This document shows, piece after piece, positions 1-6,870 of a stretch of 6,870 nt of DNA; within the stretch, counting starts at the first letter, position 1, and the number at the start of each line of letters is the position of its first letter. This DNA comes from a virus (lineage: Duplodnaviria; Heunggongvirae; Uroviricota; Caudoviricetes). The stretch spans positions 1 through 6,870 of IMG/VR virus record IMGVR_UViG_2681813268_000003. One strand, 5' to 3'. Below the pieces are notes generated by a model. The model had not been told where the DNA came from, ran no database searches, and worked only from the letters and a program-made list of their open reading frames with translations. Both the position numbers and the translations under genes were made by a program.

Positions 1-62
1 GGGTTACCCCCAAACGAATCGGAAAATCGATACTGGAAAAACTCTAACTCGGTGGCCAGTTT

Positions 63-565
63 TTGTTGACCACTTCAGTTACAAACGAGCGAGTAACAAA
101 AATACGCGAACTGAAACGAAAAGGTAACGCTGCCAGCGTTACACAAACGGATCAAAAAGCGTTACCAGAGGAAGAGGAAGAGGAAGAGGAAGAGGAAGAG
201 GAAGAGGAAGAGGAAGATCTAAATACTGATCTCCCCCTCGCCAAAAACGAGCGTCTAAAAAATTCGAGCCGGAGGCTATTGAGCTGCCCGATTGGTTGCC
301 GGAAACACTCTGGCATGAGTGGGTCCGGTTCAGACAGGCATTGCGAAAACCGATTCGAACGGAGCAGGGCGCTAACGGGGCGATACGGGAACTGGAAAAA
401 TTCCGTCAGCAGGGTTTTACACCTGAGCAGGTGATTCGACACAGCATCGCCAATGAATACCAGGGCCTGTTCGCGCCGAAAGGTGTTCGGCCTGAGACGT
501 TGCTCCGACAGGTTAACACCGTCTCGTTGCCGGACAGTGCGATCCCGCCAGGCTTCAGGGGGTAA
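63..565 (+). pseudogene. DnaT-like primosomal/replication protein, disrupted. The C-terminal domain (about 230..565, frame 2) is intact; the upstream part including the poly-Glu tract is in frame 3, and all three frames have stops before nt 127
   Basis: Frame-2 translation ends ...VNTVSLPDSAIPPGFRG, which matches my recollection of the E. coli DnaT C-terminus (...VNTVSEPDSQIPPGFRG). Gene sits immediately 5' of a DnaC-like gene (stop 563-565, next ATG 572), as in dnaT-dnaC. Frames 3 and 2 are joined by a 1-nt shift at the C5 run 233-237; adding one C gives a continuous ORF 63..565. Only TTG starts are available at 63/66. Confidence 0.5.
168..215 (+). repeat. (GAGGAA)x8 perfect hexanucleotide repeat encoding 16 consecutive Glu in frame 3
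   Basis: Direct reading of the sequence: 48 nt of uninterrupted GAG GAA codons. Confidence 0.95.
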
Positions 566-571
566 CGGACC

Positions 572-1318
572 ATGAAAAATATTGCGACAGGCGGCGTTCT
601 GGAACGCATCCGCCGACTGACCCCGCCACATGTAACCGCCCCATTCAGAACGGTAGCGGAGTGGCGCGAGTGGCAACTTGCTGAAGGCCAGAAACGTAGC
701 GAGGAGATCAACCGCCTGAATCGCCAGTTGCGGGTGGAAAAAATTCTGAATCGCTCAGGCATCCAGCCGTTGCACCGTAAATGCTCGTTTGCGAATTACC
801 AGGTGCAGAACGACGGCCAGCGATACGCGTTAAGCCAGGCGAAATCCATCGCCGATGAACTGATGACCGGGTGTACAAATTTTGCGTTCAGCGGAAAACC
901 TGGTACCGGGAAGAATCACTTAGCGGCAGCTATCGGGAATCGCCTGCTGAAAGACGGTCAGACAGTGATTGTGGTTACCGTGGCTGATGTTATGAGCGCC
1001 CTGCACGCCAGCTATGACGACGGGCAGTCAGGCGAAAAATTTTTGCGGGAGCTGTGCGAAGTGGATCTGCTGGTTCTTGATGAAATTGGCATTCAGCGCG
1101 AGACGAAAAACGAGCAGGTGGTGCTGCACCAGATTGTTGATCGCCGGACAGCGTCGATGCGCAGCGTGGGGATGCTGACAAACCTGAACTATGAGGTGAT
1201 GAAAACATTGCTCGGCGAGCGGGTGATGGATCGCATGGTCATGAACGGCGGGCGCTGGGTGAATTTTAACTGGGAGAGCTGGCGTCCGAATGTTAGCCAT
1301 TCGAGGGTTGTTAAGTAG
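572..1318 (+). CDS. DnaC-like replicative helicase loader (AAA+ ATPase)
   Basis: 248-aa ORF with Walker A FSGKPGTGKNHLAAAIG and Walker B DLLVLDEIG. Sequence closely resembles E. coli DnaC as I recall it (GKPGTGKNHLAAAI..., LLGERVMDRM...). Starts 7 nt after the DnaT-like stop. Confidence 0.9.
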   Translation: MKNIATGGVLERIRRLTPPHVTAPFRTVAEWREWQLAEGQKRSEEINRLNRQLRVEKILNRSGIQPLHRKCSFANYQVQNDGQRYALSQAKSIADELMTGCTNFAFSGKPGTGKNHLAAAIGNRLLKDGQTVIVVTVADVMSALHASYDDGQSGEKFLRELCEVDLLVLDEIGIQRETKNEQVVLHQIVDRRTASMRSVGMLTNLNYEVMKTLLGERVMDRMVMNGGRWVNFNWESWRPNVSHSRVVK

Positions 1319-1332
1319 TTTCAGGAGGATTT

Positions 1333-1755
1333 ATGGCGAAACCTTTTACTCCCGAACAGCGGGAAGAACTGAAGACGCGAATTGTGGAACTCGTGCATCA
1401 GGACGGTCGGGTCACGATTCGGCAGTTGTCAGATGAAACAGGTATCAGTCGTGCGTCTGTCGGTCGCTTATGCATAGAACTGGTCGCAAGTGGTGATGTA
1501 TATAATTCTGGCTACGGCTTATTCCCGTCTGAACAGGCTCGCAAGGACTGGCAAAGCGCCCGCAAAAAACTCTCGAGAGTAAAGGTGAGGAAACCGGTTG
1601 TTGTTGATCCGGACCTTATCTGGTCATTACCTGACGGAGAAATACGCCGCTACGACAGGCGCCTGAATATAATCTGTCGCGAGTGCCGGAAGAGCGAAGC
1701 TATGCAGCGTGTACTGGCTTTCTATCAGGGTAATTTTCAGGAGGCGATACTGTGA
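1333..1755 (+). CDS. Small putative DNA-binding protein with N-terminal winged-helix/HTH-like segment; function unknown
   Basis: 140-aa ORF with strong SD AGGAGG (1323-1328) before ATG 1333. N-terminus (...VTIRQLSDETGISRASVGRL...) looks like an HTH; basic C-terminus with CRECRK. No family confidently recognised. Confidence 0.7.
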   Translation: MAKPFTPEQREELKTRIVELVHQDGRVTIRQLSDETGISRASVGRLCIELVASGDVYNSGYGLFPSEQARKDWQSARKKLSRVKVRKPVVVDPDLIWSLPDGEIRRYDRRLNIICRECRKSEAMQRVLAFYQGNFQEAIL

Positions 1756-1812
1756 ATGAAATTAGCTATCAGGCTTCAATTACCGCTGGCATTCGCATCA
1801 AAGGAGAGGAGC

Positions 1813-2169
1813 ATGGAAATAAAACCAGAAGATGAGTTAAGCAATATTGTTTTATTTCCGGTAAAAGAGGATAACCCTCGTAATCAGGTTAATTTTCTTT
1901 ATGAGCCATCGGAAAGACCATATTGCCATCACGCCTCTGTACGGGTTGACGAAAAAGAGCGTCAGGTCCGCTGTAAAATCTGCGGTGCGGTTGTGGAGCC
2001 GTTTGACTGGATGCTCTCTGTGGCAAAAAGAGAAACCAGACTGGCAGATGATGTAAGGCTATTGCGCCAGGAGGAACAGGAAAGGCGGAGAAATATAGAA
2101 AAGCTGATACAGATTGAGCGTAACGCGAAAGCGCGGATACGCAGGGCGACAAAATCCAGAACTGAATAA
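1813..2169 (+). CDS. Zinc-ribbon-like protein with C-terminal basic coiled-coil; function unknown. Alternative start at ATG 1756
   Basis: ORF 1756..2169; internal ATG 1813 has a strong SD (AAGGAGAGGAG 1801-1811). Cys/His motif YCHH...CKICG followed by a charged helical tail (RLADDVRLLRQEEQERRRNIEKLIQIERNAKARIRR). Confidence 0.65.
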   Translation: MEIKPEDELSNIVLFPVKEDNPRNQVNFLYEPSERPYCHHASVRVDEKERQVRCKICGAVVEPFDWMLSVAKRETRLADDVRLLRQEEQERRRNIEKLIQIERNAKARIRRATKSRTE

Positions 2170-2255
2170 TTAAATTTAGCACTGTTAAAAATTTAATCCT
2201 TAACCGGAGGGATTTCTGCACCCTCAAATCATCAGGAGACCACCCGAAAGGGCGG
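1942..2255 (+). repeat. Copy A of a 314-bp near-exact direct repeat (zinc-ribbon gene 3' half plus downstream intergenic); partner at 4185..4498
   Basis: Base-by-base comparison: identical except 2242 a vs 4485 g. A further 13 bp (1928-1940) match 4166-4178 just before the N gap. Confidence 0.95.
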
Positions 2256-2316
2256 GGAGCAGTCACACATCTGTTTCCGATAGCCCCGTTCTAATGCTAC
2301 ACTCTTTGATATTTTT

Positions 2317-3003
2317 ATGACCCCAATAAACATATTTATGACAGTTGCTGATTTCAAACGGCCCAAATTGGAGCTCCCAAACGGGGCAAACAAACTACTA
2401 CTGCACTCTTGCTGTGCTCCATGTTCCGGTGAGGTGATGGAGGCGCTTCAGGCCTCGGGAATCGACTACACCATCTTTTTCTACAACCCGAACATTCATC
2501 CTCAGAAAGAGTATTTAATTCGTAAGGATGAGAATATTCGCTTTGCTGAACAACACGGCGTGCCGTTTATTGATGCTGATTACGACACAGACAACTGGTT
2601 TGAACGAGCCAAAGGAATGGAATGGGAGCCCGAACGAGGGATCCGTTGCACCATGTGTTTTGACATGCGTTTTGAGCGGACAGCGCTGTACGCCGCTGAA
2701 AATGGTTTCAGTGTGATCAGCAGTTCACTGGGCATTTCACGCTGGAAAAATATGCAGCAGGTTAACGACTGTGGGCGGCGAGCCGTCGCGCATTATCCGG
2801 GCATGGTGTACTGGGATTATAACTGGCGCAAGCAGGGCGGCTCGTCCCGTATGATTGAAATCAGCAAGCGCGAAAAATTCTATCAGCAGGAATATTGTGG
2901 CTGTGTGTATTCTCTGCGCGATACCAATCTACACCGCAAATCTCAGGGACGCCCTCTTATCAAAATTGGTCAACTCCACTACGGTAAAGAAGAGAAGGAG
3001 TGA
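2317..3003 (+). CDS. queH: QueH-like protein (DUF208 family, putative B12-independent epoxyqueuosine reductase)
   Basis: 228-aa ORF with N-proximal [11 protein letters not shown] motif and additional conserved Cys (CTMCFD, EYCGCVY), which I recognise as DUF208/QueH hallmarks. No obvious SD; alternative start ATG 2338. Confidence 0.7.
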
Positions 3004-3024
3004 TTTTATGGGGCACCTTTCTGA

Positions 3025-3054
3025 TTGATTTCATATTGGCGAGGTAAGTAGAAT
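3025..3054 (+). promoter_or_regulatory. Putative sigma70 promoter of hok/mok mRNA copy 1 (TTGATT -18- TAGAAT)
   Basis: -35-like TTGATT 3025-3030 and -10-like TAGAAT 3049-3054; predicted start near 3060, just before the tac-like element. Confidence 0.4.
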
Positions 3055-3057
3055 GAC

Positions 3058-3072
3058 TGCGGGTGCTTGAGG
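3058..3072 (+). promoter_or_regulatory. tac-like 5' element of hok mRNA copy 1 (TGCGGGTGCTTGAGG), complementary to the fbi-like 3' element at 3443..3458
   Basis: 15 bp pair with 3443-3458 (CCTCAACGCACCCGCA) with one bulged C. Same 5'/3' fold-back architecture as described for plasmid R1 hok mRNA. Copy 2 equivalents at 6400-6414 and 6779-6794. Confidence 0.55.
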
Positions 3073-3104
3073 CTATCTGCTTCAGGCATGAACACCAAAA
3101 GGCA

Positions 3105-3182
3105 GATAGAGAAAAGCCCCAGTTAACATTACGCGTCCGGCAAGACGCTTAACATTAATCTGAGGCCAATTTCATGCTTTGC
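3105..3182 (-). ncRNA. Putative Sok-like antisense RNA of hok locus 1 (extent approximate)
   Basis: Inferred by analogy to hok/sok. Minus strand has -35-like TTGCCT (complement of 3212-3217) and weak -10-like TAACCT (complement of 3189-3194) with 17-nt spacing, pointing transcription antisense across the mok start (3174). 3' end not defined. Confidence 0.25.
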
Positions 3183-3386
3183 ACATGTAGGTTAGCCTCT
3201 TACATGCCGAAAGGCAAGGAGAAGCAGGCTATGAAGCAGCAAAAGGCGATGTTAATCGCCCTGATCGTCATCTGTTTAACCGTCATAGTGACGGCACTGG
3301 TAACGAGGAAAGACCTCTGTGAGGTACGAATCCGAACCGGCCAGACGGAGGTCGCTGTCTTCGTAGACTACGAATCCAGGAAGTAA
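3174..3386 (+). CDS. mok: Mok-like regulatory ORF, in frame with and containing hok (70 aa)
   Basis: ATG 3174, same frame as hok. Same in-frame arrangement as I recall for E. coli MokC/HokC. Confidence 0.5.
   Translation: MLCTCRLASYMPKGKEKQAMKQQKAMLIALIVICLTVIVTALVTRKDLCEVRIRTGQTEVAVFVDYESRK
3231..3386 (+). CDS. hok: Hok/Gef-family type I toxin (51 aa, single TM helix)
   Basis: MKQQKAMLIALIVICLTVIVTALVTRKDLCEVRIRTGQTEVAVFVDYESRK is near-identical to recalled HokD/HokC sequences. SD AAGGAG 3215-3220 before ATG 3231. Confidence 0.9.
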   Translation: MKQQKAMLIALIVICLTVIVTALVTRKDLCEVRIRTGQTEVAVFVDYESRK

Positions 3387-3463
3387 GAGTGACCGGGCGG
3401 GGAGCTGATCCCATCCCCGCCCACCTCTGATGTGTCAGGCATCCTCAACGCACCCGCACTTAA

Positions 3464-3506
3464 CCCGCCCATCGCTGTGATCTCTCAGCGTTTCGGCGGG
3501 TTTTTT
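3464..3506 (+). terminator. Rho-independent terminator / 3' end of hok mRNA copy 1
   Basis: Two-tier hairpin: CCCGCC 3464-3469 pairs GGCGGG 3495-3500; inner CGCTG 3473-3477 pairs CAGCG 3486-3490; followed by T6 3501-3506. Confidence 0.7.
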
Positions 3507-3526
3507 GTTGTTTATTTCCGGTGAAT

Positions 3527-3554
3527 TTGATTCGCGCACCTTCGCAGATAGAAT
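3527..3554 (+). promoter_or_regulatory. Putative sigma70 promoter (TTGATT -16- TAGAAT) upstream of the 95-aa ORF
   Basis: TTGATT 3527-3532 and TAGAAT 3549-3554, located just after the hok1 terminator. Confidence 0.4.
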
Positions 3555-3635
3555 CGACTCACTTAAGTAGCGCGCAGGGAGAAGAGGGATGGACCCCGAA
3601 CAGGGGAGAGCTATTTATCTGGAAGGATTCTGAAG

Positions 3636-3923
3636 ATGAAAATCGAAGAATTGCGTGAAATTTTTAGTGAAAATGGCCTCTATGCTGTGCGCGTTGAGAA
3701 TGGAGCGATTGTCAGCCATTGCCGCATTAGATGTTTGCAATCTCAACAAAGGAAGAGCGGTGCTGTGTTATTTTATTTTTGTAATGGACTTCTGACGGAC
3801 GGTTTTATTTTGCGTGAGGACGAATTTGTCACATCATTACGGGTTTTGAAAGAGATTGGTTTTAAGGCTGGTTTTCTGCTTTTGCTGAAGAATAAACTCA
3901 TCTACAATCTTGAGCAGGATTGA
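3636..3923 (+). CDS. Hypothetical protein (95 aa)
   Basis: ORF with SD GGAAGGA 3621-3627, 8 nt before ATG 3636. No recognised motif. Confidence 0.55.
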   Translation: MKIEELREIFSENGLYAVRVENGAIVSHCRIRCLQSQQRKSGAVLFYFCNGLLTDGFILREDEFVTSLRVLKEIGFKAGFLLLLKNKLIYNLEQD

Positions 3924-3961
3924 ACTCCTGCTGTGTAACACCGTGCCACCGGAGAAAGCCG

Positions 3962-4178
3962 ATGGCACATATACAACTGGTCAAACAAACCTCTTCCGGA
4001 TTACTTCTCCCGGCGACGCCGGAGAGTTGCGATTTTCTGCATCAAATCAAAATAGGTGAGTGGATACACGCAGACTTTAAGCGTGTGTGTAACTACGCAT
4101 TCCACAAGCGTTTTTTCAAACTCCTGCAACTGGGTTTCGATTACTGGACTCCGGTCGGTGGGGCGATCACGCCTCTGT
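3962..4178 (+). CDS. Phage nin-region protein, 3'-truncated at the N gap (possibly DUF1367-like, tentative)
   Basis: ATG 3962 preceded by GGAGA 3951-3955. Translation MAHIQLVKQTSSGLLLPATPESCDFLHQIKIGEWIHADFKRVCNYAFHKRFFKLLQLGFDYWTPVGG... runs into the N run at 4179. Family assignment is from memory only. Confidence 0.5.
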
Positions 4179-4184
4179 NNNNNN
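4179..4184. other. Run of 6 N: assembly/scaffold gap of unknown true length
   Basis: Literal nnnnnn in the sequence; flanks correspond to positions 1940 and 1942 of the upstream repeat copy. Confidence 0.95.
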
Positions 4185-4412
4185 CGGGTTGACGAAAAAG
4201 AGCGTCAGGTCCGCTGTAAAATCTGCGGTGCGGTTGTGGAGCCGTTTGACTGGATGCTCTCTGTGGCAAAAAGAGAAACCAGACTGGCAGATGATGTAAG
4301 GCTATTGCGCCAGGAGGAACAGGAAAGGCGGAGAAATATAGAAAAGCTGATACAGATTGAGCGTAACGCGAAAGCGCGGATACGCAGGGCGACAAAATCC
4401 AGAACTGAATAA
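4185..4412 (+). CDS. 5'-truncated second copy of the zinc-ribbon/coiled-coil protein (3' 228 nt identical to 1942..2169)
   Basis: Frame-3 translation from the gap edge (RVDEKERQVRCKICGAVVEPFDWML...ATKSRTE) is identical to the C-terminus of the 1813..2169 product. Confidence 0.5.
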   Translation, partial: RVDEKERQVRCKICGAVVEPFDWMLSVAKRETRLADDVRLLRQEEQERRRNIEKLIQIERNAKARIRRATKSRTE

Positions 4413-4498
4413 TTAAATTTAGCACTGTTAAAAATTTAATCCTTAACCGGAGGGATTTCTGCACCCTCAAATCATCAGGAGACCGCCCGAAAGGGCGG
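4185..4498 (+). repeat. Copy B of the 314-bp direct repeat (partner 1942..2255)
   Basis: See copy A. Ends in a GAAA-loop hairpin (4482-4499) that is perfect here but mismatched in copy A. Confidence 0.95.
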
Positions 4499-4504
4499 TA
4501 ATGA

Positions 4505-4723
4505 ATGGTTACATTATTTAGAAAAAAATATCCGCGAAAGAGTAGAACAACAGAATTCCTGTTTCTCATTCTGTTTATCGTGTTGATGACACCGATATCC
4601 CCGCTAATTTTTGTCTGGATAATCGGAAAAATAATTGAGCCAGTTATTGAATTGTATAACGACGTGGTATGGGCGTCATTCAACACACTGCACAATAAAA
4701 TTAATCCGTATAAGGAAAGCTGA
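4505..4723 (+). CDS. Small hydrophobic (membrane) protein, 72 aa, AT-rich
   Basis: ORF with hydrophobic core FLFLILFIVLMTPISPLIFVWIIGKII. Stop 4721-4723 is 1 nt before the HNH start 4725. Markedly AT-rich compared with its neighbours. Weak SD. Confidence 0.4.
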   Translation: MVTLFRKKYPRKSRTTEFLFLILFIVLMTPISPLIFVWIIGKIIEPVIELYNDVVWASFNTLHNKINPYKES

Positions 4724-4724
4724 T

Positions 4725-5090
4725 ATGGCACTGACGAAAAAACAACGTGCAGAACTGCGCATGAAGTTCGGTGGTCGCTGCGCTTATTGCGGCTGCGAAC
4801 TTGGCGAAAAGTGGCATGCAGACCATGTAAAACCGGTCATTCGTTTTGATGGAAATATGCTTCACCAGGAACGTGACGATATATCCAACATGGTACCAGC
4901 ATGCCACCCATGCAATCTGCACAAGCATTGCAGTAGCCTGGAAGATTATCGACGAATTATCAGTGATGGTCGTCGTGAATTCCTTGCGTCCGGGAAAGGC
5001 AAAGCGCTGGTTCGTATGGGATTGGTTGAAATGAAATCTGACCCGGTTGTGTTCTGGTTTGAAAAATATCAAGAAGGGGCTACGGCATGA
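4725..5090 (+). CDS. HNH endonuclease-domain protein (121 aa)
   Basis: SD TAAGGAAAG before ATG 4725. HNH signature CAYCGCEL...WHADHVKPV...NMVPACHPCNLHKH. The tool ORF from 4635 has no RBS support. Confidence 0.85.
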   Translation: MALTKKQRAELRMKFGGRCAYCGCELGEKWHADHVKPVIRFDGNMLHQERDDISNMVPACHPCNLHKHCSSLEDYRRIISDGRREFLASGKGKALVRMGLVEMKSDPVVFWFEKYQEGATA

Positions 5091-5752
5091 CCACTATTAC
5101 CAAAGAGCGACTGCAATGGCTGGCTAACATTTCTGGCCGCGATGATATTGACGATATAGACGGCGGTGAAATTCGTGAACTGGCGCTTATCGCTCTGGCA
5201 TCACTGGAAGCAGAGCCTGTAGCGGAATGCATTGTTGAAGATGGGGGCATGTGTATTGACGGGTTCGGTGAGTATGTGGGTCACTCGCTGCCTGATGGAA
5301 TGCATGAGCTTTATGCTGCCCCGCGAATGCGACAACCTGATGGATGGAAAGCCGTAGCTGTAGCGTGGAAGGTGACGTTTACTCAAGTTGACCAGGAATC
5401 TAATACGTTCACTGCTATATATTTTGACAAAGCGGAAGTTGAGTGTTGGGTACGACTGCATAAAGCATGTGATTTTCGGGCAGATATAACACCGCTTTAC
5501 GCAGCGCCGGCAGTGCCGGTTGCAGTAAACGACGACATGGCTTACGCATTCCATCACGCACTGTCAGATTCATCGCTTGGCTCTGATGAAATCGAAGAAA
5601 TTAAAACCGGTTTGCGTGCTGCCTTTGCCAACGTCACTATCCAACCAGAGCCGATAGTGCCGGATGAAATCGGGCCAAACGATAGTAATACGTTTGATTA
5701 TGTTGATGGCTGGAACGCCTGCCGCGCTGCCATGCTTAAGGGAGATAAATAA
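5087..5752 (+). CDS. Hypothetical protein (221 aa), acidic N-terminus, two LYAAP-containing segments
   Basis: ATG 5087 overlaps HNH stop (ATGA 5087-5090). Coding-like composition. No recognised family. Confidence 0.7.
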   Translation: MTTITKERLQWLANISGRDDIDDIDGGEIRELALIALASLEAEPVAECIVEDGGMCIDGFGEYVGHSLPDGMHELYAAPRMRQPDGWKAVAVAWKVTFTQVDQESNTFTAIYFDKAEVECWVRLHKACDFRADITPLYAAPAVPVAVNDDMAYAFHHALSDSSLGSDEIEEIKTGLRAAFANVTIQPEPIVPDEIGPNDSNTFDYVDGWNACRAAMLKGDK

Positions 5753-6117
5753 TGATTAATCGAACCAAACTGGAGCACATTCTCGAATATGCCAGGCAGC
5801 AGAAATGTATTGGGCAACTTTGTAAAATTCCACCAGGAGATATGGTTGAAATCGTGGAAATGGCCATGCGTAAGGCTGGCAACTCTCCGGTAGCTCCGGC
5901 TGGCTGGATAAGCTGTAGTGATGCAGTTCCTGCTGAATATTGCGATGTGATTCTTCTCGATGATCTCGGGAATGTATTCCCCGGTTCCTGGGATAAGGTT
6001 TTTTGCCCCACTCGTGGCGGGAATAAGATGGCTTTTGTGGACAAAGACGGCGTTGAAGTAGAGAGCTCAACTCACTGGATGCCGCTACCGGAACCACCGC
6101 AGGAGGTGAATCAATGA
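5752..6117 (+). CDS. DUF551-like phage protein (121 aa)
   Basis: ATG 5752 overlaps previous stop (TAATG). C-terminal ...THWMPLPEPPQE and WISCSDAVPAEY... resemble the DUF551 pattern found in lambdoid nin regions (from memory). Confidence 0.7.
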   Translation: MINRTKLEHILEYARQQKCIGQLCKIPPGDMVEIVEMAMRKAGNSPVAPAGWISCSDAVPAEYCDVILLDDLGNVFPGSWDKVFCPTRGGNKMAFVDKDGVEVESSTHWMPLPEPPQEVNQ

Positions 6118-6197
6118 CCTGGCCTGAGGCATTCACCACGGTAGGAATTGCGATGGCGGTGGCGCTGGTGGTGTATTCGATTTGCCGTTGGGGTTAA
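6114..6197 (+). CDS. Putative 27-aa hydrophobic micropeptide (MTWPEAFTTVGIAMAVALVVYSICRWG)
   Basis: Below the ORF-track length cutoff. ATG 6114 overlaps DUF551 stop (ATGA), strong SD AGGAGG 6101-6106 at 7-nt spacing, stops 7 nt before a strong terminator. Confidence 0.4.
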   Translation: MTWPEAFTTVGIAMAVALVVYSICRWG

Positions 6198-6207
6198 CAA
6201 ACAAAAA

Positions 6208-6233
6208 CCCCGGATTGATGGTCCGGGGTTTTT
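6208..6233 (+). terminator. Rho-independent terminator closing the HNH-containing operon
   Basis: CCCCGGA 6208-6214 pairs TCCGGGG 6222-6228, 7-nt loop, then T5 6229-6233. Confidence 0.75.
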
Positions 6234-6445
6234 GAAGGAAACAAAACAGAAACAGCAATTGCCGTTACCTGTTGTTACCATGGCAAGTAAACGTATCTCA
6301 GGCGAGCGCATTGCGCCGTTCTGACGCAGATAAACTAGCCTGGATAGATGGTGCTGGCAATAAAAAATAGCGTTTTCTTATCGGTGTCGGTAAGATTGCT
6401 GCGGGTGCTTGAGGCTGTCTGCCTCGGGTATGTCACTGTAAGGCA

Positions 6446-6523
6446 GACAGAGAAAAGCCCCAGTTAACATTACGCGTCCTGCAAGACGCTTAACATTAAT
6501 CTGAGGCCCAATCTATGTCTCAC
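6446..6523 (-). ncRNA. Putative Sok-like antisense RNA of hok locus 2 (extent approximate)
   Basis: By analogy only; the same minus-strand hexamers as locus 1 are conserved (complement of AGGCAA and AGGTTA). Confidence 0.2.
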
Positions 6524-6727
6524 AAATGTAGGTTAGCCTCTTACGTGCCGAAAGGCAAGGAGAAGCAGGCTATGAAGCAGCAAAAGGCGATGTTAATCGC
6601 CCTGATCGTCATCTGTTTAACCGTCATTGTGACGGCACTGGTAACGAGGAAAGACCTCTGCGAGGTACGAATCCGAATCGGCCAGACGGAGGTCGCTGTT
6701 TTCGTAGACTACGAATCTAGAGAGTAA
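6515..6727 (+). CDS. mok: Mok-like regulatory ORF, in frame with and containing hok copy 2 (70 aa)
   Basis: ATG 6515, same architecture as locus 1. N-terminus differs (MSHKCRLASYV vs MLCTCRLASYM). Confidence 0.5.
   Translation: MSHKCRLASYVPKGKEKQAMKQQKAMLIALIVICLTVIVTALVTRKDLCEVRIRIGQTEVAVFVDYESRE
6572..6727 (+). CDS. hok: Hok/Gef-family type I toxin, second paralog (51 aa)
   Basis: MKQQKAMLIALIVICLTVIVTALVTRKDLCEVRIRIGQTEVAVFVDYESRE. Differs from copy 1 at T35I and the C-terminal residue. SD AAGGAG before ATG 6572. Confidence 0.9.
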   Translation: MKQQKAMLIALIVICLTVIVTALVTRKDLCEVRIRIGQTEVAVFVDYESRE

Positions 6728-6799
6728 GAGTGACCAGGCGGGAGAGTAATCTCCCGCCACCTTTGATGTGTCAGGCATCCTCAACGCACCCGCACTTAA

Positions 6800-6819
6800 C
6801 CCGTTTCGGCGGTTTTTTT
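6800..6819 (+). terminator. Degenerate terminator of hok copy 2 (T7 tract with minimal stem)
   Basis: Relative to copy 1, about 25 nt of the hairpin are missing; CCG/CGG with a 3-nt loop remains, followed by T7 6813-6819. Confidence 0.3.
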
Positions 6820-6870
6820 GGTAATGACTCCAACTTATTGATAGTGTTTTATGTTCAGATAATGCCCGAT

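Follow-up and report, generated by a model that had tools for sequence, protein, structure and literature searches.

The segment between positions 63 and 565 of the window, by which the whole 6,870-nt stretch of viral DNA analyzed here is meant, raises the question of why an apparent replication gene carries a long hexanucleotide repeat and changes its reading frame shortly downstream of it. The repeat at 168-215 is (GAGGAA)8, with 100% matches and a TRF score of 102, and it is read in frame 3 as 16 glutamates, exactly as the initial annotation had described. A run of five cytosines (C5) follows at 233-237. Frame 3 contains no stop from nt 48 to 431 and frame 2 none from nt 230 to the TAA at 563-565, and the gene switches from the former to the latter somewhere within 230-431. 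The last upstream stops lie at 112-114 (frame 1), 125-127 (frame 2) and 45-47 (frame 3), in agreement with the earlier remark that all three frames are closed before nt 127. When one C is inserted at 237, no stop interrupts the frame between 78 and 565, and the arithmetic of the one-base repair proposed at the outset is correct. An exact look-up of the 63-434 open reading frame in the gene index returned no match. Three explanations had been put forward for this arrangement: a sequencing error at a homopolymer, a phase-variable switch, and a genuine pseudogene in a defective prophage.

It is the last of these that describes the locus, which has suffered both an IS911 truncation and a 10-bp deletion. 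With high probability, positions 78-565 represent the 3' 60% of a ydaU-type initiator gene of a Rac-like lambdoid prophage, inactivated by at least these two lesions, which are independent of each other. The most probable host is Shigella sonnei or an organism closely related to it. The features on which this reading is built are collected in Table 1.

Table 1. Features identified at the 5' end of the window (positions in nt of the window).
Feature	Position	Strand	Basis or remark
IS911 (IS3 family), right terminal 77 nt, ending ...TTGACCACTTCA	1-77	+	identity to known IS911 copies
IS911/ydaU junction, CACTTCA/GTTACAAAC	77/78	+	seen in this assembly alone
ydaU-type replication-initiator remnant, codon 108 to stop, two-frame pseudogene	78-565	+	89-98% DNA identity
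Palindrome GTAACGC-TGCCA-GCGTTAC, candidate initiator-binding site (iteron or operator)	124-142		perfect
Half-site GCGTTAC, 2 nt upstream of the array (168)	159-165	+	in all loci examined
(GAGGAA)8 variable-number tandem repeat	168-215	+	Glu16 in the predicted disordered linker of the protein
Single TCCCCCT, scar of a 10-bp deletion (TCCCCCTAAA) between 7-bp direct repeats	232-238	+	alignment with L001, L002 and L003
C-terminal three-helix domain (predicted) and DnaT-like tail (...VNTVSLPDSAIPPGFRG)	230-565	+	frame 2, TAA at 563-565
ydaV, intact DnaC-like helicase-loader gene	572-1318	+	NCBIfam PRK12377, 8e-154

The nature of the frame change is apparent from the alignment with related loci. 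Where the relatives L001, L002 and L003 read GATCTCCCCCTAAATCCCCCTCGCC, the window reads GATCTCCCCCTCGCC. Intact relatives carry TCCCCCTAAATCCCCCT, and the window is devoid of one TCCCCCT copy together with the AAA spacer, a loss of 10 bp that moves the frame by -1; when these 10 bp are put back, the sequence becomes ...DLPLNPPRQKRASKKFEPE..., as in the relatives. The C5 run had been correctly recognized as the site of the frame change, but the lesion is a 10-bp deletion between the TCCCCCT repeats and not the loss of one base. The one-C repair opens the frame because -10 + 1 is a multiple of three. We infer that the 10 bp were lost by slipped-strand deletion between the short direct repeats. 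All 80 intact relatives retrieved by the protein-anchored locus search, which covers close relatives of 96-100% identity, keep TCCCCCTAAATCCCCCT or a substituted form of it, and the deletion occurs in none of them. Likewise, the deletion allele is present in 0 of the 578 complete E. coli genomes matching the segment; no place in them covers at least 80% of the query, and among the matches listed every alignment breaks at the scar.

The same scar is nevertheless found in at least 12 other contigs, six from IMG/VR (L034, L061, L064, L065, L088 and L091) and six NCBI loci (L129, L131, L132, L133, L134 and L135), L131 being located in the 4.82-Mb record CP010829.1. An identical allele in so many contigs excludes a sequencing error at the homopolymer. 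Outside the repeat, the IMG/VR loci bearing the scar are 95.1-99.95% identical to the window, all but L091 (95.1%) reaching at least 99%. Where names exist, the scar contigs are called Shigella sonnei; the 89-aa product corresponds to 'hypothetical protein FORC11_0720 [Shigella sonnei]', and the members of its cluster are mostly S. sonnei. Two further, independent alterations accompany the deletion in this lineage: an IS3-family element, presumably of the IS600 type, has entered the gene close to its 5' end, and the A6 run of relatives is replaced by A8 or A9. The deletion lineage represents the stepwise decay of a cryptic prophage.

The missing 5' portion of the gene is accounted for by the other lesion. 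In a search of phage records, the first 78-86 nt of the window show 97.5-98.8% identity to IS911 in phages Sf6, SfII and SEN22. Positions 1-80 are identical to the annotated IS911 end of Sf6, with divergence beyond nt 80, and positions 1-78 are 100% identical to the IS911 end in contig L061 (4963-5040). The terminal inverted repeat is that of known IS911 copies, ending in ...CACTTCA (5'-TGAAGTG... on the other strand), and the flanks of both Sf6 and L061 part from the window at about nt 78-81, just past this motif. The GTT at 78-80 is common to the Sf6 flank, where the match is due to chance, and to the start of the ydaU homology; consequently, the IS boundary is uncertain by up to 3 nt, and the IS end is placed at nt 77. 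The terminal 77-80 nt are thus the same as in the copies of phage Sf6 and of S. sonnei-type contigs, but the window holds only the last 77 nt of the element, the transposase genes and the other junction being located beyond it.

On the distal side of this boundary, the DNA of positions 78-565 is 89-98% identical to the ydaU-type genes of 651 E. coli genomes and of phage Rac, and the matches from these genomes and from Rac-type phages that cover most of window 1-700 all begin at nt 78. This position corresponds to nt 322 of the 783-nt gene (260 aa) in the intact relative L002 (E. coli FDAARGOS_943), that is, to codon 108. IS911 has thus replaced the promoter of the initiator gene together with its start codon and codons 1-107. 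No start codon can be found because the element has taken the place of everything upstream of nt 78. The true start had been described as unclear; there is indeed none in the window, but the cause is a simple one, the IS911 end at nt 77.

The junction between IS911 and ydaU comes from a single assembly, a scaffold with an N gap. A 35-mer spanning it gives 0 matches in IMG/VR and 0 in JGI metagenomes, and the junction is absent from the complete E. coli genomes searched. L061 contains an IS911 copy of the same orientation, whose end is 3.86 kb upstream from the equivalent of window nt 78. It is equally possible that IS911 inserted anew to give the present arrangement or that, compared with L061, about 3.9 kb adjacent to the element were deleted. 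The latter event would have removed the repressor, cro-like and ydaT genes, the putative IS600-type element and the 5' end of ydaU. A simple IS911 insertion is expected to create a 3-bp target duplication and to leave the 5' half of ydaU on the far side of the element. Since the deletion lineage is known without the IS911 junction, the 10-bp deletion is probably the older of the two lesions. The sequence of events would then begin with slippage removing TCCCCCT and AAA from TCCCCCTAAATCCCCCT, which would shift the frame by -1 in the linker of the protein; IS911 would subsequently have come to abut codon 108, with loss of the winged-helix N-terminal domain and of two of the three palindromes described below. 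An outward hybrid promoter formed by the IS911 end was also considered and rejected, as TTGACC at 66-71 has no acceptable -10 element at the right spacing; the promoter scan detected no sigma-70-like site in 1-700.

The repeat itself varies strongly in copy number. Among the 127 loci sharing the repeat flank, the array comprises two units in 18 loci, three in 67, four in 33, five in 5, six in 1, seven in 1 and eight in 2. In the protein-anchored sample of 80 loci, the arrays have 1-4 units or are broken up by a Lys codon. Within the deletion lineage, the values are 3, 3, 5, 6, 7 and 8 units in IMG/VR contigs and 3, 3, 3, 6 and 6 in NCBI loci, with flanks that are mostly 99-100% identical to the window (95% in L091). 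The tract had been proposed to be a slippage-prone, in-frame length variant, and this view is supported: n ranges from 2 to 8 over the 127 loci and takes the values 3, 5, 6, 7 and 8 in one near-identical Shigella lineage. The repeat length is therefore not invariant among relatives, and the array qualifies as a variable-number tandem repeat. As its unit measures 6 nt, slippage alters the length but never the frame. In the draft contig L133, of assembly GCA_001252575.1, at least 38 units are seen next to a stretch of N, and this array may have arisen in assembly. A large number of S. sonnei draft contigs begin a few dozen bases downstream of the array, and such breaks are expected from an unresolvable or multi-copy repeat in short-read assemblies.

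The distribution of array lengths differs between intact and broken genes. Intact genes among the pattern-anchored loci have 2-5 units, and every array of six or more (6, 7, 8 and possibly at least 38) is located in a broken copy; in the 120 best protein clusters, no Glu run exceeds 10 residues, the maximum observed. Arrays of at least six units occur in the S. sonnei lineage, in the window and in E. coli 2013C-4974, whose gene carries an independent C4 frameshift and is annotated 'frameshifted', so that the link between long arrays and broken genes comes from few independent lineages, the S. sonnei one and 2013C-4974. This pattern is consistent with frequent slippage, the products of which would be capped in length by purifying selection in working genes, with the cap lifted after inactivation. 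As a perfect short tandem repeat whose copy number differs among near-identical isolates, the array resembles the loci used in MLVA/VNTR typing; here, however, it is located in a prophage pseudogene with more than one related copy per genome, which would complicate its use for typing.

Regarding the identity of the gene, the intact copy of L002 (1180-1962, 260 aa) matches phrog_2509, 'replication initiation protein', over positions 1-277 of 277 (E 1.9e-87). The frame-2 segment of the window aligns with positions 180-277 only (E 1e-11) and does not reach a full-length family match; the window holds a fragment of a phrog_2509 family member and not a functional member. Furthermore, the C-terminal half matches phrog_6451, 'primosomal protein' (7e-36), and phrog_678, 'replication initiation O-like' (1e-23). 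The Pfam scan of the intact relative returned no family at E 0.01, lambda O included. The classification of YdaU as a DUF1376 protein is thus not confirmed for this protein.

The designation 'DnaT-like', used in the initial annotation, is weak. The match to NCBIfam PRK02854 is confined to the last 19 residues (profile positions 161-179 only) and scores 17.3 bits against an equivalog cut-off of 201; the profile search against PDB DnaT chains gives E values of 0.16-0.5, again for the tail only, and the Pfam DnaT domain is not matched. By any curated threshold, the gene is not a member of the DnaT family, and its best family is the phage replication-initiation protein phrog_2509. The features it has in common with dnaT of the dnaT-dnaC operon are the tail motif RDVNxxSxPDxxIPPGFRG and the position directly upstream of a DnaC-type loader gene. 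This downstream neighbor, ydaV, starts 7 nt past the initiator stop and matches the DnaC equivalog (1.7e-91) as well as Pfam IstB_IS21. In the relatives, the gene order is repressor, cro-like, ydaT, ydaU and ydaV, as in a lambdoid early-right operon. The closest named counterpart is the ydaU-ydaV module of Escherichia phage Rac (MN652886, depositor's labels), with 91% DNA identity over 78-697; gene order, domain layout, poly-Glu linker and PLNPP motif are common to Rac and the gene type of the window. In contrast to Rac, the window is missing codons 1-107 (IS911), carries the 10-bp deletion and has 8 repeat units versus 3.

The AlphaFold (AF2) model of a relative, built with 29 homologues, predicts with confidence an N-terminal domain of helices and a beta-hairpin for residues 10-95 and a C-terminal domain of three helices for residues 176-225. 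Residues 96-160, which hold the basic stretch, the poly-Glu tract and the PLNPP motif, have pLDDT values below 50. According to this model, the poly-Glu tract is predicted to sit in a disordered linker of about 65 residues between the N- and C-terminal domains. The poly-Glu tract is also the exact point at which the N-terminal module (residues 1-146, ending in ...KALPEEEE) is followed by C-terminal modules that are unrelated to one another, which identifies the repeat as a mosaic boundary. The pair formed by ydaU and ydaV appears analogous in function and layout to lambda O and P. Like lambda O, the ydaU-type protein would be an initiator in which a flexible linker connects a DNA-binding domain at the N-terminus with a C-terminal domain, the latter recruiting the helicase-loading partner specified by the following gene.

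A further feature of the linker region is the palindrome at 124-142, the third copy of a conserved site and the only one left in the window. The 127 related loci (1.24 Mb) contain 321 perfect GTAACGC-N5-GCGTTAC sites with 39 different spacers, and 320 of these occupy one of three constant positions relative to the repeat, at about -435, -240 and -35 nt. In L002, the first palindrome is found in the non-coding gap, 33 nt before the ATG. The -240 copy lies outside every search pattern, and its synonymous arm positions are fixed (AAC in 52/52 and GTT in 75/75 cases), whereas the other Asn and Val codons of the gene vary. The arms do not vary between Escherichia, Erwinia, Pantoea, Rahnella, Mixta and Samsonia; the scan of species-representative genomes with a 23-mer from the repeat flank yielded 5 loci, all non-Escherichia. 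Some homologues contain extra NAxxVT-coding copies as insertions. The adjacent half-site GCGTTAC was part of the search pattern, and its conservation is not an independent observation. With respect to composition, the coding strand of 78-232 is 74% purine, its GC content is 0.44 versus 0.55-0.57 in the flanks, and it contains 3 GATC sites versus 0.38 expected. Collectively, the palindrome data are indicative of a site that is conserved as DNA and bound by a protein. By analogy with lambda O, it suggests that the palindromes may be the binding site of the initiator itself (origin and/or operator), embedded in its own gene; multiple candidate initiator sites and conservation at the DNA level, as in a lambda-type origin, are both seen in the sequence.

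The other explanations of the frame change can be weighed against these data. If it were a sequencing or assembly error at C5, the real genome would read C6 with an intact frame. One added C does open 78-565, and homopolymer frameshifts are known from some relatives: the first run of L001 is C4, its annotation being 'frameshifted', and clusters P0100, P0083 and P0094 show a shifted C-terminal reading near C5, A6 and A5 runs. However, 10 bp rather than one are missing relative to the intact genes, and the identical scar recurs in the other contigs, CP010829.1 included; the C6 version would be without the conserved Leu-Asn-Pro of the PLNPP motif, and codons 1-107 would be missing even from a repaired gene. 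An error at the homopolymer, as considered in the initial annotation, is out on these grounds, its probability being close to nil. The idea of a contingency locus, in which the tract and the C run would together act as a phase-variable switch turning the replication gene on and off, draws on the rapid change of repeat number between near-identical genomes, but the 6-nt unit keeps the frame at every length. The C-run lengths of relatives, whose comparison had been suggested earlier, reveal no switching: C5 is present in essentially all of them, with one C4 in 127 pattern-anchored loci and none in the 80 protein-anchored ones. Taking into account that the 10-bp deletion cannot revert by slippage, and that the window has neither the 5' end of the gene (107 codons are lost) nor a promoter, with no sigma-70-like site in 1-700, the locus does not behave as a contingency locus, and a switch is exceedingly improbable.

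It could further be argued that the surviving C-terminal open reading frame (89-111 aa), with the predicted three-helix domain and the DnaT-like tail, owes its expression to read-through from IS911 and continues to act together with ydaV. Frame 2 is open over 111 codons as far as the usual stop codon, with the ATG of ydaV 7 nt further on, the 89-aa product is exactly conserved across several S. sonnei assemblies, and ydaV is intact. Nonetheless, TTG is the only start codon and no promoter-like site precedes it, the sequences are too alike to test purifying selection, and the lineage decays progressively through the IS600-type insertion, the A-run shift, the deletion and IS911; an active remnant is thus quite unlikely. 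A different emphasis is placed by the view that 78-232 is chiefly a cis-acting DNA element, a prophage origin or operator within the initiator gene composed of the palindrome, the GCGTTAC half-site, (GAGGAA)n as a tract of purines only, and a short segment that is rich in A/T and contains GATC, with poly-Glu as a by-product. The invariance of the arms despite 39 spacers, the non-coding location of one copy, the fixed synonymous positions, the extra NAxxVT insertions and the purine, GC and GATC composition speak in its favor. On the other hand, the sites are about 200 bp apart and form no tight iteron array, the composition could merely reflect a Lys/Glu/Asn-rich linker, and two of the three palindromes are missing here together with the initiator, so that any origin in the window is probably non-functional. 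Such an element is a real possibility, with a probability somewhat below one half, and it is compatible with the explanation of the locus as a dead gene, not an exclusive alternative to it.

The preferred explanation, an initiator gene inactivated by IS911 and the 10-bp deletion, can be extended on this basis, although only tentatively. On the evidence of the conserved sites, ydaU-type initiators might carry their own origin or autoregulatory operator, with palindromes before the gene, in a loop of the winged-helix domain and in the linker, and the window would be the remnant of a dead origin. The repeat might then act both as the boundary of module swaps and as a spacer of variable length separating the binding site from the A/T-rich GATC segment, and the window would have kept the last palindrome, the half-site and an expanded spacer. 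The proposal as a whole is somewhat doubtful. The origin of lambda is embedded in the O gene and comprises four tandem iterons. Dyad-symmetric sites inside the coding sequence near the linker are common to ori-lambda and the ydaU-type genes, but the latter have three palindromes at intervals of about 200 bp, the first of which precedes the gene, instead of four tandem iterons, and their origin is a candidate only. No description of the origin structure was found in the searchable literature, where 'oriJ' retrieves mostly unrelated papers on yeast intracellular pH; the papers found there state only that Rac has an active origin, oriJ.

The finding itself is of small biological weight, as it represents the ordinary decay of an IS-riddled prophage gene that is typical of Shigella, and neither a sequencing error nor a regulatory switch is needed to explain the locus. 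For apparent homopolymer frameshifts in general, comparison with relatives should precede any proposal of a one-base fix. The GAGGAA array is hypervariable among near-identical S. sonnei genomes, which matters for their assembly and possibly for fine-scale typing. Finally, ydaU-type initiators are widespread in Enterobacterales prophages, and if the proposed role of the palindromes is true, these sites could reveal where the origin or operator lies in a prophage replication module that is very common.

The breakpoint between the N- and C-terminal modules of the initiator homologues falls exactly at the poly-Glu tract. Among the 127 related loci that share the repeat flank, residues 1-146 of the initiator are found fused to several unrelated C-terminal modules, represented by protein clusters P0120 and P0013 and by other 376-aa forms; the Pfam DnaT domain (PF17948) is present in one of these swapped modules. 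In an NCBI draft contig with the 10-bp deletion of the window (L133, GCA_001252575.1, CXDQ01000265.1), at least 38 unbroken GAGGAA units occupy positions 2436-2663 and directly adjoin a run of N. Such an array could reflect extensive expansion of the repeat, or it could be an artefact of gap filling.

Further lesions are observed in the ydaU-type gene of the S. sonnei-type lineage, as represented by two IMG/VR contigs. Near its 5' end lies an IS3-family element (L034 6422-7578; L061 7461-8617), which we take to be IS600. Furthermore, an A8 or A9 run (L061 8873-8880) replaces the A6 of intact genes, resulting in a further frameshift.

The window itself looks like a scaffold of two related prophage segments. 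This reading of the sequence is based on two features: the 300 nt directly 3' of a 6-N gap at 4179-4184 (4185-4484) are 100% identical to 1942-2241, and the two parts of the window match separate contigs, the left part L061 (99.95%) and the right part L034 10808-13493 (100%). Whether the two parts truly adjoin across the gap is uncertain. Exactly 77 nt of the IS911 end lie in the window (1-77). Speculatively, this length would fit a de Bruijn assembly with k=77 in which the contig broke off at a repeat, or the stretch may simply have been cut at that point.

Regarding the remaining prophage content, the window contains two hok/sok toxin-antitoxin loci that share about 93% identity, with both sok loci scoring 117-118 bits against the Rfam model (cut-off 59). 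The QueH homologue, a tRNA-modification enzyme, is part of the prophage cargo. Further cargo ORFs lie at 1756-2169, 4725-5090, 5087-5752 and 5752-6117; they comprise an ORF with a zinc-ribbon-like motif (phrog_1621), an HNH endonuclease, an ORF without assigned function and a DUF551 protein.

Positions of the annotated features in the window and in L002, a related locus with an intact 260-aa ydaU-type gene
Feature	Sequence	Position	Match
GTAACGC-N5-GCGTTAC palindrome	window	124-142	
GCGTTAC half-site	window	159-165	
GTAACGC-N5-GCGTTAC palindromes	L002	~1147, ~1339, ~1546	
QueH (epoxyqueuosine reductase) homologue	window	2317-3003	Pfam PF02677, E 1.9e-65
sok	window	3061-3236	Rfam RF01794
hok-like ORF	window	3174-3386	
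sok	window	6403-6577	Rfam RF01794
hok-like ORF	window	6515-6727	

In six genera, the GTAACGC-N5-GCGTTAC palindromes are conserved within and upstream of ydaU-type genes, where they occupy three fixed positions. Their spacers differ from site to site, and the synonymous sites within the arms are fixed. Judged from this pattern of conservation, the palindromes are candidate iterons or operators.

Follow-up and report, generated by a model that had tools for sequence, protein, structure and literature searches.

Introduction

The closest described relatives of the locus analyzed here are the moron mosaics of Rac and lambdoid prophages, in which a ydaV-DUF977-zinc-ribbon backbone and a hairpin-ended joint are followed by either QueH-hok-rem or DUF4014-HNH-221 aa-DUF551-hok, and either module then leads into DUF1367-DUF1364(YbcO)-DUF1133, as ordinary phage mosaicism. 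Natural mosaics swap these alternatives at gene boundaries, whereas in the DNA studied here both occur on a single molecule, linked by a junction in which two genes are cut short. Shigella prophages also decay through insertion sequences (IS), of which Shigella populations carry about 200-290 copies (PMC7373316). A further comparison is with assembly software. GapFiller extends sequences in one-base steps with a 29-nt overlap, stops at ambiguous bases (ratio 0.7), and by default merges extensions that overlap by at least 10 nt (PMC3446322), and the authors of a pipeline combining Velvet, SSPACE, and GapFiller caution that greedy tools may produce false joins (PMC5320598).

The window, meaning the whole 6,870-nt stretch analyzed, is the entire record CXEW01000203.1 of draft assembly GCA_001260755.1. 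It has IS ends at both limits and a run of six Ns at the junction (4179-4184), and it represents one small scaffold from the short-read draft of a Shigella isolate, most likely S. sonnei. We consider it highly probable that the junction is a scaffolding and gap-filling artefact that joined two Shigella prophages, and not a natural tandem of modules.

Gene content of the window

All genes and repeat copies described here lie on the plus strand. The left end of the scaffold is an IS3-family insertion sequence terminus of 77 nt (1-77); positions 1-65 (with 35 nt upstream of the matches) and, as an exact match, 31-77 lie at the end of an IS3-family element that encodes a 389-aa HTH_Tnp_1/rve product in L006, L023, and L025. 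Homology to prophages that we call type A begins at 78, in the 3′ part of an IS-truncated ydaU-like replication-initiator gene (78-565; by alignment, the counterpart of the gene that precedes ydaV in type A prophages), which contains a (GAGGAA)8.5 tandem repeat at 167-217. It is followed by ydaV (572-1318), which encodes a DnaC/IstB-like ATPase (Pfam IstB_IS21, 1.1e-19, and Bac_DnaA; annotated as ydaV in L002 and L004), and by a gene for a DUF977 winged-helix protein (1333-1755; Pfam DUF977, 1.1e-33). The zinc-ribbon gene in its complete copy, copy A (1813-2169), encodes 118 aa as called, with an ORF open from 1756; its match to Zn_Ribbon_TF is weak and under the Pfam cut-off, and in complete genomes it is a 357-nt hypothetical CDS. 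The type A module continues with the epoxyqueuosine reductase gene QueH (2338-3003; Pfam QueH, 1.9e-65), a first hok/sok locus (3061-3386), and the 95-aa rem gene (3636-3923; Pfam Rem on an identical product).

To the right of the Ns, the type B module (4505-6117), 100% identical in six complete chromosomes, comprises genes for DUF4014 (4505-4723), an HNH endonuclease (4725-5090), a 221-aa protein (5087-5752), and DUF551 (5752-6117), with DUF4014, HNH, and DUF551 assigned by Pfam. A second hok/sok locus (6403-6727) is 93% identical to the first, and both have the organization of a hok/sok type I toxin-antitoxin system, with an ORF for a HOK_GEF product overlapping a sok-family RNA match to Rfam RF01794 (hok at 3231-3386 and RNA at 3061-3236 with 117 bits in the first; hok at 6572-6727 and RNA at 6403-6577 with 118 bits in the second). 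The scaffold ends on the right with the terminal 51 nt of IS1 (6820-6870), which align to the IS1 start (InsA/InsB products) after hok in L016-L025 and also match IS1 ends in L096.

The repeat, the gap, and the truncated genes

The sequence-only reading had described a 314-bp near-identical repeat with one base different, and pairwise comparison agrees: 1942-2255 and 4185-4498 have a single mismatch (A at 2242, G at 4485), with 300/300 identity between 1942-2241 and 4185-4484. The first copy spans the 3′ end of the zinc-ribbon gene and the intergenic joint ending in a hairpin, and the second holds the 3′ 228 nt of a type B zinc-ribbon gene plus the joint, the 5′ 129 nt of that gene being absent. 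Similarity stops directly to the right of 2255/4498 and directly to the left of a 13-mer, ATCACGCCTCTGT, which occurs exactly twice in the window, at 1928-1940 and, as had been claimed, immediately before the Ns at 4166-4178 (0.00 copies expected, 200 shuffles). A chance origin of the repeat is ruled out by the 314-nt match with its one mismatch and by the shuffle test of the 13-mer.

Between ATCACGCCTCTGT and CGGGTTGACG, copy A has a single base, the A at 1941, and copy B has the six Ns instead, so the earlier description of the N run as standing in place of one base was correct. At the position equivalent to 1941, type A loci have A and each of the 11 type B loci listed has C (the 10 that carry the 221-aa protein, and L003), and the gap thus sits on the A/C difference of the zinc-ribbon copies. 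With the gap taken as one base, the junction over 4150-4210 reads ...GGGGCGATCACGCCTCTGT[A/C]CGGGTTGACG..., and GGTCGGTGGGGCGATCACGCCTCTGTCCGGG is an example of a 31-mer specific to it.

The ORF that runs into the gap (3962-4178) covers about residues 1-71 of the 198-position DUF1367 profile (Pfam, E = 1.9e-32), and because it matches only the start of the profile, it represents a truncated DUF1367 gene. This 5′ fragment of the type A gene (3962-4175) has about 71 of 199 codons, and the native sequence of the left contig ends at 4175. Ten of the 13 nt before the gap (ATCACGCCTC) are native to DUF1367. In 14/14 comparison loci, DUF1367 reads ATCACGCCTCgcg or ATCACGCCTCgag, with gcgaac or gagaac after 4175, and the final TGT therefore derives from the zinc-ribbon gene. 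The 13-mer at 4166-4178 is a chimeric joint, with its first 10 nt common to the two genes and its last three found only in the zinc-ribbon gene; ATCACGCCTC, mismatched on both sides, represents a 10-nt microhomology. The Cys43 allele of the window's DUF1367 continues natively in the S. sonnei proteins P0001 and P0067. The junction cuts DUF1367 at codon 72 and leaves the zinc-ribbon gene without its first 43 codons, truncating both genes instead of falling at a gene boundary. The two are out of frame, as had been noted for the upstream gene, whether the gap is taken as 6 nt or 1 nt.

Origin of the two halves

The left half (78-4175) is 99.95% identical, with 2 mismatches, to the type A prophage L010, and the right half (4185-6870) is identical at 2686/2686 positions, IS1 end included, to the type B segment of six complete Shigella chromosomes. 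The halves belong to two different Rac-like prophages, which are most likely not neighbors in the chromosome of the isolate. In finished relatives, each half continues differently from the window, with a native DUF1367 in 14/14 loci on one side and IS, zinc-ribbon 5′ sequence, and C in 11/11 on the other. To the left of CGGGTTGACG, all 10 complete loci with the type B segment have an IS1 end, 113 nt of zinc-ribbon 5′ sequence, and C, and in L003 an IS3-like element replaces the IS1 before the zinc-ribbon 5′ sequence and C; DUF1367 was absent from this position in 11/11 type B loci (the 10 complete ones and L003).

The proposal that QueH plus hok and DUF4014/HNH plus hok are alternative modules after the same zinc-ribbon gene was borne out, and in complete genomes they occupy separate prophages. 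Both halves occur in Escherichia coli FDAARGOS_944 (identities of 99.1% and 99.8%), each in a prophage of its own; these lie at 4.296 and 5.016 Mb, 716 kb apart and in direct orientation. This was the only genome found with both; no complete S. sonnei chromosome had the two loci together, the compared accession lists being without overlap. A separate ydaV/DUF977 module belongs to the type B prophage and shares only 90.6% identity with the one in the window. The type B segment normally assembles alone between its IS1 copies, and its protein was found in 2,489 blocks on 2-5 kb contigs versus 60 on 5-10 kb contigs.

Searches for the junction in other genomes

The DUF1367/zinc-ribbon junction was found in 0 of 5,426 complete E. 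coli genomes and in none of the phage collection, and a junction 22-mer had no match in three contig collections (genome, viral, and metagenome). No protein spanning the junction was present among 5.8 billion clusters; the 76-aa X-containing ORF product had no exact entry in the protein cluster table and was present in the contig index. A literature search on the record accession returned nothing relevant. The junction was not seen to recur in independent genomes, and in the 119 IMG/VR contigs with a 31-mer from the 3′ part of the zinc-ribbon gene, the native zinc-ribbon 5′ sequence lies upstream in all. The sequence-only reading had offered two explanations. That of contigs from two related prophages joined by scaffolding is supported by the two-prophage halves and their native continuations, and that of tandem modules after a conserved joint is not supported, given the truncated genes and a junction found in none of the other genomes, contigs, or proteins searched.

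Fusions involving the same portion of the zinc-ribbon gene are known from other sequences: rspB::Zn was found in three sources (an NCBI assembly, a Logan contig, and a metagenome scaffold) and ydaT::Zn in one Logan contig. Their joints, together with the site of an IS600 inserted in the zinc-ribbon gene of L008, all fall within 1937-1943, in a search where the chimeric-protein query favored fusions lying in a span of about 50 nt. We keep this clustering as a curiosity. A general mosaic boundary or recombination hot spot at 1941/1942 was rejected, as the upstream sequence is native throughout the unbiased 119-contig IMG/VR sample.

A proposed assembly route to the junction

A k-mer extension model was built from L010 and L020. 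With overlaps of 15-40 nt, leftward extension reaches 4185 as its first base and then stalls, and with overlaps of 29-35 nt, rightward extension through native zinc-ribbon 5′ sequence stalls after ...CTCTGT. Both gap edges equal predicted stall points. The chimeric context has no successor at overlaps of at least 15 nt, and the left-hand stall therefore cannot have arisen on the DUF1367 flank. Against the artefact mechanism, the model places the stall of an extension along DUF1367 at the equivalent of 4183 and not at 4175. A 29-nt overlap cannot add TGT to the DUF1367 flank, and an account by artefact therefore needs an extra merge or trim step. Position 4175 is the last A/B difference (4135) plus 40, a weak fit to a k = 41 unitig for the end of the left contig. 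The overlap between DUF1367 and the zinc-ribbon gene, at exactly 10 nt, equals the default merge threshold of GapFiller.

The left piece (78-4175) is type A, with ydaU′-ydaV-DUF977-zinc ribbon-QueH-hok-rem-DUF1367, and the right piece (4185-6819) is an IS1-bounded type B segment, with zinc ribbon-DUF4014-HNH-221 aa-DUF551-hok; the two prophages have in common the exact 300-nt zinc-ribbon stretch, with single-base differences at its flanks. We propose that a greedy gap filler would first run leftward from the DUF4014 contig across these 300 nt and halt at the A/C difference at 1941; extension from the native zinc-ribbon 5′ side would halt at the same base, giving ...CTCTGT NNNNNN CGGG..., and a merge accepting 10-nt overlaps may then have joined the DUF1367 contig at the sole common string, ATCACGCCTC. 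The true upstream sequence displaced in this way would be IS1 and 100 nt of zinc-ribbon 5′ sequence. The analysis shows that the halves come from two prophages, that both continue natively in other genomes, that the junction is missing from the other sequences searched, and that the gap edges fall on predicted stall points. We infer the identity of the software and the order of its steps, and the pipeline is suggested by the type of record and its short N runs.

The window resembles false joins of the SSPACE/GapFiller type in having a short N run in a small IS-bounded scaffold, gap edges at the base that distinguishes near-identical repeat copies, a repeat copy duplicated by filling from reads, and a join whose overlap is the tool minimum (10 nt). 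In a similarly named draft, CXIN01000012.1 (L013), an 11-N gap within IS600 joins the same DUF1367 region to the ydaT/ydaU of a second prophage, a link that complete genomes with the same IS600 insertion do not have.

Discussion

One alternative is that the junction is real and arose by illegitimate recombination at the 10-nt microhomology between type A (in DUF1367) and type B (in the zinc-ribbon gene), a RecA-independent exchange fusing two resident Rac-like prophages, with the Ns standing for one unresolved base; we regard this as improbable. The sequence to the left of the Ns is what such an event would leave, native DUF1367 as far as ATCACGCCTC and then the zinc-ribbon TGT, and an identical 10-nt string at the crossover of otherwise unrelated genes is also expected of microhomology-mediated recombination. 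Prophage rearrangements do occur in Shigella genomes, rspB::Zn and ydaT::Zn are genuine fusions at this part of the zinc-ribbon gene, and the late-gene set would stay full if the type B DUF1367 lies downstream. SSPACE-type scaffolders need at least 5 linking read pairs, and false links between the DUF1367 and DUF4014 contigs are not accounted for. Nevertheless, a real junction would provide a unique context, and extension with an overlap of at least 15 nt would therefore pass the A/C base and close the gap, whereas the gap persists exactly at that base, 3 nt from the crossover. The junction also lies just 13 nt from the repeat boundary, where assembler failure is expected; it has no support outside this record, being absent from the complete genomes, contig collections, and protein clusters searched, and both sides continue natively in complete chromosomes that match the halves at 100% and 99.95% identity. 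With the two loci placed as in FDAARGOS_944, an exchange would therefore delete or duplicate hundreds of kilobases. If the junction were true, the window would describe a composite element with tandem QueH-hok-rem and DUF4014-HNH-DUF551-hok cassettes, two hok/sok loci, and a chimeric DUF1367::zinc-ribbon ORF.

Another alternative, to which we assign only a slight probability, is that order and orientation are right and the gap conceals kilobases, the pieces having become neighbors via IS copies (for example, DUF1367′-IS600-IS1-zinc ribbon) in an IS-mediated rearrangement. IS-mediated prophage decay in Shigella does resemble this locus, in the IS3-family and IS1 ends of the scaffold and in relatives where IS600 interrupts DUF1367 or, in L008, the zinc-ribbon gene, and where IS1 lies within the type B zinc-ribbon gene. 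In several Shigella chromosomes, the type A DUF1367 is interrupted by IS600 94 nt beyond 4175, and IS600-IS1 precedes the type B segment, with a left neighbor of that IS600 that differs among genomes. In viral contig L096, a type A early region is joined via IS1 to the type B segment. The length of the N run in such assemblies does not track gap size either, as the 11 Ns of L013 conceal at least 137 nt of IS600. The junction itself differs from such cases, as no IS sequence was found at 4166-4185. About 2.3 kb of IS DNA would be too long for short-insert read pairs, and a chain via IS contigs would leave IS sequence behind. The left flank stops 94 nt short of the known IS600 site, and the IS1 boundary lies 113 nt upstream of the A/C position where the right flank begins. 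An IS terminus was rejected as the source of TGT, which fits neither IS600, whose ends begin TGAGGT, nor IS1, whose ends begin GGTAATG or GGTGATG; for other IS elements, three bases give such a comparison no power.

With the junction read as a product of scaffolding and gap filling, the main value of the finding is as a data-quality flag for this record. Read literally, the sequence points to a prophage in which joints are duplicated, two moron modules stand in tandem, and an ORF of 76 aa contains X; prophage-boundary calls and pan-genome counts would be misled by this, as would work on phage mosaicism or on the copy number of hok/sok. It also serves as a worked example of how an exact repeat with single-base flanking differences and a 10-nt chance identity can give rise to chimeric scaffolds in Shigella drafts rich in IS. 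The underlying biology is already familiar: Rac-like prophages carry one cassette or another behind a conserved zinc-ribbon gene, and IS traffic is heavy.

The repeat and its gap

The 314-nt repeat described in the sequence-only reading (1942-2255, copy A, against 4185-4498, copy B) was recovered with a single mismatch (2242 A, 4485 G), the initial 300 nt being identical. The same reading took the N run to stand for one base, and this agrees with our comparison: copy A has the single base 1941 (A), and copy B has six Ns at that place (4179-4184, the sole N run in the window). The 13-mer before the gap, ATCACGCCTCTGT, occurs twice in the window, at 1928-1940 and 4166-4178 (chance expectation 0.00). 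Between two Rac-like prophage architectures, here called type A and type B, the zinc-ribbon genes differ at 1848, 1873, 1878, 1905 and 1941, are identical over 1942-2241, differ again at 2242 and diverge fully from 2256, which places the N run on the A/C difference at 1941. The end of the repeat (2239-2255 and 4482-4498) forms a hairpin that is GC-rich, has a GAAA loop and is not followed by a T run, and the two modules part right after the hairpin. The stem is perfect in copy B (z = -4.1, 66-nt context), and in copy A one pair is broken by 2242 A, the sole repeat mismatch (z = -0.3).

We consider it very likely that the junction at the N run, which joins DUF1367 to the zinc-ribbon sequence, is an assembly artefact. 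The repeat itself is real and reflects an exact 300-nt stretch common to two resident prophages.

Gene content and record ends

Gene order was taken from Pfam and public gene calls. The left half contains a truncated replication-initiator-like gene at the left end (ydaU'), a DnaC-like ydaV (572-1318) and DUF977 (1333-1755), both from Pfam and gene calls, the 118-aa zinc-ribbon gene of copy A (1813-2169, gene calls), QueH (2338-3003, Pfam and gene calls), hok/sok 1 (3061-3386, Rfam sok and gene calls), rem (3636-3923, Pfam and gene calls) and a 5′ fragment of DUF1367 encoding residues 1-71 (3962-4175, Pfam). Right of the gap, a second zinc-ribbon copy is represented by its 3′ 228 nt, followed by DUF4014, HNH, a 221-aa protein and DUF551, in that order (Pfam and gene calls), and by hok/sok 2 (6403-6727, Rfam sok and gene calls). 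The two hok/sok loci are 93% identical, match Rfam sok at ~117 bits each and lie in separate prophages in finished genomes. The 221-aa protein (5087-5752) has no Pfam family and its gene is carried by >1000 contigs; the "valyl-tRNA synthetase" label it bears in some sources seems to be a misannotation. The truncated ydaU-like gene contains a perfect hexanucleotide repeat (AGAGGA x 8.5, 167-217) that encodes a Glu run.

The window is the complete 6,870-nt record CXEW01000203.1 of draft assembly GCA_001260755.1, the sole record with the X-containing 76-aa product by exact look-up. Positions 1-77 are the terminus of an IS3-family element and the final 51 nt (6820-6870) are an IS1 terminus, so the whole record is an IS-bounded scaffold. 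The left IS interrupts ydaU at a position where none was seen in L010, a type A locus. The window's proteins are labelled Shigella in public sources, chiefly S. sonnei, and a small IS-bounded scaffold is expected from short-read assembly because Shigella genomes carry ~200-290 IS copies (PMC7373316).

The two halves belong to separate prophages

In complete genomes, type A loci (L002, L004, L007-L011) have the order ydaV-DUF977-zinc ribbon-QueH-hokD-rem-DUF1367(full)-DUF1364-DUF1133, and type B loci (L003, L016-L025) have (own ydaV-DUF977)-IS-zinc ribbon-DUF4014-HNH-221 aa-DUF551-hok-(IS1)-hyp-DUF1367-DUF1364-DUF1133. Window 78-4175 is matched by L010 at 99.95% identity, with two mismatches, and by L011 at 99.8%, while six complete chromosomes match 4185-6870 at 2686/2686, hok-IS1 junction included. 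Between the type B replication module and that of the window, identity is just 90.6%, so the two types are distinct prophages. E. coli FDAARGOS_944 has both halves, at 4,295,559-4,299,636 and 5,015,872-5,018,506. Left-half alignments to L011 and L009 have one gap each. Both differences from L010 (1848 and 1873) fall in the zinc-ribbon 5′ part and the L010 bases are type B alleles, which suggests gene conversion between the zinc-ribbon copies of the two prophages in some lineages.

No locus covering both sides of the junction was found among 5,426 complete E. coli genomes or among phage records, and the junction 22-mer GGTGGGGCGATCACGCCTCTGT had no exact match in genome, viral or metagenome contig collections. 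A hypothetical clean-junction protein had no spanning relative in 5.8 billion clusters, the top coverage (65%) being the DUF1367 part alone. Blocks of the 221-aa type B protein numbered 2,489 on 2-5 kb contigs versus 60 at 5-10 kb; the type B segment normally assembles alone, between its own two IS1 copies.

A chimeric query returned a true rspB::Zn fusion, in which the chromosomal gene rspB is directly fused to the zinc-ribbon 3′ part, from three independent sources (NCBI assembly, Logan contig and metagenome scaffold), and a ydaT-variant::Zn fusion at the same zinc-ribbon region; loci L026-L028 (6184; 6184; 293) and L029 (1401) hold these rspB/ydaT fusions. L008 (CP032523.1, 3039-4306) has its type A zinc-ribbon gene interrupted by IS600; the duplicated target, GTA, corresponds to window 1939-1941 and includes the base that the N run replaces. 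All of these fall in window-equivalent 1937-1943, the region to which the fusion search query was biased. Given that bias and the native upstream sequence in 119/119 IMG/VR contigs carrying the zinc-ribbon 3′ 31-mer, a general module boundary there was rejected, and a local fragile site gains no support from this unbiased sample. Of the two origins first offered for the repeat, the scaffold join of two prophages is favored, as the halves match separate prophages and the junction was found in none of the collections searched. Tandem modules after a conserved joint are not supported, as the second copy is preceded by a truncated DUF1367 gene and not by an intact gene boundary.

Gap edges and the assembly model

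At the breakpoint, DUF1367 reads ...GGGGCGATCACGCCTCgcgaacg or ...gagaacg in 14/14 loci examined, so that just 10 of the 13 nt of the 13-mer are native to DUF1367 and TGT is foreign to it. The window's DUF1367 allele (Cys43) has its native continuation in the S. sonnei proteins P0001 and P0067, and in L009, L010 and L013 it extends for another 94 nt until an IS600 insertion. On the other side, in all ten complete type B-segment loci, CGGGTTGACG directly follows a C, which is preceded by 113 nt of the zinc-ribbon 5′ part and, before that, by an IS1 end; L003 has the same arrangement with another IS. One example of a junction 31-mer is GGTCGGTGGGGCGATCACGCCTCTGTCCGGG (plus an A variant), the native type A DUF1367 string is ...GATCACGCCTCGCGAACGAAAACTGGTGTCC and the IS1-zinc-ribbon(B) strings are ...GGCAGCATCACCAAGATGAGTTAAGCAATATCG and ...CACGCCTCTGTCCGGGTTGACG.

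We modeled greedy single-base extension with a k-mer successor table built from L010 and the type B locus L020. In this model, leftward extension from type B-specific sequence stalled at overlaps of 15-40 nt with window 4185 as the first filled base, and rightward extension in native zinc-ribbon 5′ sequence stalled after ...CTCTGT at overlaps of 29-35 nt, both because of the A/C ambiguity; the two predicted stalls fall on the left and right boundaries of the N run. With DUF1367 and the 13-mer joined as in the chimera, the model gave zero successors at overlaps of at least 15 nt, so a stall at that base could not arise with DUF1367 as left flank, and modeled extension along DUF1367 would reach the equivalent of 4183.

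A real junction produced by microhomology-mediated recombination would be expected to leave identical bases on the left side of the gap, but its unique context should have allowed gap closure by any overlap-based filler, and it requires chance placement 13 nt from the repeat boundary, making this explanation quite unlikely. An assembly artefact would fit GapFiller, which adds one base per step with a 29-nt overlap, stops at alternatives of similar ratio, and merges extensions overlapping by at least n = 10 nt, otherwise leaving Ns (PMC3446322). DUF1367 has only one string in common with the zinc-ribbon gene, of exactly 10 nt. We infer that the record came from a Velvet/SSPACE/GapFiller-type pipeline; the authors of one published Velvet + SSPACE + GapFiller pipeline warn that such greedy tools may give false joins (PMC5320598). 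The scaffold would earlier have read zinc-ribbon 5′ ...CTCTGT-Ns-CGGG..., the genuine type B context apart from one base left unresolved, and a 10-nt-overlap merge would then have put the DUF1367 contig where the true upstream sequence belongs. The left contig ends at 4175, 40 nt past the final A/B difference in DUF1367 (4135), weakly suggesting a k = 41 unitig.

Insertion sequences and prophage mosaicism

Draft record CXIN01000012.1 (L013, 6634-7772), whose name resembles that of the window's record, has the same DUF1367 region upstream, then 1,128 nt of IS600, a run of 11 Ns inside that element and a second copy of ydaT/ydaU, belonging to a second prophage. In complete genomes where this IS600 insertion is identical, an integrase remnant and modC come next instead. 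Short N runs in such records therefore give no measure of gap size and are no guarantee that the flanks are adjacent. The left gap edge of L013 precedes by exactly 10 nt a site that varies among IS600 copies, and the GapFiller default edge trim is 10 nt.

That the two pieces are neighbors via IS DNA hidden within the gap is less likely again, since no IS boundary coincides with the end of either flank, even though IS600 and IS1 adjoin both pieces in Shigella relatives and in the viral contig L096 (IMGVR_UViG_2690316346_000006, 5586-13493) the early region of type A is linked via IS1 to the type B segment. L096, which has no Ns and terminates in IS1 ends, contains the zinc-ribbon 3′ region three times; an IS1 cuts the type A early region at window-equivalent 2142, with the type B segment directly next. 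This arrangement may reflect a genuine fusion mediated by IS1, or it may be a further assembly product. Beneath the probably artefactual junction lies ordinary Rac-like prophage mosaicism together with Shigella IS traffic.

Follow-up and report, generated by a model that had tools for sequence, protein, structure and literature searches.

A lambdoid prophage of Escherichia coli carries a predicted cobalamin-independent epoxyqueuosine reductase, QueH

Introduction

Queuosine (Q) is completed on tRNA, where QueA makes epoxyqueuosine (oQ) and either QueG or QueH then reduces the epoxide to give Q (PMC9508795). The cobalamin dependence of this final step goes back to the work of Frey et al. 1988 in E. 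coli and Salmonella, as related by Payne et al. 2015, who give the E. coli gene yjeS as encoding QueG (PMC4646009), and QueH has been described as Fe-dependent and not cobalamin-dependent (PMC13443448). Both tgt and queA occur in E. coli and supply oQ-tRNA there (PMC9508795). E. coli is the model organism for queuosine synthesis, and it is usually described as depending on the B12-dependent QueG alone. It does not synthesize B12 de novo and needs to import it.

Among the viruses that they analysed, Hutinet et al. 2019 found no homologues of QueA, QueG or QueH (PMC6884629). Likewise, our literature search returned no mention of the carriage of QueH by a phage or prophage. The joint presence of QueG and QueH has been discussed in Acinetobacter baylyi. 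It has also been discussed for S. aureus (PMC13443448); for E. coli, no such discussion was found in the same search.

Here we examine a window of viral DNA, by which we mean the whole stretch of 6,870 nucleotides, in which a preliminary description made from the sequence had placed a QueH-like gene beside a hok toxin locus. Taken together, the comparisons presented below make it likely that a lambdoid prophage of E. coli carries this gene as a moron and that its product is a functional oQ reductase independent of B12.

Results

A predicted full-length member of the QueH family

The open reading frame (ORF) listing of the window has an ORF at 2317-3003 (+ strand) that starts with ATG, encodes 228 amino acids and includes the motif named in the preliminary description (Table 1). 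This ORF matches the Pfam family PF02677 (QueH) at E=1.9e-65, with a score of 220.6 bits against a cut-off of 23.5, which is far beyond chance, and the alignment pairs ORF residues 27-201 with profile positions 1-174 of 175. The preliminary description had named a DUF208/QueH-type enzyme, and this strong match over nearly the whole profile bears that assignment out. Likewise, the characterised QueH from T. maritima (PDB 7lc5) matches the ORF at E=5.3e-22 over residues 27-203, and all of the cluster and metal cysteines are present.

Table 1. Features of the window around queH, with the basis of each assignment or its placement
Feature	Position	Strand	Basis or placement
queH coding sequence, epoxyqueuosine reductase QueH (most likely start)	2338..3003	+	221 aa plus stop; Pfam, PDB, ligand columns, start conservation, PGAP, dN/dS, Foldseek
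In-frame 5' extension of the longest ORF, 7 codons	2317..2337	+	start-codon alignment, chromosomal homologue starts
Candidate extended -10 promoter element TGCTACACT	2295..2303	+	comparative alignment
GC-rich hairpin CCACCC-GAAA-GGGCGG, left edge of the cargo slot	2240..2255	+	repeat, direct reading, BLAST of the window
DnaC-like helicase loader	572-1318		upstream of queH
DUF977/Ren-like protein	1333-1755		upstream of queH
Small zinc-ribbon protein	1756-2169		upstream of queH
hok/sok type I toxin-antitoxin locus, mok/hok ORF 3174-3386	3061..3386	+	Rfam, Pfam, hokD annotation in FDAARGOS_944

The motif cysteines of the prophage protein are C25, C26, C29, C104, C107, C187 and C189 in the numbering of the 221-residue product, corresponding to C32, C33, C36, C111, C114, C194 and C196 of the 228-residue ORF, whose numbering is used in what follows. 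Six of them have direct counterparts in the T. maritima enzyme, in which C9, C10, C87, C90, C169 and C171 align to C32, C33, C111, C114, C194 and C196, and the remaining one, C36, aligns to Asp13. The CCxxC/D ... CxxC ... CxC set, which provides for a [4Fe-4S] cluster and an adjacent metal site, is thus complete in the prophage QueH; which of these residues serve the cluster and which the extra iron we take to be as assigned by Li et al. 2021. The PDB entries for T. maritima QueH include C9S and D13N mutants as well as a complex with queuosine, from which it appears that the C9 and D13 positions are considered functional. To place these positions within the family as a whole, the query and the T. 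maritima protein were aligned with 56 full-length representatives of 50%-identity clusters that are 37-74% identical to the query. All seven motif-cysteine columns are Cys in 47-56 of the 56 diverse members, and the column containing Asp13 and C36 is Cys in 54, Asp in one (T. maritima itself) and Ala in one. Hence, as far as this alignment reaches, CCAPC is the norm of the family and the T. maritima enzyme is the exception. None of the QueH protein variants in IMG/VR lacks any of the motif cysteines.

The predicted fold points to the same family. An AlphaFold2 model of the protein, built on 26 sequences, has a pLDDT of 80.5 and a pTM of 0.81, and its top five Foldseek matches in the PDB are all structures of T. 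maritima QueH (7lc5, 7lc7, 9d86, 9deu and 9dco), with target-normalised TM scores of 0.78-0.80 and E values from 2.7e-10 to 2.1e-8. The next matches, to TtuA and other adenine-nucleotide alpha-hydrolase folds, have E values of ~3e-5 and are three to five orders weaker. A scan with NCBIfam gave no model that matches the prophage QueH, so the name that PGAP gives to this gene must come from another rule, and the miss does not count against membership in the family. Judged by every sequence and predicted-structure criterion used, the prophage gene is a bona fide full-length QueH.

It is worth considering where the gene begins. The ATG at 2338 is invariant in 11/11 aligned queH copies; the ATG at 2317 reads ATT in the copy from strain A10 and is out of frame in the copy from AR_0085 by virtue of a 1-nt insertion. 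In addition, the PGAP annotation of queH in FDAARGOS_944 begins at the equivalent of 2338, and the first Met of the chromosomal QueH homologues of other genera aligns to this position. The true start is therefore most likely 2338, 21 nt inside the reported ORF, which would make queH a gene of 221 codons ending at 3003 and suggests that the seven codons before it are probably 5' UTR rather than coding sequence. The gene boundaries of the preliminary description were thus exact as coordinates and strand of an ORF, and it is the conserved start that lies farther in.

A different start is implied by phage annotation resources. PHROG 3217, labelled 'unknown function', matches QueH at 1.9e-138 with a profile that starts only at residue 41 of the 228-residue ORF; phage annotations thus evidently tend toward a truncated QueH call that leaves out the CCAPC motif. 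A start at Met41 was considered and rejected: the protein would then lack three of its ligand cysteines, and the conservation expected of coding sequence extends over codons 8-40.

queH occupies a variable cargo slot in a lambdoid prophage

The window is a composite of two paralogous prophages. Positions 78-4175 match, at 99.1%, a prophage in the genome of E. coli FDAARGOS_944 in which queH itself is 100% identical; positions 4179-4184 are N; and positions 4185-6819 match, at 99.8%, a second prophage that lies ~0.7 Mb away in the same genome. The first 77 nucleotides match the end of an ISEc52-like element. The FDAARGOS_944 carrier is a complete lambdoid prophage adjoining ybhA, which confirms the prophage carriage proposed earlier. 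Its genes run in the order integrase, excisionase, recombination, cI/cro, ydaT, O-like, ydaV, DUF977, hypothetical, QueH, hokD and DUF1367/1364/1133, followed by four tRNA genes and the lysis, terminase, head and tail genes, such that queH has integrase, cI/cro and replication genes on one side and nin-like, tRNA, lysis and structural genes on the other. The genes that precede queH in the window (Table 1) are typical of lambdoid replication regions.

Comparing the two prophages within the window is informative. They share a perfect repeat of 300 nt (1942-2241 = 4185-4484, 100%), are near-identical up to the GAAA hairpin (2240-2255 / 4483-4498), are unrelated directly after it, and become similar again at hok/sok (3099-3398 vs 6440-6739, 93%). 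Between these points one prophage carries queH and the other carries DUF4014, an HNH endonuclease, a 221-aa hypothetical protein and DUF551. The window therefore holds its own control, in the form of one slot with two cargoes.

The hok/sok locus that follows queH is well defined: the ORF at 3174-3386 matches Pfam HOK_GEF at 9.8e-23, Rfam sok (RF01794) scores 117 bits at 3061-3236, the sok/hok RNA element is complete, and a consensus promoter scanner reports a promoter-like site at 3025-3054, on the hok/sok side. The Rfam scan gave two sok matches and no other RNA. Among IMG/VR loci, hok lies no more than 1.5 kb downstream of queH in 63/78 and DUF977 lies upstream in 65/72, and in every locus inspected queH is found 3' of the replication module (ydaV/P, DUF1627, DUF977) and on the same strand. 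The gene 3' of queH is hokD in most of the loci inspected. In O157:H7 Z1768 this place is taken by a Dcm methylase and an NgoMIV-type restriction enzyme, in WCHEC96200 by a hypothetical gene and then a Kiwa KwaB-like gene, and in A10 by other genes that are not hokD. An obligatory functional link between queH and hok was rejected on the basis of these three loci, in which queH occurs without hok. The adjacency to hok noted in the preliminary description is thus real here, and it is not a general rule; hok adjacency being frequent yet not obligatory, the proximity probably reflects co-location in a cargo hot spot and not a functional link. Indeed, the region 3' of the replication genes behaves as such a hot spot, and hok/sok is part of the context of QueH and not of its function.

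Every E. coli carrier of queH also has queG

Among complete E. coli genomes, queH is present in 995/5426 (18%), almost always as a single chromosomal copy, and in only ~10 of these 995 does the match cover <80% of the gene. The carriers include EAEC 042, APEC O1, an O25b:H4-ST131 strain, and O157:H7 and O111:H11 strains, and in E. coli genomes PGAP names the product 'epoxyqueuosine reductase QueH'. Because queG is found in 5426/5426 genomes, every carrier of queH has both enzymes. The universal presence of queG, together with the cobalamin dependence of the last step (PMC4646009), agrees with the earlier statement that E. coli relies on the B12-dependent QueG.

Close relatives of queH are found on 188 viral contigs in IMG/VR. 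In the GenBank phage collection, a nucleotide search gave one genuine isolate, HannyBb, whose queH is annotated as 'hypothetical protein'. A tblastn search of that collection gave 25 records, which we do not count as phage carriage because most of them look like short, unannotated faecal 'Bacteriophage sp.' fragments or like oversized records that are probably bacterial.

Selection on the prophage gene and its relation to chromosomal QueH

Among the E. coli copies of queH, dN/dS is 0.02-0.09 at dS values of up to 0.31, and it is 0.04 between the prophage gene and that of Scandinavium; dS against Enterobacter and more distant homologues is saturated and unusable. The ORF is intact in 91/91 copies, comprising 11/11 genome or phage copies and 80/80 IMG/VR copies, with lengths of 221-222 codons, and the 18 nucleotide alleles found in IMG/VR encode only 5 proteins. 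By these measures, the prophage queH is under strong purifying selection.

The closest relatives outside Escherichia are chromosomal. The prophage protein is 92% identical to QueH of Scandinavium, 91% to that of Kluyvera and 89-90% to those of Enterobacter, and 79-87% identical to the chromosomal QueH of Symbiopectobacterium, Pantoea, Erwinia, Serratia, Dickeya, Photorhabdus and Providencia. In an alignment of 25 QueH homologues, mostly from other Enterobacterales, it keeps 117/117 invariant columns, and at the columns conserved in at least 23 of the 25 it differs at three, all of them conservative (D/E, V/I, H/Y). Among the relatives inspected outside E. coli, a phage context like that of the prophage gene was seen in E. 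albertii alone, with DUF977 upstream and hok downstream, and the other queH loci have no phage neighbours. For example, queH of Scandinavium and of Enterobacter sp. ECC-175 lies among ordinary metabolic genes, which in the latter are nudJ-rluE-icd-chorismate mutase. Alignment thus gives no sign of functional drift away from housekeeping QueH, and the pattern of conservation indicates that the gene is kept for the activity of its protein, which looks like that of the housekeeping enzyme.

A conserved element upstream of queH resembles an extended -10 promoter

The sequence TGCTACACT lies 35-43 nt 5' of the queH start codon, with a TG at 2295-2296, a -10 hexamer TACACT at 2298-2303, a weak -35-like TTCCGA at 2275-2280 and a predicted transcription start near 2310. 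The pattern TGnTA(C/T)A(A/C)T is a form of the extended -10 sigma-70 promoter. Of the IMG/VR copies, 79/80 have the element, as do the 11 aligned copies without exception; it persists even where the flanks differ, and the divergent copy from A10 has it too. Furthermore, TGCTACA[C/A]T or a near variant also precedes the chromosomal queH genes of Scandinavium, Kluyvera, Enterobacter and Symbiopectobacterium, at a distance to the start that is equal within 1-3 nt and between flanks that are otherwise unalignable. Specifically, Scandinavium and Kluyvera have TGCTACAAT, E. quasihormaechei and Symbiopectobacterium have TGCTACACT, and other Enterobacter have the near variants CGCTACAAT and TGCTACCCT. 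The occurrence of the same element 5' of chromosomal queH amid unrelated flanks suggests that gene and promoter were captured jointly; that is, queH was probably taken up together with its native promoter, and the conserved element is a candidate for the gene's own promoter in lysogens.

The candidate promoter was recognised by comparative alignment and was not called by the consensus scanner, which reported no + strand promoter in 2170-2316. A scan for intrinsic-terminator-like sites found none in 1700-3700, and hence none flanking queH. With no promoter called by the scanner and no terminators, queH may be readable also, or only, from the early-right operon of the phage. Inspection of the sequence 5' of ATG-2338 revealed no evident Shine-Dalgarno sequence, which likewise counts against the reading favored below. 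Folding of the 181 nt upstream of the gene is ordinary (z = -1.39), with no suggestion of a riboswitch-like leader.

Discussion

The reading that we favor is one in which a lambdoid temperate phage took queH from an Enterobacteriaceae chromosome, probably along with its native extended -10 promoter, and has since carried it as a moron, in a zone of variable cargo that has the replication module on one side and the nin/Q module on the other. A lysogen would transcribe the gene on its own, whatever the state of phage repression, and the product, predicted to be an iron-sulfur, cobalamin-independent enzyme, would convert oQ to Q at position 34 of the Asp, Asn, His and Tyr tRNAs. The lysogen would thereby gain a second route for finishing Q, one that makes no use of scavenged B12, which E. 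coli imports for QueG. Given that every carrier also has QueG, the prophage enzyme is probably a backup to it. Heterologous queH reportedly restores oQ-to-Q conversion in an E. coli queG mutant (Zallot et al. 2017); if this is so, the electron supply that QueH needs exists in E. coli, and with a B12-free QueH next to QueG a lysogen should finish Q with or without B12. The idea that a phage-borne QueH could make the maturation of Q independent of B12 was already part of the preliminary description, where it was offered as a suggestion; purifying selection and the conserved candidate promoter strengthen it, and activity of the enzyme in E. coli, activity of the promoter in lysogens and a benefit to fitness are what it predicts. 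We know of no phenotype that tells oQ from Q in E. coli.

A further step would be to see queH as a gene of lysogenic conversion that uncouples the last step of Q synthesis from the supply of B12 and from the BtuB importer. We put this forward tentatively and would not ourselves bet on it, although its consequences are worth spelling out. If true, lysogens would keep mature Q-tRNA in B12-poor niches, or after btuB is lost or down-regulated under pressure from phages or colicins, and this would be the first documented temperate phage with a Q-specific tRNA-modification enzyme that benefits its host.

It is also worth considering that the same enzyme might serve the phage rather than the lysogen, with queH being transcribed mainly once the phage is induced or infects, from within the delayed-early rightward operon. 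Quick completion of Q on host tRNAs might then tune the decoding of NAU/NAC codons in phage late genes. The position of queH directly 3' of the replication genes, on the same strand and with no predicted terminator between, fits such a role, as does its presence in the isolated phage HannyBb. However, the extended -10-like element shared with chromosomal queH argues for autonomous transcription, and the neighbours in the slot (hok/sok, a restriction-modification system, a KwaB-like gene) are typical of cargo expressed in lysogens. tRNA pools turn over slowly relative to a lytic cycle, and to our knowledge no difference in decoding between oQ and Q has been described, both of which count against this role. 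We regard such service to the phage as unlikely.

That the prophage protein has taken on a new function seems to us more improbable by some way. It could act on another substrate, such as a 7-deazaguanine DNA base or a different epoxide, or take part in defence or counter-defence by way of the state of an anticodon-nuclease target, and the slot is indeed rich in genes of conflict (hok/sok, the Dcm and NgoMIV restriction-modification pair, the Kiwa KwaB-like gene, an HNH nuclease). The reuse of Q-pathway enzymes to modify DNA also has precedent in phages (PMC6884629). Against this, a DpdA/Tgt-like transglycosylase, FolE, QueC, QueD and QueE are all absent from the annotation of the 40.7-kb stretch of the prophage that runs from the integrase into the baseplate genes, and from the window. 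Furthermore, the protein agrees with housekeeping QueH at each of the 117 invariant positions, purifying selection on it is just as strong, and the PADLOC models for defence families gave no match to it at E<=0.01, so that a reading in terms of defence is not supported. Finally, that queH is a functionless passenger of illegitimate recombination, kept through linkage to the hok/sok addiction module, would suit its redundancy with queG in every genome and the linkage to hok in 63/78 IMG/VR loci, but it is scarcely credible in view of dN/dS values of 0.02-0.09 at dS up to 0.31, 91/91 intact ORFs and the persistence of queH without hok in several contexts.

If prophage queH is, as we think likely, an active B12-independent oQ reductase, it bears on how a model organism is described. 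About 18% of complete E. coli genomes carry this second, B12-independent enzyme on a prophage, and the Q/oQ status of strains under B12 limitation could differ for a reason that is uncontrolled for. The locus also provides a clear example of gene capture in which the gene seems to have brought its own promoter, and it exposes a gap in phage annotation, in that PHROG 3217 is N-terminally truncated, is without CCAPC and carries the label 'unknown function'. There is nothing unusual about the enzyme itself, its family is known and RefSeq already names the gene QueH, and thus the identity of the ORF is not new. What seems to be new, as far as our literature search reaches, is the mobile prophage setting of an ordinary QueH, together with the native promoter apparently captured along with it; no new mechanism is involved.

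Comparison with known systems

Comparing the prophage QueH with the systems closest to it makes clear which of its features are shared and which are its own. Profile, pairwise sequence and predicted fold all place the prophage protein in one family with the T. maritima QueH (7lc5, 7lc7, 9deu), but the prophage protein is only ~31% identical to this enzyme, has an N-terminal extension of ~20 residues and a C-terminal extension of ~25 residues relative to the crystallised core, and is encoded on a prophage and not in a chromosomal housekeeping context. The chromosomal QueH of Enterobacterales is far closer, being a near-identical protein that has the same start, is 221-222 aa long in the nearest relatives and is encoded by a gene with the same upstream element; in contrast to these chromosomal copies, the prophage copy is phage cargo and is found in only ~18% of E. 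coli genomes. QueG likewise turns oQ into Q in tRNA (PMC4646009, PMC9508795) and coexists with QueH in every carrier. However, it is not homologous to QueH, it needs B12, and it belongs to the core genome (5426/5426), whereas queH is accessory (995/5426).

Among phage genes, the 7-deazaguanine sets (FolE, QueC, QueD and QueE with DpdA) are likewise enzymes related to the Q pathway and carried by phages (PMC6884629), although they lead to preQ0-derived bases in DNA and require DpdA, whereas QueH is specific to the last, tRNA-level step. The lambdoid morons provide the nearest parallel in terms of genome organization. Like them, queH has conserved modules on both sides, is carried by some but not all of the prophages that are otherwise syntenic, is preceded by a candidate promoter of its own, and is dispensable for phage growth. 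It differs from them in that no flanking terminator was detected, and in the nature of what is carried: the cargo here is not a factor for virulence, exclusion or defence but an enzyme of tRNA modification, a kind of protein that thus joins the list of phage morons.

Results and Discussion

The window is composite: a run of six N's links two paralogous segments of lambdoid prophage, each with its own counterpart in Escherichia coli FDAARGOS_944. Specifically, the first segment (78-4175) matches that genome at 4.29 Mb with 99.1% identity, and the second (4185-6819) matches it at 5.01 Mb with 99.8% identity. The open reading frames at 3920-4192, 4056-4412 and 4141-4731 span the N's and are artefactual. 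What the two segments present is a natural case in which the cargo has been swapped at a single site: the cargo of the second prophage occupies the very slot, flanked by the zinc-ribbon ORF and hok, that holds the epoxyqueuosine reductase gene queH in the first. The HNH endonuclease in this second cargo gives weak PtuB-like matches in PADLOC.

Features of the window and of related queH loci
Feature	Location	Remarks
Perfect tandem repeat (AGAGGA)x8.5	167-217	Inside replication-initiator (YdaU/O-like) gene remnant
C-terminal part of O-like/YdaU replication gene	ORF 296-565
Repeat	1942-2241 = 4185-4484	One copy per prophage segment
Hairpin CC(A/G)CCC-GAAA-GGGCGG	2240-2255 and 4483-4498	One per prophage segment
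Complete hok/sok type I toxin-antitoxin loci (two)	3061-3386 and 6403-6727	One in each prophage segment; Rfam sok scores of 117 and 118 bits
N-run	4179-4184	Junction of two prophage segments
Second-prophage cargo	4505-6117	DUF4014, HNH endonuclease, 221-aa protein of unknown function, DUF551 protein
Four tRNA genes (Ile, Arg, Thr, Gly)	L001 (queH prophage of FDAARGOS_944) 23276-23586	Upstream of lysis genes
Dcm methyltransferase and NgoMIV-family restriction endonuclease	L005 (E. coli O157:H7, Z1768) 5872-7882	Directly after queH
Hypothetical gene, then Kiwa KwaB-like gene	L008 (E. coli WCHEC96200) 3896-5535	Directly after queH

The identity between the two prophages ends exactly at the position of the hairpin, which carries a single stem mismatch (A at 2242) in the first of its two copies. 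This element may be a recombination boundary, or it may serve in transcript processing or termination for the upstream operon. On the other side of the slot, the two hok/sok loci are about 93% identical to one another, and a predicted sigma-70-like promoter at 3025-3054 is consistent with the start of the hok mRNA.

At the left end, nucleotides 1-77 match, in reverse orientation, the terminus of an ISEc52-like element of the IS3 family, and this element appears to have inserted in the O-like/YdaU replication gene. Read in one frame, the hexanucleotide repeat within the remnant codes for 16 consecutive glutamates; over 78-4175, the lengths of the window and of the reference prophage differ by about 20 nt.

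The family that includes the prophage QueH, PHROG 3217, is labelled "unknown function" and matches 2437-3000. Its profile begins only at residue 41 of the 228-aa ORF and thus misses the CCAPC ligand motif. Immediately 5′ of the internal ATG at 2437 lies a Shine-Dalgarno-like GGTGAGGTG, which has probably misled gene callers; this misplaced internal start and a profile that lacks CCAPC may explain the failure of virus surveys to find QueH.

It is also worth considering what else travels with queH. Queuosine-modified tRNAs are those for Asp, Asn, His and Tyr, and none of these four species is found among the tRNA genes of the reference prophage; hence, maturing phage-encoded tRNAs is not the role of queH. 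The restriction-modification pair in O157:H7 and the KwaB-like gene in WCHEC96200 indicate that the queH slot is also a hot spot for defence genes.

Outside these prophages, a chromosomal queH with 89% identity is found in Enterobacter sp. ECC-175 about 1 kb downstream of icd, from which it is separated by a chorismate mutase gene (region L016 3677-6669). The icd gene is an attachment site for some lambdoid elements, and it is tempting to speculate that this proximity might offer a clue to a phage's first encounter with queH.

Follow-up and report, generated by a model that had tools for sequence, protein, structure and literature searches.

The region at positions 3025-3506 of the window, by which we mean the whole 6,870-nt stretch of viral DNA that was analysed, is very probably a complete hok/mok/sok type I toxin-antitoxin module of the hokD/hokW (HokC-like) subfamily, located in the early-gene region of a lambdoid prophage. 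It is a module of an already known, annotated and very common type. An earlier note, made from the sequence alone, had proposed that a complete hok/mok/sok locus lies here, and all the elements that it listed were found, with their limits displaced by a few bases at most. In order of position, the elements are the following.

3025..3054, + strand: sigma-70-like promoter of the hok/mok mRNA, with the -35 hexamer TTGATT at 3025-3030, an 18-nt spacer and the -10 hexamer TAGAAT at 3049-3054
3059..3072, + strand: tac (translational activator), at the 5′ end of the mRNA, pairing with fbi in the full-length RNA
3079..3089, + strand: partner of tac in the early (metastable) 5′ hairpin (3063-3073:3079-3089, 11 bp)
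3106..3182, - strand: predicted Sok-like antisense RNA of about 71-77 nt, beginning with a single-stranded tail, followed by a long hairpin and ending in a U-rich stretch
3113..3122, + strand: ucb (anti-SD box), pairing with the mok Shine-Dalgarno sequence (SD) in the full-length fold and with tac in the 'open' structure of the Rfam consensus
3162..3165, + strand: mok Shine-Dalgarno sequence GAGG, 8 nt before the mok ATG, read from the sequence
3174..3386, + strand: mok ORF of 70 codons, read in the frame of hok and ending at the same stop codon, from the ORF list
3189..3217, - strand: Sok promoter, with the -35 hexamer TTGCCT at 3217->3212, a 17-nt spacer and the -10 hexamer TAACCT at 3194->3189, read from the sequence
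3231..3386, + strand: hok toxin ORF of 51 aa, MKQQKAMLIALIVICLTVIVTALVTRKDLCEVRIRTGQTEVAVFVDYESRK, with the SD AAGGAG at 3216-3221
3395..3422, + strand: 3′ stem-loop after the stop codon (3395-3403/3414-3422, 9 bp, -20.9 kcal/mol)
3443..3457, + strand: fbi (fold-back inhibition), CCTCAACGCACCCGC, complementary to tac, with C3449 bulged
3462..3506, + strand: intrinsic terminator (3462-3469/3495-3502, inner stem 3473-3477/3486-3490, -22.8 kcal/mol), with a T run to 3506

Promoter, coding region and 3′ end of the mRNA

A generic promoter scan found the hok promoter, which matches the consensus at 9 of 12 positions. We infer that the hok/mok transcript starts at about 3059-3061; position 1 of the Rfam model RF01794 aligns to 3061, with the promoter-like site just upstream. 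When the whole window was scanned with Rfam, this model matched 3061-3236 on the + strand over its entire length (positions 1-157 of 157), with 117 bits against a gathering score of 59. The family is named 'sok' in Rfam, yet what the model describes is the hok-sense 5′ leader. A permissive Rfam search of 2950-3700 gave no match besides RF01794, so neither the locus nor the downstream leader overlaps with another known RNA family.

The toxin ORF that had been claimed at this position is a member of the Hok family. Indeed, the 51-aa product encoded at 3231-3386 matches the full 42-position profile of Pfam PF01848 (Hok/Gef) with an E-value of 4.3e-23 and 81.1 bits against a cut-off of 22; a small correction concerns the hok ATG, which lies at 3231. 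In the PGAP annotation of identical DNA, this product is called 'type I toxin-antitoxin system toxin HokD' (hokD, WP_014532198.1). The in-frame, Mok-like ORF said to lie upstream is likewise present: it runs from 3174 to 3386, encodes 70 aa and ends at the stop codon of hok. It aligns with mokC of K-12 and with mokW, and the layout of the two ORFs is that of the annotated mokC/hokC (K-12) and mokW/hokW (VT2-Sakai) pairs.

The stem-loops and the terminator that had been noticed 3′ of the ORFs are both seen in the folds, as the stem-loop at 3395-3422 and as an interrupted hairpin at 3462-3502 followed by the T run. By analogy, the 3395-3422 stem-loop is likely to be the protective end of the processed mRNA: in R1, the truncated mRNA is no longer toxic when its last stem-loop is mutated (PMC9841398). 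Alignments place a 23-nt insertion in the terminator loop, relative to K-12 hokD and to a second hok copy in the window (described below), and just 2 of 5426 complete E. coli genomes have exactly this variant. The 3462-3506 terminator was not reported by a generic terminator scan because the loop limit of the scan is 8 nt and the loop of the terminator is longer. It was established through homology and folding instead, as was the Sok promoter.

A predicted Sok gene opposite the start of mok

On the opposite strand, the sequence points to a cis-encoded Sok gene with its own promoter, facing the mok start region; the RNA itself is a prediction. The annotated sokC of K-12, which lies opposite the start of mokC, aligns to the minus strand from 3182 to 3106, and the annotated sokW of VT2-Sakai aligns from about 3181 to 3111. 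The predicted Sok RNA folds with -30.2 kcal/mol. Both the -35 and the -10 hexamer of its promoter are identical to those of sokW in VT2-Sakai, and it is exactly this -10 that the mutagenic primer YO-421 changes in the promoter-less sokW mutant (PMC8621323, Table 2). The generic promoter scan did not report the Sok promoter because only 7 of its 12 positions match the consensus.

Pairing between the two ends of the mRNA

The complementarity noticed between 3058-3072 and 3443-3458 is real, with the correction that the helix holds a one-base bulge. In the minimum free energy (MFE) fold, 3060-3066 pairs with 3450-3456 (7 bp) and 3067-3072 with 3443-3448 (6 bp), leaving C3449 bulged; G3059 and C3457 could form an extra pair, for a total of 13-14 bp. 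The pair probabilities of this helix are 0.89-1.0 in the 447-nt RNA, and its pairing stayed at or above 0.98 in 20 combinations of assumed 5′ and 3′ ends. The RNA as a whole (3060-3506) folds with -190.7 kcal/mol, compared with -137.6 +/- 5.8 kcal/mol for dinucleotide shuffles (z -9.2; none of 100 shuffles was as good). Folding of the transcript of about 450 nt had been put forward as a check on the locus, and its outcome is that the tac/fbi helix is favoured and present in the MFE structure.

In the published model for R1, the tac/fbi helix closes the full-length RNA while ucb sequesters the mok SD; tac pairs with ucb once the 3′ end has been trimmed, and an early metastable hairpin is formed by tac and the sequence just downstream of it (summarised in PMC9841398). 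The long-range 5′/3′ architecture that the earlier note had claimed is borne out at the level of prediction, since the modelled full-length fold reproduces this published closed architecture. The ucb/mok SD pairs of the MFE structure are 3116-3118:3164-3166 and 3120-3122:3160-3162, and in the full-length ensemble three of the four bases of the mok SD GAGG have an unpaired probability of 0.0. In the same ensemble, the mok SD, the mok AUG, the hok SD and the hok AUG are mostly paired.

The other two structures of the R1 model have candidate counterparts too. The 11-bp 5′ hairpin 3063-3073:3079-3089 appears both when the first 35 nt and when the 3′-truncated RNA are folded, and this element at 3063-3089 is the counterpart of the metastable structure reported for R1 hok (PMC9841398). 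As for the open form, its tac/ucb stem is represented in the Rfam alignment by pairs between 3061-3068 and 3113-3119. When the 3′ end is removed from the RNA of the locus at 3025-3506 (copy 1), the early 5′ hairpin is kept in the MFE structure and the open tac/ucb form lies 9-11 kcal/mol above it. The truncated RNAs of the second copy and of the PPompW locus are predicted in the open tac/ucb form. As hokW, which is experimentally active, gives the same prediction as copy 1, the truncated fold has no discriminating power, and we did not count it against function.

Conservation and natural variants of the control elements

For comparison we used a set of 56 unique hokD/W-type loci, taken from IMG/VR, from phage records and from the window itself. 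Conservation among them extends over about 3044-3490: it starts at the -10 hexamer and fades within the terminator, so that the conserved block is the transcription unit. The tac and fbi elements are almost invariant in the set, and for this reason there is no tac/fbi covariation to count within the hokD/W subfamily. In all nine related loci tested, the full-length fold pairs tac with a 3′ element, with a probability of 0.87-1.0. Three of these nine are R1-type loci (on Klebsiella, Cronobacter and Citrobacter plasmids), in which the sequences of tac and fbi are different and still complementary. Furthermore, K-12 hokC and the copy on a Salmonella IncY plasmid have had their 3′ region replaced by IS186/IS421, and their best duplex is no better than those of shuffles.

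These comparisons bear on whether the 5′/3′ complementarity might be a matter of chance, the region being merely a small ORF with hairpins nearby. The bare duplex between tac and the 3′ UTR (-27.3 kcal/mol) is better than that of 200 out of 200 shuffled 3′ regions (mean -19.4 kcal/mol), but the margin is modest on its own, and a GC-rich 18-mer does find fairly good partners in shuffled 3′ regions (the best at -26.4 kcal/mol). Comparative evidence is the stronger argument. The same element is found at the same relative position, almost without variation, in 56 loci, and R1-type loci possess a pair that differs in sequence yet remains complementary. Conservation, this different pair and the natural IS knock-outs make, as sequence comparisons, the more persuasive support for tac/fbi. 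Matches to Rfam and Pfam far above threshold, the z-score of the whole transcript and the folds of the related loci contradict a chance origin as well. We thus reject chance complementarity, to which we give practically no credence, and retain the reading of a tac/fbi pair that closes the full-length RNA.

Two further loci were discarded, as they look like degenerate remnants: one on an E. albertii plasmid, with an Rfam score of 68 bits and with neither a Hok-like ORF nor fbi, and one on a Shigella plasmid, which has no Rfam match.

Comparison with known systems

The hokW/mokW/sokW locus (of the Stx2 phage VT2-Sakai, also called Sp5, and of 933W) shares about 91% DNA identity with the locus over 3038-3465. 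HokW is identical to the Hok described here at 50 of 51 residues, the single change being E50R, and both loci have an in-frame mok, the same tac/fbi sequences, the same Sok -35 and -10 hexamers and a lambdoid prophage as carrier. They differ in their flanking genes (here QueH upstream, and downstream a hypothetical ORF placed like rem and then DUF1367) and in the sequence of the patch that comprises the mok start and the Sok 5′ tail. They also differ beyond fbi, which is directly followed here by the terminator with its 23-nt insertion, whereas in VT2-Sakai the sequence departs from that of the locus immediately after fbi. The hokW-sokW locus of prophage Sp5, the nearest relative to have been characterised, is an experimentally working pair of toxin and RNA antitoxin: HokW is toxic, its neutralisation by sokW depends in part on RNase III and Hfq, and the pair raises the release of Sp5 after mitomycin C (PMC8621323). 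By analogy with this working pair, the earlier suggestion that the locus may be functional is a reasonable one.

The hokD gene of K-12 (relF, in the Qin prophage) occupies the same prophage position, upstream of rem, ydfU and ydfT (Q). It shares with the locus a homologous coding region, 3′ stem-loop, fbi and terminator core, but the C-terminus reads VFTAYEPEE in K-12 hokD and VFVDYESRK here. Homology is found from about 3217 (the hok SD) on, and the K-12 region has no Rfam match. Since relE abuts the hok SD and homology begins only there, K-12 hokD has no tac, no ucb, no Sok gene and no mok start. The K-12 hokC (gef)/mokC/sokC locus, on the other hand, shares the leader architecture (Rfam, 118 bits), the in-frame mok, the same tac and a sokC gene on the opposite strand, but IS186 is inserted 3′ of the ORF in place of fbi and the terminator. 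The sokC RNA measures 59 nt, compared with about 77 nt here, because the K-12 Sok hairpin is 18 nt shorter. The earlier note had stated that several K-12 hok loci are inactivated or incomplete; this is right for the two loci tested, one having lost its leader and the other its fbi.

The hok/mok/sok system of R1 was compared by way of R1-type loci on Klebsiella, Citrobacter, Cronobacter and Enterobacter plasmids. These loci have the same order of elements (tac, ucb, SDmok, mok, hok, 3′ stem-loop, fbi, terminator), they belong to the same Rfam family (93-109 bits), and tac/fbi pairing is predicted in their full-length RNA with a probability of 0.87. The R1-type mok (annotated as DUF5431) is out of frame and ends inside hok, whereas mok is in frame here. 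The tac/fbi pair of the R1 type, GGCGCUU..AGGCUU / AAGCCU..AAGCGCC, differs from the one found here, GCGGGUGC-UUGAGG / CCUCAA-C-GCACCCGC, and the differences include a U-A to C-G exchange and the bulged C. R1 Hok and HokW are only 44% identical (PMC8621323). Loci of the R1 type are carried by plasmids, the locus described here by a prophage.

Genomic setting and distribution

The genes around the locus are lambdoid prophage early genes. Upstream are found a DnaC-like ATPase, DUF977, a zinc-ribbon ORF and QueH; downstream, the hypothetical ORF in the position of rem is followed by the DUF1367 gene. In PGAP-annotated identical DNA, hokD is followed by a hypothetical gene and by DUF1367, DUF1364 and DUF1133 genes, and the order after hok in a Rac-type phage record is rem, DUF1367 (irsA), DUF1364 (ybcO) and the Q antiterminator (DUF1133). 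By NCBI naming and by its position in the prophage, the locus belongs to the HokD orthologue group.

The complete E. coli genomes FDAARGOS_943 and FDAARGOS_944 both contain the 482-bp region with 100% identity. Of 5426 complete E. coli genomes, 4713 (87%) have similar DNA, with 80-95% identity in nearly all cases, and it occurs at a median of two places per genome and at up to nine. It is also found in 110 phage records, including Stx phages in which it is annotated as mokW/hokW/sokW.

A second copy and a possible specificity code in Sok

The window holds a second hok copy, at 6342-6820, with the same architecture and the same tac/fbi. RF01794 matches this copy at 6403-6577 on the + strand, over the whole model, with 118 bits against the gathering score of 59. 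The two hokD/W-type modules of the window probably stem from two prophages of one genome.

The differences between the two copies are concentrated around the start of mok: 9 of the 21 positions in 3166-3186 differ, compared with 34 of 381 elsewhere in the transcript. The comparison of the two predicted Sok RNAs shows 8 differences in their first 15 nt and 2 in the remaining 62. Duplexes between Sok tail and target reach -40 and -44 kcal/mol for the cognate combinations and -16 and -20 kcal/mol for the non-cognate ones, the cognate duplexes being about 20-28 kcal/mol more stable. Across the 56 loci, few stretches of the transcript vary as much as the mok start/sokT region, of which there are at least 22 variants, and tac, fbi, ucb and the ORF are nearly fixed. 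We tentatively raise the possibility, about which we remain doubtful, that the patch formed by the mok start and the Sok tail is under diversifying selection as a specificity code, each Sok controlling only its own hok. If this were the case, the modules would not act as mutual anti-addiction elements. Two diverged copies lying side by side offer a convenient system for the study of Sok specificity and of cross-talk between prophage toxin modules.

Proposed mechanism and role in the prophage

The transcript of about 447 nt made from the hok/mok promoter is predicted to be closed by tac/fbi, with the ribosome-binding sites of both mok and hok base-paired. The convergent promoter in the mok/hok start region would yield a Sok antisense RNA (about 71-77 nt) whose sequence is complementary to that of the mok start region. 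If the locus behaves as R1 and hokW do, slow exonucleolytic trimming from the 3′ end would remove the terminator and fbi, and the 5′ end would refold, with tac pairing to ucb and with the mok start and the Sok target becoming exposed. For as long as Sok is made, it would pair with this target and RNase III would destroy the duplex. Once the unstable Sok pool falls, mok would be translated, hok would be translated by coupling, and the 51-aa Hok peptide would depolarise the inner membrane. For the prophage, the likely outcome, by analogy with hokW-sokW, would be earlier lysis and phage release on induction. Roles in addiction or exclusion are possible.

The locus could be intact in sequence and still phenotypically silent, that is, transcribed but held off by Sok and by the closed fold, with no killing, addiction or lysis phenotype. 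Intact chromosomal hokA and hokC of other strains were reported to show no post-segregational killing (Pedersen & Gerdes 1999, summarised in bioRxiv 10.1101/2025.08.07.668861), and the truncated-RNA fold of copy 1 does not favour the open form. However, active hokW gives the same negative result for the truncated fold, and the nearly identical hokW-sokW has measurable phenotypes (PMC8621323). All non-coding control elements are, moreover, strongly conserved in 56 loci, which argues for selection on regulated expression, and we consider a silent locus unlikely. A module that works at the RNA level as described might also serve mainly in abortive-infection defence against other phages or in prophage stabilisation, instead of helping lysis. 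This is fairly unlikely in our view: a survey found no enrichment of hok beside defence systems (bioRxiv 10.1101/2025.08.07.668861), and the only direct test of a prophage hokD/W-type locus found a role in lysis and phage release (PMC8621323). The reading that we prefer, by analogy with hokW, is that of a regulated toxin module that would bring forward lysis and phage release when the prophage is induced.

The hok/sok system is a textbook case of toxin expression under the control of RNA folding, and its prophage copies hokW and hokD have been annotated and characterised. Because the module is known, annotated and very common, the interest of one more copy is low. The locus at 3025-3506 is nevertheless a clean, fully mapped and intact example of the hokD type, and it displays what hokD and hokC of K-12 have lost.

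Gap and exact repeat within the window

The window contains six Ns (4179-4184), which break a DUF1367-like ORF. Directly after them, nucleotides 4185-4484 are an exact 300-nt duplicate of 1942-2241: the stretch 4185-4412 is identical to 1942-2169 at 228 of 228 nt, and the identity extends for 72 nt further. Because an exact repeat follows the gap, the window appears to consist of two prophage fragments joined there and not to be one contiguous stretch. Among complete E. coli genomes, none covers more than 77% of the window in one place.

A second hok/mok/sok copy and the terminators

Besides the type I toxin-antitoxin locus at 3025-3506 (copy 1), we observed a second complete hok/mok/sok unit, copy 2, at 6342-6820.

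Elements of copy 2 (window positions)
6403-6577, leader, Rfam match at 118 bits
6515-6727, mok
6572-6727, hok
6402-6414 paired with 6779-6792, tac and fbi elements

The terminator hairpin of copy 2 is weak (-3.8 kcal/mol), and its stem is 1 base shorter than that of hokD, the relative in the Qin prophage of E. coli K-12. The predicted 5′ tails of the Sok antisense RNAs differ between the two copies at 8 of 15 nt. In the copy 1 terminator (3462-3506), a 23-nt insertion in the loop makes an inner 5-bp stem; this insertion is missing both in copy 2 and in K-12 hokD. Of 5426 complete E. coli genomes, only 2 carry the exact copy 1 terminator variant; 4 others carry one that is 78-79% identical to it.

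Two of the plasmid loci compared with copy 1, L013 from Escherichia albertii and L008 from Shigella boydii, appear to be degenerate remnants of the hok leader. L013 retains a weak match to the hok-leader family RF01794 (68 bits), and neither a Hok-like ORF nor an fbi element was found in it. In L008, similarity to the query ends after the query's first 90 nt; the Rfam search returned no match for this locus.

A heptamer in the copy 1 hok ORF

The heptamer CTACGAA (3368-3374), with a TACG motif inside it, covers the Tyr47 codon TAC (3369-3371) of copy 1 hok. In RNA it reads CUACGAA, which is the anticodon-loop sequence of tRNA-Arg, whereas K-12 hokD has UUACGAA. No clear flanking stem was seen around the heptamer. 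A-to-I editing by TadA has been reported in the hokC, hokD and hokE mRNAs, where it changes the equivalent Tyr to Cys (PMC5630033).

Neighbouring genes and sites

Features flanking copy 1 (window positions)
2317-3003, gene for the epoxyqueuosine reductase QueH (Pfam PF02677, E 2e-65)
3527-3554, second promoter-like site (TTGATT, 16-nt spacer, TAGAAT)

Both hexamers of the second site are identical to those of the copy 1 hok promoter. A leader of about 80 nt follows it, within the region 3527-3635 ahead of ORF 3636-3923; K-12 and one Rac-type phage record have this conserved leader ahead of rem. This leader matched no Rfam family, and the ORF (95 aa) had no match in Pfam.

Near the window start, ORF 63-434 (TTG start) contains 16 consecutive, uninterrupted glutamate codons (168-215); in the matching genome, the gene to which this stretch aligns has no annotation beyond 'hypothetical protein'.

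On its upstream side, the copy 1 hok promoter is directly adjoined by the QueH gene, within the prophage early region. QueH is an enzyme of tRNA modification, and its gene here is prophage cargo.

Follow-up and report, generated by a model that had tools for sequence, protein, structure and literature searches.

Two hok/sok cassettes from different Shigella sonnei prophages, probably placed side by side by a short-read scaffold join

The Qin prophage of Escherichia coli K-12 harbors hokD/relF, which in this strain is, to our knowledge, without the upstream regulatory part, and the chromosomal hokA-E loci of K-12 were reportedly described by Pedersen and Gerdes in 1999. The mechanism of hok/sok of plasmid R1 has been reviewed (PMC9841398), and covariation in the helices of hok mRNA was described by Gultyaev, Franch and Gerdes in 1997 (pmid 9367743). 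A close homolog of the loci analyzed here is hokW-sokW of Sakai prophage 5 (Sp5) in E. coli O157:H7, for which the sokW RNA has been detected and to whose HokW protein the R1 Hok is only 44% identical (PMC8621323). Clustering is also on record, with three hok loci grouped in Photorhabdus luminescens (PMC1635323).

The window, the whole stretch of 6,870 nucleotides from a Caudoviricetes record that was analyzed here, harbors two homologous cassettes on the plus strand, cassette 1 at 3061-3506 and cassette 2 at 6403-6819. Both are of the ordinary, well-understood hok/sok toxin/antisense-RNA killer type. They match the full Rfam model RF01794 (positions 1-157; gathering score 59) with 117.0 bits (E 6e-27) for cassette 1 and 118.1 bits (E 3e-27) for cassette 2, and share 93% identity across 300 nt, in agreement with an initial annotation that had proposed two homologous yet diverged hok cassettes. 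Their pairwise alignment contained 41 substitutions and 29 gap positions in 446 nt. The list of open reading frames showed a 70-codon mok frame in each cassette (mok1 with its in-frame upstream start, 3174-3386; mok2, 6515-6727; both plus strand), enclosing a 51-aa hok in the same frame (hok1, 3231-3386; hok2, 6572-6727). The two Hok proteins differ at two amino acids and cover all 42 positions of the HOK_GEF profile (PF01848; cut-off 22 bits) with 81.1 bits for Hok1 and 77.3 bits for Hok2. A GAGG motif, the mok Shine-Dalgarno sequence, lies 8 nt upstream of the mok start at 3162-3165 and 6503-6506, and the arrangement predicts that hok is translated via the coupled mok frame in both cassettes. 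A promoter-like site upstream of cassette 1, a consensus match only (TTGATT, an 18-nt spacer and TAGAAT; 3025-3054, plus strand), places the predicted start of hok mRNA 1 near 3061; the hok promoter of cassette 2 scores under the threshold of the consensus scan.

The likeness to hokW-sokW is close. The published YO-351 and YO-352 primers (PMC8621323) match the ends of the window cassettes almost completely, the 5′ end of the hok mRNA and the sequence of the post-stop hairpin are the same or nearly so, and the 51-aa length of Hok and the position on the early-right/nin side of a lambdoid prophage are shared. Matching features in phage and genome records are annotated as HokD, MokW-like, host killer protein or gef. 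However, the window cassettes vary allelically in the loop of stem 1, in the 5′ arm and loop of the Sok target and in the post-stop hairpin, and cassette 2 is followed directly past its terminator by IS1 (left inverted-repeat end, 6820-6870). The K-12 hokA-E loci belong to the same family and likewise have an insertion sequence close downstream of hok, but in the window IS1 lies beyond the cassette 2 terminator and leaves fbi and the other elements intact. The identical hok2-IS1 junction was found in the S. sonnei loci L014, L016, L017, L018, L021 and L022 among those fetched for comparison, and the sequence downstream of hok2 in L001 is uninterrupted by IS1.

The window loci share with R1 hok/sok the elements tac, ucb, mok Shine-Dalgarno, sokT, post-stop 3′ stem-loop and fbi, as well as long-range 5′-3′ pairing, a metastable 5′ hairpin, which appears here in one MFE fold, and covariation in the same helices. 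They differ in residing in prophages rather than on a plasmid and in an additional GCGUC/GACGC inner hairpin in the Sok-terminator region, a feature of the Escherichia group. All elements lie on the plus strand, and those of cassette 1 are tac (3061-3072), stem 1 (3073-3082/3100-3109), ucb (3114-3120), the sokT hairpin (3162-3199), the post-stop hairpin (3395-3422), fbi (3443-3455) and a terminator T-run ending at 3506. Cassette 2 has stem 1 at 6415-6424/6441-6450 with three additional apical pairs above it (6425-6427/6436-6438), the sokT hairpin at 6503-6540, the post-stop hairpin at 6737-6758, fbi at 6779-6791 and the T-run at 6813-6819. Folding gave z-scores between -2.8 and -4.5 for all hairpins of the two cassettes, and each tac-fbi duplex has 12 bp and a single bulge, with an energy of -21.5 kcal/mol, compared to about -13 to -14 kcal/mol (sd 2.4-2.6) for shuffled 5′ ends against fbi. 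By homology with R1 hok/sok, the 5′ tac would pair with the 3′ fbi in the stable hok mRNA and keep it closed and untranslatable, until slow shortening from the 3′ end, as far as the post-stop hairpin, would let tac pair with ucb, freeing the mok ribosome-binding site and exposing the sokT hairpin. Sok, a short-lived antisense RNA, would then bind sokT via its free 5′ tail and direct the mRNA to RNase III decay; once Sok is lost, mok and then hok would be translated, and Hok would damage the inner membrane.

The initial annotation had also argued from paired changes between the cassettes that the RNA structure is under selection, and this was borne out by a covariance check against 39 homologs. 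Across the 55 pairs of the whole fold, 86.6% of cells were paired versus 39-50% in slid controls, and double-sided changes were seen at 17 pairs in 95 cells; none of 500 shuffles reached the observed cell count or covariation score, and one of 500 reached the pair count. The tac-fbi pairing was kept in 37 of 39 homologs with compensatory changes (U4-A/C4-G and G12-C/A12-U), while tac-ucb is 98.5% paired but invariant and hence uninformative for covariation. The upper part of sokT aligned poorly across homologs (68.5% paired), yet it folds in both cassettes. Between the two cassettes themselves, the proposed covariation held for stem 1 and failed for stem 2. Stem 1 contains one true double change, A3075-U3107 to G6417-C6448, and one U.G to C-G change at 3081; the 3075/3107 pair varies across the 39 homologs (AU in 27, UA in 6, GC in 4), with stem 1 as a whole 92% paired and three of its pairs altered on both sides. 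Stem 2 (3395-3422 versus 6737-6758) forms in both cassettes, but that of cassette 1 is shifted in register by 1 nt, and its 10-nt loop exceeds the 4-nt loop of cassette 2 by 5-6 nt, indicating replacement of the hairpin rather than paired substitutions in homologous columns. The covariation of hok helices seen here repeats that of Gultyaev et al. 1997.

Divergence between the cassettes is concentrated in the apical loops, the post-stop hairpin and the stretch that forms the Sok 5′ tail and the sokT 5′ arm. The stretch at the mok start and Sok target, previously singled out as the most divergent, carries 9 substitutions in 17 nt (3168-3184), a density of substitutions reached nowhere else in the leader; however, once indels are counted, more divergence is seen in the post-stop hairpin, with 13 differences per 20 nt, and in the terminator, with its 23-nt indel. 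The same stretch supplies the loop and 5′ arm of the hairpin targeted by Sok and corresponds to the 5′ tail predicted for Sok itself, making cassette-specific antisense recognition a reasonable expectation. Sok1, of about 75 nt, is predicted on the minus strand at 3108-3182, with its start placed by rule and a putative promoter composed of a -35 TTGCCT (plus-strand positions 3212-3217), a 17-nt spacer and a -10 TAACCT (3189-3194), and Sok2 is predicted in the same way at 6449-6523, with the -10 at plus-strand positions 6530-6535 and the -35 at 6553-6558. The candidate Sok promoter (-10 TAACCT) scores under the scan threshold. The predicted 75-nt Sok folds into a free 5′ tail followed by a long terminator hairpin and a U-rich end. 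Between the two predicted RNAs, 8 of the 15 nt at the 5′ end are different, against 1 in the 60 nt that follow, and a 12-nt duplex is calculated at -18.7 or -19.8 kcal/mol for cognate pairs and -3.3 or -4.4 kcal/mol for non-cognate pairs. On the basis of these duplex energies and the literature, the divergence probably makes each predicted Sok specific to its own mRNA.

The initial annotation had regarded the cassettes as direct repeats that bracket an accessory block and that could mediate its deletion or exchange. S. sonnei genomes were sampled through 20 fetched places. Part A of the window (78-4175) is 99.95% identical to locus L008 and 99.8% identical to S. sonnei 53G at 0.78 Mb, and part B (4185-6870) matches the S. 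sonnei loci L017 and L021 at 100% along all of its 2,686 nt and is 99.96% identical to 53G at 1.95 Mb, on the strand opposite to part A. The two parts thus correspond in 53G to separate, oppositely oriented prophages at a distance of 1.17 Mb, and each window cassette is identical to one in a separate S. sonnei prophage. Since the halves match different prophages, the supposed accessory block consists of the tail of prophage A, a 95-aa rem-like gene (3636-3923, plus strand) and a truncated DUF1367 gene, followed by the cargo of prophage B. The rem-like assignment comes from a precomputed Pfam match (PF27490, Rem) on an identical protein, and the Pfam scan run in this analysis gave no match for this gene; the DUF1367 gene is represented by its 5′ 214 nt (3962-4175, plus strand; 113 bits, profile positions 1-70 of 198) and is broken off at 4175. 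The cargo of prophage B encodes, all on the plus strand, DUF4014 (4505-4723), an HNH endonuclease (4725-5090), a 221-aa protein (5087-5752) and DUF551 (5752-6117), the named domains being Pfam matches, and the same gene order was found in L001, L002 and L014-L023.

The two parts meet at 4166-4184, which was compared directly with the native DUF1367 and 118-aa genes. The junction is composed of a 10-nt microhomology, ATCACGCCTC (4166-4175), then TGT (4176-4178) derived from the context of the 118-aa gene, then NNNNNN (4179-4184), the sole N run in the window. The native DUF1367 gene continues as ...CCTC|GCGAACG (…CCTCGCGAACG), whereas the window switches to the 118-aa context, and all alignments to prophage A end at 4175. 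The Ns border one copy of a 300-nt exact repeat (4185-4484, plus strand; family D1), where the type B sequence begins; it is 100% identical to 1942-2241 (plus strand), the 3′ part of a 118-aa zinc-ribbon-like ORF in the type A prophage, and the Ns cover the only A/C site at which the A and B copies can be told apart. The junction was absent from 5,426 complete E. coli genomes and 185,579 species-representative genomes, from IMG/VR and JGI metagenome contigs and from the finished S. sonnei loci fetched, and no fusion protein across it was found among 5.8 billion protein clusters. The window also ends in insertion sequence fragments, as is typical of short-read contigs; positions 1-77 are one end of a multicopy, ISEc52-like element of the IS3 family and match several such ends in fetched loci at 97-100%, reaching 100% in the S. 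sonnei loci L004, L007, L008 and L018, and homology to prophage A begins only at position 78.

The adjacency of the two cassettes, which derive from different Rac-like/lambdoid S. sonnei prophages, is therefore most likely a short-read scaffold join, a reading we consider probable though well short of certain. Such a join would run through the 10-nt microhomology, the N run and the 300-nt exact repeat. The separate locations, about 1.2 Mb from each other, are observed in the finished genomes examined; the artefactual nature of the join is what we infer, and a strain-specific rearrangement is a less likely alternative. The 13 nt ahead of the Ns (ATCACGCCTCTGT) run continuously through the microhomology and 3 nt further into the 118-aa context, and de Bruijn assembly with k of at least 21 needs at least one spanning DNA molecule, so a real microhomology-mediated rearrangement is possible. 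The source isolate could then carry a hybrid prophage remnant with two cassettes in direct orientation, produced by an IS-mediated inversion between the inversely oriented prophages that brings A beside B and by subsequent recombination between ATCACGCCTC of DUF1367 and ATCACGCCTC of the 118-aa gene, deleting the intervening DNA. The two loci, oppositely oriented in 53G, each have a copy of one IS3-family element on the side required, and inversion between these copies would place A-left beside B-right; further IS-mediated inversions or deletions occur here in the S. sonnei loci L016, L019, L007 and L008. Around 4175, exact identity between the DUF1367 copies also extends over only about 45 nt, which would give a long-k assembler no repeat-driven cause to break there. 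Nevertheless, a junction at full coverage would normally assemble far beyond 3 nt, the N run sits at the boundary of the exact repeat 3 nt from the junction, and the searches above recovered the arrangement nowhere else, and we consider a real tandem in the isolate a tentative, rather unlikely explanation.

Two further origins were considered and rejected. Tandem duplication of a hok segment within one prophage followed by divergence, the model implicit in the initial annotation, would agree with the direct orientation and 93% identity of the cassettes, and tandem or clustered hok loci do exist in Pseudocitrobacter (L062) and Photorhabdus (L043 and L059), where paired cassettes in direct orientation also have divergent Sok-target regions. 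However, those cassettes are a few hundred nucleotides apart in contiguous sequence without Ns, whereas those of the window are 3.3 kb apart with a doubtful junction between them. The two different cargo sets, each beside a single cassette in other genomes, and the presence of each cassette in its own S. sonnei prophage contradict duplication by synteny, and the 100% identity of the 118-aa gene 3′ repeat next to the 93% identity of the cassettes fits a single duplication event poorly; we regard it as very improbable. Slightly more improbable still is transposition of part B into prophage A as an IS1 composite transposon with hok2. A segment in S. sonnei from the truncated 118-aa gene to hok2 is indeed flanked by two IS1 copies in direct orientation, but part B of the window begins where the exact repeat starts, 113 nt inward from the left IS1 boundary, and neither an IS1 end nor a target duplication was found at 4179-4185, so that the junction sequence contradicts this origin.

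A repeat-flanked mobile or excisable module is not supported, as contiguity is interrupted by the Ns at 4179-4184 and the junction is absent from all collections searched; with the halves belonging to two prophages, the suggested deletion or exchange between the cassettes has no demonstrated substrate. Throughout the complete E. coli genomes and fetched loci examined, there is one cassette per prophage, just upstream of rem/DUF1367, and in the complete E. coli genomes the cassette is always followed by DUF1367. The slot of each cassette lies between a variable cargo block and rem/DUF1367-ybcO-DUF1133. The cassette system itself is known biology, and its occupation of the same slot in each prophage indicates that the two cassettes are alleles of one mosaic-phage locus rather than repeats around a block.

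The window covers the early-right region of Rac-like/lambdoid prophages of Shigella and E. coli, and both of its ends are IS fragments, a pattern typical of short-read contig edges where a genome is rich in IS elements. An IS3-family end of 77 nt (ISEc52-like, 1–77) at the left edge is followed by the tail portion of a ydaU-type replication gene with a perfect (AGAGGA)x8.5 repeat (167–217), which encodes a poly-Glu linker in the YdaU-type protein, and then by ydaV (572–1318), DUF977 (1333–1755), a 118-aa zinc-ribbon-like ORF (1813–2169), QueH (2317–3003, Pfam 220 bits), hok cassette 1 (3061–3506), rem (3636–3923) and the first 214 nt of DUF1367 (3962–4175). The only N run in the window (NNNNNN, 4179–4184) precedes an exact 300-nt copy of positions 1942–2241 (4185–4484), after which come the genes for DUF4014, an HNH endonuclease, DUF551 and, ahead of the last, a 221-aa protein (4505–6117). 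The DUF551 stop codon is overlapped (ATGA) by a 27-codon hydrophobic ORF (6114–6197, MTWPEAFTTVGIAMAVALVVYSICRWG), which may encode a small membrane peptide; a strong bidirectional terminator (6202–6234) lies 3' of this ORF. Hok cassette 2 (6403–6819) and a 51-nt IS1 left end (6820–6870) complete the window. The QueH gene encodes an epoxyqueuosine reductase homologue and, in prophage type A, makes up all the cargo that separates hok from the 118-aa gene; a stand-alone queuosine-pathway gene is unusual for a prophage.

Pairwise alignment confirmed that the two hok cassettes are homologous, with 93% identity over 300 nt; over 446 nt, 41 substitutions and 29 gap positions were counted. Both matched the full length of the Rfam model RF01794 (gathering score 59) in the hok mRNA sense orientation, with 117.0 bits (E 6e-27) for cassette 1 and 118.1 bits (E 3e-27) for cassette 2, and with the model end at the hok AUG. 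The Hok peptides scored 81 and 77 bits, respectively, against Pfam HOK_GEF (cut-off 22), and an in-frame mok-type start of 70 codons is present in each cassette. The differences fall in four clusters, namely the apical part of stem 1 (3081–3098), the Sok-target region (3168–3184), the post-stop hairpin (3395–3420) and the terminator with a 23-nt indel (3471–3493). The predicted hok promoter of cassette 1 (3025–3054) consists of TTGATT, an 18-nt spacer and TAGAAT; that of cassette 2 (6368–6396) has a −10 TAAGAT only, lacking a consensus-quality −35, and the promoter scan reported nothing there.

The initial annotation read the cassettes as direct repeats bracketing an accessory block, and this reading is not supported, as the two halves of the window map to separate S. 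sonnei prophages and their junction was unmatched in the collections searched. Among complete E. coli genomes, no single place contained at least 80% of the window, and the best matches each span one half. FDAARGOS_943 carries the order of part A (78–4175), ydaV-DUF977-118aa-QueH-hokD-rem-DUF1367, and FDAARGOS_944 and VL40 carry that of part B (4185–6870), 118aa-DUF4014-HNH-221aa-DUF551-hok-DUF1367. Exact-protein look-ups pointed to Shigella sonnei. Part B, with its IS1 junction, matches CP049175.1 and CP151301.1 at 100.000% identity along 2,686 nt, and part A is 99.95% identical to CP102341.1 (S. sonnei); the sole gap in alignments of part A to strain 53G and related loci may fall at the 167–217 repeat. 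S. sonnei 53G (HE616528.1) contains both parts, with part A at about 0.78 Mb on the plus strand at the gal-mod side (lambda attachment region) and part B at about 1.95 Mb on the minus strand adjoining ttcA (Rac site). Both prophages carry a single cassette at an equivalent position, with variable cargo on one side and rem/DUF1367-ybcO-DUF1133 on the other. The conserved end of the 118-aa gene and the conserved hok cassette anchor a variable region of the kind usual in mosaic lambdoid phages, and the window presents two alleles of that region in series. A simple tandem duplication was ruled out because the two cargos differ. Whether the join is an artefact or real, the cassettes did not originate as repeats around a module.

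At the breakpoint, native DUF1367 reads ...GGGGCGATCACGCCTC followed by GCGAACG (native continuation ...ATCACGCCTCGCGAACG), the native 118-aa gene reads ...TTGCCATCACGCCTC followed by TGT(A or C)CGGGTTGACG, and the window reads ...GGGGCGATCACGCCTCTGTNNNNNNCGGGTTGACG. A 10-mer, ATCACGCCTC, is common to DUF1367 and the 118-aa gene (window 4166–4184, with 1928–1941), and the three-way comparison therefore places the switch within this 10-nt microhomology, with 3 nt left before the N run. The alternative that an IS end beginning TGT lies at 4176 was ruled out, since it would make the 10-nt identity to the 118-aa gene a roughly one-in-a-million coincidence. The Ns cover the single A/C site at which the A and B copies differ, a site separating two repeats of 34 and 300 nt that are exact apart from it, and the sequence after the Ns begins exactly at the start of the 300-nt repeat. 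In another S. sonnei locus (L006, CP032523.1, 7040–8298), the A-type 118-aa gene is interrupted at GTA, the homologue of window 1939–1941, by an IS600-like element; this position corresponds exactly to the N run and suggests a recurrent breakpoint.

The junction was searched for with a 27-mer (CGGTCGGTGGGGCGATCACGCCTCTGT), a 19-mer, a reconstructed N-free 161-nt junction and the predicted DUF1367::alt-frame fusion protein. Neither the 27-mer nor the 19-mer matched in 185,579 species-representative genomes or IMG/VR, and in JGI metagenomes they gave a single chance match, on an unrelated high-GC contig without other similarity. The 161-nt junction had no place with 80% coverage in 5,426 complete E. 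coli genomes, and the fusion protein had no full-length match among 5.8 billion clusters. The lack of matches in these searches, together with the N run and its place at the repeat boundary, makes a scaffold or gap-closing misjoin the probable origin of the join. A real, strain-specific rearrangement in the source isolate appears somewhat unlikely. In its favour, the 13-nt continuity at the join needs either a molecule that spans it or an overlap merge of very low stringency; furthermore, the same IS3-family element lies to the right of A and to the left of B in inverse chromosomal orientation, so that an inversion and then a microhomology deletion would yield exactly this sequence. Insertion as an IS1 composite transposon was ruled out, as the junction has neither an IS1 end nor a target duplication.

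Related arrangements were seen among the fetched loci. In S. sonnei loci L018, L017 and L022 (8800–13083), a segment of truncated 118aa-DUF4014-HNH-221aa-DUF551-hok2 lies between two direct-orientation IS1 copies, so that the whole resembles a composite transposon with a hok/sok cassette aboard, and the left IS1 of that unit has a 9–10 bp target duplication (AAGATGAGTT). A draft contig (L011, CXIN01000012.1, 10327–20019) joins a type A early region (hok-rem-truncated DUF1367) through an IS to a second prophage early region (ydaU-ydaV-DUF1627-DUF977 ... DUF1367), placing two prophage segments in tandem.

Paired changes in two RNA stems had been proposed as evidence of selected structure. Stem 1 folds as 10 bp in both cassettes (3073–3082/3100–3109 and 6415–6424/6441–6450) and shows a single genuine compensatory change (A3075-U3107 in cassette 1, G6417-C6448 in cassette 2) along with one U.G to C-G change; across the family alignment the compensatory pair is AU in 27 cassettes, UA in 6 and GC in 4. 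Stem 2, the hairpin directly after the hok stop, folds well in both cassettes (−22.3 kcal/mol, z −2.8 in cassette 1; −19.7 kcal/mol, z −4.5 in cassette 2), but the substitutions are not paired at homologous positions: cassette 1 shows a 1-nt shift and a loop of 10 nt versus 4 nt in cassette 2. This hairpin is kept by remodelling and is only loosely covarying.

For the wider family, 49 hok loci were fetched from species-representative genomes of Escherichia, Shigella, Kluyvera, Pseudocitrobacter, Photorhabdus, Pantoea, Erwinia and others, giving an alignment of 39 distinct full cassettes. The tested structure comprised 55 pairs from tac-ucb, stem 1, the Sok-terminator helix, sokT, the GAAA hairpin and the post-stop hairpin; the Rfam consensus Sok-terminator helix did not fit these cassettes column for column, and the helix was redefined with a bulge. 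Standard pairs occupied 86.6% of cells, compared to 39–50% with partners slid by 1–3 columns, and both-side changes occurred in 17 pairs (95 cells) versus 5–13 pairs (15–46 cells) after sliding. In 500 shuffles the observed cell count and covariation score were never reached, and the pair count was reached once. The long-range tac-fbi pairing (5' GGGUGCUUGAGG with 3' CCUCAACGCACCC) reached −21.5 kcal/mol in both cassettes, against about −13 to −14 kcal/mol (sd 2.4–2.6) for shuffled 5' ends, and covaries across the family (U4-A to C4-G and G12-C to A12-U in Photorhabdus). An E. coli ECMA0423 cassette (L037, 563–976) has a decayed tac (GACUGCAUGUGG) with an intact fbi and pairs at −10.5 kcal/mol, the shuffled level; this locus has probably lost its activity. 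Taken as a whole, the family test shows a real RNA structure under selection, reproducing the hok covariation reported in 1997 by Gultyaev, Franch and Gerdes (pmid 9367743, as cited in PMC9841398).

By homology with R1 hok/sok (PMC9841398), both alleles most likely share the following scheme. The full-length mRNA would be closed by tac-fbi, allowing neither translation nor Sok binding. Trimming of the 3' end to the post-stop stem-loop, which would shield the truncated mRNA from exonucleases, would leave tac free to pair with ucb, and refolding would free the mok GAGG site and expose the sokT hairpin. Bound Sok would lead to destruction of the duplex by RNase III; in its absence mok, then hok, would be translated. 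The known metastable 5' hairpin appears in one MFE fold. The close homologue hokW-sokW of prophage Sp5 has been shown to be a functional toxin-antitoxin pair that speeds both growth arrest and phage release after induction (PMC8621323), and the primers published for it match the ends of the window cassettes almost exactly. Structure, covariation and prophage-borne hokW/hokD loci are all established already.

The sokT 5' arm and loop (3168–3184) carry 9 substitutions in 17 nt between the cassettes. The 3' arm is invariant and, being G/U-rich, pairs with either version of the 5' arm; its minus strand is the presumed Sok −10 box (TAACCT), with TTGCCT 17 nt upstream. With the Sok start set by inference 7 nt downstream of the −10 box, the predicted 75-nt Sok RNAs show 8 differences within the first 15 nt and a single one in the other 60. 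The computed 12-nt Sok-target duplex gave −18.7 or −19.8 kcal/mol for cognate and −3.3 or −4.4 kcal/mol for non-cognate partners, and a YUNR motif is present in each target loop (UUUG and CUCA). These differences and energies make cassette-specific recognition plausible, and the about 55 nt of shared downstream complementarity could still permit some cross-reaction.

Across the family the Sok-target region is hypervariable, with a mean column entropy among close relatives of 0.74 versus 0.00–0.24 in the flanks; cassette pairs with flanks at least 90% identical share only about 70% identity there, and none of 20 within-genome cassette pairs had an identical target region. Divergence driven by co-residence was rejected, as identity at flank identity of at least 0.9 was 0.68 within and 0.71 between genomes. 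Pseudocitrobacter faecalis and Photorhabdus have truly tandem cassettes, separated by a few hundred nt (loci L062, 548–936 and 1066–1454; L043, 613–950 and 1242–1564; L059, 613–946 and 1138–1348), with Sok-target identities of 0.83 and 0.68 and flanks of 0.97–0.99. Cassette specificity might reside in the Sok 5' tail and the sokT 5' arm as a hypervariable determinant. That this holds jointly with the source S. sonnei isolate carrying a hybrid prophage remnant, formed by IS-mediated inversion and then 10-nt microhomology deletion and bearing tandem cassettes, we consider unlikely.

The discovery value is slight, since the cassettes and the stem-1 covariation that were confirmed are both known biology. 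The window also serves as a caution, as two alleles of one mosaic-prophage slot joined over a scaffold gap can mimic direct repeats flanking a module. The cassette-specificity idea appears reasonable as a hypothesis. In Shigella and E. coli, nearly all differences between co-resident hok/sok loci lie at the site of initial Sok-target contact, and these differences may prevent cross-talk in this prophage subfamily; if true, several near-identical hok/sok loci would be able to coexist in one cell without cross-repression.

What the first reader, a model, noticed from the sequence alone, without database searches (positions are those of the whole stretch)
3105..3231. Candidate Sok-like antisense RNA promoters on the minus strand of both hok leaders
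Complement of 3212-3217 (TTGCCT) and of 3189-3194 (TAACCT) form a weak promoter with 17-nt spacing, directing transcription antisense through the mok start. The same hexamers are conserved at locus 2. Position matches where an antitoxin RNA is expected, but the -10 is weak and the 3' end is not defined.
Basis: inference. Interest (0 to 1): 0.4.

Follow-up and report, generated by a model that had tools for sequence, protein, structure and literature searches.

The report
Sok antitoxin RNA promoters, hok/sok loci
The two weak-looking minus-strand promoters are the ordinary promoters of the Sok antisense antitoxin RNA in two prophage hok/sok toxin-antitoxin loci, and the same -10 hexamer has already been mutated and shown to matter in the near-identical hokW-sokW locus of Shiga-toxin phages.

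Summary
The reverse complement of 3212-3217 is TTGCCT and that of 3189-3194 is TAACCT, with a 17-nt spacer. The same hexamers sit at 6553-6558 and 6530-6535.

The hexamers alone are no better than chance. The window holds 25 equally good sites, and the sigma-70 scanner reports neither promoter.

Homology carries the argument. Both loci are complete hok/sok type I toxin-antitoxin modules, about 92% identical to hokW-sokW of phage 933W/Sp5. The GenBank record of 933W annotates a 71-nt minus-strand SokW RNA that starts 8 nt inside mokW. That position maps to window 3182 and 6523.

Takada et al. 2021 mutated exactly this -10 (TAACCTA to GAGCCGG). The mutation unleashed HokW toxicity, and sokW supplied in trans partly rescued the cells.

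The -35/-10 pair lies at the homologous position in R1-type hok/sok, hokB and hokE. It is kept in 65 of 78 unique homologous leaders.

The 3' end can be defined. A long hairpin (3115-3167) plus a U-tract gives predicted 71-nt RNAs at 3182->3112 and 6523->6453.

One side observation: the Sok 5' tail is hypervariable among otherwise near-identical loci, and the two tails in this window look orthogonal.

The parts
3212..3217 (-). Sok (locus 1) -35 hexamer TTGCCT; overlaps the CAAGGAG Shine-Dalgarno region of hok on the + strand
   Evidence: Homologous to TTGCGC (R1-type), TTGCCG (hokB), TTGCCT (hokE) and TTGACC (hokC). Nearly invariant in 49 hokW-like leaders.
3189..3194 (-). Sok (locus 1) -10 hexamer TAACCT (mok codons 6-7 on the + strand)
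   Evidence: Identical to the sokW -10 mutated in Takada 2021. -12T, -11A and -7T are invariant in 49 leaders.
3112..3182 (-). Predicted 71-nt Sok-like antitoxin RNA of locus 1 (5' G at 3182, 3' end in the U-tract at 3112)
   Evidence: Gap-free alignment to the annotated 71-nt sokW of 933W. Fold -30.2 kcal/mol, z = -4.9. Sequence printed.
3168..3182 (-). Single-stranded 5' tail of Sok 1, complementary to the mok start codon and codons 2-3; predicted target-recognition and specificity segment
   Evidence: Fold. Hypervariable among homologs. Cognate versus cross duplex energies.
3115..3167 (-). Sok 1 stem-loop, followed by UUUU(CUCU); predicted intrinsic terminator, covering the mok GAGG Shine-Dalgarno (3162-3165) on the + strand
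   Evidence: Mean entropy 0.08 across 49 leaders.
3174..3386 (+). mok 1 (70 codons, in frame with hok and 19 codons longer)
   Evidence: Same layout as mokC/hokC and mokW/hokW.
3231..3386 (+). hok 1 toxin ORF (51 aa, Hok/Gef)
   Evidence: Pfam PF01848, E = 9.8e-23. PGAP names it 'HokD' in the identical RefSeq genome.
3061..3506 (+). Predicted hok 1 mRNA (leader matched by Rfam RF01794 at 3061-3236; 5' end pairs with the 3' end, tac/fbi-like)
   Evidence: MFE fold pairs the 5' GGGUGCUUGAGG with the 3' CCUCAACGCACCC, z = -8.4. Promoter-like TTGATT-18-TAGAAT at 3025-3054.
6553..6558 (-). Sok (locus 2) -35 hexamer TTGCCT
6530..6535 (-). Sok (locus 2) -10 hexamer TAACCT
6453..6523 (-). Predicted 71-nt Sok-like antitoxin RNA of locus 2; differs from Sok 1 at 8 of the first 15 nt and at one loop base
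   Evidence: (fold -35.7 kcal/mol, z = -6.4)
6515..6727 (+). mok 2 / hok 2 (hok 6572-6727)
6403..6819 (+). Predicted hok 2 mRNA (Rfam RF01794 at 6403-6577), abutted by an IS1 end at 6820

Best explanation
Each site is the sigma-70 promoter of a cis-encoded Sok-type antisense antitoxin RNA, inside a complete hok/sok type I toxin-antitoxin locus of a lambdoid prophage. These loci are alleles of hokW-sokW. Transcription starts at the G opposite C3182 (locus 1) or C6523 (locus 2), 8 nt inside mok, and runs leftward. It ends at a long hairpin plus U-tract, giving an RNA of about 71 nt. The single-stranded 5' tail of about 15 nt pairs with the mok translation-initiation region of the processed hok mRNA. 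The duplex then extends over the mok Shine-Dalgarno. This blocks mok translation and therefore the coupled hok translation, and it exposes the duplex to RNase III. When Sok supply stops, as shown for sokW on prophage induction, the stable hok mRNA is translated and Hok damages the inner membrane. Shown here: the sequence elements, their homology and conservation, and the predicted RNA structures. Shown in the literature for the homolog: promoter dependence, antitoxin activity, and partial dependence on RNase III and Hfq. Inferred: that the same events occur at these two loci in this strain.
For: (1) The hexamers, spacing and start position are verified. (2) Locus 1 is about 92% identical to the 933W hokW locus, which annotates mokW, hokW and a 71-nt minus-strand sokW whose 5' end is at mokW+8, equal to window 3182. 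K-12 sokC also starts at mokC+8. (3) From -10 to -35, locus 2 is identical to hokW and locus 1 differs at one spacer base. (4) PMC8621323: the 'pro-less' primers change minus-strand TAACCTA to GAGCCGG. That mutant is toxic on hokW induction and is partly rescued by pACYC184-sokW. sokW RNA is seen by northern blot and disappears after mitomycin C. (5) The same architecture occurs at the homologous position: R1-type hok TTGCGC-17-TATCCT, hokB TTGCCG-17-TAAGAT, hokE TTGCCT-17-TACCAT. 65 of 78 unique leaders from GTDB genomes and IMG/VR keep TTGnnn-17/18-TAnnnT there. Among 49 hokW-like leaders, -12T, -11A, -7T, the TTG of the -35 and the +1 base are invariant. (6) The predicted RNAs have a 5' tail plus a stable hairpin plus a U-tract, z = -4.9 and -6.4, like SokW, SokC and SokB. 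(7) Both loci have every other hok/sok part: a Hok/Gef ORF, an in-frame mok, an Rfam RF01794 leader at 117-118 bits, and predicted 5'-3' end pairing of the mRNA.
Against: By consensus the promoter is weak (7 of 12 matches, no TGn extended -10, no A/T-rich UP region). The scanner does not report it, and equally good sites occur about 25 times in the window. By contrast, the R1 Sok promoter is described as strong (PMC1635323). Conservation of the hexamers is confounded: they overlap mok codons and the hok Shine-Dalgarno, and the neighbouring spacer bases GCCTCTTAC are just as invariant. So conservation alone cannot be credited to promoter function. I found no text saying the sokW start site was mapped experimentally; the figure legend only marks it. 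No expression data exist for this strain. The hokC group has CACTCT at the -10 position, so the motif is not universal in the family.
Confidence: 0.9

Rival explanations
1. The hexamers are fortuitous. They are conserved only because they overlap mok codons, the hok Shine-Dalgarno and structured parts of the hok mRNA, and no functional antisense promoter exists at these two loci.
For: The consensus match is weak and the scanner is silent. The window has 25 comparable sites. Adjacent non-promoter bases are equally invariant.
Against: Mutating this exact -10 in the homolog, which is identical over the promoter, abolishes antitoxin function, and sokW in trans restores it. sokW RNA is detected by northern blot. 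The synonymous changes that would break -12T (TTA to TTG) or -7T (AGG to CGG) are never seen in 49 unique leaders, whereas the non-critical -9 position varies G/A.
Confidence: 0.04
2. Sok is made, but one or both loci are decayed relics like the IS-inactivated K-12 hok loci. The Sok RNA would then be an orphan antitoxin, for example neutralising an incoming homologous hok, rather than half of a working killer module.
For: An IS1 end abuts the locus-2 terminator at 6820, and locus 2 lacks 23 nt of the locus-1 3' region. K-12 hokA, hokC and hokE are flanked or interrupted by IS elements. PMC2887945 notes that some chromosomal hok-sok loci have degenerated.
Against: Both loci keep intact hok and mok ORFs, Shine-Dalgarno sequences, the Rfam leader and the predicted 5'-3' end pairing. 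The IS1 lies after the U-tract, not inside the mRNA. Locus 1 has no IS nearby.
Confidence: 0.12
3. An antisense RNA exists but is driven by a different minus-strand promoter or starts elsewhere, for example further inside hok, giving a longer antisense transcript.
For: I found no direct 5'-end mapping for sokW, and the -10 is weak.
Against: No better minus-strand promoter is found within 2950-3560 or 6290-6870. The start position matches the annotations of sokW and sokC and the R1 Sok 5' end implied by the T7 template primer in PMC1635323. The -10 mutation is sufficient to lose antitoxin activity.
Confidence: 0.03

Closest known systems
sokW of hokW-sokW (phage 933W, AF125520; Sakai prophage Sp5; Takada et al. 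2021, PMC8621323)
   Same: About 92% nucleotide identity over the locus. The -35 TTGCCT, the -10 TAACCT, the 17-nt spacing and the +1 position are identical. The RNA has the same 71-nt length, with the same hairpin carrying the 18-nt extension absent from hokC/hokB. The setting is a lambdoid prophage.
   Different: The 5' tails differ, so predicted specificity differs. Cross-duplexes of the sokW tail with the window targets are -9.9 and -11.4 kcal/mol, against -24.1 for its own target. The Hok C-termini differ slightly. The genomic neighbours differ: locus 1 follows queH in a Rac-like prophage and locus 2 follows a DUF551 gene.
Sok of plasmid R1 parB (hok/sok)
   Same: The promoter lies at the homologous place inside mok (TTGCGC-17-TATCCT in an R1-type IncFII plasmid). 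The RNA has a 5' single-stranded tail plus a stem-loop. It acts on mok translation, with RNase III cleaving the duplex (PMC1635323 and PMC9841398).
   Different: R1 Sok is 64 nt with an 11-nt tail, its -10 matches 4 of 6, and its promoter is reported as strong. HokW is only 44% identical to R1 Hok. R1 is a plasmid post-segregational killing system, not a prophage locus.
SokC, SokB and SokE of E. coli K-12
   Same: They are cis-antisense RNAs of 57-60 nt that start just inside or just upstream of mok, with the same tail-plus-hairpin fold. The same Rfam leader model matches.
   Different: Their hairpins are shorter, lacking the 18-nt insert. The hokC -10 position reads CACTCT. The K-12 loci are associated with IS elements.
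K-12 hokD (relF), the name PGAP gives the window's toxin
   Same: The toxin protein is about 90% identical (L014).
   Different: K-12 hokD sits directly downstream of relE. It has no homologous leader, no CAAGGAG/-35 and no sok. The window loci are complete hok/sok modules.

Membership tests
hok/sok type I toxin-antitoxin family | Small hydrophobic Hok/Gef toxin ORF of about 50 aa | tested here: met
   PF01848 at E = 9.8e-23 and 1.7e-21 for the two loci
hok/sok type I toxin-antitoxin family | An overlapping mok reading frame that starts upstream of hok and whose initiation region is the Sok target | tested here: met
   70-codon ORFs at 3174-3386 and 6515-6727, in frame with hok and 19 codons longer, as for mokC/hokC and mokW/hokW
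hok/sok type I toxin-antitoxin family | Conserved structured hok mRNA leader (Rfam RF01794) | tested here: met
   117.0 and 118.1 bits against a gathering score of 59. The model matches the hok-sense strand, not the Sok strand.
hok/sok type I toxin-antitoxin family | Cis-antisense sok gene with its promoter inside mok and its start a few nt inside mok | tested here: met
   TTGCCT-17-TAACCT with +1 at mok+8, homologous to sokW, sokC, sokB, sokE and R1. This is sequence evidence only.
hok/sok type I toxin-antitoxin family | Sok RNA architecture: single-stranded 5' tail plus a stable stem-loop or terminator | tested here: met
   Predicted folds, z = -4.9 and -6.4
hok/sok type I toxin-antitoxin family | Long-range 5'-3' pairing (tac/fbi) that keeps the full-length hok mRNA closed | tested here: met
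   MFE folds pair the first ~12-20 nt with the 3' CCUCAACGCACCC, z = -8.4 and -6.5. This is a prediction only.
hok/sok type I toxin-antitoxin family | The antisense RNA is actually transcribed and neutralises Hok | not testable with these tools
   Shown for the homolog sokW (PMC8621323), not for these loci
hokW-sokW subfamily (prophage alleles) | High nucleotide identity across leader, hok and 3' UTR; extended Sok hairpin; lambdoid prophage context | tested here: met
   92% identity. Shared 18-nt hairpin extension. Prophage genes on both sides.
K-12-type hokD/relF locus (PGAP label) | Truncated locus without mok, sok or leader, downstream of relBE | tested here: not met
   The window loci have a full leader and sok. 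The sequence upstream of K-12 hokD is non-homologous.

The most novel reading that the evidence does not exclude
The roughly 15-nt Sok 5' tail, which is mok codons 2-3 plus the bases just upstream of the mok AUG, is a hypervariable specificity cassette. It is embedded in an otherwise almost invariant promoter-hairpin scaffold. There are 19 distinct versions among 49 unique hokW-like leaders, and the two copies in this window differ at 8 of 15 tail positions against 1 of the remaining 56. This may reflect diversifying selection for mutually orthogonal antitoxins, so that co-resident or competing prophages cannot neutralise each other's Hok. That would be an RNA-level immunity-group system for prophage hok/sok modules.
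Probability: 0.35. Interest if true: 0.45.

Novelty: already known. Interest (0 to 1): 0.1.

Why it matters
It matters little as a discovery. Sok promoters inside mok have been textbook knowledge since the early 1990s. sokW has been annotated in phage 933W's GenBank record, and its -10 was tested by mutagenesis in 2021.

There are two practical points. First, RefSeq/PGAP annotates only the toxin at both loci (as 'HokD' or 'Hok/Gef family') and no antitoxin RNA. Second, the Rfam 'sok' model matches the hok-sense strand, so automated annotation can miss or mis-strand the antitoxin.

The hypervariable Sok tail is a modest lead on how many hok/sok copies coexist in one genome without cross-talk. 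Here the median E. coli genome with a match has 2 places and the highest has 9.

Tried and rejected
(1) Consensus promoter and terminator scans found neither the Sok promoter nor its terminator. The promoter is below the 9-of-12 threshold, and the hairpin is long and bulged, so the scanner's failure is uninformative.

(2) I considered using the Rfam 'sok' hit as evidence for the antisense gene and rejected it. The model matches the + (hok) strand here and the strand opposite to the annotated sokC, sokB and sokW. It identifies the leader only.

(3) I looked for a YUNR U-turn motif in the Sok target just after the mok AUG. Only 10 of 19 tail variants had one in my simple test, which is inconclusive, so I dropped it.

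(4) Supplementary files for the R1 delta-pSok mutations (PMC9841398) and for Takada 2021 are not held. The sokW mutation was reconstructed from the primer table in the main text instead.

(5) I checked for an extended -10 (TGn) or an A/T-rich UP element that might compensate for the weak -10. Neither is present in the sequence (output).

(6) I did not obtain Pedersen & Gerdes 1999, which aligned the chromosomal sok promoters. It did not turn up in the searches I ran.

Full report
**Observation.** The window was read in full and the hexamers were checked by script.
- 3212-3217 is AGGCAA, reverse complement TTGCCT.
- 3189-3194 is AGGTTA, reverse complement TAACCT.
- 3195-3211 is a 17-nt spacer.
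- Locus 2 has the same hexamers at 6553-6558 and 6530-6535.
- A start at 3182 or 6523 is 7 nt downstream of the -10. It lies 8 nt inside the 70-codon mok ORFs at 3174-3386 and 6515-6727.

So the description is accurate.

**Chance.** The match is not remarkable as a pattern. It scores 4 of 6 plus 3 of 6 consensus positions. The sigma-70 scan reports nothing on the minus strand at either locus. The 6.9-kb window contains 25 sites at least as good with a 17-nt spacer, and 61 with 16-18 nt. Any claim of function must therefore rest on other evidence.

**What the loci are.** The two regions, about 3048-3467 and 6390-6803, are 90-93% identical paralogs.
- Each encodes a 51-aa Hok/Gef toxin (PF01848, E about 1e-22).
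- Each has an in-frame 19-codon upstream extension, mok.
- Each has a leader that matches Rfam RF01794 at 117-118 bits against a gathering score of 59.
- The predicted full-length mRNAs (3061-3506 and 6403-6820) fold with the 5' GGGUGCUUGAGG paired to a 3' CCUCAACGCACCC, like the tac/fbi closure of R1 hok mRNA. The z-scores are -8.4 and -6.5.
- Locus 1 is 100% identical to E. coli FDAARGOS_943/944 chromosomes. It lies in a Rac-like lambdoid prophage between queH and DUF1367/DUF1364/DUF1133 genes.
- Locus 2 matches another prophage region of FDAARGOS_944, downstream of a DUF551 gene.
- Related sequence occurs in 4713 of 5426 complete E. coli genomes, with a median of 2 places and up to 9.

**Homology to an annotated and tested antitoxin.** Among phage records, locus 1 is about 92% identical to the hokW region of Stx phages.
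- The 933W record (AF125520) annotates mokW, hokW and a 71-nt minus-strand 'SokW antisense RNA' whose 5' end is 8 nt inside mokW.
- The alignment between 933W and the window has no gaps over this stretch. SokW therefore maps to 3182->3112 and 6523->6453.
- K-12 sokC likewise starts 8 nt inside mokC.
- From the -10 through the -35, locus 2 is identical to hokW. Locus 1 differs by one spacer base, A3204.

**Experimental support from the homolog.** Takada et al. 2021 (PMC8621323) built pBAD18-hokW-sokW and a 'pro-less' derivative using primers YO-421 and YO-422.
- Mapped onto 933W, these primers change the minus strand from TAACCTA to GAGCCGG.
- The mutant showed growth retardation on hokW induction. 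It was partly rescued by sokW supplied from pACYC184.
- sokW RNA was detected by northern blot with a probe whose 3' end is the predicted +1 base.
- sokW RNA disappeared after mitomycin C treatment, HokW then accumulated, and antitoxin activity depended partly on RNase III and Hfq.

**Conservation across the family.** The same arrangement is found at the homologous position in:
- an R1-type IncFII hok/sok locus (TTGCGC-17-TATCCT);
- K-12 hokB (TTGCCG-17-TAAGAT);
- K-12 hokE (TTGCCT-17-TACCAT).

I collected 127 related loci from GTDB genomes and IMG/VR, which gave 78 unique leaders. Of these, 65 retain TTGnnn-17/18-TAnnnT there. The exceptions are the hokC group (CACTCT), two CAATCT variants, and truncated or decayed loci, including K-12-type hokD.

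Within the 49 unique hokW-like leaders, -12T, -11A, -7T, the TTG of the -35 and the +1 base are invariant. The -9 position, a synonymous third codon position of mok, varies G/A.

One caveat applies. The neighbouring spacer bases GCCTCTTAC are equally invariant, and the -35 overlaps the hok Shine-Dalgarno. Conservation alone cannot separate promoter constraint from coding or RNA-structure constraint.

**The 3' end and the RNA.** On the minus strand, the start is followed by these elements:
- about 15 nt predicted to be largely single-stranded (3168-3182);
- a long, slightly bulged hairpin (3115-3167);
- UUUUCUCU.

The folds give -30.2 kcal/mol (z = -4.9) for locus 1 and -35.7 kcal/mol (z = -6.4) for locus 2. 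This is the same tail-plus-hairpin design as annotated SokW, SokC and SokB, folded in the same call. The hairpin covers the mok GAGG Shine-Dalgarno and the tail covers the mok AUG. That is the geometry by which R1 Sok blocks mok, and hence hok, translation (PMC1635323 and PMC9841398).

**Mechanism, with status of each step.**
- Shown here: promoter elements, start position by homology, RNA architecture, complementarity to the mok initiation region, and completeness of the hok mRNA regulatory architecture.
- Shown for the homolog: promoter dependence, antitoxin activity, and loss of the RNA followed by HokW production on prophage induction.
- Inferred: that both window loci express their Sok and that Hok is held in check in this strain.

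**A wrinkle in Rfam.** RF01794, named 'sok antitoxin', matches the + strand here. In K-12 and 933W it matches the strand opposite to the annotated sokC, sokB and sokW. The 157-nt model ends at the hok AUG, so it describes the hok leader. It cannot be used to assign the antitoxin's strand or ends. PGAP annotates no sok RNA at either locus. It names the locus-1 toxin HokD, although K-12 hokD is a truncated locus without leader or sok.

**Side observation.** In the 49 hokW-like leaders, mean column entropy by segment is:

| Segment | Mean entropy |
|---|---|
| Sok hairpin | 0.08 |
| -35 hexamer | 0.05 |
| -10 hexamer | 0.15 |
| Sok 5' tail | 0.84 |

- There are 19 distinct versions of the segment between the mok Shine-Dalgarno and the -10.
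- The two Sok RNAs of this window differ at 9 positions: 8 in the first 15 nt and one in the loop.
- Predicted tail-target duplexes are -19.7 and -22.4 kcal/mol for cognate pairs, against -3.3 and -4.0 kcal/mol for crossed pairs.
- This suggests orthogonal antitoxins. That fits the report that chromosomal Sok RNAs do not silence R1 hok (PMC9841398). It was not tested further.

**Verdict.** The feature is a known element of a known system (hok/sok, hokW-sokW alleles). Interest is low.

Noticed in passing
window 3061-3236 and 6403-6577; L003 502-654; L004 567-718; L001 1521-1695: Rfam RF01794 ('sok antitoxin') matches the hok-mRNA sense strand, opposite to the annotated sokC, sokB and sokW genes. 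The 157-nt model runs from the hok mRNA 5' end to the hok AUG. It marks the leader, not the antitoxin RNA, and could cause mis-stranded annotations.
   Followed up: yes
window 3167-3188 and 6508-6529; alignment of L009-L135 leaders: The Sok 5' tail / mok codon 2-3 segment is hypervariable: 19 variants among 49 unique hokW-like leaders, while the flanking hairpin and promoter are nearly invariant. The two tails in this window differ at 8 of 15 nt, and predicted cross-pairing is weak (-3 to -4 kcal/mol against about -20).
   Followed up: partly
window 4179-4184, 1942-2241 and 4185-4484: A run of 6 N is flanked by a 300-nt exact duplicate of 1942-2241. The sequence left of the gap maps to one prophage (FDAARGOS_943/944) and the sequence right of it to a different prophage region of FDAARGOS_944. 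The window looks like a scaffold join across a repeat shared by two prophages, so the two hok loci may not be 3.3 kb apart in the real genome.
   Followed up: partly
window 6820-6870: The last 51 nt are an IS1 terminus, an exact reverse-complement match to the end of the annotated IS1A in L002 at 8153-8203. It lies immediately after the U-tract of the locus-2 hok terminator. Locus 2 also lacks 23 nt present in the locus-1 3' region (3467-3489). This recalls the IS elements next to K-12 hokA, hokC and hokE.
   Followed up: partly
window 3231-3386; L008 2120-2350: PGAP names the locus-1 toxin 'HokD', but K-12 hokD (relF) has no mok, sok or leader and sits behind relBE. The window loci are complete hokW-type modules. 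No sok ncRNA is annotated at either locus in RefSeq.
   Followed up: yes
window 3071-3110 vs 6413-6451: The hairpin at the 5' end of the hok leader shows a compensatory double change between the two loci (A3075/T3107 against G/C), plus a G-U to G-C change (T3081 against C). This is consistent with selection on RNA structure.
   Followed up: no
window 2317-3003: An epoxyqueuosine reductase QueH gene (PGAP name in the identical genome) lies inside the prophage, directly upstream of hok locus 1.
   Followed up: no
window 169-216: A perfect (GAGGAA)n tandem repeat of about 48 nt encodes a run of 16 glutamates, inside an ORF upstream of the ydaV/dnaC-like gene.
   Followed up: no
window 6196-6243: A GC-rich hairpin is flanked by an A-run and a T-run (AAAAACCCCGGACCATCAATCCGGGGTTTTT), which looks like a bidirectional intrinsic terminator after the short ORF ending at 6197. 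It produces several sub-threshold Rfam hits (STnc30, PsrR1 and others) that are probably terminator-only matches.
   Followed up: no

Follow-up and report, generated by a model that had tools for sequence, protein, structure and literature searches.

The exo-xis regions of lambda and Stx phages and the ea region of P22 are early-transcribed, non-essential and made up of tightly packed small genes with strong mosaicism, features that are shared by the block of five open reading frames (ORFs) analysed here. Ea22 genes are mosaic, DUF551 is a portable domain of the P22 EaA type that is also found in Ea22 variant 2, and some early phage accessory genes influence the choice between lysis and lysogeny in Stx phages (PMC10834534). 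In 933W, a DUF4014 gene (L0067) located near int in the leftward early operon is followed by an unrelated 95-aa gene and a DUF551/EaA-like gene (L0065), and the leftward early operon near int of ArgO145 carries Ead_Ea22, DUF4014, HNH and a 114-aa gene. Adjacent and overlapping HNH and DUF4014 genes are also present in early accessory regions of the lambdoid/P22-like phages HK225 (056/057) and g341c (24/23). The lambda nin region is, like the block, a non-essential string between replication genes and Q with terminators interspersed. Among characterised nucleases, ORF2 of the block resembles Gme HNH (4h9d), N.phiGamma and HK97 gp74, which share a length of ~100-130 aa, the motif CxxC...DH...N...CxxCN and a beta-beta-alpha-metal fold (PMC3592412), and its HNH motif region aligns with that of the PtuB-type effectors of Septu and retron systems.

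The block departs from each of these systems. Compared with lambda exo-xis, it is located in a rightward operon downstream of replication genes and ea22, orf60a, orf61 and orf63, the lambda genes with known phenotypes, are all absent; compared with the nin region, it contains no lambda nin gene and its ORF2 is not NinG. In HK225 and g341c the HNH gene comes first, and identity to the block is 50-62% for HNH and 47-51% for DUF4014. The similarity of ORF2 to Gme HNH, N.phiGamma and HK97 gp74 is weak (E 0.058; fold E no better than 0.03) and has no cos or terminase neighbour to accompany it, while only ~70 of the 210-300 positions of the PtuB profiles are matched by ORF2 and no PtuA ATPase or other partner is present in the block. 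The block is likely to be one allele of a hypervariable accessory segment of a Rac-like lambdoid prophage, its combination of genes having arisen by chance, and not a dedicated five-gene machine.

Organisation of the block and its slot

The window, that is the whole stretch of 6,870 nucleotides analysed, was examined by ORF listing and direct reading of the sequence, and five + strand ORFs followed by a closing hairpin were located exactly where the original prediction had placed them. ORF1 (4505-4723) encodes a DUF4014 family protein of 72 aa with a predicted membrane location, ORF2 (4725-5090) a zinc HNH (His-Me finger) nuclease of 121 aa, ORF3 (5087-5752) a mosaic protein of 221 aa, ORF4 (5752-6117) a DUF551 protein of 121 aa and ORF5 (6114-6197) the hydrophobic 27-aa peptide MTWPEAFTTVGIAMAVALVVYSICRWG. 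The start of ORF2 was set at the ATG at 4725, as in the PGAP annotation, a longer TTG alternative being present at 4635. A gap of 1 nt separates ORF1 and ORF2 (TGA-t-ATG), ORF2 and ORF3 as well as ORF4 and ORF5 are joined by ATGA, and ORF3 and ORF4 by TAATG; a Shine-Dalgarno-like motif is found ahead of each of ORFs 2 to 5. The family matches of ORFs 1, 2 and 4, the database relatives of ORF3, the codon changes in ORF5 and these Shine-Dalgarno-like motifs together identify the five ORFs as genuine genes and not chance ORFs. The string is probably one tightly packed co-directional unit that is co-transcribed and translationally coupled, in keeping with the co-translated unit proposed earlier.

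A sigma-70-like promoter was not found on the + strand upstream of ORF1, no Rfam element is located inside the block (the sole matches in the window being two flanking sok elements) and no tRNA genes were found. The string would lack a promoter of its own and would be expressed by read-through from the early rightward promoter in lytic growth or induction, its ORFs being coupled in translation, the usual arrangement in early operons of phages. In Shigella, IS elements have replaced the upstream promoter region, and expression of the block there is therefore uncertain. The 5' boundary of the cargo slot is formed by a GC hairpin, ACCGCCC-GAAA-GGGCGGT (4482..4499, + strand; dG -19.3 kcal/mol, z -4.2), which overlaps the weak Shine-Dalgarno motif of ORF1 and at the 3' end of which, on direct comparison, the similarity of two module copies in the window stops. 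The slot, in a Rac-like lambdoid prophage, has the replication genes on one side and hok/nin/Q on the other, and its context is cI/cro-like, YdaT, YdaU, DnaC-like, DUF977, Zn-ribbon, block, hok, DUF1367, YbcO, DUF1133, tRNAs and lysis genes. The insertion site adjoins dbpA-ttcA and is the Rac site of K-12. QueH occupies the same slot in the second copy within the window and many other genes are found there in related loci, which bears out the suggestion that the position is one for accessory cargo.

Matches to Rfam sok (RF01794, gathering score 59) were detected at 3061-3236 and 6403-6577, one at 118 bits and the other at 117 bits, and in both flanking cassettes the sok match is accompanied by a hok ORF, as is characteristic of hok/sok type I toxin-antitoxin loci. 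The downstream cassette (6403..6727, + strand; hok at 6572-6727, sok at 118 bits) is a neighbour outside the string, and in the matching genome PGAP assigns the product of its hok to the Hok/Gef family. The two hok cassettes said to flank the block are thus both present in the window, but the left one belongs to another copy of this module string, joined on at a run of Ns. A direct repeat (1942-2241 and 4185-4484) is 100% identical, and within it the 3' part of a zinc-ribbon gene (4185..4412, + strand; phrog_1621), the native upstream neighbour of the block, exactly repeats 1942-2169. Immediately before it, at 4166..4184, a truncated DUF1367 gene meets the zinc-ribbon gene through a 10-nt microhomology, ATCACGCCTC, after which come TGT and six Ns; the native DUF1367 gene runs on as ...ATCACGCCTCGCGAACG in 27 loci. 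This junction was absent from complete E. coli genomes, eight Shigella-type complete-genome contexts, IMG/VR contigs and all fetched loci, and probably represents either a join made in assembly or scaffolding or a rearrangement specific to the strain. Uninterrupted genomes have DnaC-like, DUF977, Zn-ribbon gene and block in this order, followed by a single hok.

The DUF4014 protein and the HNH nuclease

ORF1 matches DUF4014 over its full length (PF13198, E 1.3e-25, positions 1-71 of 72) as well as phrog_1832 (E 1.5e-44). It is predicted to be a small inner-membrane protein. Its N-terminus is basic, a single long hydrophobic segment spans ~residues 17-41 and the C-terminal tail, HNKxNPY, is conserved; the alignment contains 30 invariant columns common to ORF1 and the DUF4014 copies of 933W, ArgO145, g341c and HK225. 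A full-text literature search on 'DUF4014' returned no papers. The label 'O-polysaccharide/sugar acetyltransferase inhibitor' carried by DUF4014 was traced to similarity to epsilon15 gp46 in an annotation note and was not used because no supporting experiment was found in the literature search; the PHROG label 'released from the phage upon host infection' was likewise set aside.

ORF2 was assigned to the HNH / His-Me finger nucleases by profile as well as by catalytic and zinc residues. It scores 28.2 bits against PF01844 (cut-off 21.4, E 2.2e-6) and matches phrog_2118 (E 8.8e-57), and in an alignment of 52 sequences the residues C19, C22, D33, H34, N55, C60, C63, N64 and K67 never vary, C19/C22/C60/C63 being the Cys4 zinc site. 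The AF2 model (pLDDT 90.5) has a beta-beta-alpha fold, and the top matches of a PDB fold search were all HNH domains (Cap5, Cas9, Gme HNH, endonuclease VII and McrA; E 0.03 or weaker). The small membrane protein, HNH nuclease and DUF551-like protein recognised in the original prediction are matched by PF13198, PF01844 and PF04448. Assignment of ORF2 to NinG/Rap (PF05766) was rejected at 18.2 bits against a cut-off of 25.4, with the HNH motif alone covered, as was NCBIfam retron-HNH at 21.8 bits against a cut-off of 52. PADLOC returned partial matches to PtuB and PDC-M01B that span the HNH motif only (best E 3.2e-8, residues 6-79). The protein would be a small zinc-stabilised, metal-dependent enzyme that nicks or cuts DNA.

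It is extremely unlikely that ORF2 is a packaging nuclease that aids terminase in the manner of HK97 gp74, which would make the block a housekeeping one. The similar size and [CxxC]2 HNH motif, a best PDB sequence match to the prophage Gme HNH nickase 4h9d (weak, E 0.058) and the frequent occurrence of this class beside cos and terminase (PMC3592412) are outweighed by position: the gene, like every relative that was inspected, is located in an early region close to replication, nin, int or ea genes, and no homologue examined adjoins a terminase gene. The neighbours of HNH homologues include NinG, NinB, DnaB, IstB, Q, integrase, DUF551 and Ead_Ea22, with NinB, NinG, NinE and RusA as nin-gene neighbours in other phages; 108 neighbouring ORFs matched 50 families, the 25 commonest of which include no terminase or portal family, and in the matching prophage the terminase gene lies ~8.6 kb downstream of the block, past the lysis genes.

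The HNH gene might instead be a free-standing selfish gene of the homing-endonuclease type, spread by cutting and repair and helping to create the mosaicism around it. Sporadic and apparently mobile HNH genes are known in lambdoid early operons (PMC12315714), and a literature search for HNH genes in exo-xis regions gave nothing specific. Relatives with 33-77% identity are scattered sporadically over 153 sequenced phages, among them virulent RB49-type, Vibrio, Acinetobacter and Caulobacter phages, and one is annotated as a homing endonuclease; near-identical HNH genes are found between 15 upstream and 23 downstream gene clusters, and the last ~50 nt of the gene occur without the remainder in ~318 further genomes. 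This explanation is nevertheless considered improbable, as the protein comprises 121 aa with no extra DNA-binding domain recognisable in Pfam or in the AF2 model, the flanks vary, unlike those usually left by homing, which are conserved whether or not the insert is present, and the nuclease-free genes of the region are equally mosaic.

DUF4014 and HNH are neighbours at a frequency above that of random gene pairs, and their adjacency could mean a functional pair. Survey of 5426 complete E. coli genomes identified DUF4014 in 1012 and HNH in 385, with a contiguous DUF4014-HNH pair in 217, and the two genes adjoin in 60 of 85 HNH-centred and 32 of 80 DUF4014-centred loci. Diverged copies with the opposite arrangement, in which HNH precedes DUF4014 and the two overlap by 4 nt, are found in the leftward operon of Salmonella phage g341c and the nin region of coliphage HK225, and a single S. 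sonnei record has both fused as one ORF. A two-gene core, in which the membrane protein would control, anchor or sense for the nuclease (for example in superinfection exclusion or abortive infection) and the other ORFs would be passengers, is however regarded as unlikely: DUF4014 mostly occurs without HNH (1012 against 217 genomes) and in 933W is followed by the 95-aa gene instead, no DUF4014 was found within 4 kb of HNH homologues in ~30 other species even when an HMM search was included, and no PADLOC system was matched. As both genes belong to one small ea-type pool, their repeated adjacency can be explained by linkage.

The mosaic proteins, the terminal peptide and the closing hairpin

ORF3 is composed of an N-module (residues 1-46/79, starting MTTITKERL and ending LASLEAEP), an inserted small beta-beta-alpha-beta domain (~residues 88-138) and a C-module (residues 134-221, ending GWNACRAAML). 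The module map shows that the N- and C-modules elsewhere make up the N-terminal halves of proteins of the DUF551, Ead_Ea22 and DUF550 families. The protein has 3289 database relatives, yet no match to Pfam, including the Ead/Ea22 model PF13935, with whose carriers it has merely short modules in common, and its PHROG matches are patchy; judged by its modules, it is related to the Ead/Ea22 module pool and is not a member of the family. The AF2 model, built from a 49-sequence alignment, has a mean pLDDT of 52 and is confident only at residues ~90-138, and a BFVD fold search with it gave low TM-scores to uncharacterised proteins that are not interpretable. ORF4 consists of an N-terminal module (residues 1-50, phrog_24004) and a full-length DUF551 domain (residues 51-117 against positions 1-68 of 68 of PF04448, E 3.4e-19; phrog_924). 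PDB sequence searches with ORF3 and ORF4 gave no match. Full-length copies of ORF3 and of this ORF4 allele are each present in 2 of the 5426 complete E. coli genomes, with fragments in 246 and 765, respectively, and other phages combine the modules of the ORF3 and DUF551 proteins differently or fuse them in one protein.

ORF5 was found in 1285 of the complete E. coli genomes (about a quarter). Among the features listed under sampled matches no separate CDS was evident, and the gene is annotated in few GenBank records. Comparison of 28 DNA variants identified 26 synonymous and 22 non-synonymous, mostly conservative, codon changes. Across 52 loci it follows 9 different upstream gene clusters, with the ATGA overlap retained in 50, and three different sequences were seen downstream. 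ORF5 is a conserved, independent mosaic unit that is mostly unannotated. It is always last in the string and, because the gene before it invariably comes from the MTT[I/F]T mosaic family, members may be coupled to some extent.

In this allele the string ends at a GC-rich hairpin with an A-tract on one side and a T-tract on the other (6202..6234, + strand; dG -23.7 kcal/mol, z -4.1), a candidate intrinsic terminator of the bidirectional type, consistent with the strong terminator expected there. A pattern scan places it on the - strand because the hairpin is symmetric. It would behave as terminators of the lambda nin region do and let antiterminated transcription through. Other loci have a different hairpin after ORF5 or run directly into the hok leader.

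Distribution of the genes and interpretation of the block

The whole block was found in only 2 of the 5426 complete E. coli genomes, compared with 1012, 385 and 1285 for DUF4014, HNH and ORF5 taken singly, and in 16 of 80 IMG/VR loci whose HNH is at least 95% identical; recurrence of the five genes as a unit in other prophages had been proposed as a check. Proteins identical to those of the block are present on at least 1000 contigs, mostly of clonal Shigella (S. sonnei and S. flexneri). Neighbours of the HNH gene were compared in 85 chains, one from the window, 5 from loci of annotated records and 79 from IMG/VR loci. Upstream, 15 different gene clusters were found, with the 1-nt gap in 83 of 85, and downstream 23 different clusters, joined by ATGA in 80 of 84. 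Because the same ATGA and 1-nt junctions are found with any neighbour, tight coupling is a property of mosaic junctions and not of the gene set. The exchange seams are TGA-n-ATG before HNH, ATGA with MTT[I/F]T after HNH and ATGA before ORF5.

A single dedicated system for superinfection exclusion, phage defence or counter-defence, as originally suggested, would account for the tight coupling, the common closing hairpin, the cargo-slot position beside a hok/sok cassette and the persistence of the intact block on so many contigs. This explanation is highly improbable, since the intact block is limited to a clonal group, every gene assorts independently, two of the genes are internally mosaic and the junctions are identical whatever the partner. 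The components do not co-occur across independent lineages, as those of a multi-gene system would; none of the four partner genes was found beside HNH homologues in ~30 other species. Each gene has its own distribution and is scattered independently, contrary to the notion of one functional unit; such scatter had been named beforehand as an outcome that would refute it. PADLOC detected no full-length effector with partner genes, PtuA included, and gave no significant match for the other four proteins, only JetA at E 0.062 for ORF3, and an NCBIfam scan of all five proteins returned generic HNH-motif matches and no system. Single genes may have a defence or anti-defence role.

The ends of the string, DUF4014 with HNH at the 5' end and ORF5 at the 3' end, could also be imagined as a membrane-associated nuclease module for phage-phage or phage-host conflict, with the variable Ea22/DUF551-type genes between them as exchangeable specificity or adaptor parts. 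We regard this as very unlikely; a weaker version would take the DUF4014-HNH pair alone as a new two-gene exclusion system.

[quoted passage not shown] The ORF3 and DUF551 proteins would be host- or development-modulating proteins of the Ea22/EaA type, and the DUF4014 protein and the ORF5 peptide would be small inner-membrane proteins. Judged by distribution alone, the five products would act separately, and their combination would reflect common descent in a clonal lineage, mainly Shigella, and not a functional requirement.

A probable chance assembly of accessory genes that are shuffled independently of one another, the block is for the most part unremarkable. A common terminator and overlapping start and stop codons are no mark of a functional system in lambdoid prophages; such junctions join many different genes and look like seams of module swapping. 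Two leads are left, the recurrent adjacency of DUF4014 and HNH and the conserved, mostly unannotated gene for the 27-aa membrane peptide. The locus belongs to the early phage accessory 'dark matter', so that a function established for DUF4014, this HNH or the DUF551 module proteins would hold for thousands of prophages in E. coli and Shigella.

Five coupled ORFs in a Rac-like prophage

As originally noted, five consecutive + strand ORFs with tight junctions, followed by a hairpin, are present in the window. They comprise ORF1 (4505-4723, 72 aa), matched by DUF4014 (Pfam E 1.3e-25); ORF2 (4725-5090, 121 aa), an HNH protein scoring 28.2 bits against a Pfam cut-off of 21.4; ORF3 (5087-5752, 221 aa), with 3289 database relatives; ORF4 (5752-6117, 121 aa), matched by DUF551 (Pfam E 3.4e-19); and ORF5 (6114-6197), a hydrophobic peptide of 27 aa with a coding-type substitution pattern. 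From ORF1 to ORF5 the junctions are, in order, a 1-nt gap, ATGA, TAATG and ATGA. The strong hairpin at 6202-6234 (dG -23.7 kcal/mol, z -4.1), flanked by an A-tract and a T-tract, was assigned to the - strand by a pattern scan owing to its symmetry. The same boundaries were called by PGAP for the first four genes in a 99.8% identical E. coli locus, where the 27-aa ORF was not called. Given the Pfam matches, the relatives of the 221-aa protein, the substitutions in the 27-aa ORF and the PGAP calls, all five ORFs are real genes.

The locus is a Rac-like lambdoid prophage, in which cI/cro-like regulators, YdaT, a DUF1376/YdaU-type gene, a DnaC-like ATPase, DUF977 and a Zn-ribbon gene precede the slot holding the five-ORF block, and hok, DUF1367, YbcO, a DUF1133 Q-like gene, tRNAs, lysis genes and terminase follow it. 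A (GAGGAA)n repeat at 165-215, upstream of the DnaC-like gene, encodes a run of ~17 glutamates and falls in a region annotated as a split YdaU-family pseudogene in the matching E. coli record. In Shigella-type complete genomes (L202-L209) the block lies in an IS-riddled remnant adjoining dbpA-ttcA, the Rac attachment region of K-12. IS1 and IS3-family elements have broken up this remnant, and an IS1 immediately upstream of the block means that the native early promoter is gone there. As the + strand ahead of ORF1 has no predicted sigma-70-like promoter, the block would be transcribed by read-through from the early rightward promoter.

A composite window and a variable slot

Six Ns occupy positions 4179-4184, and 1942-2241 recurs at 4185-4484 with zero mismatches. 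The left part of the window (DnaC-like gene, DUF977, Zn-ribbon gene, QueH, hok/sok and the start of DUF1367) matches strain FDAARGOS_943 at 98.8% and represents one prophage type, the right part matches FDAARGOS_944 and VL40 at 99.8% and represents another, and the whole window was found in one place in none of the complete E. coli genomes. At the join (4166-4184) a truncated DUF1367 gene is fused midway into the Zn-ribbon gene at a 10-nt microhomology, ATCACGCCTC, which ends three bases ahead of the Ns; neither the retrieved loci, nor IMG/VR, nor the eight Shigella-type complete-genome contexts contain this junction. The window has the look of two related prophages joined in scaffolding or by rearrangement. 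In uninterrupted genomes the native order is DnaC-like gene, DUF977, Zn-ribbon gene, block and a single hok. Since the junction is absent elsewhere and uninterrupted genomes have one hok, downstream, the placement of the block between two hok cassettes is true of this assembly only and not of the native locus.

The description of the position as a variable slot is backed by comparison of the two copies of the module string within the window: past a common GC hairpin, QueH is found in the left copy and the five ORFs in the right copy, and downstream of the slot both copies enter the same hok/sok leader. The slot is a genuine cargo position. Homology between the slot alleles stops exactly at the GC hairpin (4482-4499, GAAA loop; related copy at 2241-2255), which also overlaps ORF1's weak ribosome-binding site; the hairpin could mark a recombination boundary or act in RNA processing or translation control. 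QueH (epoxyqueuosine reductase; 2317-3003; PF02677, E 1.9e-65), also encoded in E. coli FDAARGOS_943, is a gene for tRNA modification that the prophage carries as cargo in the left copy's version of the slot. A 95-aa ORF without assignment (3636-3923) separates the left hok cassette from the DUF1367 gene.

Gene distribution and mosaic seams

Genes were counted in 5426 complete E. coli genomes using megablast (at least 80% coverage). DUF4014 was found in 1012 genomes, HNH in 385, the two contiguously in 217, the 27-aa ORF in 1285, the 221-aa gene in 2 (fragments in 246) and the DUF551 allele of the window in 2 (fragments in 765). With the whole block in 2 genomes and the single genes spread separately, the five genes do not co-occur as the unit that had been proposed. 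No single sequenced phage contained 80% of the block, and the full block was present in 16 of the 80 IMG/VR loci having an HNH of 95-100% identity. Identical proteins occur on at least 1000 contigs, chiefly of Shigella sonnei and S. flexneri, a spread that fits inheritance within clonal lineages. In ~30 other species with HNH homologues (36-91% identity), no DUF4014 (also searched by HMM), 221-aa gene or 27-aa ORF was found; DUF551-family genes made up 3 of 108 neighbouring ORFs, and the DUF551 protein of the window gave weak matches in three of these loci.

The coupled ORFs were followed in 85 sequences, namely the window, 5 annotated-record loci and 79 IMG/VR loci. The 5' neighbour of HNH falls into 15 clusters, its stop lying 1 nt ahead of the HNH start in 83/85 cases, and the 3' neighbour into 23 clusters, with an ATGA overlap with the HNH stop in 80/84 and a start of MTT[I/F]T in most clusters. 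The final ~50 nt of the HNH gene (5040-5090) form a conserved junction stub that occurs alone in ~318 further E. coli genomes. Because the same junctions are made with many different neighbours, tight coupling is a property of seams and is uninformative on the functional unity of this gene set. By analogy, the junctions appear to resemble the conserved boundary or 'linker' sequences of lambdoid mosaics, reportedly described by Clark et al. 2001 and Juhala et al. 2000.

DUF4014 adjoins HNH in 217 of the 385 HNH-bearing genomes, 60/85 HNH-centred loci and 32/80 DUF4014-centred loci, which is commoner than we expected for a random pair. The two also adjoin in the opposite order, overlapping by 4 nt, in Salmonella phage g341c (leftward operon; L210:3501-4138) and coliphage HK225 (nin region; L211:3501-4093), whose HNH proteins are just 50-62% identical to that of the block. 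This frequency, and the recurrence in diverged copies, could point to a functional pair; each gene is nevertheless common without the other, and we consider such a pairing improbable. One Shigella sonnei record (P0181, 194 aa) reads DUF4014 and HNH as a single fused ORF, probably through an indel at the 1-nt gap.

The 27-aa ORF is an independent, conserved unit, being preceded in 52 loci by nine upstream gene clusters (ATGA-coupled in 50/52) and followed by three different sequences. Its 28 DNA variants carry 26 synonymous and 22 mostly conservative non-synonymous codon changes, the YSICRWG end is nearly invariant, three copies have a premature stop, and a Shine-Dalgarno-like motif is present in both main upstream-sequence types. 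The ORF is annotated in only a few GenBank records, and no separate CDS was evident in features under the sampled genome matches. A genuine small membrane protein is its probable product.

Protein families and the ea-gene pool

In a 52-sequence alignment, the Cys4 zinc site of HNH (C19, C22, C60, C63) is invariant, as are D33-H34, N55, N64 and K67. The structural model was confident (pLDDT 90.5), and its PDB fold neighbours were HNH nucleases only (Cap5, Cas9 HNH, Gme HNH nickase, T4 endonuclease VII and McrA), at E values of 0.03 or weaker, as expected for a very small domain. The protein is similar to the small [CxxC]2 phage HNH nickases (PMC3592412), but, unlike them, has no adjoining terminase gene. 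The commonest families among 108 ORFs neighbouring distant homologues were NinG, NinB, integrase, DUF551, IstB, DnaB and Q; of the 50 matched families, the 25 listed include neither a terminase nor a portal family. The HNH has relatives in 153 sequenced phages, virulent RB49-type phages included. A lambdoid phage survey describes HNH genes of early operons as sporadic and apparently mobile, and cautions against reading their role from gene position (PMC12315714). Assignment as NinG was rejected, the match being below the NinG threshold. Identity of the block with a known defence system was likewise rejected: PADLOC gave partial motif matches of HNH to PtuB and PDC-M01B and no significant match for the other four proteins, and NCBIfam gave only sub-threshold matches, to IscB and retron-HNH.

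The 221-aa protein has no Pfam match and is mosaic: an N-module (residues 1-46/79) and a C-module (134-221) flank an inserted segment. In most relatives the N- and C-modules are contiguous, and there they make up the N-terminal half of DUF551 proteins of 245-290 aa or are joined to Ead_Ea22 or DUF550 domains. AlphaFold2 was confident for the inserted segment only (~residues 88-138), a beta-beta-alpha-beta unit. ORF4 consists of a separate N-terminal module (phrog_24004) and a DUF551 domain of the type found in P22 EaA; DUF551 is portable and present in Ea22 variant 2 of Stx phages (PMC10834534). As the same families stand in the leftward early operons of 933W (DUF4014 (L0067), a 95-aa gene, then a DUF551/EaA-like gene (L0065)) and ArgO145 (Ead_Ea22, DUF4014, HNH and a 114-aa gene), the block is an ea/exo-xis-type cassette sited in the rightward operon. 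Judged by family membership only, its products most likely include a small zinc DNA nickase or nuclease (HNH), Ea22/EaA-type modulators and two small membrane proteins. The original suggestion of a dedicated five-gene module for superinfection exclusion, anti-phage activity or counter-defence is not borne out; the block is one rare draw from the ordinary mosaic pool of lambdoid prophage early accessory genes.

What the first reader, a model, noticed from the sequence alone, without database searches (positions are those of the whole stretch)
4505..4723. AT-rich small membrane protein leading the operon
The 72-aa ORF is strongly AT-rich relative to neighbouring genes and encodes a long hydrophobic segment, suggesting a recently acquired gene. 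Its position directly upstream of an HNH nuclease suggests a functional pairing, but that is speculation.
Basis: partly seen in the sequence, partly recalled or inferred. Interest (0 to 1): 0.4.

Follow-up and report, generated by a model that had tools for sequence, protein, structure and literature searches.

The report
Known phage small membrane protein (DUF4014)
The 72-codon ORF is a real, conserved gene for a small single-pass membrane protein of the uncharacterised family DUF4014, carried by many E. coli and Salmonella prophages; it looks AT-rich because of its amino acids rather than a foreign origin, and it is not tied to the nuclease gene next to it.

Summary
ORF 4505-4723 exists, has 35.6% GC against 48.9% for the window, encodes a strongly hydrophobic segment, and stops 1 nt before an HNH gene.

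Most of the interpretation does not hold.
- The protein is a full-length member of Pfam DUF4014 (90 bits; cut-off 23.2). RefSeq annotates a DUF4014 family protein (WP_000256997.1) at a 100% identical DNA match.
- Similar DNA occurs in 1012 of 5426 complete E. coli genomes, with dN/dS about 0.18.
- The AT-richness sits in codon positions 1 and 2. GC3 (0.425) equals that of the downstream genes, and re-encoding the protein with their codon usage predicts 37.8 ± 1.8% GC. There is no sign of recent acquisition.
- HNH follows DUF4014 in only 25 of 86 loci. Half of the HNH copies have no DUF4014 nearby.
- The gene lies mid-way in the rightward early operon of a Rac-like prophage, with no promoter match upstream.

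Function is unknown. Homologues in Salmonella phages ε15 and g341c were labelled "O-polysaccharide acetyltransferase inhibitor", but a 2022 review says ε15's proposed acetyltransferase inhibitors were never investigated.

My best guess is an early accessory inner-membrane protein (N-terminus in, C-terminus out) that binds a host membrane protein.

A by-product is a portable GGAGG + GC-hairpin + ATG leader that precedes several unrelated genes.

The parts
4505..4723 (+). DUF4014 family gene (72 aa). RefSeq annotates WP_000256997.1 at the 100% identical DNA match in strain VL40.
   Evidence: Pfam PF13198, E = 1.3e-25, 90 bits, residues 1-71 of a 72-position model. PHROG 1832, E = 1.5e-44. 100% DNA match annotated 'DUF4014 family protein'. 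dN/dS about 0.18.
4556..4636 (+). Codons 18-44: the hydrophobic membrane-spanning segment, with conserved P30, S32, P33, W38 and G41
   Evidence: Hydropathy. AlphaFold2 helix-kink-helix. Invariant columns in alignments down to 47% identity.
4688..4717 (+). Codons 62-71 (LHNKINPYKE): the conserved C-terminal motif. Codons 70-71 (AAGGAA, 4712-4717) double as the Shine-Dalgarno sequence of the next gene.
   Evidence: H63, N64, K65, N67, P68, Y69 and E71 are invariant, yet N64, N67, P68, Y69 and E71 show synonymous codon changes. The gap to the next start is 1 nt in 70 of 86 loci and -8 to +3 nt in the other 16, whichever gene follows.
4413..4504 (+). Non-coding leader between the upstream gene (stop at 4412) and DUF4014
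   Evidence: No ORF of 20 aa or more on the + strand. The distal ~70 nt are conserved behind different upstream genes. No promoter or terminator consensus.
4478..4481 (+). GGAG, Shine-Dalgarno-like, abutting the 5' side of the hairpin
   Evidence: Conserved as GGAG(G) in nearly all of 123 copies of the element; one variant reads GGGGG. Unpaired in the consensus fold.
4482..4499 (+). 7-bp GC-rich hairpin ACCGCCC-GAAA-GGGCGGT, followed by 5 nt (AATGA) before the ATG
   Evidence: Minimum free energy of the 76-nt context is -22.7 kcal/mol, z = -3.97. It is the only conserved structure in 14 variants, and there are no compensatory changes. No Rfam match.
4725..5090 (+). HNH endonuclease gene (121 aa): a facultative neighbour, not a partner
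   Evidence: Pfam HNH. PHROG 2118. Co-occurrence statistics.
5087..6117 (+). orf221 and the DUF551 gene, the rest of the co-directional accessory block. In other phages DUF551 follows DUF4014 directly.
   Evidence: (ε15: gp46 then DUF551).
2235..2256 (+). Second, degenerate copy of the GGAG + hairpin element (CCACCC gives an A·C mismatch). It is not followed by a start codon; the QueH gene starts 58 nt later.
4179..4184 (.). Run of six N: a scaffold join. What lies upstream of the leader in this window is therefore not the natural neighbourhood.
   Evidence: N positions. (100% repeat, 1942-2241 = 4185-4484, starting right after the Ns); in strain FDAARGOS_944 the two sides lie 717 kb apart.

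Best explanation
SHOWN. 4505-4723 is a genuine protein-coding gene under purifying selection. It belongs to the small, narrow family DUF4014 (PF13198, PHROG 1832), found in temperate phages and prophages of Escherichia, Shigella and Salmonella. It encodes a 72-residue protein with three parts: a basic N-terminus (net +5), one roughly 27-residue hydrophobic helix kinked at a conserved P-x-x-P, and a conserved amphipathic C-terminal helix ending in H-N-K-[IL]-N-P-Y-[KR]-E. It always lies in the non-essential early 'ea / exo-xis / nin-like' accessory region, co-directional with the early operon: the pL arm in 933W and P22-like phages, and the region after the replication genes here and in ε15 and HK225. 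Its stop is tightly coupled to the next gene, whichever gene that is (gap 1 nt in 70 of 86 loci, -8 to +3 nt in the rest).

INFERRED. By the positive-inside rule the protein inserts in the inner membrane with its N-terminus in the cytoplasm and its C-terminus in the periplasm. It would be made early after induction or infection as part of the early transcript, not from its own promoter. Translation would start either by coupling to an upstream ORF (...AAAGGAGAGTGAT[A/G]TG) or, as here, from a GGAG placed next to the ATG by a stable hairpin (a 'split' Shine-Dalgarno).

MOST LIKELY MECHANISM (weakly supported). The conserved residues inside the membrane helix, together with the conserved periplasmic tail, bind and modulate or inhibit a host integral inner-membrane protein. 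The only target ever proposed for this protein is the O-antigen O-acetyltransferase of Salmonella group E. The labels on ε15 gp46 and g341c gp23 name it. A 2022 review calls that enzyme WbaK, of the AT3 family, and says the proposed ε15 inhibitors were never tested.

My confidence is about 0.97 that this is a real DUF4014 membrane-protein gene. It is about 0.3 that it works by binding a host membrane protein, and about 0.15 that the target is an O-acetyltransferase.
For: Family membership. Identical RefSeq-annotated gene.

Conservation and selection: 1012 of 5426 E. coli genomes, 1720 places. 127 phage records, including 933W L0067, ε15, ε34, ES18, HK225 and D6. dN/dS 0.18, with variable sites by codon position 37/29/51. 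Invariant amino-acid positions with synonymous codon changes.

Architecture.

Genomic position.

Coupling and junction types.

Leader element.

Proposed function of homologues: GenBank labels. ε15 gp46 and g341c gp23 are 96% identical although carried by unrelated phages of the same host. [quoted passage not shown]
Against: No experiment on any DUF4014 protein was found: there were zero papers for DUF4014, PF13198 or phrog_1832.

The acetyltransferase-inhibitor label is an untested inference. The gene sits in early operons downstream of an annotated repressor-binding site in ε15. That fits poorly with stable lysogenic conversion.

The family is common in E. coli O157, O26, O111, O103 and O145 prophages, with up to 6 copies per genome. 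To my knowledge the O-antigens of these serogroups are not O-acetylated.

The PHROG label ('released from the phage upon host infection') points elsewhere, and I could not trace its source.

Topology and translation are predicted, not measured. The hairpin shows no compensatory changes. One copy, in front of QueH, is not next to a start codon, so a role in translation is not proven.
Confidence: 0.5

Rival explanations
1. Serotype-conversion factor. The protein specifically inhibits the host O-antigen (or another AT3-family) O-acetyltransferase, as the GenBank labels on ε15 gp46, g341c gp23 and HK225 gp57 state.
For: Labels ('sugar acetyltransferase inhibitor'). ε15 and g341c are unrelated phages of S. 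Anatum, which I recall as both removing O-acetyl groups, and they share a 96% identical copy. A single-pass membrane peptide is a plausible inhibitor of a polytopic membrane enzyme. Review PMC9558356 records the proposal.
Against: The same review says the proposal was never investigated. The window protein is only 51% identical to ε15 gp46. The gene is widespread in E. coli prophages and in phages with no known effect on acetylation, such as ES18, ε34, HK225, D6 and 933W. It lies in repressible early operons.
Confidence: 0.15
2. Superinfection exclusion or another envelope-level block. A small inner-membrane protein made early interferes with DNA entry of competing phages, working like T4 Imm or HK97 gp15.
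For: Size, single membrane-spanning segment, early expression context, non-essential accessory location, and high copy number in poly-lysogenic STEC.
Against: No similarity to any PADLOC defence model, any PDB chain or any viral fold. This rests purely on analogy.
Confidence: 0.15
3. Functional pair with the HNH nuclease, for example membrane anchor, immunity or toxin partner.
For: There is a 1-nt gap and the HNH Shine-Dalgarno sequence lies inside the DUF4014 codons. The same HNH subfamily lies directly upstream of DUF4014 in HK225, BIS08P22 and g341c. Adjacency therefore recurs in both orders.
Against: HNH follows DUF4014 in 25 of 86 loci. Four other unrelated gene families follow it with the same tight junction (gap -8 to +3 nt). 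The junction is present in 217 of 1012 genomes. 40 of 80 HNH loci lack DUF4014, and all HNH copies below 97% identity lack it. UTI89 has the HNH gene without an adjacent DUF4014.
Confidence: 0.05
4. Recently acquired foreign 'moron' with its own promoter, leading a new operon.
For: Lowest GC in the window. A 92-nt intergenic leader lies upstream.
Against: GC3 equals that of its neighbours, and amino-acid composition explains the GC. There is no promoter-like site on the + strand in 3900-5300 and no terminator at the hairpin. In other phages the gene is translationally coupled to an upstream ORF. It sits mid-operon in complete genomes.
Confidence: 0.05
5. Not a gene: a chance ORF in an AT-rich spacer, or the real gene is the 196-aa antisense ORF 4141-4731.
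For: The ORF is short. A long antisense ORF overlaps it.
Against: dN/dS is 0.18, the length is exactly conserved, and it makes a full-length Pfam match. The antisense ORF crosses the N-run and the upstream gene. It is interrupted by stops in 8 of 45 alleles and is not annotated in RefSeq.
Confidence: 0.01

Closest known systems
Pfam DUF4014 (PF13198) / PHROG 1832; RefSeq WP_000256997.1; phage 933W L0067
   Same: Full-length match. RefSeq annotates the same 219-nt gene at the 100% identical DNA match in strain VL40 and the 99.7% match in FDAARGOS_944. The protein is 93% identical to 933W L0067. Length, membrane helix and C-terminal motif are the same.
   Different: Nothing of substance. Here it lies after the replication genes of a Rac-like prophage, rather than in the exo-xis (pL) region as in 933W.
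Salmonella phage ε15 gp46 and g341c gp23 ('O-polysaccharide acetyltransferase inhibitor')
   Same: Homologous over all 72 residues (51% identity). The architecture is the same, as are the invariant P30, S32, P33, W38, G41, E45, E49, Y51 and H-N-K-x-N-P-Y-x-E. The early accessory position next to Ead/Ea22-like and DUF551 genes is also shared.
   Different: A different clade and host. The functional label is untested even for the Salmonella proteins, so it cannot be transferred.
Small phage inner-membrane proteins that act on host membrane proteins or DNA entry (T4 Imm, HK97 gp15)
   Same: Small, membrane-embedded, accessory and expressed early. This is a 'works like' analogy only.
   Different: No detectable sequence or fold similarity. 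Not a member of any of these families.
Split Shine-Dalgarno translation-initiation regions of T4 genes 38 and 25 (recalled from the literature, not checked here)
   Same: A GGAG lies more than 20 nt from the AUG, with a stable hairpin in between that would bring them to about 5-8 nt effective spacing.
   Different: Here the element is repeated and portable, precedes at least 4 unrelated genes and marks recombination breakpoints. No experimental support exists.

Membership tests
Pfam DUF4014 (PF13198) | Score above the curated gathering threshold over the whole model | tested here: met
   90 bits against a cut-off of 23.2; residues 1-71 aligned to model positions 1-71 of 72
Pfam DUF4014 (PF13198) | About 70 aa, found in enterobacterial phages and prophages, with the conserved membrane helix and C-terminal HNKxNPY motif | tested here: met
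   72 aa. Alignments A1 and A5. Hits come from Escherichia, Shigella and Salmonella phages and prophages. Only 24 representatives among 1.84 billion proteins.
ε15 gp46-type 'O-polysaccharide acetyltransferase inhibitor' | Sequence homology to ε15 gp46 / g341c gp23 | tested here: met
   51% identity over 72 aa, E = 7e-20; alignment
ε15 gp46-type 'O-polysaccharide acetyltransferase inhibitor' | Demonstrated inhibition of an O-antigen O-acetyltransferase | not testable with these tools
   [quoted passage not shown] The primary paper (Kropinski 2007) is not held in the library.
Two-gene module with the HNH endonuclease | Consistent co-occurrence of the two genes across relatives | tested here: not met
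   25 of 86 loci. 217 of 1012 genomes. 39 of 80 HNH loci, all with HNH at 97% identity or more.
Holin / lysis-cassette membrane protein | Located in the late lysis cassette next to an endolysin | tested here: not met
   It lies in the early region. The same prophage has a separate class II holin beside the lysozyme RrrD about 6 kb downstream in strain VL40 (the holin is also annotated in FDAARGOS_944).
Hok/Gef-type type I toxin | Hok-family peptide with a sok-like antisense RNA | tested here: not met
   Rfam finds sok only at 3061-3236 and 6403-6577, beside the two true hok genes, and nothing at 4400-4750. There is no Hok/Gef Pfam match.
λ exo-xis Orf73 | TraR-like C4 zinc-finger protein | tested here: not met
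   The window protein has no cysteines and so no C4 motif. Orf73 is described as TraR-like in PMC8614690. 933W L0067 is a separate gene in the variable part of the exo-xis region.

The most novel reading that the evidence does not exclude
DUF4014 proteins are a dedicated class of phage-encoded single-pass 'plug' peptides that switch off a host polytopic inner-membrane enzyme early in infection. Candidates are AT3-family acyltransferases such as WbaK, WecH or OpgC. In this reading they are delivered from a repeated, portable GGAGG-hairpin-ATG leader that both drives translation (a split Shine-Dalgarno) and serves as the recombination joint for shuffling accessory gene cassettes.
Probability: 0.12. 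Interest if true: 0.5.

Novelty: already known. Interest (0 to 1): 0.18.

Why it matters
As a finding it is ordinary. The gene is already catalogued (Pfam, PHROG, RefSeq), and the two interesting inferences, recent acquisition and pairing with HNH, do not survive testing.

It still marks a gap. The family is present in about a fifth of complete E. coli genomes, with up to six copies in STEC strains, and in classic phages such as 933W, ε15, ε34, ES18 and HK225. It has no tested function and carries two conflicting database labels that I could not trace to any experiment. A simple expression and O-antigen assay would settle a proposal that has stood since about 2007.

The repeated GGAGG-hairpin-ATG leader may be of some use for understanding how lambdoid accessory regions are shuffled and translated.

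Tried and rejected
Literature:
- Searches for DUF4014, PF13198, phrog_1832, IPR025108 and 'sugar acetyltransferase inhibitor' returned no papers.
- Searches for L0067, g341c and various 'acetyltransferase inhibitor' phrasings returned only unrelated papers.
- The ε15 genome paper (PMC2698709) is not held. The ε15 tailspike preprint could not be opened.
- The ε34 genome paper and the Φ24B exo-xis paper do not mention this gene.

Idea that it is λ orf73 of the exo-xis region: rejected, because orf73 is a TraR-like zinc finger.

Structure and sequence comparisons: no PDB sequence match at E ≤ 1, no Foldseek match in BFVD (best E = 3), no PADLOC model and no NCBIfam model.

Rfam at permissive E-value: nothing at the hairpin or leader.

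The GTDB representative-genome scan gave only 3 loci (E. coli, Shigella and a 427-bp 'Xanthomonas pisi' contig that looks like contamination), so it was useless for context statistics.

Hairpin as an intrinsic terminator: rejected, because there is no T-run and no terminator-like hit.

A small upstream leader ORF ending at the TAA after the hairpin: none exists.

A lower stem that pairs the AUG in the window's minimum-free-energy fold is not conserved in other variants.

Full report
**1. The observation**

The window contains an ATG-to-TGA ORF of 72 codons at 4505-4723 on the + strand. Its GC content is 35.6% against 48.9% for the whole window. Only 0.24% of all 219-bp windows are as AT-rich, and the window's GC minimum starts at 4499.

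The protein is MVTLFRKKYPRKSRTTEFLFLILFIVLMTPISPLIFVWIIGKIIEPVIELYNDVVWASFNTLHNKINPYKES. Residues about 18-44 are strongly hydrophobic, with a 19-residue Kyte-Doolittle mean that peaks at 2.68. The N-terminal 17 residues carry a net charge of +5 and the C-terminal 28 residues -2.

AlphaFold2 on a 17-sequence alignment gives mean pLDDT 82. It predicts helix 14-28, a break at P30, and one long helix 32-66.

The next gene starts at 4725, one nucleotide after the stop. It encodes a 121-aa HNH endonuclease: Pfam PF01844 at 28.2 bits and PHROG 2118.

**2. What it is**

The protein is a full-length member of Pfam DUF4014 (PF13198): 90 bits against a gathering cut-off of 23.2, with residues 1-71 aligned to model positions 1-71 of 72. 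It also matches PHROG 1832.

DNA identical to the query occurs in E. coli VL40 and 99.7% identical DNA in FDAARGOS_944. RefSeq annotates the same 219-nt gene in both as "DUF4014 family protein", WP_000256997.1.

- At megablast sensitivity the gene is in 1012 of 5426 complete E. coli genomes. That is 1720 places, up to six per genome, almost all chromosomal, meaning prophages.
- It is in 127 phage records. These include 933W (gene L0067, 93% identical) and many Stx phages. They also include P1-like D6, HK225, and the Salmonella phages ε15, ε34, g341c and ES18 at 46-60% identity.
- The family is narrow. A profile search of 1.84 billion cluster representatives returned only 24 proteins at E ≤ 0.001, several of them fragments or fusions.

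**3. Is it a real gene?**

Across 88 related loci the ORF has exactly 219 nt in 86. Among 44 distinct alleles the mean dS is 0.32 and the mean dN 0.056, a ratio of 0.18. Variable sites fall 37/29/51 by codon position.

Twenty-eight residues are invariant, and twenty of those show synonymous codon changes. This includes N64, N67, P68, Y69 and E71 of the C-terminal motif.

The other frames are closed. The antisense frame that forms a 196-aa ORF in this window (4141-4731) carries stops in 8 of 45 alleles. It also crosses the run of Ns and the upstream gene.

Direct evidence of translation could not be obtained here.

**4. AT-richness does not mean recent acquisition**

The low GC lies in codon positions 1 (0.34) and 2 (0.30). 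GC3 is 0.425, indistinguishable from the three downstream genes: HNH 0.434, orf221 0.428 and DUF551 0.459.

Re-encoding the 72 residues with the codon usage of those genes gives an expected GC of 0.378 ± 0.018, against 0.356 observed (z = -1.2). With all seven neighbouring genes the expectation is 0.387 ± 0.020 (z = -1.6).

The composition follows from a protein rich in Ile (10), Leu (8), Phe (6), Lys (6) and Asn (4). It is not a foreign signature.

**5. Not an operon leader**

In the complete genomes the gene order is as follows:
- a divergent HTH repressor
- cro-like HTH, YdaT and YdaU
- a DnaC-like ATPase and DUF977
- one or more accessory genes
- DUF4014, HNH, orf221 and DUF551
- Hok, DUF1367, DUF1364 and DUF1133
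- tRNAs, then holin and lysozyme

All genes after the repressor are co-directional. This is the rightward early operon of a Rac-like lambdoid prophage, and DUF4014 sits in its middle. In 933W and the P22-like phages the gene lies instead in the leftward early "exo-xis / ea" region.

A consensus scan finds no σ70-like site on the + strand between 3900 and 5300, and no terminator at the hairpin.

The window itself is a scaffold. Six Ns at 4179-4184 are followed by a 100% repeat of 1942-2241. In FDAARGOS_944 the sequences on the two sides of the Ns lie 717 kb apart, in different prophages. The neighbourhood to the left of about 4185 is therefore artificial.

**6. No obligatory pairing with HNH**

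- In 86 loci (80 from IMG/VR, the window and a few annotated phage and genome loci), the gene after DUF4014 falls into five groups. These are an unrelated protein of up to 87 aa (31 loci), this HNH (25), a DUF551/orf221-like gene (16), a 933W L0066-like gene (11) and another gene (3). The junction is tight in all of them, with a gap of 1 nt in 70 loci and -8 to +3 nt in the 16 DUF551/orf221-like loci.
- In complete E. coli genomes the DUF4014-HNH junction is present in 217 genomes. DUF4014 is in 1012 genomes and full-length HNH in 385.
- Of 80 IMG/VR loci chosen for the HNH gene, 39 have DUF4014 directly upstream and 40 have none within 1.5 kb. None of the 27 loci with HNH below 97% identity has it.
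- UTI89 carries the HNH gene behind two other hypothetical genes.
A homologous HNH (56-61% identity, N-terminal 28 residues almost identical) lies directly upstream of DUF4014, overlapping it by 4 nt, in HK225, BIS08P22 and g341c. I read this as reshuffling within a small pool of "ea" modules, but I could not run a formal association test on all genomes.

**7. How translation probably starts, and a portable leader**

There are two kinds of 5' junction.

- **Type B** (933W-like, ε15). An upstream ORF ends ...KGE* in AAAGGAGAGTGAT[A/G]TG. This is classic coupling, with GGAG 6-7 nt before the start.
- **Type A** (this window). A non-coding leader ends in GGAG (4478-4481), then a 7-bp hairpin ACCGCCC-GAAA-GGGCGGT (4482-4499), then AATGA, then ATG.

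The 76-nt context of the type A leader folds at -22.7 kcal/mol (z = -3.97).

The motif "[AG]GGAG[GA]-hairpin-TA[AG]-2 to 6 nt-ATG" occurs 123 times in the fetched loci, always on the transcribed strand. It precedes at least four unrelated genes and sometimes occurs twice in one locus.

The window has a second, degenerate copy at 2235-2256. It carries an A·C mismatch and is not followed by a start codon. Identity between the two copies ends exactly at the 3' end of the hairpin, so the element marks a recombination breakpoint.

Three single-base variants keep pairing as G·U and two break it. There are no compensatory changes, and Rfam has no match.

My inference is that the hairpin brings the GGAG to about 5-8 nt effective distance from the AUG. 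I recall this mechanism from the literature on T4 genes 38 and 25 and did not check it here. The repeated element would also serve as a homology patch for cassette exchange. Neither point is shown.

At the 3' end, codons K70-E71 (AAGGAA, or AGGGAG in the Salmonella clade) form the Shine-Dalgarno sequence of whichever gene follows.

**8. Function**

No paper in the library mentions DUF4014, PF13198 or PHROG 1832. Two database labels circulate.

- **"Released from the phage upon host infection"** (PHROG 1832, copied into RefSeq phage records). This has no traceable basis and is implausible for an early-operon membrane peptide.
- **"O-polysaccharide / sugar acetyltransferase inhibitor"** (g341c gene 23, HK225 gp57 and some E. 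coli entries). This label derives from ε15 gp46.

ε15 gp46 and g341c gp23 are 96% identical although their phages are unrelated. That presumably motivated the inference. [quoted passage not shown] The primary ε15 paper was not available.

Several observations weigh against transferring the label:
- identity is only 51%
- the family occurs in many E. coli serogroups and in phages with no known effect on acetylation
- it sits in repressible early operons

The gene is not λ orf73, which is TraR-like (PMC8614690). 933W L0067 lies in the variable part of the exo-xis region, within the insertion that splits ea22.

There is no similarity to defence proteins, PDB chains or viral folds.

**9. Best explanation**

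The gene encodes an early, non-essential accessory inner-membrane protein. I predict N-in/C-out topology. Its conserved intramembrane residues (P30, S32, P33, W38, G41) and conserved periplasmic tail (H-N-K-x-N-P-Y) suggest a specific interaction with a host membrane protein.

- Identity as a DUF4014 membrane-protein gene: about 0.97.
- Works by binding a host membrane protein: about 0.3.
- The target is an O-acetyltransferase: about 0.15.
- Superinfection exclusion is an equally untested rival, at about 0.15.

**10. Verdict**

This is an already-catalogued family member. The inferences of recent acquisition, operon leadership and HNH partnership are not supported. Interest is low, although the family is common and wholly uncharacterised, and the leader element is a small curiosity.

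Noticed in passing
window 4478-4504 and 2235-2256; also L052 2979 and 4043, L101 187 and 1259, and about 120 other copies in fetched loci: A repeated portable leader: GGAG(G), then a 7-bp CCGCCC-GAAA-GGGCGG hairpin, then TA[AG], then 2-6 nt, then ATG. It precedes at least 4 unrelated accessory genes, always on the transcribed strand, and coincides with mosaic breakpoints. It may be a split Shine-Dalgarno and/or a recombination linker. It has no Rfam family.
   Followed up: partly
window 4179-4184, with 1942-2241 = 4185-4484: A run of six Ns is followed by a 100% identical 300-nt repeat, and the DUF1367 gene is cut off at the Ns. In FDAARGOS_944 the two sides lie 717 kb apart in different prophages. 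The window is therefore a scaffold join of two prophage regions, not a natural arrangement.
   Followed up: yes
window 3061-3386 and 6403-6727: Two hok/sok type I toxin-antitoxin loci, 93% identical over 300 nt. The Rfam sok matches score 117 and 118 bits. There is one on each side of the scaffold join.
   Followed up: partly
window 2317-3003: A prophage-borne QueH (epoxyqueuosine reductase, Pfam PF02677, 220 bits) sits in the slot that DUF4014-HNH-DUF551 occupies in the other copy, behind the same leader element.
   Followed up: no
window 167-217: A perfect (AGAGGA) x 8.5 tandem repeat encodes a run of 17 Glu inside the YdaU-like replication-initiator region. RefSeq annotates the corresponding gene as two partial pseudogene pieces in VL40 and FDAARGOS_944.
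   Followed up: no
window 5040-5090 (last ~50 nt of HNH): The 3' end of the HNH gene matches many genomes that lack the rest of the gene (hits annotated 'hypothetical protein x2'). The HNH C-terminal peptide ...PVVFWFE.YQ.GA.. is also the end of the gene upstream of DUF4014 in g341c, HK225 and BIS08P22. This is another mosaic boundary.
   Followed up: partly
P0121 (271 aa), P0125 (142 aa); 933W L0069-L0065 (L004 2663-5129): Some database proteins fuse an Ead/Ea22-like N-terminus to DUF4014, probably by loss of the upstream stop codon. In 933W the DUF4014 gene lies inside the insertion that splits ea22 into L0069 and L0065.
   Followed up: no
L007 (NZ_JPLE01000252.1, 427 bp, 'Xanthomonas pisi'): A 427-bp contig in a Xanthomonas assembly carries a 92% identical E. 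coli-type DUF4014 fragment. It is most likely contamination of that assembly.
   Followed up: no
L171 4348-5517 (FDAARGOS_944): An IS3-like ISEc52 element is inserted between the DUF977 gene and the gene upstream of DUF4014 in the closest complete genome. This may explain why a draft assembly broke here.
   Followed up: no

Follow-up and report, generated by a model that had tools for sequence, protein, structure and literature searches.

The repeated LYAAP of a mosaic prophage protein as a putative end-piece of two unrelated, swappable modules

Introduction

The window analysed here, a stretch of 6,870 nucleotides, contains at positions 5087..5752 (+ strand, as all features below) an ORF with an ATG start that encodes, stop included in these coordinates, a protein of 221 aa with two copies of the pentapeptide LYAAP, one at aa 75-79 (nt 5309-5323) and the other at aa 137-141 (nt 5495-5509). 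The preliminary description of this ORF had reported the two copies and an acidic N-terminus (DDIDDIDGGE), both of which are present, and had placed a Val/Ala/Pro-rich stretch after each copy; this stretch follows the second LYAAP (AVPVAV), whereas the sequence after the first (RMRQPDGWKAVAVAW) fits only loosely. Does the repeat reflect an internal duplication, or two modules of a similar kind? As far as sequence comparisons can tell, the repeated LYAAP is a conserved end-piece that closes two unrelated small swappable modules, and not the trace of a duplicated domain.

Results

The gene and its setting

The ATG of the ORF overlaps the stop codon of the upstream HNH gene (ATGA) and its TAA overlaps the ATG of the next ORF (TAATG). 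RefSeq annotates the ORF identically, as WP_000208061.1 ("hypothetical protein"), in an E. coli prophage that is 99.8% identical; the gene order in that segment is replication genes, DUF977, DUF4014, HNH, the ORF, DUF551, hok, and a Q-like region. When the single target protein was used as query in a locus search, two near-identical loci were the sole matches. Within a Rac-like/lambdoid E. coli prophage, the ORF is probably an intact early accessory gene, and its product is probably non-enzymatic. It is an ordinary accessory prophage gene, a fresh member of an already known mosaic family, encoding a highly mosaic and very acidic protein (net charge -22, pI 4.3).

Module map of the protein

The leader module (aa 1-46, 5087..5224) has a conserved start, MTTITKER, and a conserved end, IALASLEAEPVA, which terminates in the 5' frame EPVA. 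The variable, acidic helical segment between them (DDIDDIDGGE) includes a DID-DID stretch encoded by a 9-nt micro-tandem repeat (GATATAGAC x2.1, 5144..5162). BLAST HSPs stop at aa 46 in 45 relatives, phrog_3323 matches aa 1-50, and a low-confidence model places leader helices at residues 6-15 and 27-41; the alternative leaders found in relatives have only the two ends in common.

Cassette B (aa 47-79, ECIVEDGGMCIDGFGEYVGHSLPDGMHELYAAP, 5225..5323), which is optional in relatives, carries the first LYAAP (5309..5323) as its 3' frame. HSPs end at aa 79 and DNA matches at ORF nt 236, and the same cassette is found behind an Ead_Ea22 N-terminus in two relatives (P0044 and P0054). It is followed by a connector (aa 80-91, RMRQPDGWKAVA, 5324..5359) containing the second copy of CCTGATGGA (PDG); a Shigella variant (P0006) lacks the 15 aa that separate the PDG copies, including the first LYAAP.

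Cassette C (aa 92-141, VAWKVTFTQ...ITPLYAAP, 5360..5509) is matched by phrog_17148 at aa 93-133, its DNA matches begin at ORF nt 274-277 and stop at 413-434, and it is also present in gp70 of Stx phage 75/02. The second LYAAP (5495..5509) straddles its end, with L137-Y138 closing the last beta-strand of the model and AAP opening the Pro/Ala/Val linker AAP-AVP-VA (5501..5524), which regenerates the PVA frame ahead of module D. The linker contains another 9-nt micro-tandem repeat (5501-5519), and a Shigella variant (P0002) has one additional AAP unit there.

Module D1 (aa 147-183, VNDDMAYAFHHALSDSSLGSDEIEEIKTGLRAAFANV, 5525..5635), predicted to be helical, occurs more widely in the family than any other module, and 62 HSPs begin at aa 136-137. 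A Pro-rich connector (aa 184-195, TIQPEPIVPDEI, 5636..5671), in which P192 is nearly invariant and DNA matches end at ORF nt 578-586, leads to module D2 (aa 196-221, GPNDSNTFDYVDGWNACRAAMLKGDK, 5672..5749), with W209, C212 and M216 nearly invariant. A match to phrog_12449 spans aa 142-220, and in relatives WNACRAAML in D2 is the point at which additional C-terminal modules, DUF551 for example, are joined on.

A mosaic family with breakpoints at shared frames

Each of these pieces is found, independently of the others, in hundreds of prophage proteins from E. coli, Shigella, and Salmonella that are annotated as DUF551, Ea22 or EaA. Among 258 relatives the five modules formed 26 combinations, 25 of them collinear. 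At the protein level, HSP boundaries clustered at aa 46, 79-93, 88, and 136/137 (120 relatives), and at the DNA level megablast against E. coli genomes placed breakpoints at ORF nt 126-137, 236, 274-277, 413-442, and 578-586; both sets of breakpoints coincide with the frames. The same megablast search recovered the full module arrangement in only 2 of 5,426 genomes and pieces of it in 246, and tblastn in phages matched aa 148-218, 88-138, and 44-81 separately. Family members are negatively charged in 99% of cases (mean charge -7.6 per 100 aa). A protein of 2,728 aa with 23 matched stretches (P0139) was discarded, since it is a repeat protein of the KPTFTAP type and has no relation to the family.

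Both cassettes of the target are bounded by (E)PVA-type and (P)LYxxP frames and a Pro/Ala/Val linker (aa 44-79 and 89-141). The family of EPVA...LYxxP cassettes is defined in the present analysis and corresponds to no curated family. In it, at least about 12 sequence-unrelated cores sit between EPVA[W/Y/E/F] and (P)LYxx[P/Q/A], followed by the Pro/Ala/Val linker; when cassette families were compared with hhalign, the frames alone aligned and the cores obtained probabilities below 1%. In the 120 closest relatives LYxxP was observed 89 times, where composition alone predicts 3.4, and in 149 representatives at 50% identity it was observed 63 times against 4.1, the latter an over-representation of about 15-fold; both counts have to be read with the relatedness of the sequences, and hence their non-independence, in mind. 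The number of copies ranges from 0 to 3 per protein. L137 and Y138 belong to the only six columns conserved at 90% or more in a 35-sequence family alignment.

In the frames the residues are conserved but the codons vary. Leu is encoded by CTT in cassettes B and C, by CTC in M1 and by TTG in M2, the Tyr codon alternates between TAT and TAC and the Pro codon between CCG and CCT, and EPVA is encoded in at least 6 different ways. The frames vary at synonymous sites and are thus kept at the protein level.

Structure models

AlphaFold2 gave contrasting results, confident for cassette C and poor for the protein as a whole (pLDDT 50, with cassette B at 31-38). The model of aa 86-147 (pLDDT 90.4, pTM 0.72) shows a small beta-beta-alpha-beta domain with strands at 91-100, 103-112, and 130-138 and a helix at 115-127; pLDDT is low past Y138 (AAPAVPVA), and we read the linker as disordered. 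The placement of LY at the end of the last strand of a cassette is thereby supported by modelling for cassette C alone. Foldseek of the whole-protein model retrieved no PDB match below E=0.29 and, in BFVD, only uncharacterised phage proteins, among them several of about 50 aa in length that superpose at about 2 Å, probably on cassette C. The cassette C model had no PDB match below E=1.2.

Among its weak Foldseek matches were Dmd of T4/RB69, Gp2 of T7, and p56 of phage PZA (TM 0.46-0.54, E 2-4, probability at most 0.38), small phage inhibitor proteins built of a beta-sheet and a helix to which cassette C is comparable in size and beta/alpha topology. This likeness is a lead only and implies neither homology nor a common function.

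Discussion

What the repeated pentapeptide is likely to be

We consider it rather likely that the ORF is an intact early accessory gene whose modular cassettes are joined at frames that are domain boundaries selected at the protein level. The protein would resemble beads on a string, with a helical leader ending in EPVA, cassettes B and C, the helical modules D1 and D2, and Pro/Ala/Val linkers between them. Each cassette would begin just past an (E)PVA/VAW frame, and (P)LYxxP would combine the hydrophobic end of its last beta-strand with the first proline of the flexible linker. Prophage recombinants broken at the frames could then yield folded, in-frame proteins, so that cassettes might come, go, and be exchanged while their order stays fixed. 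LYAAP would occur twice because every insert cassette of the family ends in the same short (P)LYxxP frame.

The frames (EPVA, LYxxP, and the linker) might instead be boundary sequences and not structural elements, providing short DNA homology for Red/RecET-type cassette exchange. The coincidence of the DNA breakpoints with the frames would fit such a role, as would the varying copy number of the linker micro-repeats and the existence of a conserved gene-boundary junction at the 5' end as well, where positions 5040-5108 of the window are kept even in loci in which the HNH gene is replaced. We nevertheless judge it unlikely: it is the amino acids of the frames that are conserved and not the nucleotides, the frames of the different cassette families using different codons, and identity between the two LYAAP sites extends over at most 5 nt in a row, which is too short for homologous exchange.

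Another possibility is that (P)LYxxP is a short linear docking motif recognised by one shared partner from host or phage; its repetition would add avidity, and the cassettes would be a variable cargo. The conservation of the motif across unrelated cores, just ahead of disordered Pro-rich sequence, and its variable copy number speak for this idea, which we find quite improbable since the model of cassette C puts L137-Y138 within the last beta-strand, outside the disordered part, 93 of the 149 representatives have no LYxxP but keep the other modules, and the motif is not known to belong to any motif class.

The duplication suggested by the preliminary description, in which the two segments that end in LYAAP would descend from a single ancestral domain and have since diverged, is already largely refuted, and we regard it as very improbable. 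In its favour, an exactly repeated 5-mer arose in only 1.9% of 20,000 shuffles of the protein, and both segments have a similar xVA frame before them and a linker after them. However, the best Smith-Waterman self-alignment is not significant (score 35 against 27.5 +/- 4.7 in shuffles, with 17 of 200 shuffles equal or higher) and falls outside the LYAAP segments. The profiles of the two segments are common only at their ends: hhalign gave a probability of 3.4%, spanning just the 5 LYxxP residues, and 0.1% once the end motifs had been trimmed. The segments are of unequal size, 33 vs 50 aa, cassettes B and C each occur alone in many relatives, and the same frame flanks about 12 further unrelated cores. 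The two copies of the motif (CTT TAT GCT GCC CCG vs CTT TAC GCA GCG CCG) differ at all 3 of 3 variable synonymous positions, which argues against a recent DNA duplication. Of the two refuting outcomes named in the preliminary description, a self-alignment without significance and homologues lacking the repeat, the first was observed and the second was not, as homologues keep the motif. What stands of the idea of two similar modules is their format, both segments beginning just past an (E)PVA/AVA frame and ending in LYxxP and then the linker, but not their cores, which are unrelated.

A meaningless chance recurrence in an Ala-rich protein (alanine, at 28 of 221, is the commonest residue, and overall self-similarity is at shuffle level) has next to no probability and is ruled out by the family data, given a P of about 0.019 for any repeated 5-mer, the family-wide enrichment of LYxxP, the near-invariant LY, and the coincidence with module boundaries.

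Family searches and function

The absence of a recognised family, as first described, was confirmed with Pfam (no family at E<=0.1, including Ead_Ea22, PF13935, and DUF551, PF04448), NCBIfam (no match), and PADLOC (0 families among its defence profiles) but not with PHROGs, in which six to seven families of unknown function match different parts of the protein (60, 12449, 5117, 660, 17148, and 3323; E from 2.6e-21 to 1.4e-9), among them phrog_60 (E=2.6e-21) and phrog_12449 (E=2.6e-19). Weak PtuB-like PADLOC matches concerned the neighbouring HNH gene only, and a PDB sequence search returned only noise (E about 1). A WW domain (PF00397), considered for W...YxxP cassettes such as PVAWMRDDADGREYNARNE...PLYATP, was rejected, the target and 10 diverse relatives having no Pfam match to it. 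With regard to DNA mimics or acidic decoys, bulk acidity was the single feature seen. None of the family, solved-structure, and defence-model searches indicates a biochemical function for the target.

By analogy, we infer that the protein acts by binding and not by catalysis. It may be an acidic, possibly oligomeric scaffold whose small, exchangeable domains are presented to proteins of the host or of competitors early in prophage development. The models for this proposal are Ea22 of lambda, a pro-lysogenic and oligomeric protein whose C-terminal domains are acidic, and YfdS, a DUF551 protein linked to oxidative-stress tolerance; the target has neither the Ead_Ea22 domain nor DUF551, so that the functional analogy is indirect.

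Relation to known phage proteins

Ea22 genes are mosaic, with acidic C-terminal domains, and the term portable domain has been applied to DUF551 (PMC10834534). Although highly diverse in sequence, Ea22 favours the lysogenic pathway, and Ea22 proteins have a +GE C-terminus in common (PMC7093339). Like the Ea22 gene of lambda and Stx phages (PF13935), the target is an early non-essential accessory gene of lambdoid elements, and interchangeable acidic C-terminal domains are common to Ea22 and the target family. In three relatives (P0044, P0054, and P0133) cassette B and module D are fused behind an Ead_Ea22 N-terminus, and many relatives terminate in KGE, in agreement with the K/R-G-E tripeptide noted for Ea22, whereas the target itself ends in KGDK. 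Unlike Ea22, the target has no Ead_Ea22 domain, long coiled coil, or lambda C-terminal domain, and it lies in a nin-type region to the right of the replication genes (DUF977 to hok/Q-like) instead of between exo and xis. The pro-lysogenic function was assayed for true Ea22 proteins only.

Dozens of the closest relatives are DUF551 proteins (PF04448) that consist of a leader, module D (or cassette C), and DUF551, and these proteins share the leaders, the junctions, and the neighbourhoods of the target family, including the upstream HNH gene. The target does not contain DUF551, in contrast to YfdS of CPS-53 and gp70 of Stx phage 75/02. Deletion of yfdS causes H2O2 sensitivity and its overexpression contributes to DnaA inhibition (PMC4776307), phenotypes that cannot be transferred to the target. 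Phage genes annotated as EaA, the name of a P22-type protein, match aa 148-218 at 87-90% identity (tblastn). EaA proteins and PHROG families each cover part of the target, and no single family spans its full architecture.

One family name cannot describe this gene and hundreds like it: the labels DUF551, Ea22-like, EaA, and even "dTDP-6-deoxy-L-hexose 3-O-methyltransferase" are spread over chimeras sharing only one module. The frames MTTITKER, IALASLEAEPVA, LYxxP plus linker, and WNACRAAML offer simple cutting points that yield units to be classified and tested singly.

In the E2p of E. coli, lipoyl domains form Ala-Pro-linked beads on a string, and polyvalent phage proteins are likewise multi-module. 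The target family resembles both in its small domains on flexible Pro/Ala-rich linkers and its combinatorial content among mobile elements, but E2p and polyvalent proteins have identifiable enzymatic or binding domains, whereas the cassettes are of about 30-50 aa and have no assigned activity. A bolder reading, which we hold to be doubtful, is that EPVA[W/Y]...(P)LYxxP is a previously undescribed universal "cassette holder", a structural clasp at both ends of every insert with which temperate phages could exchange unrelated binding domains of 30-50 aa on one acidic scaffold; the family would then be a natural combinatorial display of anti-host or anti-competitor effectors, a miniature polyvalent protein in which each cassette targets a different host or rival-phage factor. 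Should the cassettes prove to bind as independent domains, the family would illustrate in compact form how mosaicism at the level of domains can arise within a phage gene, and it would be a source of small host-targeting modules.

Neighbouring HNH and DUF551 genes

The co-occurrence with HNH and DUF551 genes raised by the preliminary description is a real link but a facultative one. The upstream gene (4725..5090) encodes an HNH endonuclease of 121 aa from the ATG at 4725 (Pfam HNH, E=3.2e-6; phrog_2118, E=4e-57) and, as an optional insertion, separates the DUF4014 gene from the family gene; it is missing at other family loci. An obligatory link was rejected, family genes occurring without HNH in both nin-type and exo-xis loci and most HNH-containing loci departing from the target sequence about 20 nt past the start of the gene. 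DUF551 is fused C-terminally in many relatives, whereas at the target locus it is the next ORF (121 aa, 5752..6117; Pfam DUF551, E=3.4e-19), translationally coupled to the target, and has a helical leader of its own as well as an SPVAPAGW junction.

Modular architecture of the 5087-5752 protein

The ORF at 5087-5752 (+ strand) encodes a 221-aa protein in which Pfam and NCBIfam searches found nothing. PHROG profiles tiled it, each on a different part: phrog_3323 on aa 1-50, phrog_660 on 1-104, phrog_17148 on 93-133, phrog_12449 on 142-220 and phrog_5117 on 88-221. A word-indexed protein search returned 3,289 matches, most spanning 35-60% of the query and many annotated as DUF551, ead/Ea22-like or DUF550. 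In BLAST comparisons with the best 120 of them, HSP ends fell at aa 46 in 45 cases and also at 79-93, whilst HSP starts fell at aa 88 and 136/137 (62 times). From these boundaries and the reading of the relatives' sequences, we divided the protein into a leader (aa 1-46; conserved MTTITKER, a variable segment and conserved IALASLEAEPVA), cassette B (aa 47-79, ending in ...HELYAAP), a connector (aa 80-91, RMRQPDGWKAVA), cassette C (aa 92-141, VAWK...ITPLYAAP), the linker AVPVA (aa 142-146), a predicted helical module D1 (aa 147-183), a Pro-rich connector (aa 184-195) and module D2 (aa 196-221, ...WNACRAAMLKGDK).

Scoring five modules (N, B, C, D1, D2) as present or absent in 258 relatives yielded 26 combinations, the N-to-C order being constant in all architectures but one; the complete N-B-C-D1-D2 series occurred in only five of the relatives. 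Using tblastn against phage genomes, aa 148-218, 88-138 and 44-81 were matched in separate phages, never jointly. Of 5,426 complete E. coli genomes searched with the ORF by megablast, 2 contained the whole gene and 246 contained pieces of it; the match boundaries (ORF nt 126-137, 236, 274-277, 413-442 and 578-586) fell at the module junctions. The protein is a rare module combination, new within a known mosaic family of prophage proteins. Two relatives, P0055 and P0084, are named "dTDP-6-deoxy-L-hexose 3-O-methyltransferase" in NCBI records, a label that has almost certainly spread through erroneous annotation of a mosaic protein. We rejected as a homologue P0139 (2,728 aa), a tandem-repeat surface-type protein with KPTFTAP units, because its E-value in the representative search (5.6e-32, over 23 weak matched stretches) is an artefact of accumulating weak matches.

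The LYAAP repeat as a probable cassette frame

The preliminary description had noted an acidic N-terminus and a repeated LYAAP hinting at an internal duplication or two similar modules. DDIDDIDGGE is indeed present in the N-terminus, and LYAAP occurs at aa 75-79 and 137-141. Any exactly repeated pentapeptide appeared in only 1.9% of shuffles of the protein, and the codons of the two copies (CTT TAT GCT GCC CCG vs. CTT TAC GCA GCG CCG) show three synonymous differences, so that the repeat is real and is maintained at the amino-acid level, not as a recent DNA repeat.

The duplication itself was not upheld. The best off-diagonal self-alignment fell outside the LYAAP segments and scored 35, against 27.5 ± 4.7 for shuffles, 17 of 200 of which scored at least 35. 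When the two LYAAP-terminated segments were aligned separately from relatives and compared profile against profile (hhalign), just the five LYxxP residues aligned (probability 3.4%), and nothing did once the end motifs were trimmed (0.1%). Given the shuffle-level self-alignment and this null result on the cores, we rejected a duplicated domain.

From the 258 relatives, we extracted every segment running from a PVA-type motif to the next LYxx[P/Q/S/A/K]. Beyond B and C, at least 10 more cores, unrelated in sequence, carried the same type of ends (hereafter frames; EPVA/PVA type on the 5' side and (P)LYxxP on the 3' side), among them EPVAWMRDDADGREYNARNEFSGGGGGVPLYATP, EPVAWTDEEELRDV...RRVIPLYHVP, EPVAYMWDSERKD...GGRVVPLYTAP and EPVAWLYSDNGLG...YVQPLYIAQ. 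Some relatives (e.g. P0133 and P0146) have two or three cassettes in tandem. Among five cassette families, the frames alone aligned in hhalign, with core probabilities below 1%. Counted over 149 representatives (50% identity), LYxxP was observed 63 times vs. 4.1 expected and P[VI]A 117 times vs. 27 expected, and L137 and Y138 are among the six near-invariant columns of the family alignment. The shared ends on unrelated cores, the LYxxP excess and these two columns hence identify the repeated LYAAP, at the sequence level, as a 3' frame common to two different cassettes; the motif would be a family-wide cassette boundary, and AVPVA after the second copy restores the 5' frame (PVA) of the following module. 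This description of the frames could be useful for annotation.

The connector at aa 84-87 (5336-5347), 3' of the first LYAAP, reads PDGW, the usual junction 5' of DUF551 domains (relatives have SPVTPDGWISCSERMP, and the ORF at 5752-6117 downstream has SPVAPAGWISCSD), and may be the scar of an earlier DUF551 fusion. Micro-repeats differ between natural alleles. The Shigella variant P0002 has one more AAP unit in a 9-nt repeat (5501-5519) after the second LYAAP. In variant P0006, 15 aa between two identical copies of CCTGATGGA (PDG) are missing (region 5291-5344), which removes the first LYAAP.

Predicted structure

The whole-protein model was poor (pLDDT 50), only aa 91-138 being confident. Modelled alone with 36 relatives, aa 86-147 reached a pLDDT of 90.4 and a pTM of 0.72, with strands at 91-100 and 103-112, a helix at 115-127 and a last strand at 130-138. 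L137-Y138 are precisely where this strand stops, and the model loses confidence sharply over AAPAVPVA, so LY is predicted to end the final beta-strand of cassette C and AAP to begin a flexible linker. Foldseek against the PDB found no significant relative (best E=1.2); small phage inhibitors of similar sheet-plus-helix layout (Dmd, T7 Gp2, p56) were among the weak matches. Several uncharacterised phage proteins of ~50 aa in BFVD superposed at ~2 Å.

Protein- versus DNA-level conservation of the frames

We compared the frame codons in the coding DNA of nine genes of the family, among which four cassette families (B, C, M1 and M2) are represented. The frame Leu is CTT in B and C, CTC in M1 and TTG in M2, Tyr is either TAT or TAC, and Pro either CCG or CCT. 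EPVA frames are encoded by GAG CCT GTA GCG, GAG CCG GTG GCA, GAA CCG GTG GCG, GAA CCA GTG GCG, GAG CCG GTT GCA or GAG CCG ATA GCA. With codons so varied, the frames of different cassettes share no nucleotide homology of practical use, and their conservation appears to be selected in the protein. Most likely, recombination would proceed through homology in the long stretches on either side (leader, module D and adjacent genes), and only recombinants broken at domain boundaries would survive.

Genomic settings and putative function

Among the relatives, P0048 lies in a nin-type region, directly 3' of DUF4014 and without HNH; P0035 and P0065 are 3' of an HNH gene in a CPS-53-like early region; P0044, in the exo-xis region, is fused to an Ead_Ea22 N-terminus, and another relative there adjoins an Ea22 gene. 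The gp70 protein of the functional Stx phage 75/02 (leader, cassette C and DUF551) is encoded two genes after ea22. HNH therefore accompanies the family gene only facultatively. In the window, the HNH gene (4725-5090) is an optional insert sitting precisely between DUF4014 and our ORF, resembling a free-standing homing endonuclease. Most loci sharing the DUF4014 and HNH genes part from our ORF ~20 nt in, just after MTTITKE. The segment 5040-5108, in which the upstream gene contributes its final ~47 nt and the ORF its first ~22 nt (MTTITKE), is conserved even where other genes replace HNH, and looks like a mosaic boundary junction.

The protein belongs to early regions that are non-essential to temperate phages. 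It appears to consist of small domains on flexible linkers, has no catalytic signature and is very acidic (net charge -22, pI 4.3), as is the family (mean -7.6 per 100 aa). The family shares modules and a C-terminal K/R-G-E habit with Ea22 proteins, which are mosaic, oligomeric and pro-lysogenic, with an acidic C-terminus (PMC10834534, PMC7093339). Modules are also shared with DUF551 proteins such as YfdS, involved in H2O2 tolerance (PMC4776307). The reading we favour is that of a binding scaffold, which would modulate proteins of the host or of competitors early in development. A cassette family with these frames is no new kind of system.

Source prophage and gene order

The window belongs to a lambdoid (Rac-like) prophage of E. 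coli. E. coli FDAARGOS_944 is 99.8% identical over 4400-6400, with the order YdaU-like replication gene, DnaC-like ATPase, DUF977, small hypothetical, DUF4014, HNH endonuclease, our protein (WP_000208061.1, "hypothetical protein"), DUF551 protein, hok/sok and DUF1367/DUF1364/DUF1133. The HNH stop and the ATG of our ORF overlap within ATGA, as do the stop of our ORF and the DUF551 ATG within TAATG; the three genes are therefore probably co-translated from one operon. Opposite-strand ORFs across the interval received no support; conservation sits in the + frame, with synonymous changes.

Directly after six N at 4179-4184, a stretch of 300 nt (4185-4484) repeats with 100% identity the 3' part of a zinc-ribbon ORF at 1942-2241. 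This looks like a scaffold join or an assembly artefact joining two prophage segments, so the true left context of the gene begins at 4185. One hok/sok toxin-antitoxin locus lies on each side of this join (3061-3386 and 6403-6727). The two loci share ~93% identity across 300 nt, score 117 and 118 bits for sok in Rfam, and contain Hok-like ORFs at 3174-3386 and 6515-6727. An epoxyqueuosine reductase QueH gene (2317-3003, Pfam E=1.9e-65) among the prophage early genes may be a queuosine-related moron. In the YdaU-like gene, (AGAGGA)x8.5 at 167-217 (ORFs 63-434 and 296-565) encodes a run of ~17 Glu in a frame that differs from the C-terminal one, possibly through repeat slippage or assembly error; the reference genome annotates two partial pseudogene pieces. 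An unannotated 27-aa hydrophobic ORF (6114-6197, MTWPEAFTTVGIAMAVALVVYSICRWG) overlaps the DUF551 stop with its ATG (ATGA), and 3' of it a 13-bp GC-rich hairpin between A/T runs (6202-6234) is likely a bidirectional terminator closing the operon.

Follow-up and report, generated by a model that had tools for sequence, protein, structure and literature searches.

A 27-codon open reading frame at the end of a lambdoid prophage gene chain is very probably a microprotein gene under selection that reference annotation skips

The last long gene in an overlapping chain of prophage genes is followed, in the 6,870-nucleotide stretch of DNA analysed here (the window), by an open reading frame (ORF) of only 27 codons, and the question raised by this locus is whether so short an ORF is a gene and, if so, what its product may do. 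Length alone is no guide, since 33 ORFs of at least 20 amino acids overlap positions 5000-6870 and a 27-codon ORF is trivial by that measure. The micro-ORF occupies positions 6114..6197 of the plus strand (27 codons and a TAA stop at 6195-6197) and encodes MTWPEAFTTVGIAMAVALVVYSICRWG. Its ATG at 6114 stands 7 nt 3' of a Shine-Dalgarno (SD) sequence, GGAGG (6102-6106, plus strand), which lies inside the last codons of the upstream DUF551 gene, and the two genes share an ATGA start/stop overlap (6114-6117, plus strand) in which TGA (6115-6117) is the stop of the DUF551 gene. The SD is strong and the micro-ORF's own, and the ATGA junction couples the micro-ORF translationally to its upstream DUF551/Ea22-type gene. 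The original prediction, made from the letters of this DNA, had described a 27-codon ORF with an SD and an ATGA overlap, and all three were found where it had placed them. It had further given the peptide a single transmembrane (TM) helix, in agreement with the hydrophobicity of residues 7-24 (Kyte-Doolittle mean 2.1; Hessa sum ~+0.1 kcal/mol). The peptide thus comprises an N-terminal motif, M-T-W-P-E-A-F, a predicted TM segment at approximately residues 7-24 and a C-terminal R-W-G.

The window derives from a lambdoid prophage of the Rac type (YdaU/YdaV-type), and its genes encode a DnaC/IstB-like ATPase, a DUF977 protein, a zinc-ribbon protein, QueH, a DUF4014 protein, an HNH endonuclease, a 221-aa Ea-like protein and a DUF551 protein, most of them with start-to-stop overlaps. 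On the plus strand, the HNH endonuclease gene (4725-5090; Pfam HNH, E=2e-6), the Ea-like gene (5087-5752) and the DUF551 gene (5752..6117; 121 aa; Pfam PF04448, E=3.4e-19) belong to one overlapping early/accessory chain, of which the DUF551 gene is the last long cistron. Two hok/sok loci are present (Rfam sok matches at 3061-3236 and 6403-6577; Pfam matches of the Hok proteins at E=1e-22 to 1e-23), and before the downstream one stands an intrinsic-terminator hairpin (AAAAACCCCGGA...TCCGGGGTTTTT; 6202..6238, usable in both directions) with a 15-bp GC-rich stem and a U-run. The predicted RNA fold of 6202-6234 has a free energy of -23.7 kcal/mol (z=-4.3; 0 of 200 shuffled sequences equally stable). 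A simple terminator scan flagged this hairpin on the minus strand (13-pair stem, 7 GC pairs), and a plus-strand terminator is also readable. The same arrangement is found in E. coli FDAARGOS_944 at 99.9% identity to the window, where PGAP calls the DUF551 gene and hok and skips the micro-ORF; the upstream gene is annotated as DUF551 in the near-identical prophage of NZ_CP065613. Odd protein clusters had raised the idea of a DUF551-microprotein fusion (a Rosetta-stone link), which we rejected as an artefact of partial contig-end translations.

To ask what is conserved at this locus, we compared homologues collected by scanning viral contigs with degenerate DNA patterns that fixed codons 1-7 only, together with phage records found by tblastn. 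The resulting set held 211 copies (83 distinct DNA sequences), with 193 loci used for context and 69 non-redundant loci for the identity profile. When the window was compared with two prophages that have different flanks, similarity began at the SD/ATG and stopped at the stop codon. Across the 69 non-redundant loci, mean pairwise identity was 0.3-0.46 further upstream of the SD, peaked at 0.82 over the SD (-12..-7), remained at 0.69-0.89 in the part of the ORF that the search pattern left free, and was 0.28-0.34 from the first base past the stop. Around the micro-ORF we counted 31 upstream and 30 downstream flank types. The identity profile and the varied flanks together define the conserved unit as the SD plus the ORF, and nothing else.

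Conservation of the SD and the ORF in homologous regions was one of the checks that the original prediction had proposed, and both are conserved. A perfect GGAGG lies within -18..-4 at 175 of 193 loci, with four of five bases matching at the other 18, and all 27 codons plus the stop are intact in 206 of 211 copies. Of the other five copies, two have nonsense mutations, two read through a lost stop and one has lost two codons in frame. At 158 of 193 loci the TGA of the ATGA closes an upstream ORF of 50 codons or more; the loci that lack such an ORF mostly have ATGATGA, where an additional ATG comes first and is overlapped by the upstream stop, or carry deletion remnants. A start/stop overlap with the upstream gene, whatever its identity, is kept in nearly all loci, and the upstream partners themselves are unrelated: mosaic Ead/Ea22-DUF551 proteins, an Ea22-like protein with a different C-terminus, an L0139-like zinc-ribbon/coiled-coil protein (933W), an 'EaA' protein, and a protein of 114-167 aa that ends in ...GLISVEDILR and has no Pfam match. 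At least three gene positions occur. In the window the micro-ORF comes after the replication genes; in BP-4795 and PhiR12 it stands at the distal end of the early-left operon, with a few genes between it and xis-int; and in 933W-type Stx phages it belongs to an accessory block at the right end, beside hokW.

Whether the block is kept for its peptide was assessed on codons 8-27, outside the part fixed by the search pattern. The 244 changes in these codons fall on codon positions 1, 2 and 3 in the ratio 62/48/134, and the pairwise pN/pS equals 0.39. Counted along a minimum spanning tree, there were approximately 120 synonymous and 124 nonsynonymous events over 16.3 and 43.7 sites, respectively (binomial P=2.7e-13), which gives an event-based dN/dS that is moderate, not strong. 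An equal frequency of synonymous and nonsynonymous change, which the original prediction had named as the outcome that would speak against a gene, is therefore not what the homologues display (dN/dS ~0.39, P=2.7e-13). Four of the five alternative frames have pN/pS of 0.82-1.81, and in 95-100% of sequences the two other sense frames are interrupted by stops. W3, P4, A6 and W26 are invariant among 50 distinct proteins, in which G11, A15, A17, Y21, S22, I23, C24 and R25 rarely vary, and the replacements are chiefly among hydrophobic or small residues. Frame, length and key residues are preserved even in divergent clades with many nucleotide differences (e.g., MNWPEAFTAVGVAIAVAFILYSLFRWG, MSWPDAIVTLGMVFAAAFVVYSICRWG and MTWPEAFTTVGVVMAVAFAVYSVCRWG). 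MTWPEAFTTVGIAMAVALVVYSICRWG is the commonest variant (53 copies) of what we define, from these sequences, as a core family of 27-aa enterobacterial phage microproteins with the pattern M-[TSN]-W-P-[ED]-A-[FIL] ... Y-S-I-C-R-W-G, of which the peptide of the window is a member.

The fifth alternative frame, the antisense frame that shares its wobble positions with the micro-ORF, requires separate treatment, as it is mostly open and has a pN/pS of 0.36, equal to that of the sense frame. Such openness is expected opposite a GC-rich hydrophobic frame. Its rejection as a true coding frame is based only on its changing start and stop: it takes 73 start/stop configurations, lying in non-homologous flanks, across 193 loci, and so is not a conserved gene. 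The behaviour of this frame is nevertheless one of three observations that fit a block of some 100 bp kept as DNA or RNA, either as a recombination linker between mosaic modules or as an RNA element, with the ORF incidental. Lambdoid phages swap modules at short conserved boundary sequences, the block is flanked by many different sequences, and its 3' stretch, GTGTATTCGATTTGCCGCTGGGG, is very uniform within the commonest clade. Against an incidental ORF, however, the limits of the block coincide to the base with the SD and the stop codon, third-position changes dominate, the frame stays open where the other sense frames are interrupted, and the divergent clades carry many synonymous differences within that uniform stretch and retain Y-S-I-C-R-W-G; no Rfam family matches the block, and neither a start nor a stop is conserved in the antisense frame. 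We therefore consider a non-genic origin of the block extremely improbable.

The variable 3' context bears on a second possibility, in which translation of the ORF matters and its peptide does not, the ribosome acting in cis, in a trailer or leader, to modulate termination or mRNA stability at the operon end. In the window the stop codon is 5 nt from the foot of the strong terminator hairpin, so that a terminating ribosome would cover its 5' arm, and the micro-ORF is usually the final cistron of its gene string. The 30 downstream flank types, however, include different intrinsic terminators, hok/sok without a terminator (56 of 193 loci have hok/sok directly beside the ORF) and a next gene only 8 nt away, and the terminator type of the window follows the micro-ORF at only ~15 of 193 loci. 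The original prediction's remark that the ORF ends just before a terminator thus describes the window well and the family poorly; the hairpin terminates the transcription unit of the micro-ORF ahead of hok/sok and is local context, with no standing as a conserved companion. A positional device would also have no need of purifying selection or of invariant W3, P4, A6 and W26, and phages that differ widely in GC content share the N-terminal motif. The 30 downstream contexts and the selection on the peptide led us to reject the class of cis-acting leader or attenuator peptides, and we regard a role for translation alone as very unlikely. Both the cis-acting and the non-coding linker readings are poorly compatible with the selection pattern and the variable downstream context. 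The micro-ORF stands above chance because the conserved block equals SD plus ORF, because 206 of 211 copies are intact and because pN/pS is 0.39, and we conclude that 6114..6197 is very probably a bona fide microprotein gene under selection.

The product of this gene is likely a single-pass membrane peptide, going by its predicted hydrophobic segment. Across the family the N-terminus is acidic and the C-terminus basic, and because of this charge distribution the positive-inside rule would place the peptide N-out/C-in, with the acidic M-T-W-P-E-A-F in the periplasm and R-W-G in the cytoplasm. W3 and W26 would then sit at opposite membrane interfaces, for which their spacing is suitable. Small residues recur with period 2 along the segment (G11/A13/A15/A17), and the periodicity of entropy is strongest near 170-180 degrees. 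This pattern would fit tight two-sided packing and would fit a homo-oligomeric pore or toxin equally well.

For this last reason, the main rival to a regulatory peptide is a membrane-damaging toxin of the type I-like kind (Hok, TisB, DinQ, ShoB) or a small pore-former that dissipates the membrane potential, an unlikely reading. On that reading the peptide would form oligomers in the inner membrane and help the phage with host shut-off or lysis timing. Size and composition are in the range of known examples (DinQ has 27 aa, TisB 29 aa and ShoB 26 aa), and the alternating small residues G11-x-A13-x-A15-x-A17 suit tight homo-oligomeric packing. The ORF lies directly beside hok/sok in the 56 loci noted above, and one natural in-frame fusion, P0142, joins the first 15 residues of the peptide to a Hok C-terminus. 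The genetic design appears to be a different one, however. Type I toxins are translationally silenced, whereas the SD of the micro-ORF is perfect and exposed and its translation is coupled to that of the gene upstream; Rfam, which would miss an antitoxin RNA of a new kind, shows none at 6100-6240, the sok matches of the window belonging to its two hok genes; and genomes carry the gene intact in as many as seven copies, the ORF being disrupted in only 5 of the 211 copies compared. The Hok/Gef profile (HOK_GEF, PF01848) did not match the microprotein and matched both hok genes of the window at E=1e-22 to 1e-23. More broadly, the microprotein resembles type I toxins (Hok/Gef, TisB, DinQ, ShoB, Ibs, Ldr; 19-51 aa) in being a small hydrophobic helix associated with prophages, and differs from them in lacking a folded-back 5' UTR, a mok-like leader and an Rfam antisense RNA and in having a strong, coupled SD. 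The SD, the coupling, the lack of an Rfam antitoxin RNA and the many intact copies, all read from sequence, argue against the classical type I design; toxicity itself would be compatible with them.

Other small membrane proteins also offer parallels. The inner membrane of E. coli contains several tiny modulators (KdpF, 29 aa; MgtS, 31 aa; PmrR, 29 aa; AcrZ, 49 aa; CydX, 37 aa), the 29-aa SidA of Caulobacter is a single-pass inner-membrane modulator, and KdpF is a tiny cistron translationally linked to its operon. The microprotein shares with these proteins its length, one hydrophobic helix, interfacial aromatic and basic residues, a non-enzymatic nature and omission by gene callers. Unlike them, it is phage-borne and mobile among many contexts and is not fixed beside a target; it belongs to no sequence family shared with them, and its N-terminal M-x-W-P-E-A-F has no counterpart in KdpF, MgtS, PmrR, AcrZ, CydX or SidA. 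The KdpF profile (NCBIfam TIGR02115) scored the peptide at 14.7 bits, a weak resemblance below its cut-off of 26.85, and the context of the micro-ORF is a prophage accessory operon, not kdpFABC. Holin families of Pfam and PHROG gave no match, and the holin, lysozyme and lysis genes of a near-identical prophage are found ~4 kb downstream of the micro-ORF and not adjacent to it; a holin or antiholin identity was rejected on the basis of the missing family match and the position outside the lysis cassette. Small early effectors of phages include lambda Kil (47 aa) and CIII (54 aa), KilR of Rac, DicB and YdfD of Qin, and T4 Stp (26 aa). The microprotein is like Kil, CIII, KilR, DicB, YdfD and Stp in being small, in lying among non-essential early/accessory genes of temperate coliphages, in its expected expression from early operons and in presumably binding a host component, whereas those effectors are mostly soluble or amphipathic and none is homologous to it. 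A large-scale survey (Fremin et al. 2022) reportedly predicted small-gene families of phages, and the microprotein resembles such predicted families in being a conserved ORF of less than 50 aa with a predicted TM helix that annotation misses.

Our overall reading, which we hold with moderate confidence, is of a translationally coupled single-pass inner-membrane microprotein from an early/accessory operon that acts by packing of its helix and N-terminal hook. The peptide would be made together with the early/accessory phage genes as the last cistron of the overlapping chain and would span the inner membrane with one helix formed by approximately residues 7-24. As for other very small single-pass proteins, its most likely action would be non-enzymatic, through helix packing along the small-residue pattern G11-x-A13-x-A15-x-A17 and through the N-terminal hook. 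The packing partner of the helix may be the peptide itself or a larger envelope protein of the host, and the activity of such a host protein may be altered while the early genes of the phage are on; both of these steps are of low specificity. Toxin, regulator and membrane-protein modulator, the roles listed in the original prediction, are all candidates here, and the preference for a modulator that binds a partner over a toxin that damages the membrane is a tentative proposal. Conservation did not concentrate significantly on any one face of the helix (P=0.45), and the partner-binding idea therefore gains nothing specific from this test. Neither domains, structures nor neighbours indicate a molecular target.

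Whether the core family stands alone was addressed by scans with the N-terminus only, which returned approximately 40 other micro-ORFs, on contigs of 31-70% GC, that share only M-[TNS]-W-P-[ED]-A-[FIM] with the core family. In these micro-ORFs the motif is followed by a hydrophobic stretch and then a short charged tail. By a strict definition of a TM-like micro-ORF, 21 of 38 non-core motif matches qualified, compared with 1.0% of ATGA starts in the same loci. A superfamily profile searched against 1.84e9 representatives matched 129 clusters (50% identity) at E<=1e-3, nearly all of 25-55 aa and with the same motif, often with ...AWV.VT.IK. When 50 of the profile-matched sequences were compared with Pfam and PHROG, none matched a family consistently. 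Carriers include an Achromobacter prophage and soil and gut metagenomes. Where the context was readable, the neighbours of the micro-ORFs are small ORFan genes strung together on the same strand with overlapping starts and stops; one micro-ORF is located three genes before xis-int. On present sequence evidence these micro-ORFs look like a real superfamily, with homology as opposed to convergence not proven. The peptide of the window has the features of this superfamily (the motif, one TM-like stretch, a short charged tail, a length within 22-55 aa and a place in a phage gene string), and its gene probably belongs to this larger undescribed family. The part conserved throughout is a short N-terminal hook that probably faces the periplasm, and its conservation suggests that many unrelated phages engage one conserved envelope or membrane-insertion component. 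The full form of this idea is one to which we give somewhat less than even weight: the 27-aa gene would be the enterobacterial branch of a large undescribed superfamily defined by M-[STN]-W-P-[EQD]-A-[FIL], a TM helix and a basic tail, its members of 22-55 aa being encoded in early/accessory gene strings of phages, with the hook engaging that one component.

The distribution of the core family was determined separately for genomes, phages and plasmids. A blastn search with the ORF found homologues in 1705 of 5426 complete E. coli genomes, at 3062 places (73-100% identity) and up to seven places per genome. By tblastn, homologues are present in 94 phage records, including 933W, VT2-Sakai, BP-4795, ArgO145 and rV5-like lytic phages, and in 180 plasmids, mostly non-mobilizable plasmids of ~95 kb from E. 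coli and Salmonella, with one from Klebsiella. Among species-representative genomes, a strict two-anchor pattern matched only E. coli, Shigella flexneri and one small MAG contig, on which account we describe the core family as narrow; this pattern is too strict to reveal the wider superfamily. Protein records of the peptide also come from E. albertii, Shigella sonnei and Salmonella. No homologue was found in the K-12 prophages CPS-53, Rac and Qin, the three compared, and consequently the best small-protein data sets, which are from K-12, are silent on the peptide. Nor was a copy found in lambda 26-46 kb. The peptide sequence was not present in two supplements of EHEC ribosome-profiling studies; early phage operons are repressed in lysogens.

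The ORF had been called unannotated and short enough to be missed by standard ORF callers. The latter is borne out, as RefSeq/PGAP skips the micro-ORF in every record inspected. The former applies to RefSeq/PGAP and to the inspected phage records, in which only the upstream gene is called, but not to GenBank as a whole, where the exact 27-aa peptide occurs in some submissions as a 'hypothetical', 'bacteriophage' or 'prophage' protein (e.g., AOM45384.1 and ASL59396.1). Profile searches of Pfam-A, PHROGs v4 and NCBIfam r20 with the peptide gave no family match, only sub-threshold noise (DUF883_C, PTR2, KdpF, PetL and phrog_4612, the last at E=0.019). A literature search for peptide strings found no relevant paper; its single match, 'NWPEAI', was discarded as an internal stretch of a streptococcal bacteriocin. 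Taken together, the original finding is correct and somewhat stronger than first stated: judged by its sequence record, the microprotein gene is widespread, selectively maintained and systematically missed in reference annotation.

Small membrane proteins of phages are already known as a kind, and predicted families of small phage genes run to thousands; without an assigned function, the microprotein adds one to that number. If it is translated, about one in three sequenced E. coli genomes has a membrane microprotein gene, in one to seven copies, that reference annotation leaves out, and the carriers include Shiga-toxin phages of O157:H7 and many P1-like phage-plasmids. The gene adjoins the poorly understood Ea22/DUF551 gene set, and its signature (an SD, an ATGA overlap and a conserved block bounded by start and stop codon) may be used to recover similar genes. 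Its product is a candidate for an early phage function at the host membrane, whether in host takeover, in exclusion or as a contribution to the lysis-lysogeny decision, and confirmation of the apparent superfamily united by its N-terminal motif would add a new, broadly distributed family of phage proteins.

Motif-bearing relatives of the 27-codon micro-ORF whose start overlaps the DUF551 stop were collected beyond its enterobacterial core family, and this apparent superfamily comprised 129 clusters at E ≤ 1e-3 (loci L017, L146, L156, L164, L172, L196, L252 and others; protein records P0097-P0254). Its members are micro-ORFs of 22-55 aa in which the N-terminal motif M-[STN]-W-P-[EQD]-A-[FIL] is followed by a single TM stretch and then by a basic tail, and the phage contigs that carry them range from 31 to 70% GC. 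Searches of 50 of these micro-ORFs against Pfam and PHROG returned no consistent family match.

In Shigella phage POCJ13 (locus L130), the homologue at 2501-2584 is a pseudogene because its third codon reads TAG in place of TGG, and RefSeq, instead of the micro-ORF, annotates a 42-aa antisense ORF over this DNA. Contig-end fragments of the type GGESMTWPEAF...CRWG (protein clusters 1-3) carry the PGAP name “DUF551 domain-containing protein, partial”; they lie in the micro-ORF frame and are free of any DUF551 sequence, and through this mislabel the micro-ORF peptide was chained into DUF551 clusters at 90% clustering.

A run of six Ns lies at 4179-4184 of the window, and the 314 bp immediately 3′ of it (4185-4498) match the 3′ part of a zinc-ribbon/coiled-coil gene (1942-2255) at 99.7% identity. 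Because of these Ns and the adjoining repeat, the window looks like a scaffold, or two related prophage segments joined, and not one continuous natural sequence. The corresponding place in E. coli FDAARGOS_944, which carries a near-identical prophage, is occupied by ISEc52. The window's left edge holds a truncated YdaU-like replication gene (63-434, + strand) with about 17 glutamate codons in succession at about 150-230; the annotation of FDAARGOS_944 splits its ydaU-family gene into two partial pseudogenes around the poly-glutamate spot. The epoxyqueuosine reductase QueH (2317-3003; Pfam E = 2e-65), a tRNA-modification enzyme, is phage cargo, and its gene sits among prophage early/accessory genes just upstream of the first of two hok/sok type I toxin-antitoxin loci.

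Both hok/sok loci (3050-3467 and 6393-6803) fall within this one 6.9-kb window, share 90.7% identity, and were each assigned by Rfam sok (117-118 bits) and Hok Pfam (E about 1e-22) matches. A natural fusion between the micro-ORF and hok is represented by protein record P0142, a 44-aa protein encoded on a publicly available 19.9-kb E. coli contig and named Hok family toxin by PGAP, in which micro-ORF residues 1-15 (MTWPEAFTTVGIAMA) continue in frame into the last 29 residues of Hok (LVTRKDLCEV...). The fusion seems to have originated by a deletion joining these two neighbouring small genes, and such a deletion would place a Hok-like toxin domain under the strong SD of the micro-ORF, outside mok/sok control.

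What the first reader, a model, noticed from the sequence alone, without database searches (positions are those of the whole stretch)
6776..6826. hok copy 2 has lost most of its terminator hairpin
Relative to copy 1 (CCCGCC...CGCTG...CAGCG...GGCGGG T6), copy 2 reads AACCCGTTTCGGCGG T7: about 25 nt including the inner stem are absent. The hok mRNA 3' end is where processing triggers activation, so this difference could change stability or activation kinetics, or mark copy 2 as decaying.
Basis: seen in the sequence. Interest (0 to 1): 0.4.

Follow-up and report, generated by a model that had tools for sequence, protein, structure and literature searches.

The report
Weakened hok terminator beside an IS1
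The two hok toxin genes do end in different terminator hairpins, but copy 2 has the family's usual small hairpin weakened by two point changes (with an IS1 element directly after it), and copy 1 is the odd one with a rare 23-base insertion; this is ordinary allelic variation in a well-known toxin-antitoxin family.

Summary
The quoted sequences are correct. Copy 1 (3462-3506) has a long two-tier hairpin plus T6. Copy 2 (6798-6819) reads AACCCGTTTCGGCGG plus T7 and folds weakly (-3.8 against -22.8 kcal/mol).

In about 130 related loci and 5,426 complete E. coli genomes, the usual terminator of this prophage hok (hokD/hokW) clade is a compact hairpin, AACCCGC-UUCG-GCGGG-U5-6. It occurs in 3,730 genomes and with 13 different downstream flanks. 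Copy 2 is that hairpin with C->T at 6804 and G->T at 6813, and an intermediate allele exists. Copy 1 carries a 23-nt insertion (3469-3491) found in only 2 complete genomes and one flank context.

IS1-free alleles have the same hairpin, so the weakening came before IS1.

Both copies keep an intact hok/mok, sok, predicted tac/fbi end-pairing and the post-stop hairpin. Phage 933W/Sp5 hokW has no hairpin here at all and is a working toxin-antitoxin. A weak terminator is therefore not evidence of decay. Effects on termination or processing remain untested inferences.

The parts
3061..3506 (+). Copy 1 full-length hok (mok-hok) mRNA, inferred from the 5' tac element to the terminator T-run
   Evidence: Rfam sok/hok 5' region RF01794, 117 bits, 3061-3236. 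The minimum-energy fold pairs the 5' end with the 3' fbi element.
3231..3386 (+). hok copy 1 ORF (51 aa); the overlapping mok ORF is 3174-3386
   Evidence: ORF list; Pfam HOK_GEF, 81 bits.
3112..3182 (-). sok antisense RNA of copy 1, placed by homology
   Evidence: Coordinates projected from the annotated sokW of phage 933W.
3443..3455 (+). fbi element of copy 1, pairing with tac at 3061-3072
   Evidence: 12 base pairs with one bulged C in the predicted fold.
3395..3422 (+). Post-stop hairpin of copy 1 (9-bp stem, 10-nt loop). It corresponds to the terminal stem of the processed R1 hok mRNA.
   Evidence: Fold. In R1, mutations that break this stem abolish the truncated mRNA (PMC9841398).
3462..3506 (+). 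Copy 1 terminator: extended two-tier hairpin plus T6
   Evidence: -22.8 kcal/mol, z = -5.3.
3469..3491 (+). 23-nt lineage-specific insertion in the loop of the family's usual UUCG hairpin. It supplies the 'inner stem' CGCTG/CAGCG. It can equally be placed at 3468-3490.
   Evidence: Absent from 39 canonical loci and from all outgroup hok types. Present in 2 of 5,426 complete E. coli genomes. All 26 IMG/VR occurrences of its core lie in this same context.
6403..6819 (+). Copy 2 full-length hok mRNA (inferred)
   Evidence: RF01794, 118 bits, 6403-6577; end-pairing predicted.
6572..6727 (+). hok copy 2 ORF (51 aa); mok is 6515-6727
   Evidence: Pfam HOK_GEF, 77 bits.
6453..6523 (-). sok antisense RNA of copy 2, placed by homology
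   Evidence: Projected from 933W sokW.
6779..6791 (+). fbi element of copy 2, pairing with tac at 6403-6414
6737..6758 (+). Post-stop hairpin of copy 2 (9-bp stem, GUAA loop)
6800..6819 (+). Copy 2 terminator. It is the usual C(UUCG)G hairpin with C->T at 6804 (loop-closing pair becomes U.G) and G->T at 6813 (outer C-G pair lost), followed by T7 (6813-6819).
   Evidence: Compared with the family consensus. Energies are -11.8 (canonical), -9.2 (C>T only) and -3.8 (copy 2) kcal/mol.
6820..6870 (+). Terminal inverted repeat and first 51 bp of an IS1 element, cut off by the window end
   Evidence: The same junction in L050 leads into a 768-bp element bounded by IS1 inverted repeats. The same end sequence is annotated as an IS1A-family transposase element in L002. 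It matches IS1 copies in thousands of E. coli records.

Best explanation
[quoted passage not shown] They are joined in the window across a scaffold gap and most likely lie in two different lambdoid prophages.

The ancestral terminator of this clade is a compact hairpin, AACCCGC-UUCG-GCGGG followed by U5-6. Copy 2 keeps that architecture and length. It has two substitutions: C6804T turns the loop-closing C-G into U.G, and G6813T removes the outermost C-G pair. Together they lower the predicted stability from about -12 to about -4 kcal/mol. Copy 1 has a rare 23-nt insertion in the tetraloop, which builds a second stem and roughly doubles the stability. Later, an IS1 came to lie directly against copy 2's T-run. 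In the one relative that shows the far side of IS1, about 135 bp of downstream DNA is missing and there is no target-site duplication, so an IS1-associated deletion ended in the T-run.

The mechanism is inferred from the R1 hok model and is not shown here. The terminator sets the 3' end of the inert full-length mRNA, which is locked by tac/fbi end-pairing, and it is the first barrier to 3'-5' exonucleases. Copy 2 should therefore terminate less efficiently, with some read-through into IS1 antisense to its transposase, and/or be trimmed faster to the active form. Copy 1 should be slower. All other regulatory parts are intact, and a relative with no hairpin still works. I therefore expect copy 2 to remain a functional toxin-antitoxin rather than a decaying one.
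For: The canonical UUCG hairpin was found in 39 of the fetched loci with 13 different downstream flanks, including E. albertii. It is also in 3,730 of 5,426 complete E. coli genomes, at 6,639 places.

The copy 2-like 35-mer is in 33 genomes and is exact in 2. The long form is in 2 genomes.

The three states form a series within one flank context (GTTGCGYGCTGAAT...): canonical (for example L006, L011, L072, L077), C>T only (L059, L097), and C>T plus G>T (L001, L053, L054, L062).

In a neighbour-joining tree of the hok bodies, the long form and the copy 2 form are each a tip clade nested among canonical loci. Outgroup hok types have short hairpins with no counterpart of the 23 nt.

IS1-free alleles already carry the copy 2 hairpin. 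IS1 is 768 bp in L050, has no target duplication, and its far side joins about 135 bp further downstream in the IS1-free allele.

The tac/fbi pairing and post-stop hairpins are predicted in both copies. The ORFs and sok region are intact.

933W hokW has no hairpin after fbi, and Sp5 hokW-sokW is an experimentally working toxin-antitoxin (PMC8621323). The R1 model, including the role of the 3' stems against exonucleases, is described in PMC9841398.
Against: No transcript data exist for either copy, so termination efficiency and processing rates are predictions from thermodynamics and from the R1 plasmid system. That system has a different, longer terminator.

Deleting 3468-3490 from the long form would give exactly the 'C>T' intermediate. 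A deletion origin for that sub-lineage therefore cannot be ruled out by sequence alone, and L059 (C>T) sits next to the long-form clade in the tree.

Recombination shuffles terminators between hok bodies: L136 has a copy 2-type body with the long terminator. The tree is therefore only a rough guide.

The canonical hairpin is invariant, so there is no covariation to prove it is under selection.

The far side of IS1 cannot be seen in the window itself.
Confidence: 0.78

Rival explanations
1. One reading: copy 2 descends from a copy 1-like ancestor by deletion of about 23-25 nt that removed the inner stem, and the locus is on its way to inactivation.
For: Removing 3468-3490 from copy 1 yields AACCCGTTTCGGCGGG, exactly the 'C>T' allele one step from copy 2. 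A 2-nt CG microhomology flanks the segment. L059 (C>T) is sister to the long-form clade in the tree.
Against: The long form is rare (2 of 5,426 genomes) and has a single flank context. The short canonical form is present in 3,730 genomes, with 13 flanks, and in E. albertii. The C>T and copy 2 alleles share their downstream flank with canonical alleles, not with the long form. This route needs an insertion followed by an offset deletion, where one transition is enough. Nothing else in copy 2 is degraded.
Confidence: 0.07
2. The difference is functionally neutral. In this prophage clade the hairpin after fbi is dispensable, so neither the weak hairpin of copy 2 nor the strong one of copy 1 changes toxin control in any meaningful way.
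For: The 3' end after fbi is highly variable in the clade. It is canonical, degenerate in K-12-type hokD (L002, L057), or replaced outright in 19 hokW-type loci that run straight into a downstream gene. Sp5 hokW-sokW still works as a toxin-antitoxin (PMC8621323).
Against: The canonical hairpin is kept unchanged in most genomes and across many flank contexts, which suggests some constraint. In R1, stems at the 3' end control mRNA stability against exonucleases (PMC9841398). The hokW experiments used an arabinose-inducible promoter (hokW cloned in pBAD24, hokW-sokW in pBAD18) and did not measure processing kinetics.
Confidence: 0.3
3. The copy 2 form is a sequencing or assembly error in or next to the homopolymer (G/T miscall at 6813, T-run length), or was caused by the IS1 insertion.
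For: The T-run length varies among near-identical contigs: T6 in L050, T7 in the window and L051, T8 in L001. The window is a scaffolded draft with an N-gap.
Against: The same C>T plus G>T hairpin is found in two complete genomes (FDAARGOS_944, VL40) and in several independent contigs, with and without IS1. The hairpin changes lie 7-16 nt inside the junction and are present in IS1-free alleles.
Confidence: 0.03

Closest known systems
hokW/mokW/sokW of Stx phages 933W and Sp5 (VT2-Sakai)
   Same: Both window copies align over the whole locus from tac to fbi (93% and 92% identity to 933W). They share the 51-aa Hok, the mok overlap, the sok position and the lambdoid prophage setting.
   Different: hokW has no hairpin or T-run after fbi; the sequence runs directly into a downstream gene. 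Both window copies have a hairpin plus T-run.
hokD (relF) of the E. coli K-12 Qin prophage and 'Hok/Gef family protein' loci in RefSeq E. coli genomes
   Same: RefSeq annotates the closest matches as HokD or Hok/Gef. The IS1-free copy 2 allele is 99.3-99.8% identical in strain FDAARGOS_944.
   Different: The K-12-type hokD allele examined (L002) has a degenerate hairpin, AACCTGATTCGGCGAG (-2.0 kcal/mol), and an interrupted T-run. Copy 2 is less degenerate.
hok/sok of plasmid R1 (the mechanistic model)
   Same: Same layout: tac/fbi end-pairing, mok-hok coupling, antisense Sok, post-stop hairpin, then fbi and a terminator that is removed by slow 3' processing (PMC9841398; predicted here).
   Different: From my own recollection (not checked here), the R1 terminator is a different, longer hairpin. 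HokW, a relative of the window's Hok proteins, is 44% identical to R1 Hok (PMC8621323). No processing data exist for this clade.
K-12 chromosomal hok loci with IS elements just downstream (gef/hokC with IS186; Pedersen & Gerdes 1999, as summarised in PMC3562002)
   Same: An insertion sequence lies immediately 3' of a hok gene.
   Different: In gef/hokC the IS186 is thought to disrupt fbi and normal processing, and the mRNA ends inside the IS (PMC3562002). Here IS1 lies after fbi, the hairpin and the T-run, so all known elements are left in place.

Membership tests
[quoted passage not shown] | Small hydrophobic Hok/Gef toxin ORF | tested here: met
   Pfam PF01848 HOK_GEF scores 81.1 and 77.3 bits against a cut-off of 22. 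NCBIfam Hok-family hits fall below its curated cut-off.
[quoted passage not shown] | Overlapping upstream mok reading frame ending at the hok stop | tested here: met
   ORFs 3174-3386 and 6515-6727, 70 aa each, share the hok stop codon.
[quoted passage not shown] | Structured 5' leader with the Sok target and sok gene | tested here: met
   Rfam RF01794, full-length matches of 117 and 118 bits against a gathering score of 59. Both copies have the same sok promoter-like hexamers, TTGCCT-17-TAACCT, on the minus strand (read).
[quoted passage not shown] | Long-range pairing of the 5' tac with the 3' fbi in the full-length mRNA | tested here: met
   The minimum-energy folds of both full-length RNAs pair 12 nt of the 5' end with 3443-3455 and 6779-6791. 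This is a prediction only.
[quoted passage not shown] | Slow 3' exonucleolytic processing to a translatable, Sok-binding truncated mRNA; toxicity; antitoxin action | not testable with these tools
   Needs Northern blots, 3' RACE and killing assays. A relative, hokW-sokW, was shown to work (PMC8621323).
Intrinsic (Rho-independent) terminator | G+C-rich stem of at least about 5 pairs immediately before a U-tract | tested here: not met
   This row is for copy 2. Only 4 pairs form, one of them U.G, at -3.8 kcal/mol, which is no better than shuffled sequence. The consensus scan does not list it. The U-tract (T7) is present. Copy 1 has an 8-pair outer stem plus a 5-pair inner stem (-22.8 kcal/mol) and T6, but the simple scan also misses it because of its internal loops.
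IS1 insertion sequence | IS1 terminal inverted repeat; 768-bp element with insA/insB; usually a 9-bp target duplication | tested here: inconclusive
   The end sequence at 6820-6870 matches IS1. The same junction in L050 leads into a 768-bp element with both inverted repeats, and a homologous end is annotated as IS1A in L002. The window stops after 51 bp. L050 shows no target duplication, only a deletion of about 135 bp.

The most novel reading that the evidence does not exclude
The two co-resident prophage hok/sok loci may have been tuned to different activation timers through their terminators. On this reading, the rare 23-nt hairpin extension in copy 1 slows 3' trimming of the inert mRNA. 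The two-substitution weakening in copy 2 speeds trimming or causes read-through, with IS1 abutting the T-run. The cell would then hold a 'slow' and a 'fast' toxin trigger. The recombinant L136, which has a copy 2 body with the long terminator, would show such terminator modules being exchanged between prophages.
Probability: 0.08. Interest if true: 0.35.

Novelty: already known. Interest (0 to 1): 0.1.

Why it matters
It matters little beyond getting the annotation right. hok/sok loci in lambdoid prophages, their variable 3' ends and IS elements next to them are all documented. The main correction is methodological: comparing two paralogues alone gave the wrong direction of change, and a family-wide comparison reversed it. 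A natural series of terminators exists in otherwise near-identical loci: no hairpin, then about -4, -9, -12 and -23 kcal/mol. That series could serve as a ready-made panel for testing how 3' hairpin strength sets hok mRNA maturation rate.

Tried and rejected
- **Automatic alignment.** MAFFT misplaces the indel because IS1 follows copy 2, so I aligned this stretch by hand and against the family.
- **Terminator scan.** The simple consensus scan lists neither hok terminator, so it could not grade them; I used folding energies instead.
- **Source of the 23-nt insertion.** It has no other copy in the fetched loci. All 26 exact matches to its 21-nt core in IMG/VR are the same hok context. No donor sequence was found.
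- **IS1 junction in complete genomes.** Among complete E. coli genomes there is no single-piece match. The only full-coverage hits are 2-piece matches spread over about 576 bp, or the independent hokD-IS1 junction.
- **IS1 as the cause of the hairpin change.** Rejected, because IS1-free alleles have the same hairpin.
- **Sequencing error.** Rejected, because the allele recurs in two complete genomes.
- **NCBIfam.** It gave only sub-threshold Hok-family hits.
- **Literature.** The hokW paper and the 2026 Hok survey preprint say nothing about terminators.

Full report
**What is in the window.** Rfam finds two full-length matches to the sok/hok leader family RF01794, at 3061-3236 and 6403-6577 (117 and 118 bits). 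Each is followed by an intact 51-aa Hok ORF (3231-3386; 6572-6727) with an overlapping 70-aa mok frame. Both Hok proteins pass Pfam HOK_GEF. The two loci are about 91% identical from just upstream of the 5' tac element (3050/6393) to the start of the terminator (3467/6803). Projection from the annotated sokW of phage 933W places sok at 3112-3182 and 6453-6523 on the minus strand.

**Checking the observation.** The quoted strings are correct. Copy 1 has AACCCGCC..CGCTG..CAGCG..GGCGGGTT and T6 at 3462-3506. Copy 2 has AACCCGTTTCGGCGG at 6798-6812 and T7 at 6813-6819. The difference is a 23-nt indel plus one G/T change. Folded alone, the copy 1 3' end gives -22.8 kcal/mol (z = -5.3; none of 200 shuffles as good). 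The copy 2 3' end gives -3.8 kcal/mol (z = +0.1; 96 of 200 shuffles as good). The raw observation therefore holds: the hairpins are different and copy 2's is weak.

**Which copy changed.** I fetched 47 loci from one-genome-per-species bacterial contigs and 80 from viral contigs that encode close Hok relatives. I then read what follows the conserved fbi element in each. The commonest 3' end is a compact hairpin, AACCCGC-TTCG-GCGGG followed by T5-6: a five-pair G+C stem closed on a UUCG tetraloop.
- It occurs in 39 loci with 13 different downstream flanks, including E. albertii.
- A 35-mer spanning it hits 3,730 of 5,426 complete E. coli genomes at 6,639 places.
- The equivalent copy 2 35-mer hits 33 genomes and is exact in 2.
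- The copy 1 long form hits 2 genomes, whichever of its two variants is used as query.
- The long form always has the same downstream flank.
- All 26 exact occurrences of the inserted core in IMG/VR are in that same context.
- More distant hok types in the set have unrelated short hairpins and nothing resembling the 23 nt.
- In a rough neighbour-joining tree of the tac-to-fbi region, the long form and the copy 2 form are each a small tip clade nested among canonical loci.

**What copy 2 actually is.** Set against the canonical hairpin, copy 2 has the same length and two substitutions. C->T at 6804 turns the loop-closing C-G into U.G. G->T at 6813 removes the outermost C-G pair and lengthens the T-run. 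An intermediate with only the C->T change exists (L059, L097). The canonical, intermediate and copy 2 states all occur in the same downstream context, GTTGCGYGCTGAAT.... Predicted stabilities are -11.8, -9.2 and -3.8 kcal/mol. Copy 1 is the canonical hairpin, or its C>T variant, with 23 nt (3469-3491, or equally 3468-3490) inserted in the loop; this insertion provides the 'inner stem'.

One caveat applies. Deleting 3468-3490 from the long form would give exactly the C>T intermediate, and L059 sits beside the long-form clade in the tree. A deletion origin for that sub-lineage is therefore not strictly excluded. It needs two events where one transition is enough, and it does not fit the shared flanks. 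I give it about 7%.

From 6820 to the window end the sequence is the terminal inverted repeat of IS1. The same junction in L050 leads into a 768-bp element bounded by both IS1 inverted repeats. An identical end next to another hokD is annotated as an IS1A-family element. IS1-free alleles of copy 2 (L001 from strain FDAARGOS_944, L053, L054, L062) already have the weakened hairpin followed by T8 and GTTGCG. The hairpin changes therefore came before IS1. In L050 the far side of IS1 joins sequence that lies about 135 bp further downstream in the IS1-free allele, and there is no target-site duplication. This points to an IS1-associated deletion whose endpoint is the T-run. No complete E. coli genome in the collection has this junction.

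**Is copy 2 decaying?** I found no other sign of it. Both full-length RNAs are predicted to pair 12 nt of the 5' end (tac) with fbi: 3061-3072 with 3443-3455, and 6403-6414 with 6779-6791. Both also keep a strong 9-bp hairpin just after the stop codon, at 3395-3422 and 6737-6758. In plasmid R1 the corresponding stem protects the processed, active mRNA, and mutations that break it abolish that species (PMC9841398). The 3' end beyond fbi is highly variable in this clade. In phage 933W hokW there is no hairpin or T-run at all, and the sequence runs into the next gene. The hokW-sokW locus of Sp5 nevertheless behaves as a working type I toxin-antitoxin (PMC8621323).

**How it most likely works.**
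- Shown here: sequence anatomy, population frequencies, predicted folds.
- Inferred from the R1 model (PMC9841398): the terminator fixes the 3' end of an inert full-length mRNA. Slow 3'-5' trimming removes the terminator and fbi. The RNA then refolds and becomes both translatable and a Sok target.
- On that model, copy 2's hairpin should terminate poorly and offer little resistance to exonucleases. I expect some read-through into IS1, antisense to its transposase, and/or faster maturation. Copy 1's hairpin should do the opposite.
- Whether this has any phenotypic effect is unknown. The hokW example makes a neutral outcome quite possible, and I list it as the main rival for the functional part.

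**Comparison with what is known.** These are ordinary members of the prophage hokD/hokW branch of the hok/sok family, and RefSeq annotates the nearest matches as HokD or Hok/Gef. IS elements next to chromosomal hok genes are a known theme. In K-12 gef/hokC, an IS186 downstream is thought to disrupt fbi and normal processing (PMC3562002, citing Pedersen & Gerdes 1999). Here IS1 sits after all known elements.

**Verdict.** Nothing here is new in kind, and interest is low. The interpretation of its origin is wrong.

Noticed in passing
window 4166-4186 (N-run 4180-4185); repeat 1942-2255 = 4185-4498: The window is a scaffold join, not continuous DNA. Complete genomes (L003, L004) are collinear with the window to 4175 and then continue a DUF1367 gene. 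The window instead switches, at a 10-nt shared string ATCACGCCTC, into a second copy of the 3' part of the ORF at 1756-2169 (99.7% identical). In strain FDAARGOS_944 the two hok copies lie about 720 kb apart, so they are probably in two different prophages.
   Followed up: yes
window 6820-6870; L050 1748-2515: An IS1 end abuts the copy 2 T-run. In L050 the element is 768 bp, lacks a target-site duplication, and about 135 bp of the IS1-free allele (L001 about 3440-3573) is missing, which suggests an IS1-mediated adjacent deletion ending in the terminator T-run.
   Followed up: yes
L002 3380-3440 (E. coli 2018-11-3CC, hokD of a Qin-like prophage): A second, independent IS1 end lies directly after a different, degenerate hokD terminator (...GAGTTTATTTTATC|GGTAATGAC). 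The T-rich 3' ends of hok loci may be recurrent IS1 targets.
   Followed up: partly
L136 about 60-775 (IMGVR_UViG_2695420579_000006): This is a recombinant allele. The hok body is 99.4% identical to copy 2 (window 6114-6803), but it is followed by the copy 1-type long terminator and copy 1-type flank. Terminators appear to be swapped between prophage hok loci by recombination in the conserved fbi region.
   Followed up: partly
L130 780-860 (phage 933W hokW): The experimentally studied hokW type has no hairpin or T-run after fbi, and the next gene (L0136, YgiW/YdeI-like) starts about 60 nt later. It is unclear where hokW mRNA ends.
   Followed up: partly
window 3395-3422 vs 6737-6758: The post-stop hairpins of the two copies differ in stem sequence but both keep 9 pairs (GGGCGGGGA/UCCCCGCCC against GGCGGGAGA/UCUCCCGCC). 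Their loops differ in size (10 nt against GUAA). This is consistent with selection on the stem that would cap the processed mRNA.
   Followed up: no
window 6380-6402 vs 3025-3060: The copy 1 hok promoter matches TTGATT-18-TAGAAT in the consensus scan. Copy 2 has TAAGAT as its -10 and no recognisable -35, and the scan does not list it. Copy 2 may be transcribed more weakly.
   Followed up: no
window about 166-217: A run of GAGGAA/GAAGAG hexamer repeats near the window start would encode a poly-Glu stretch in the ORF at 63-434. It was not examined.
   Followed up: no
window 2317-3003: A 228-aa ORF with Cys-rich motifs (HSCCAPCS, CxxC) sits between the phage replication-region genes and hok copy 1. 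From memory it resembles the DUF208/QueH family; this was not tested.
   Followed up: no
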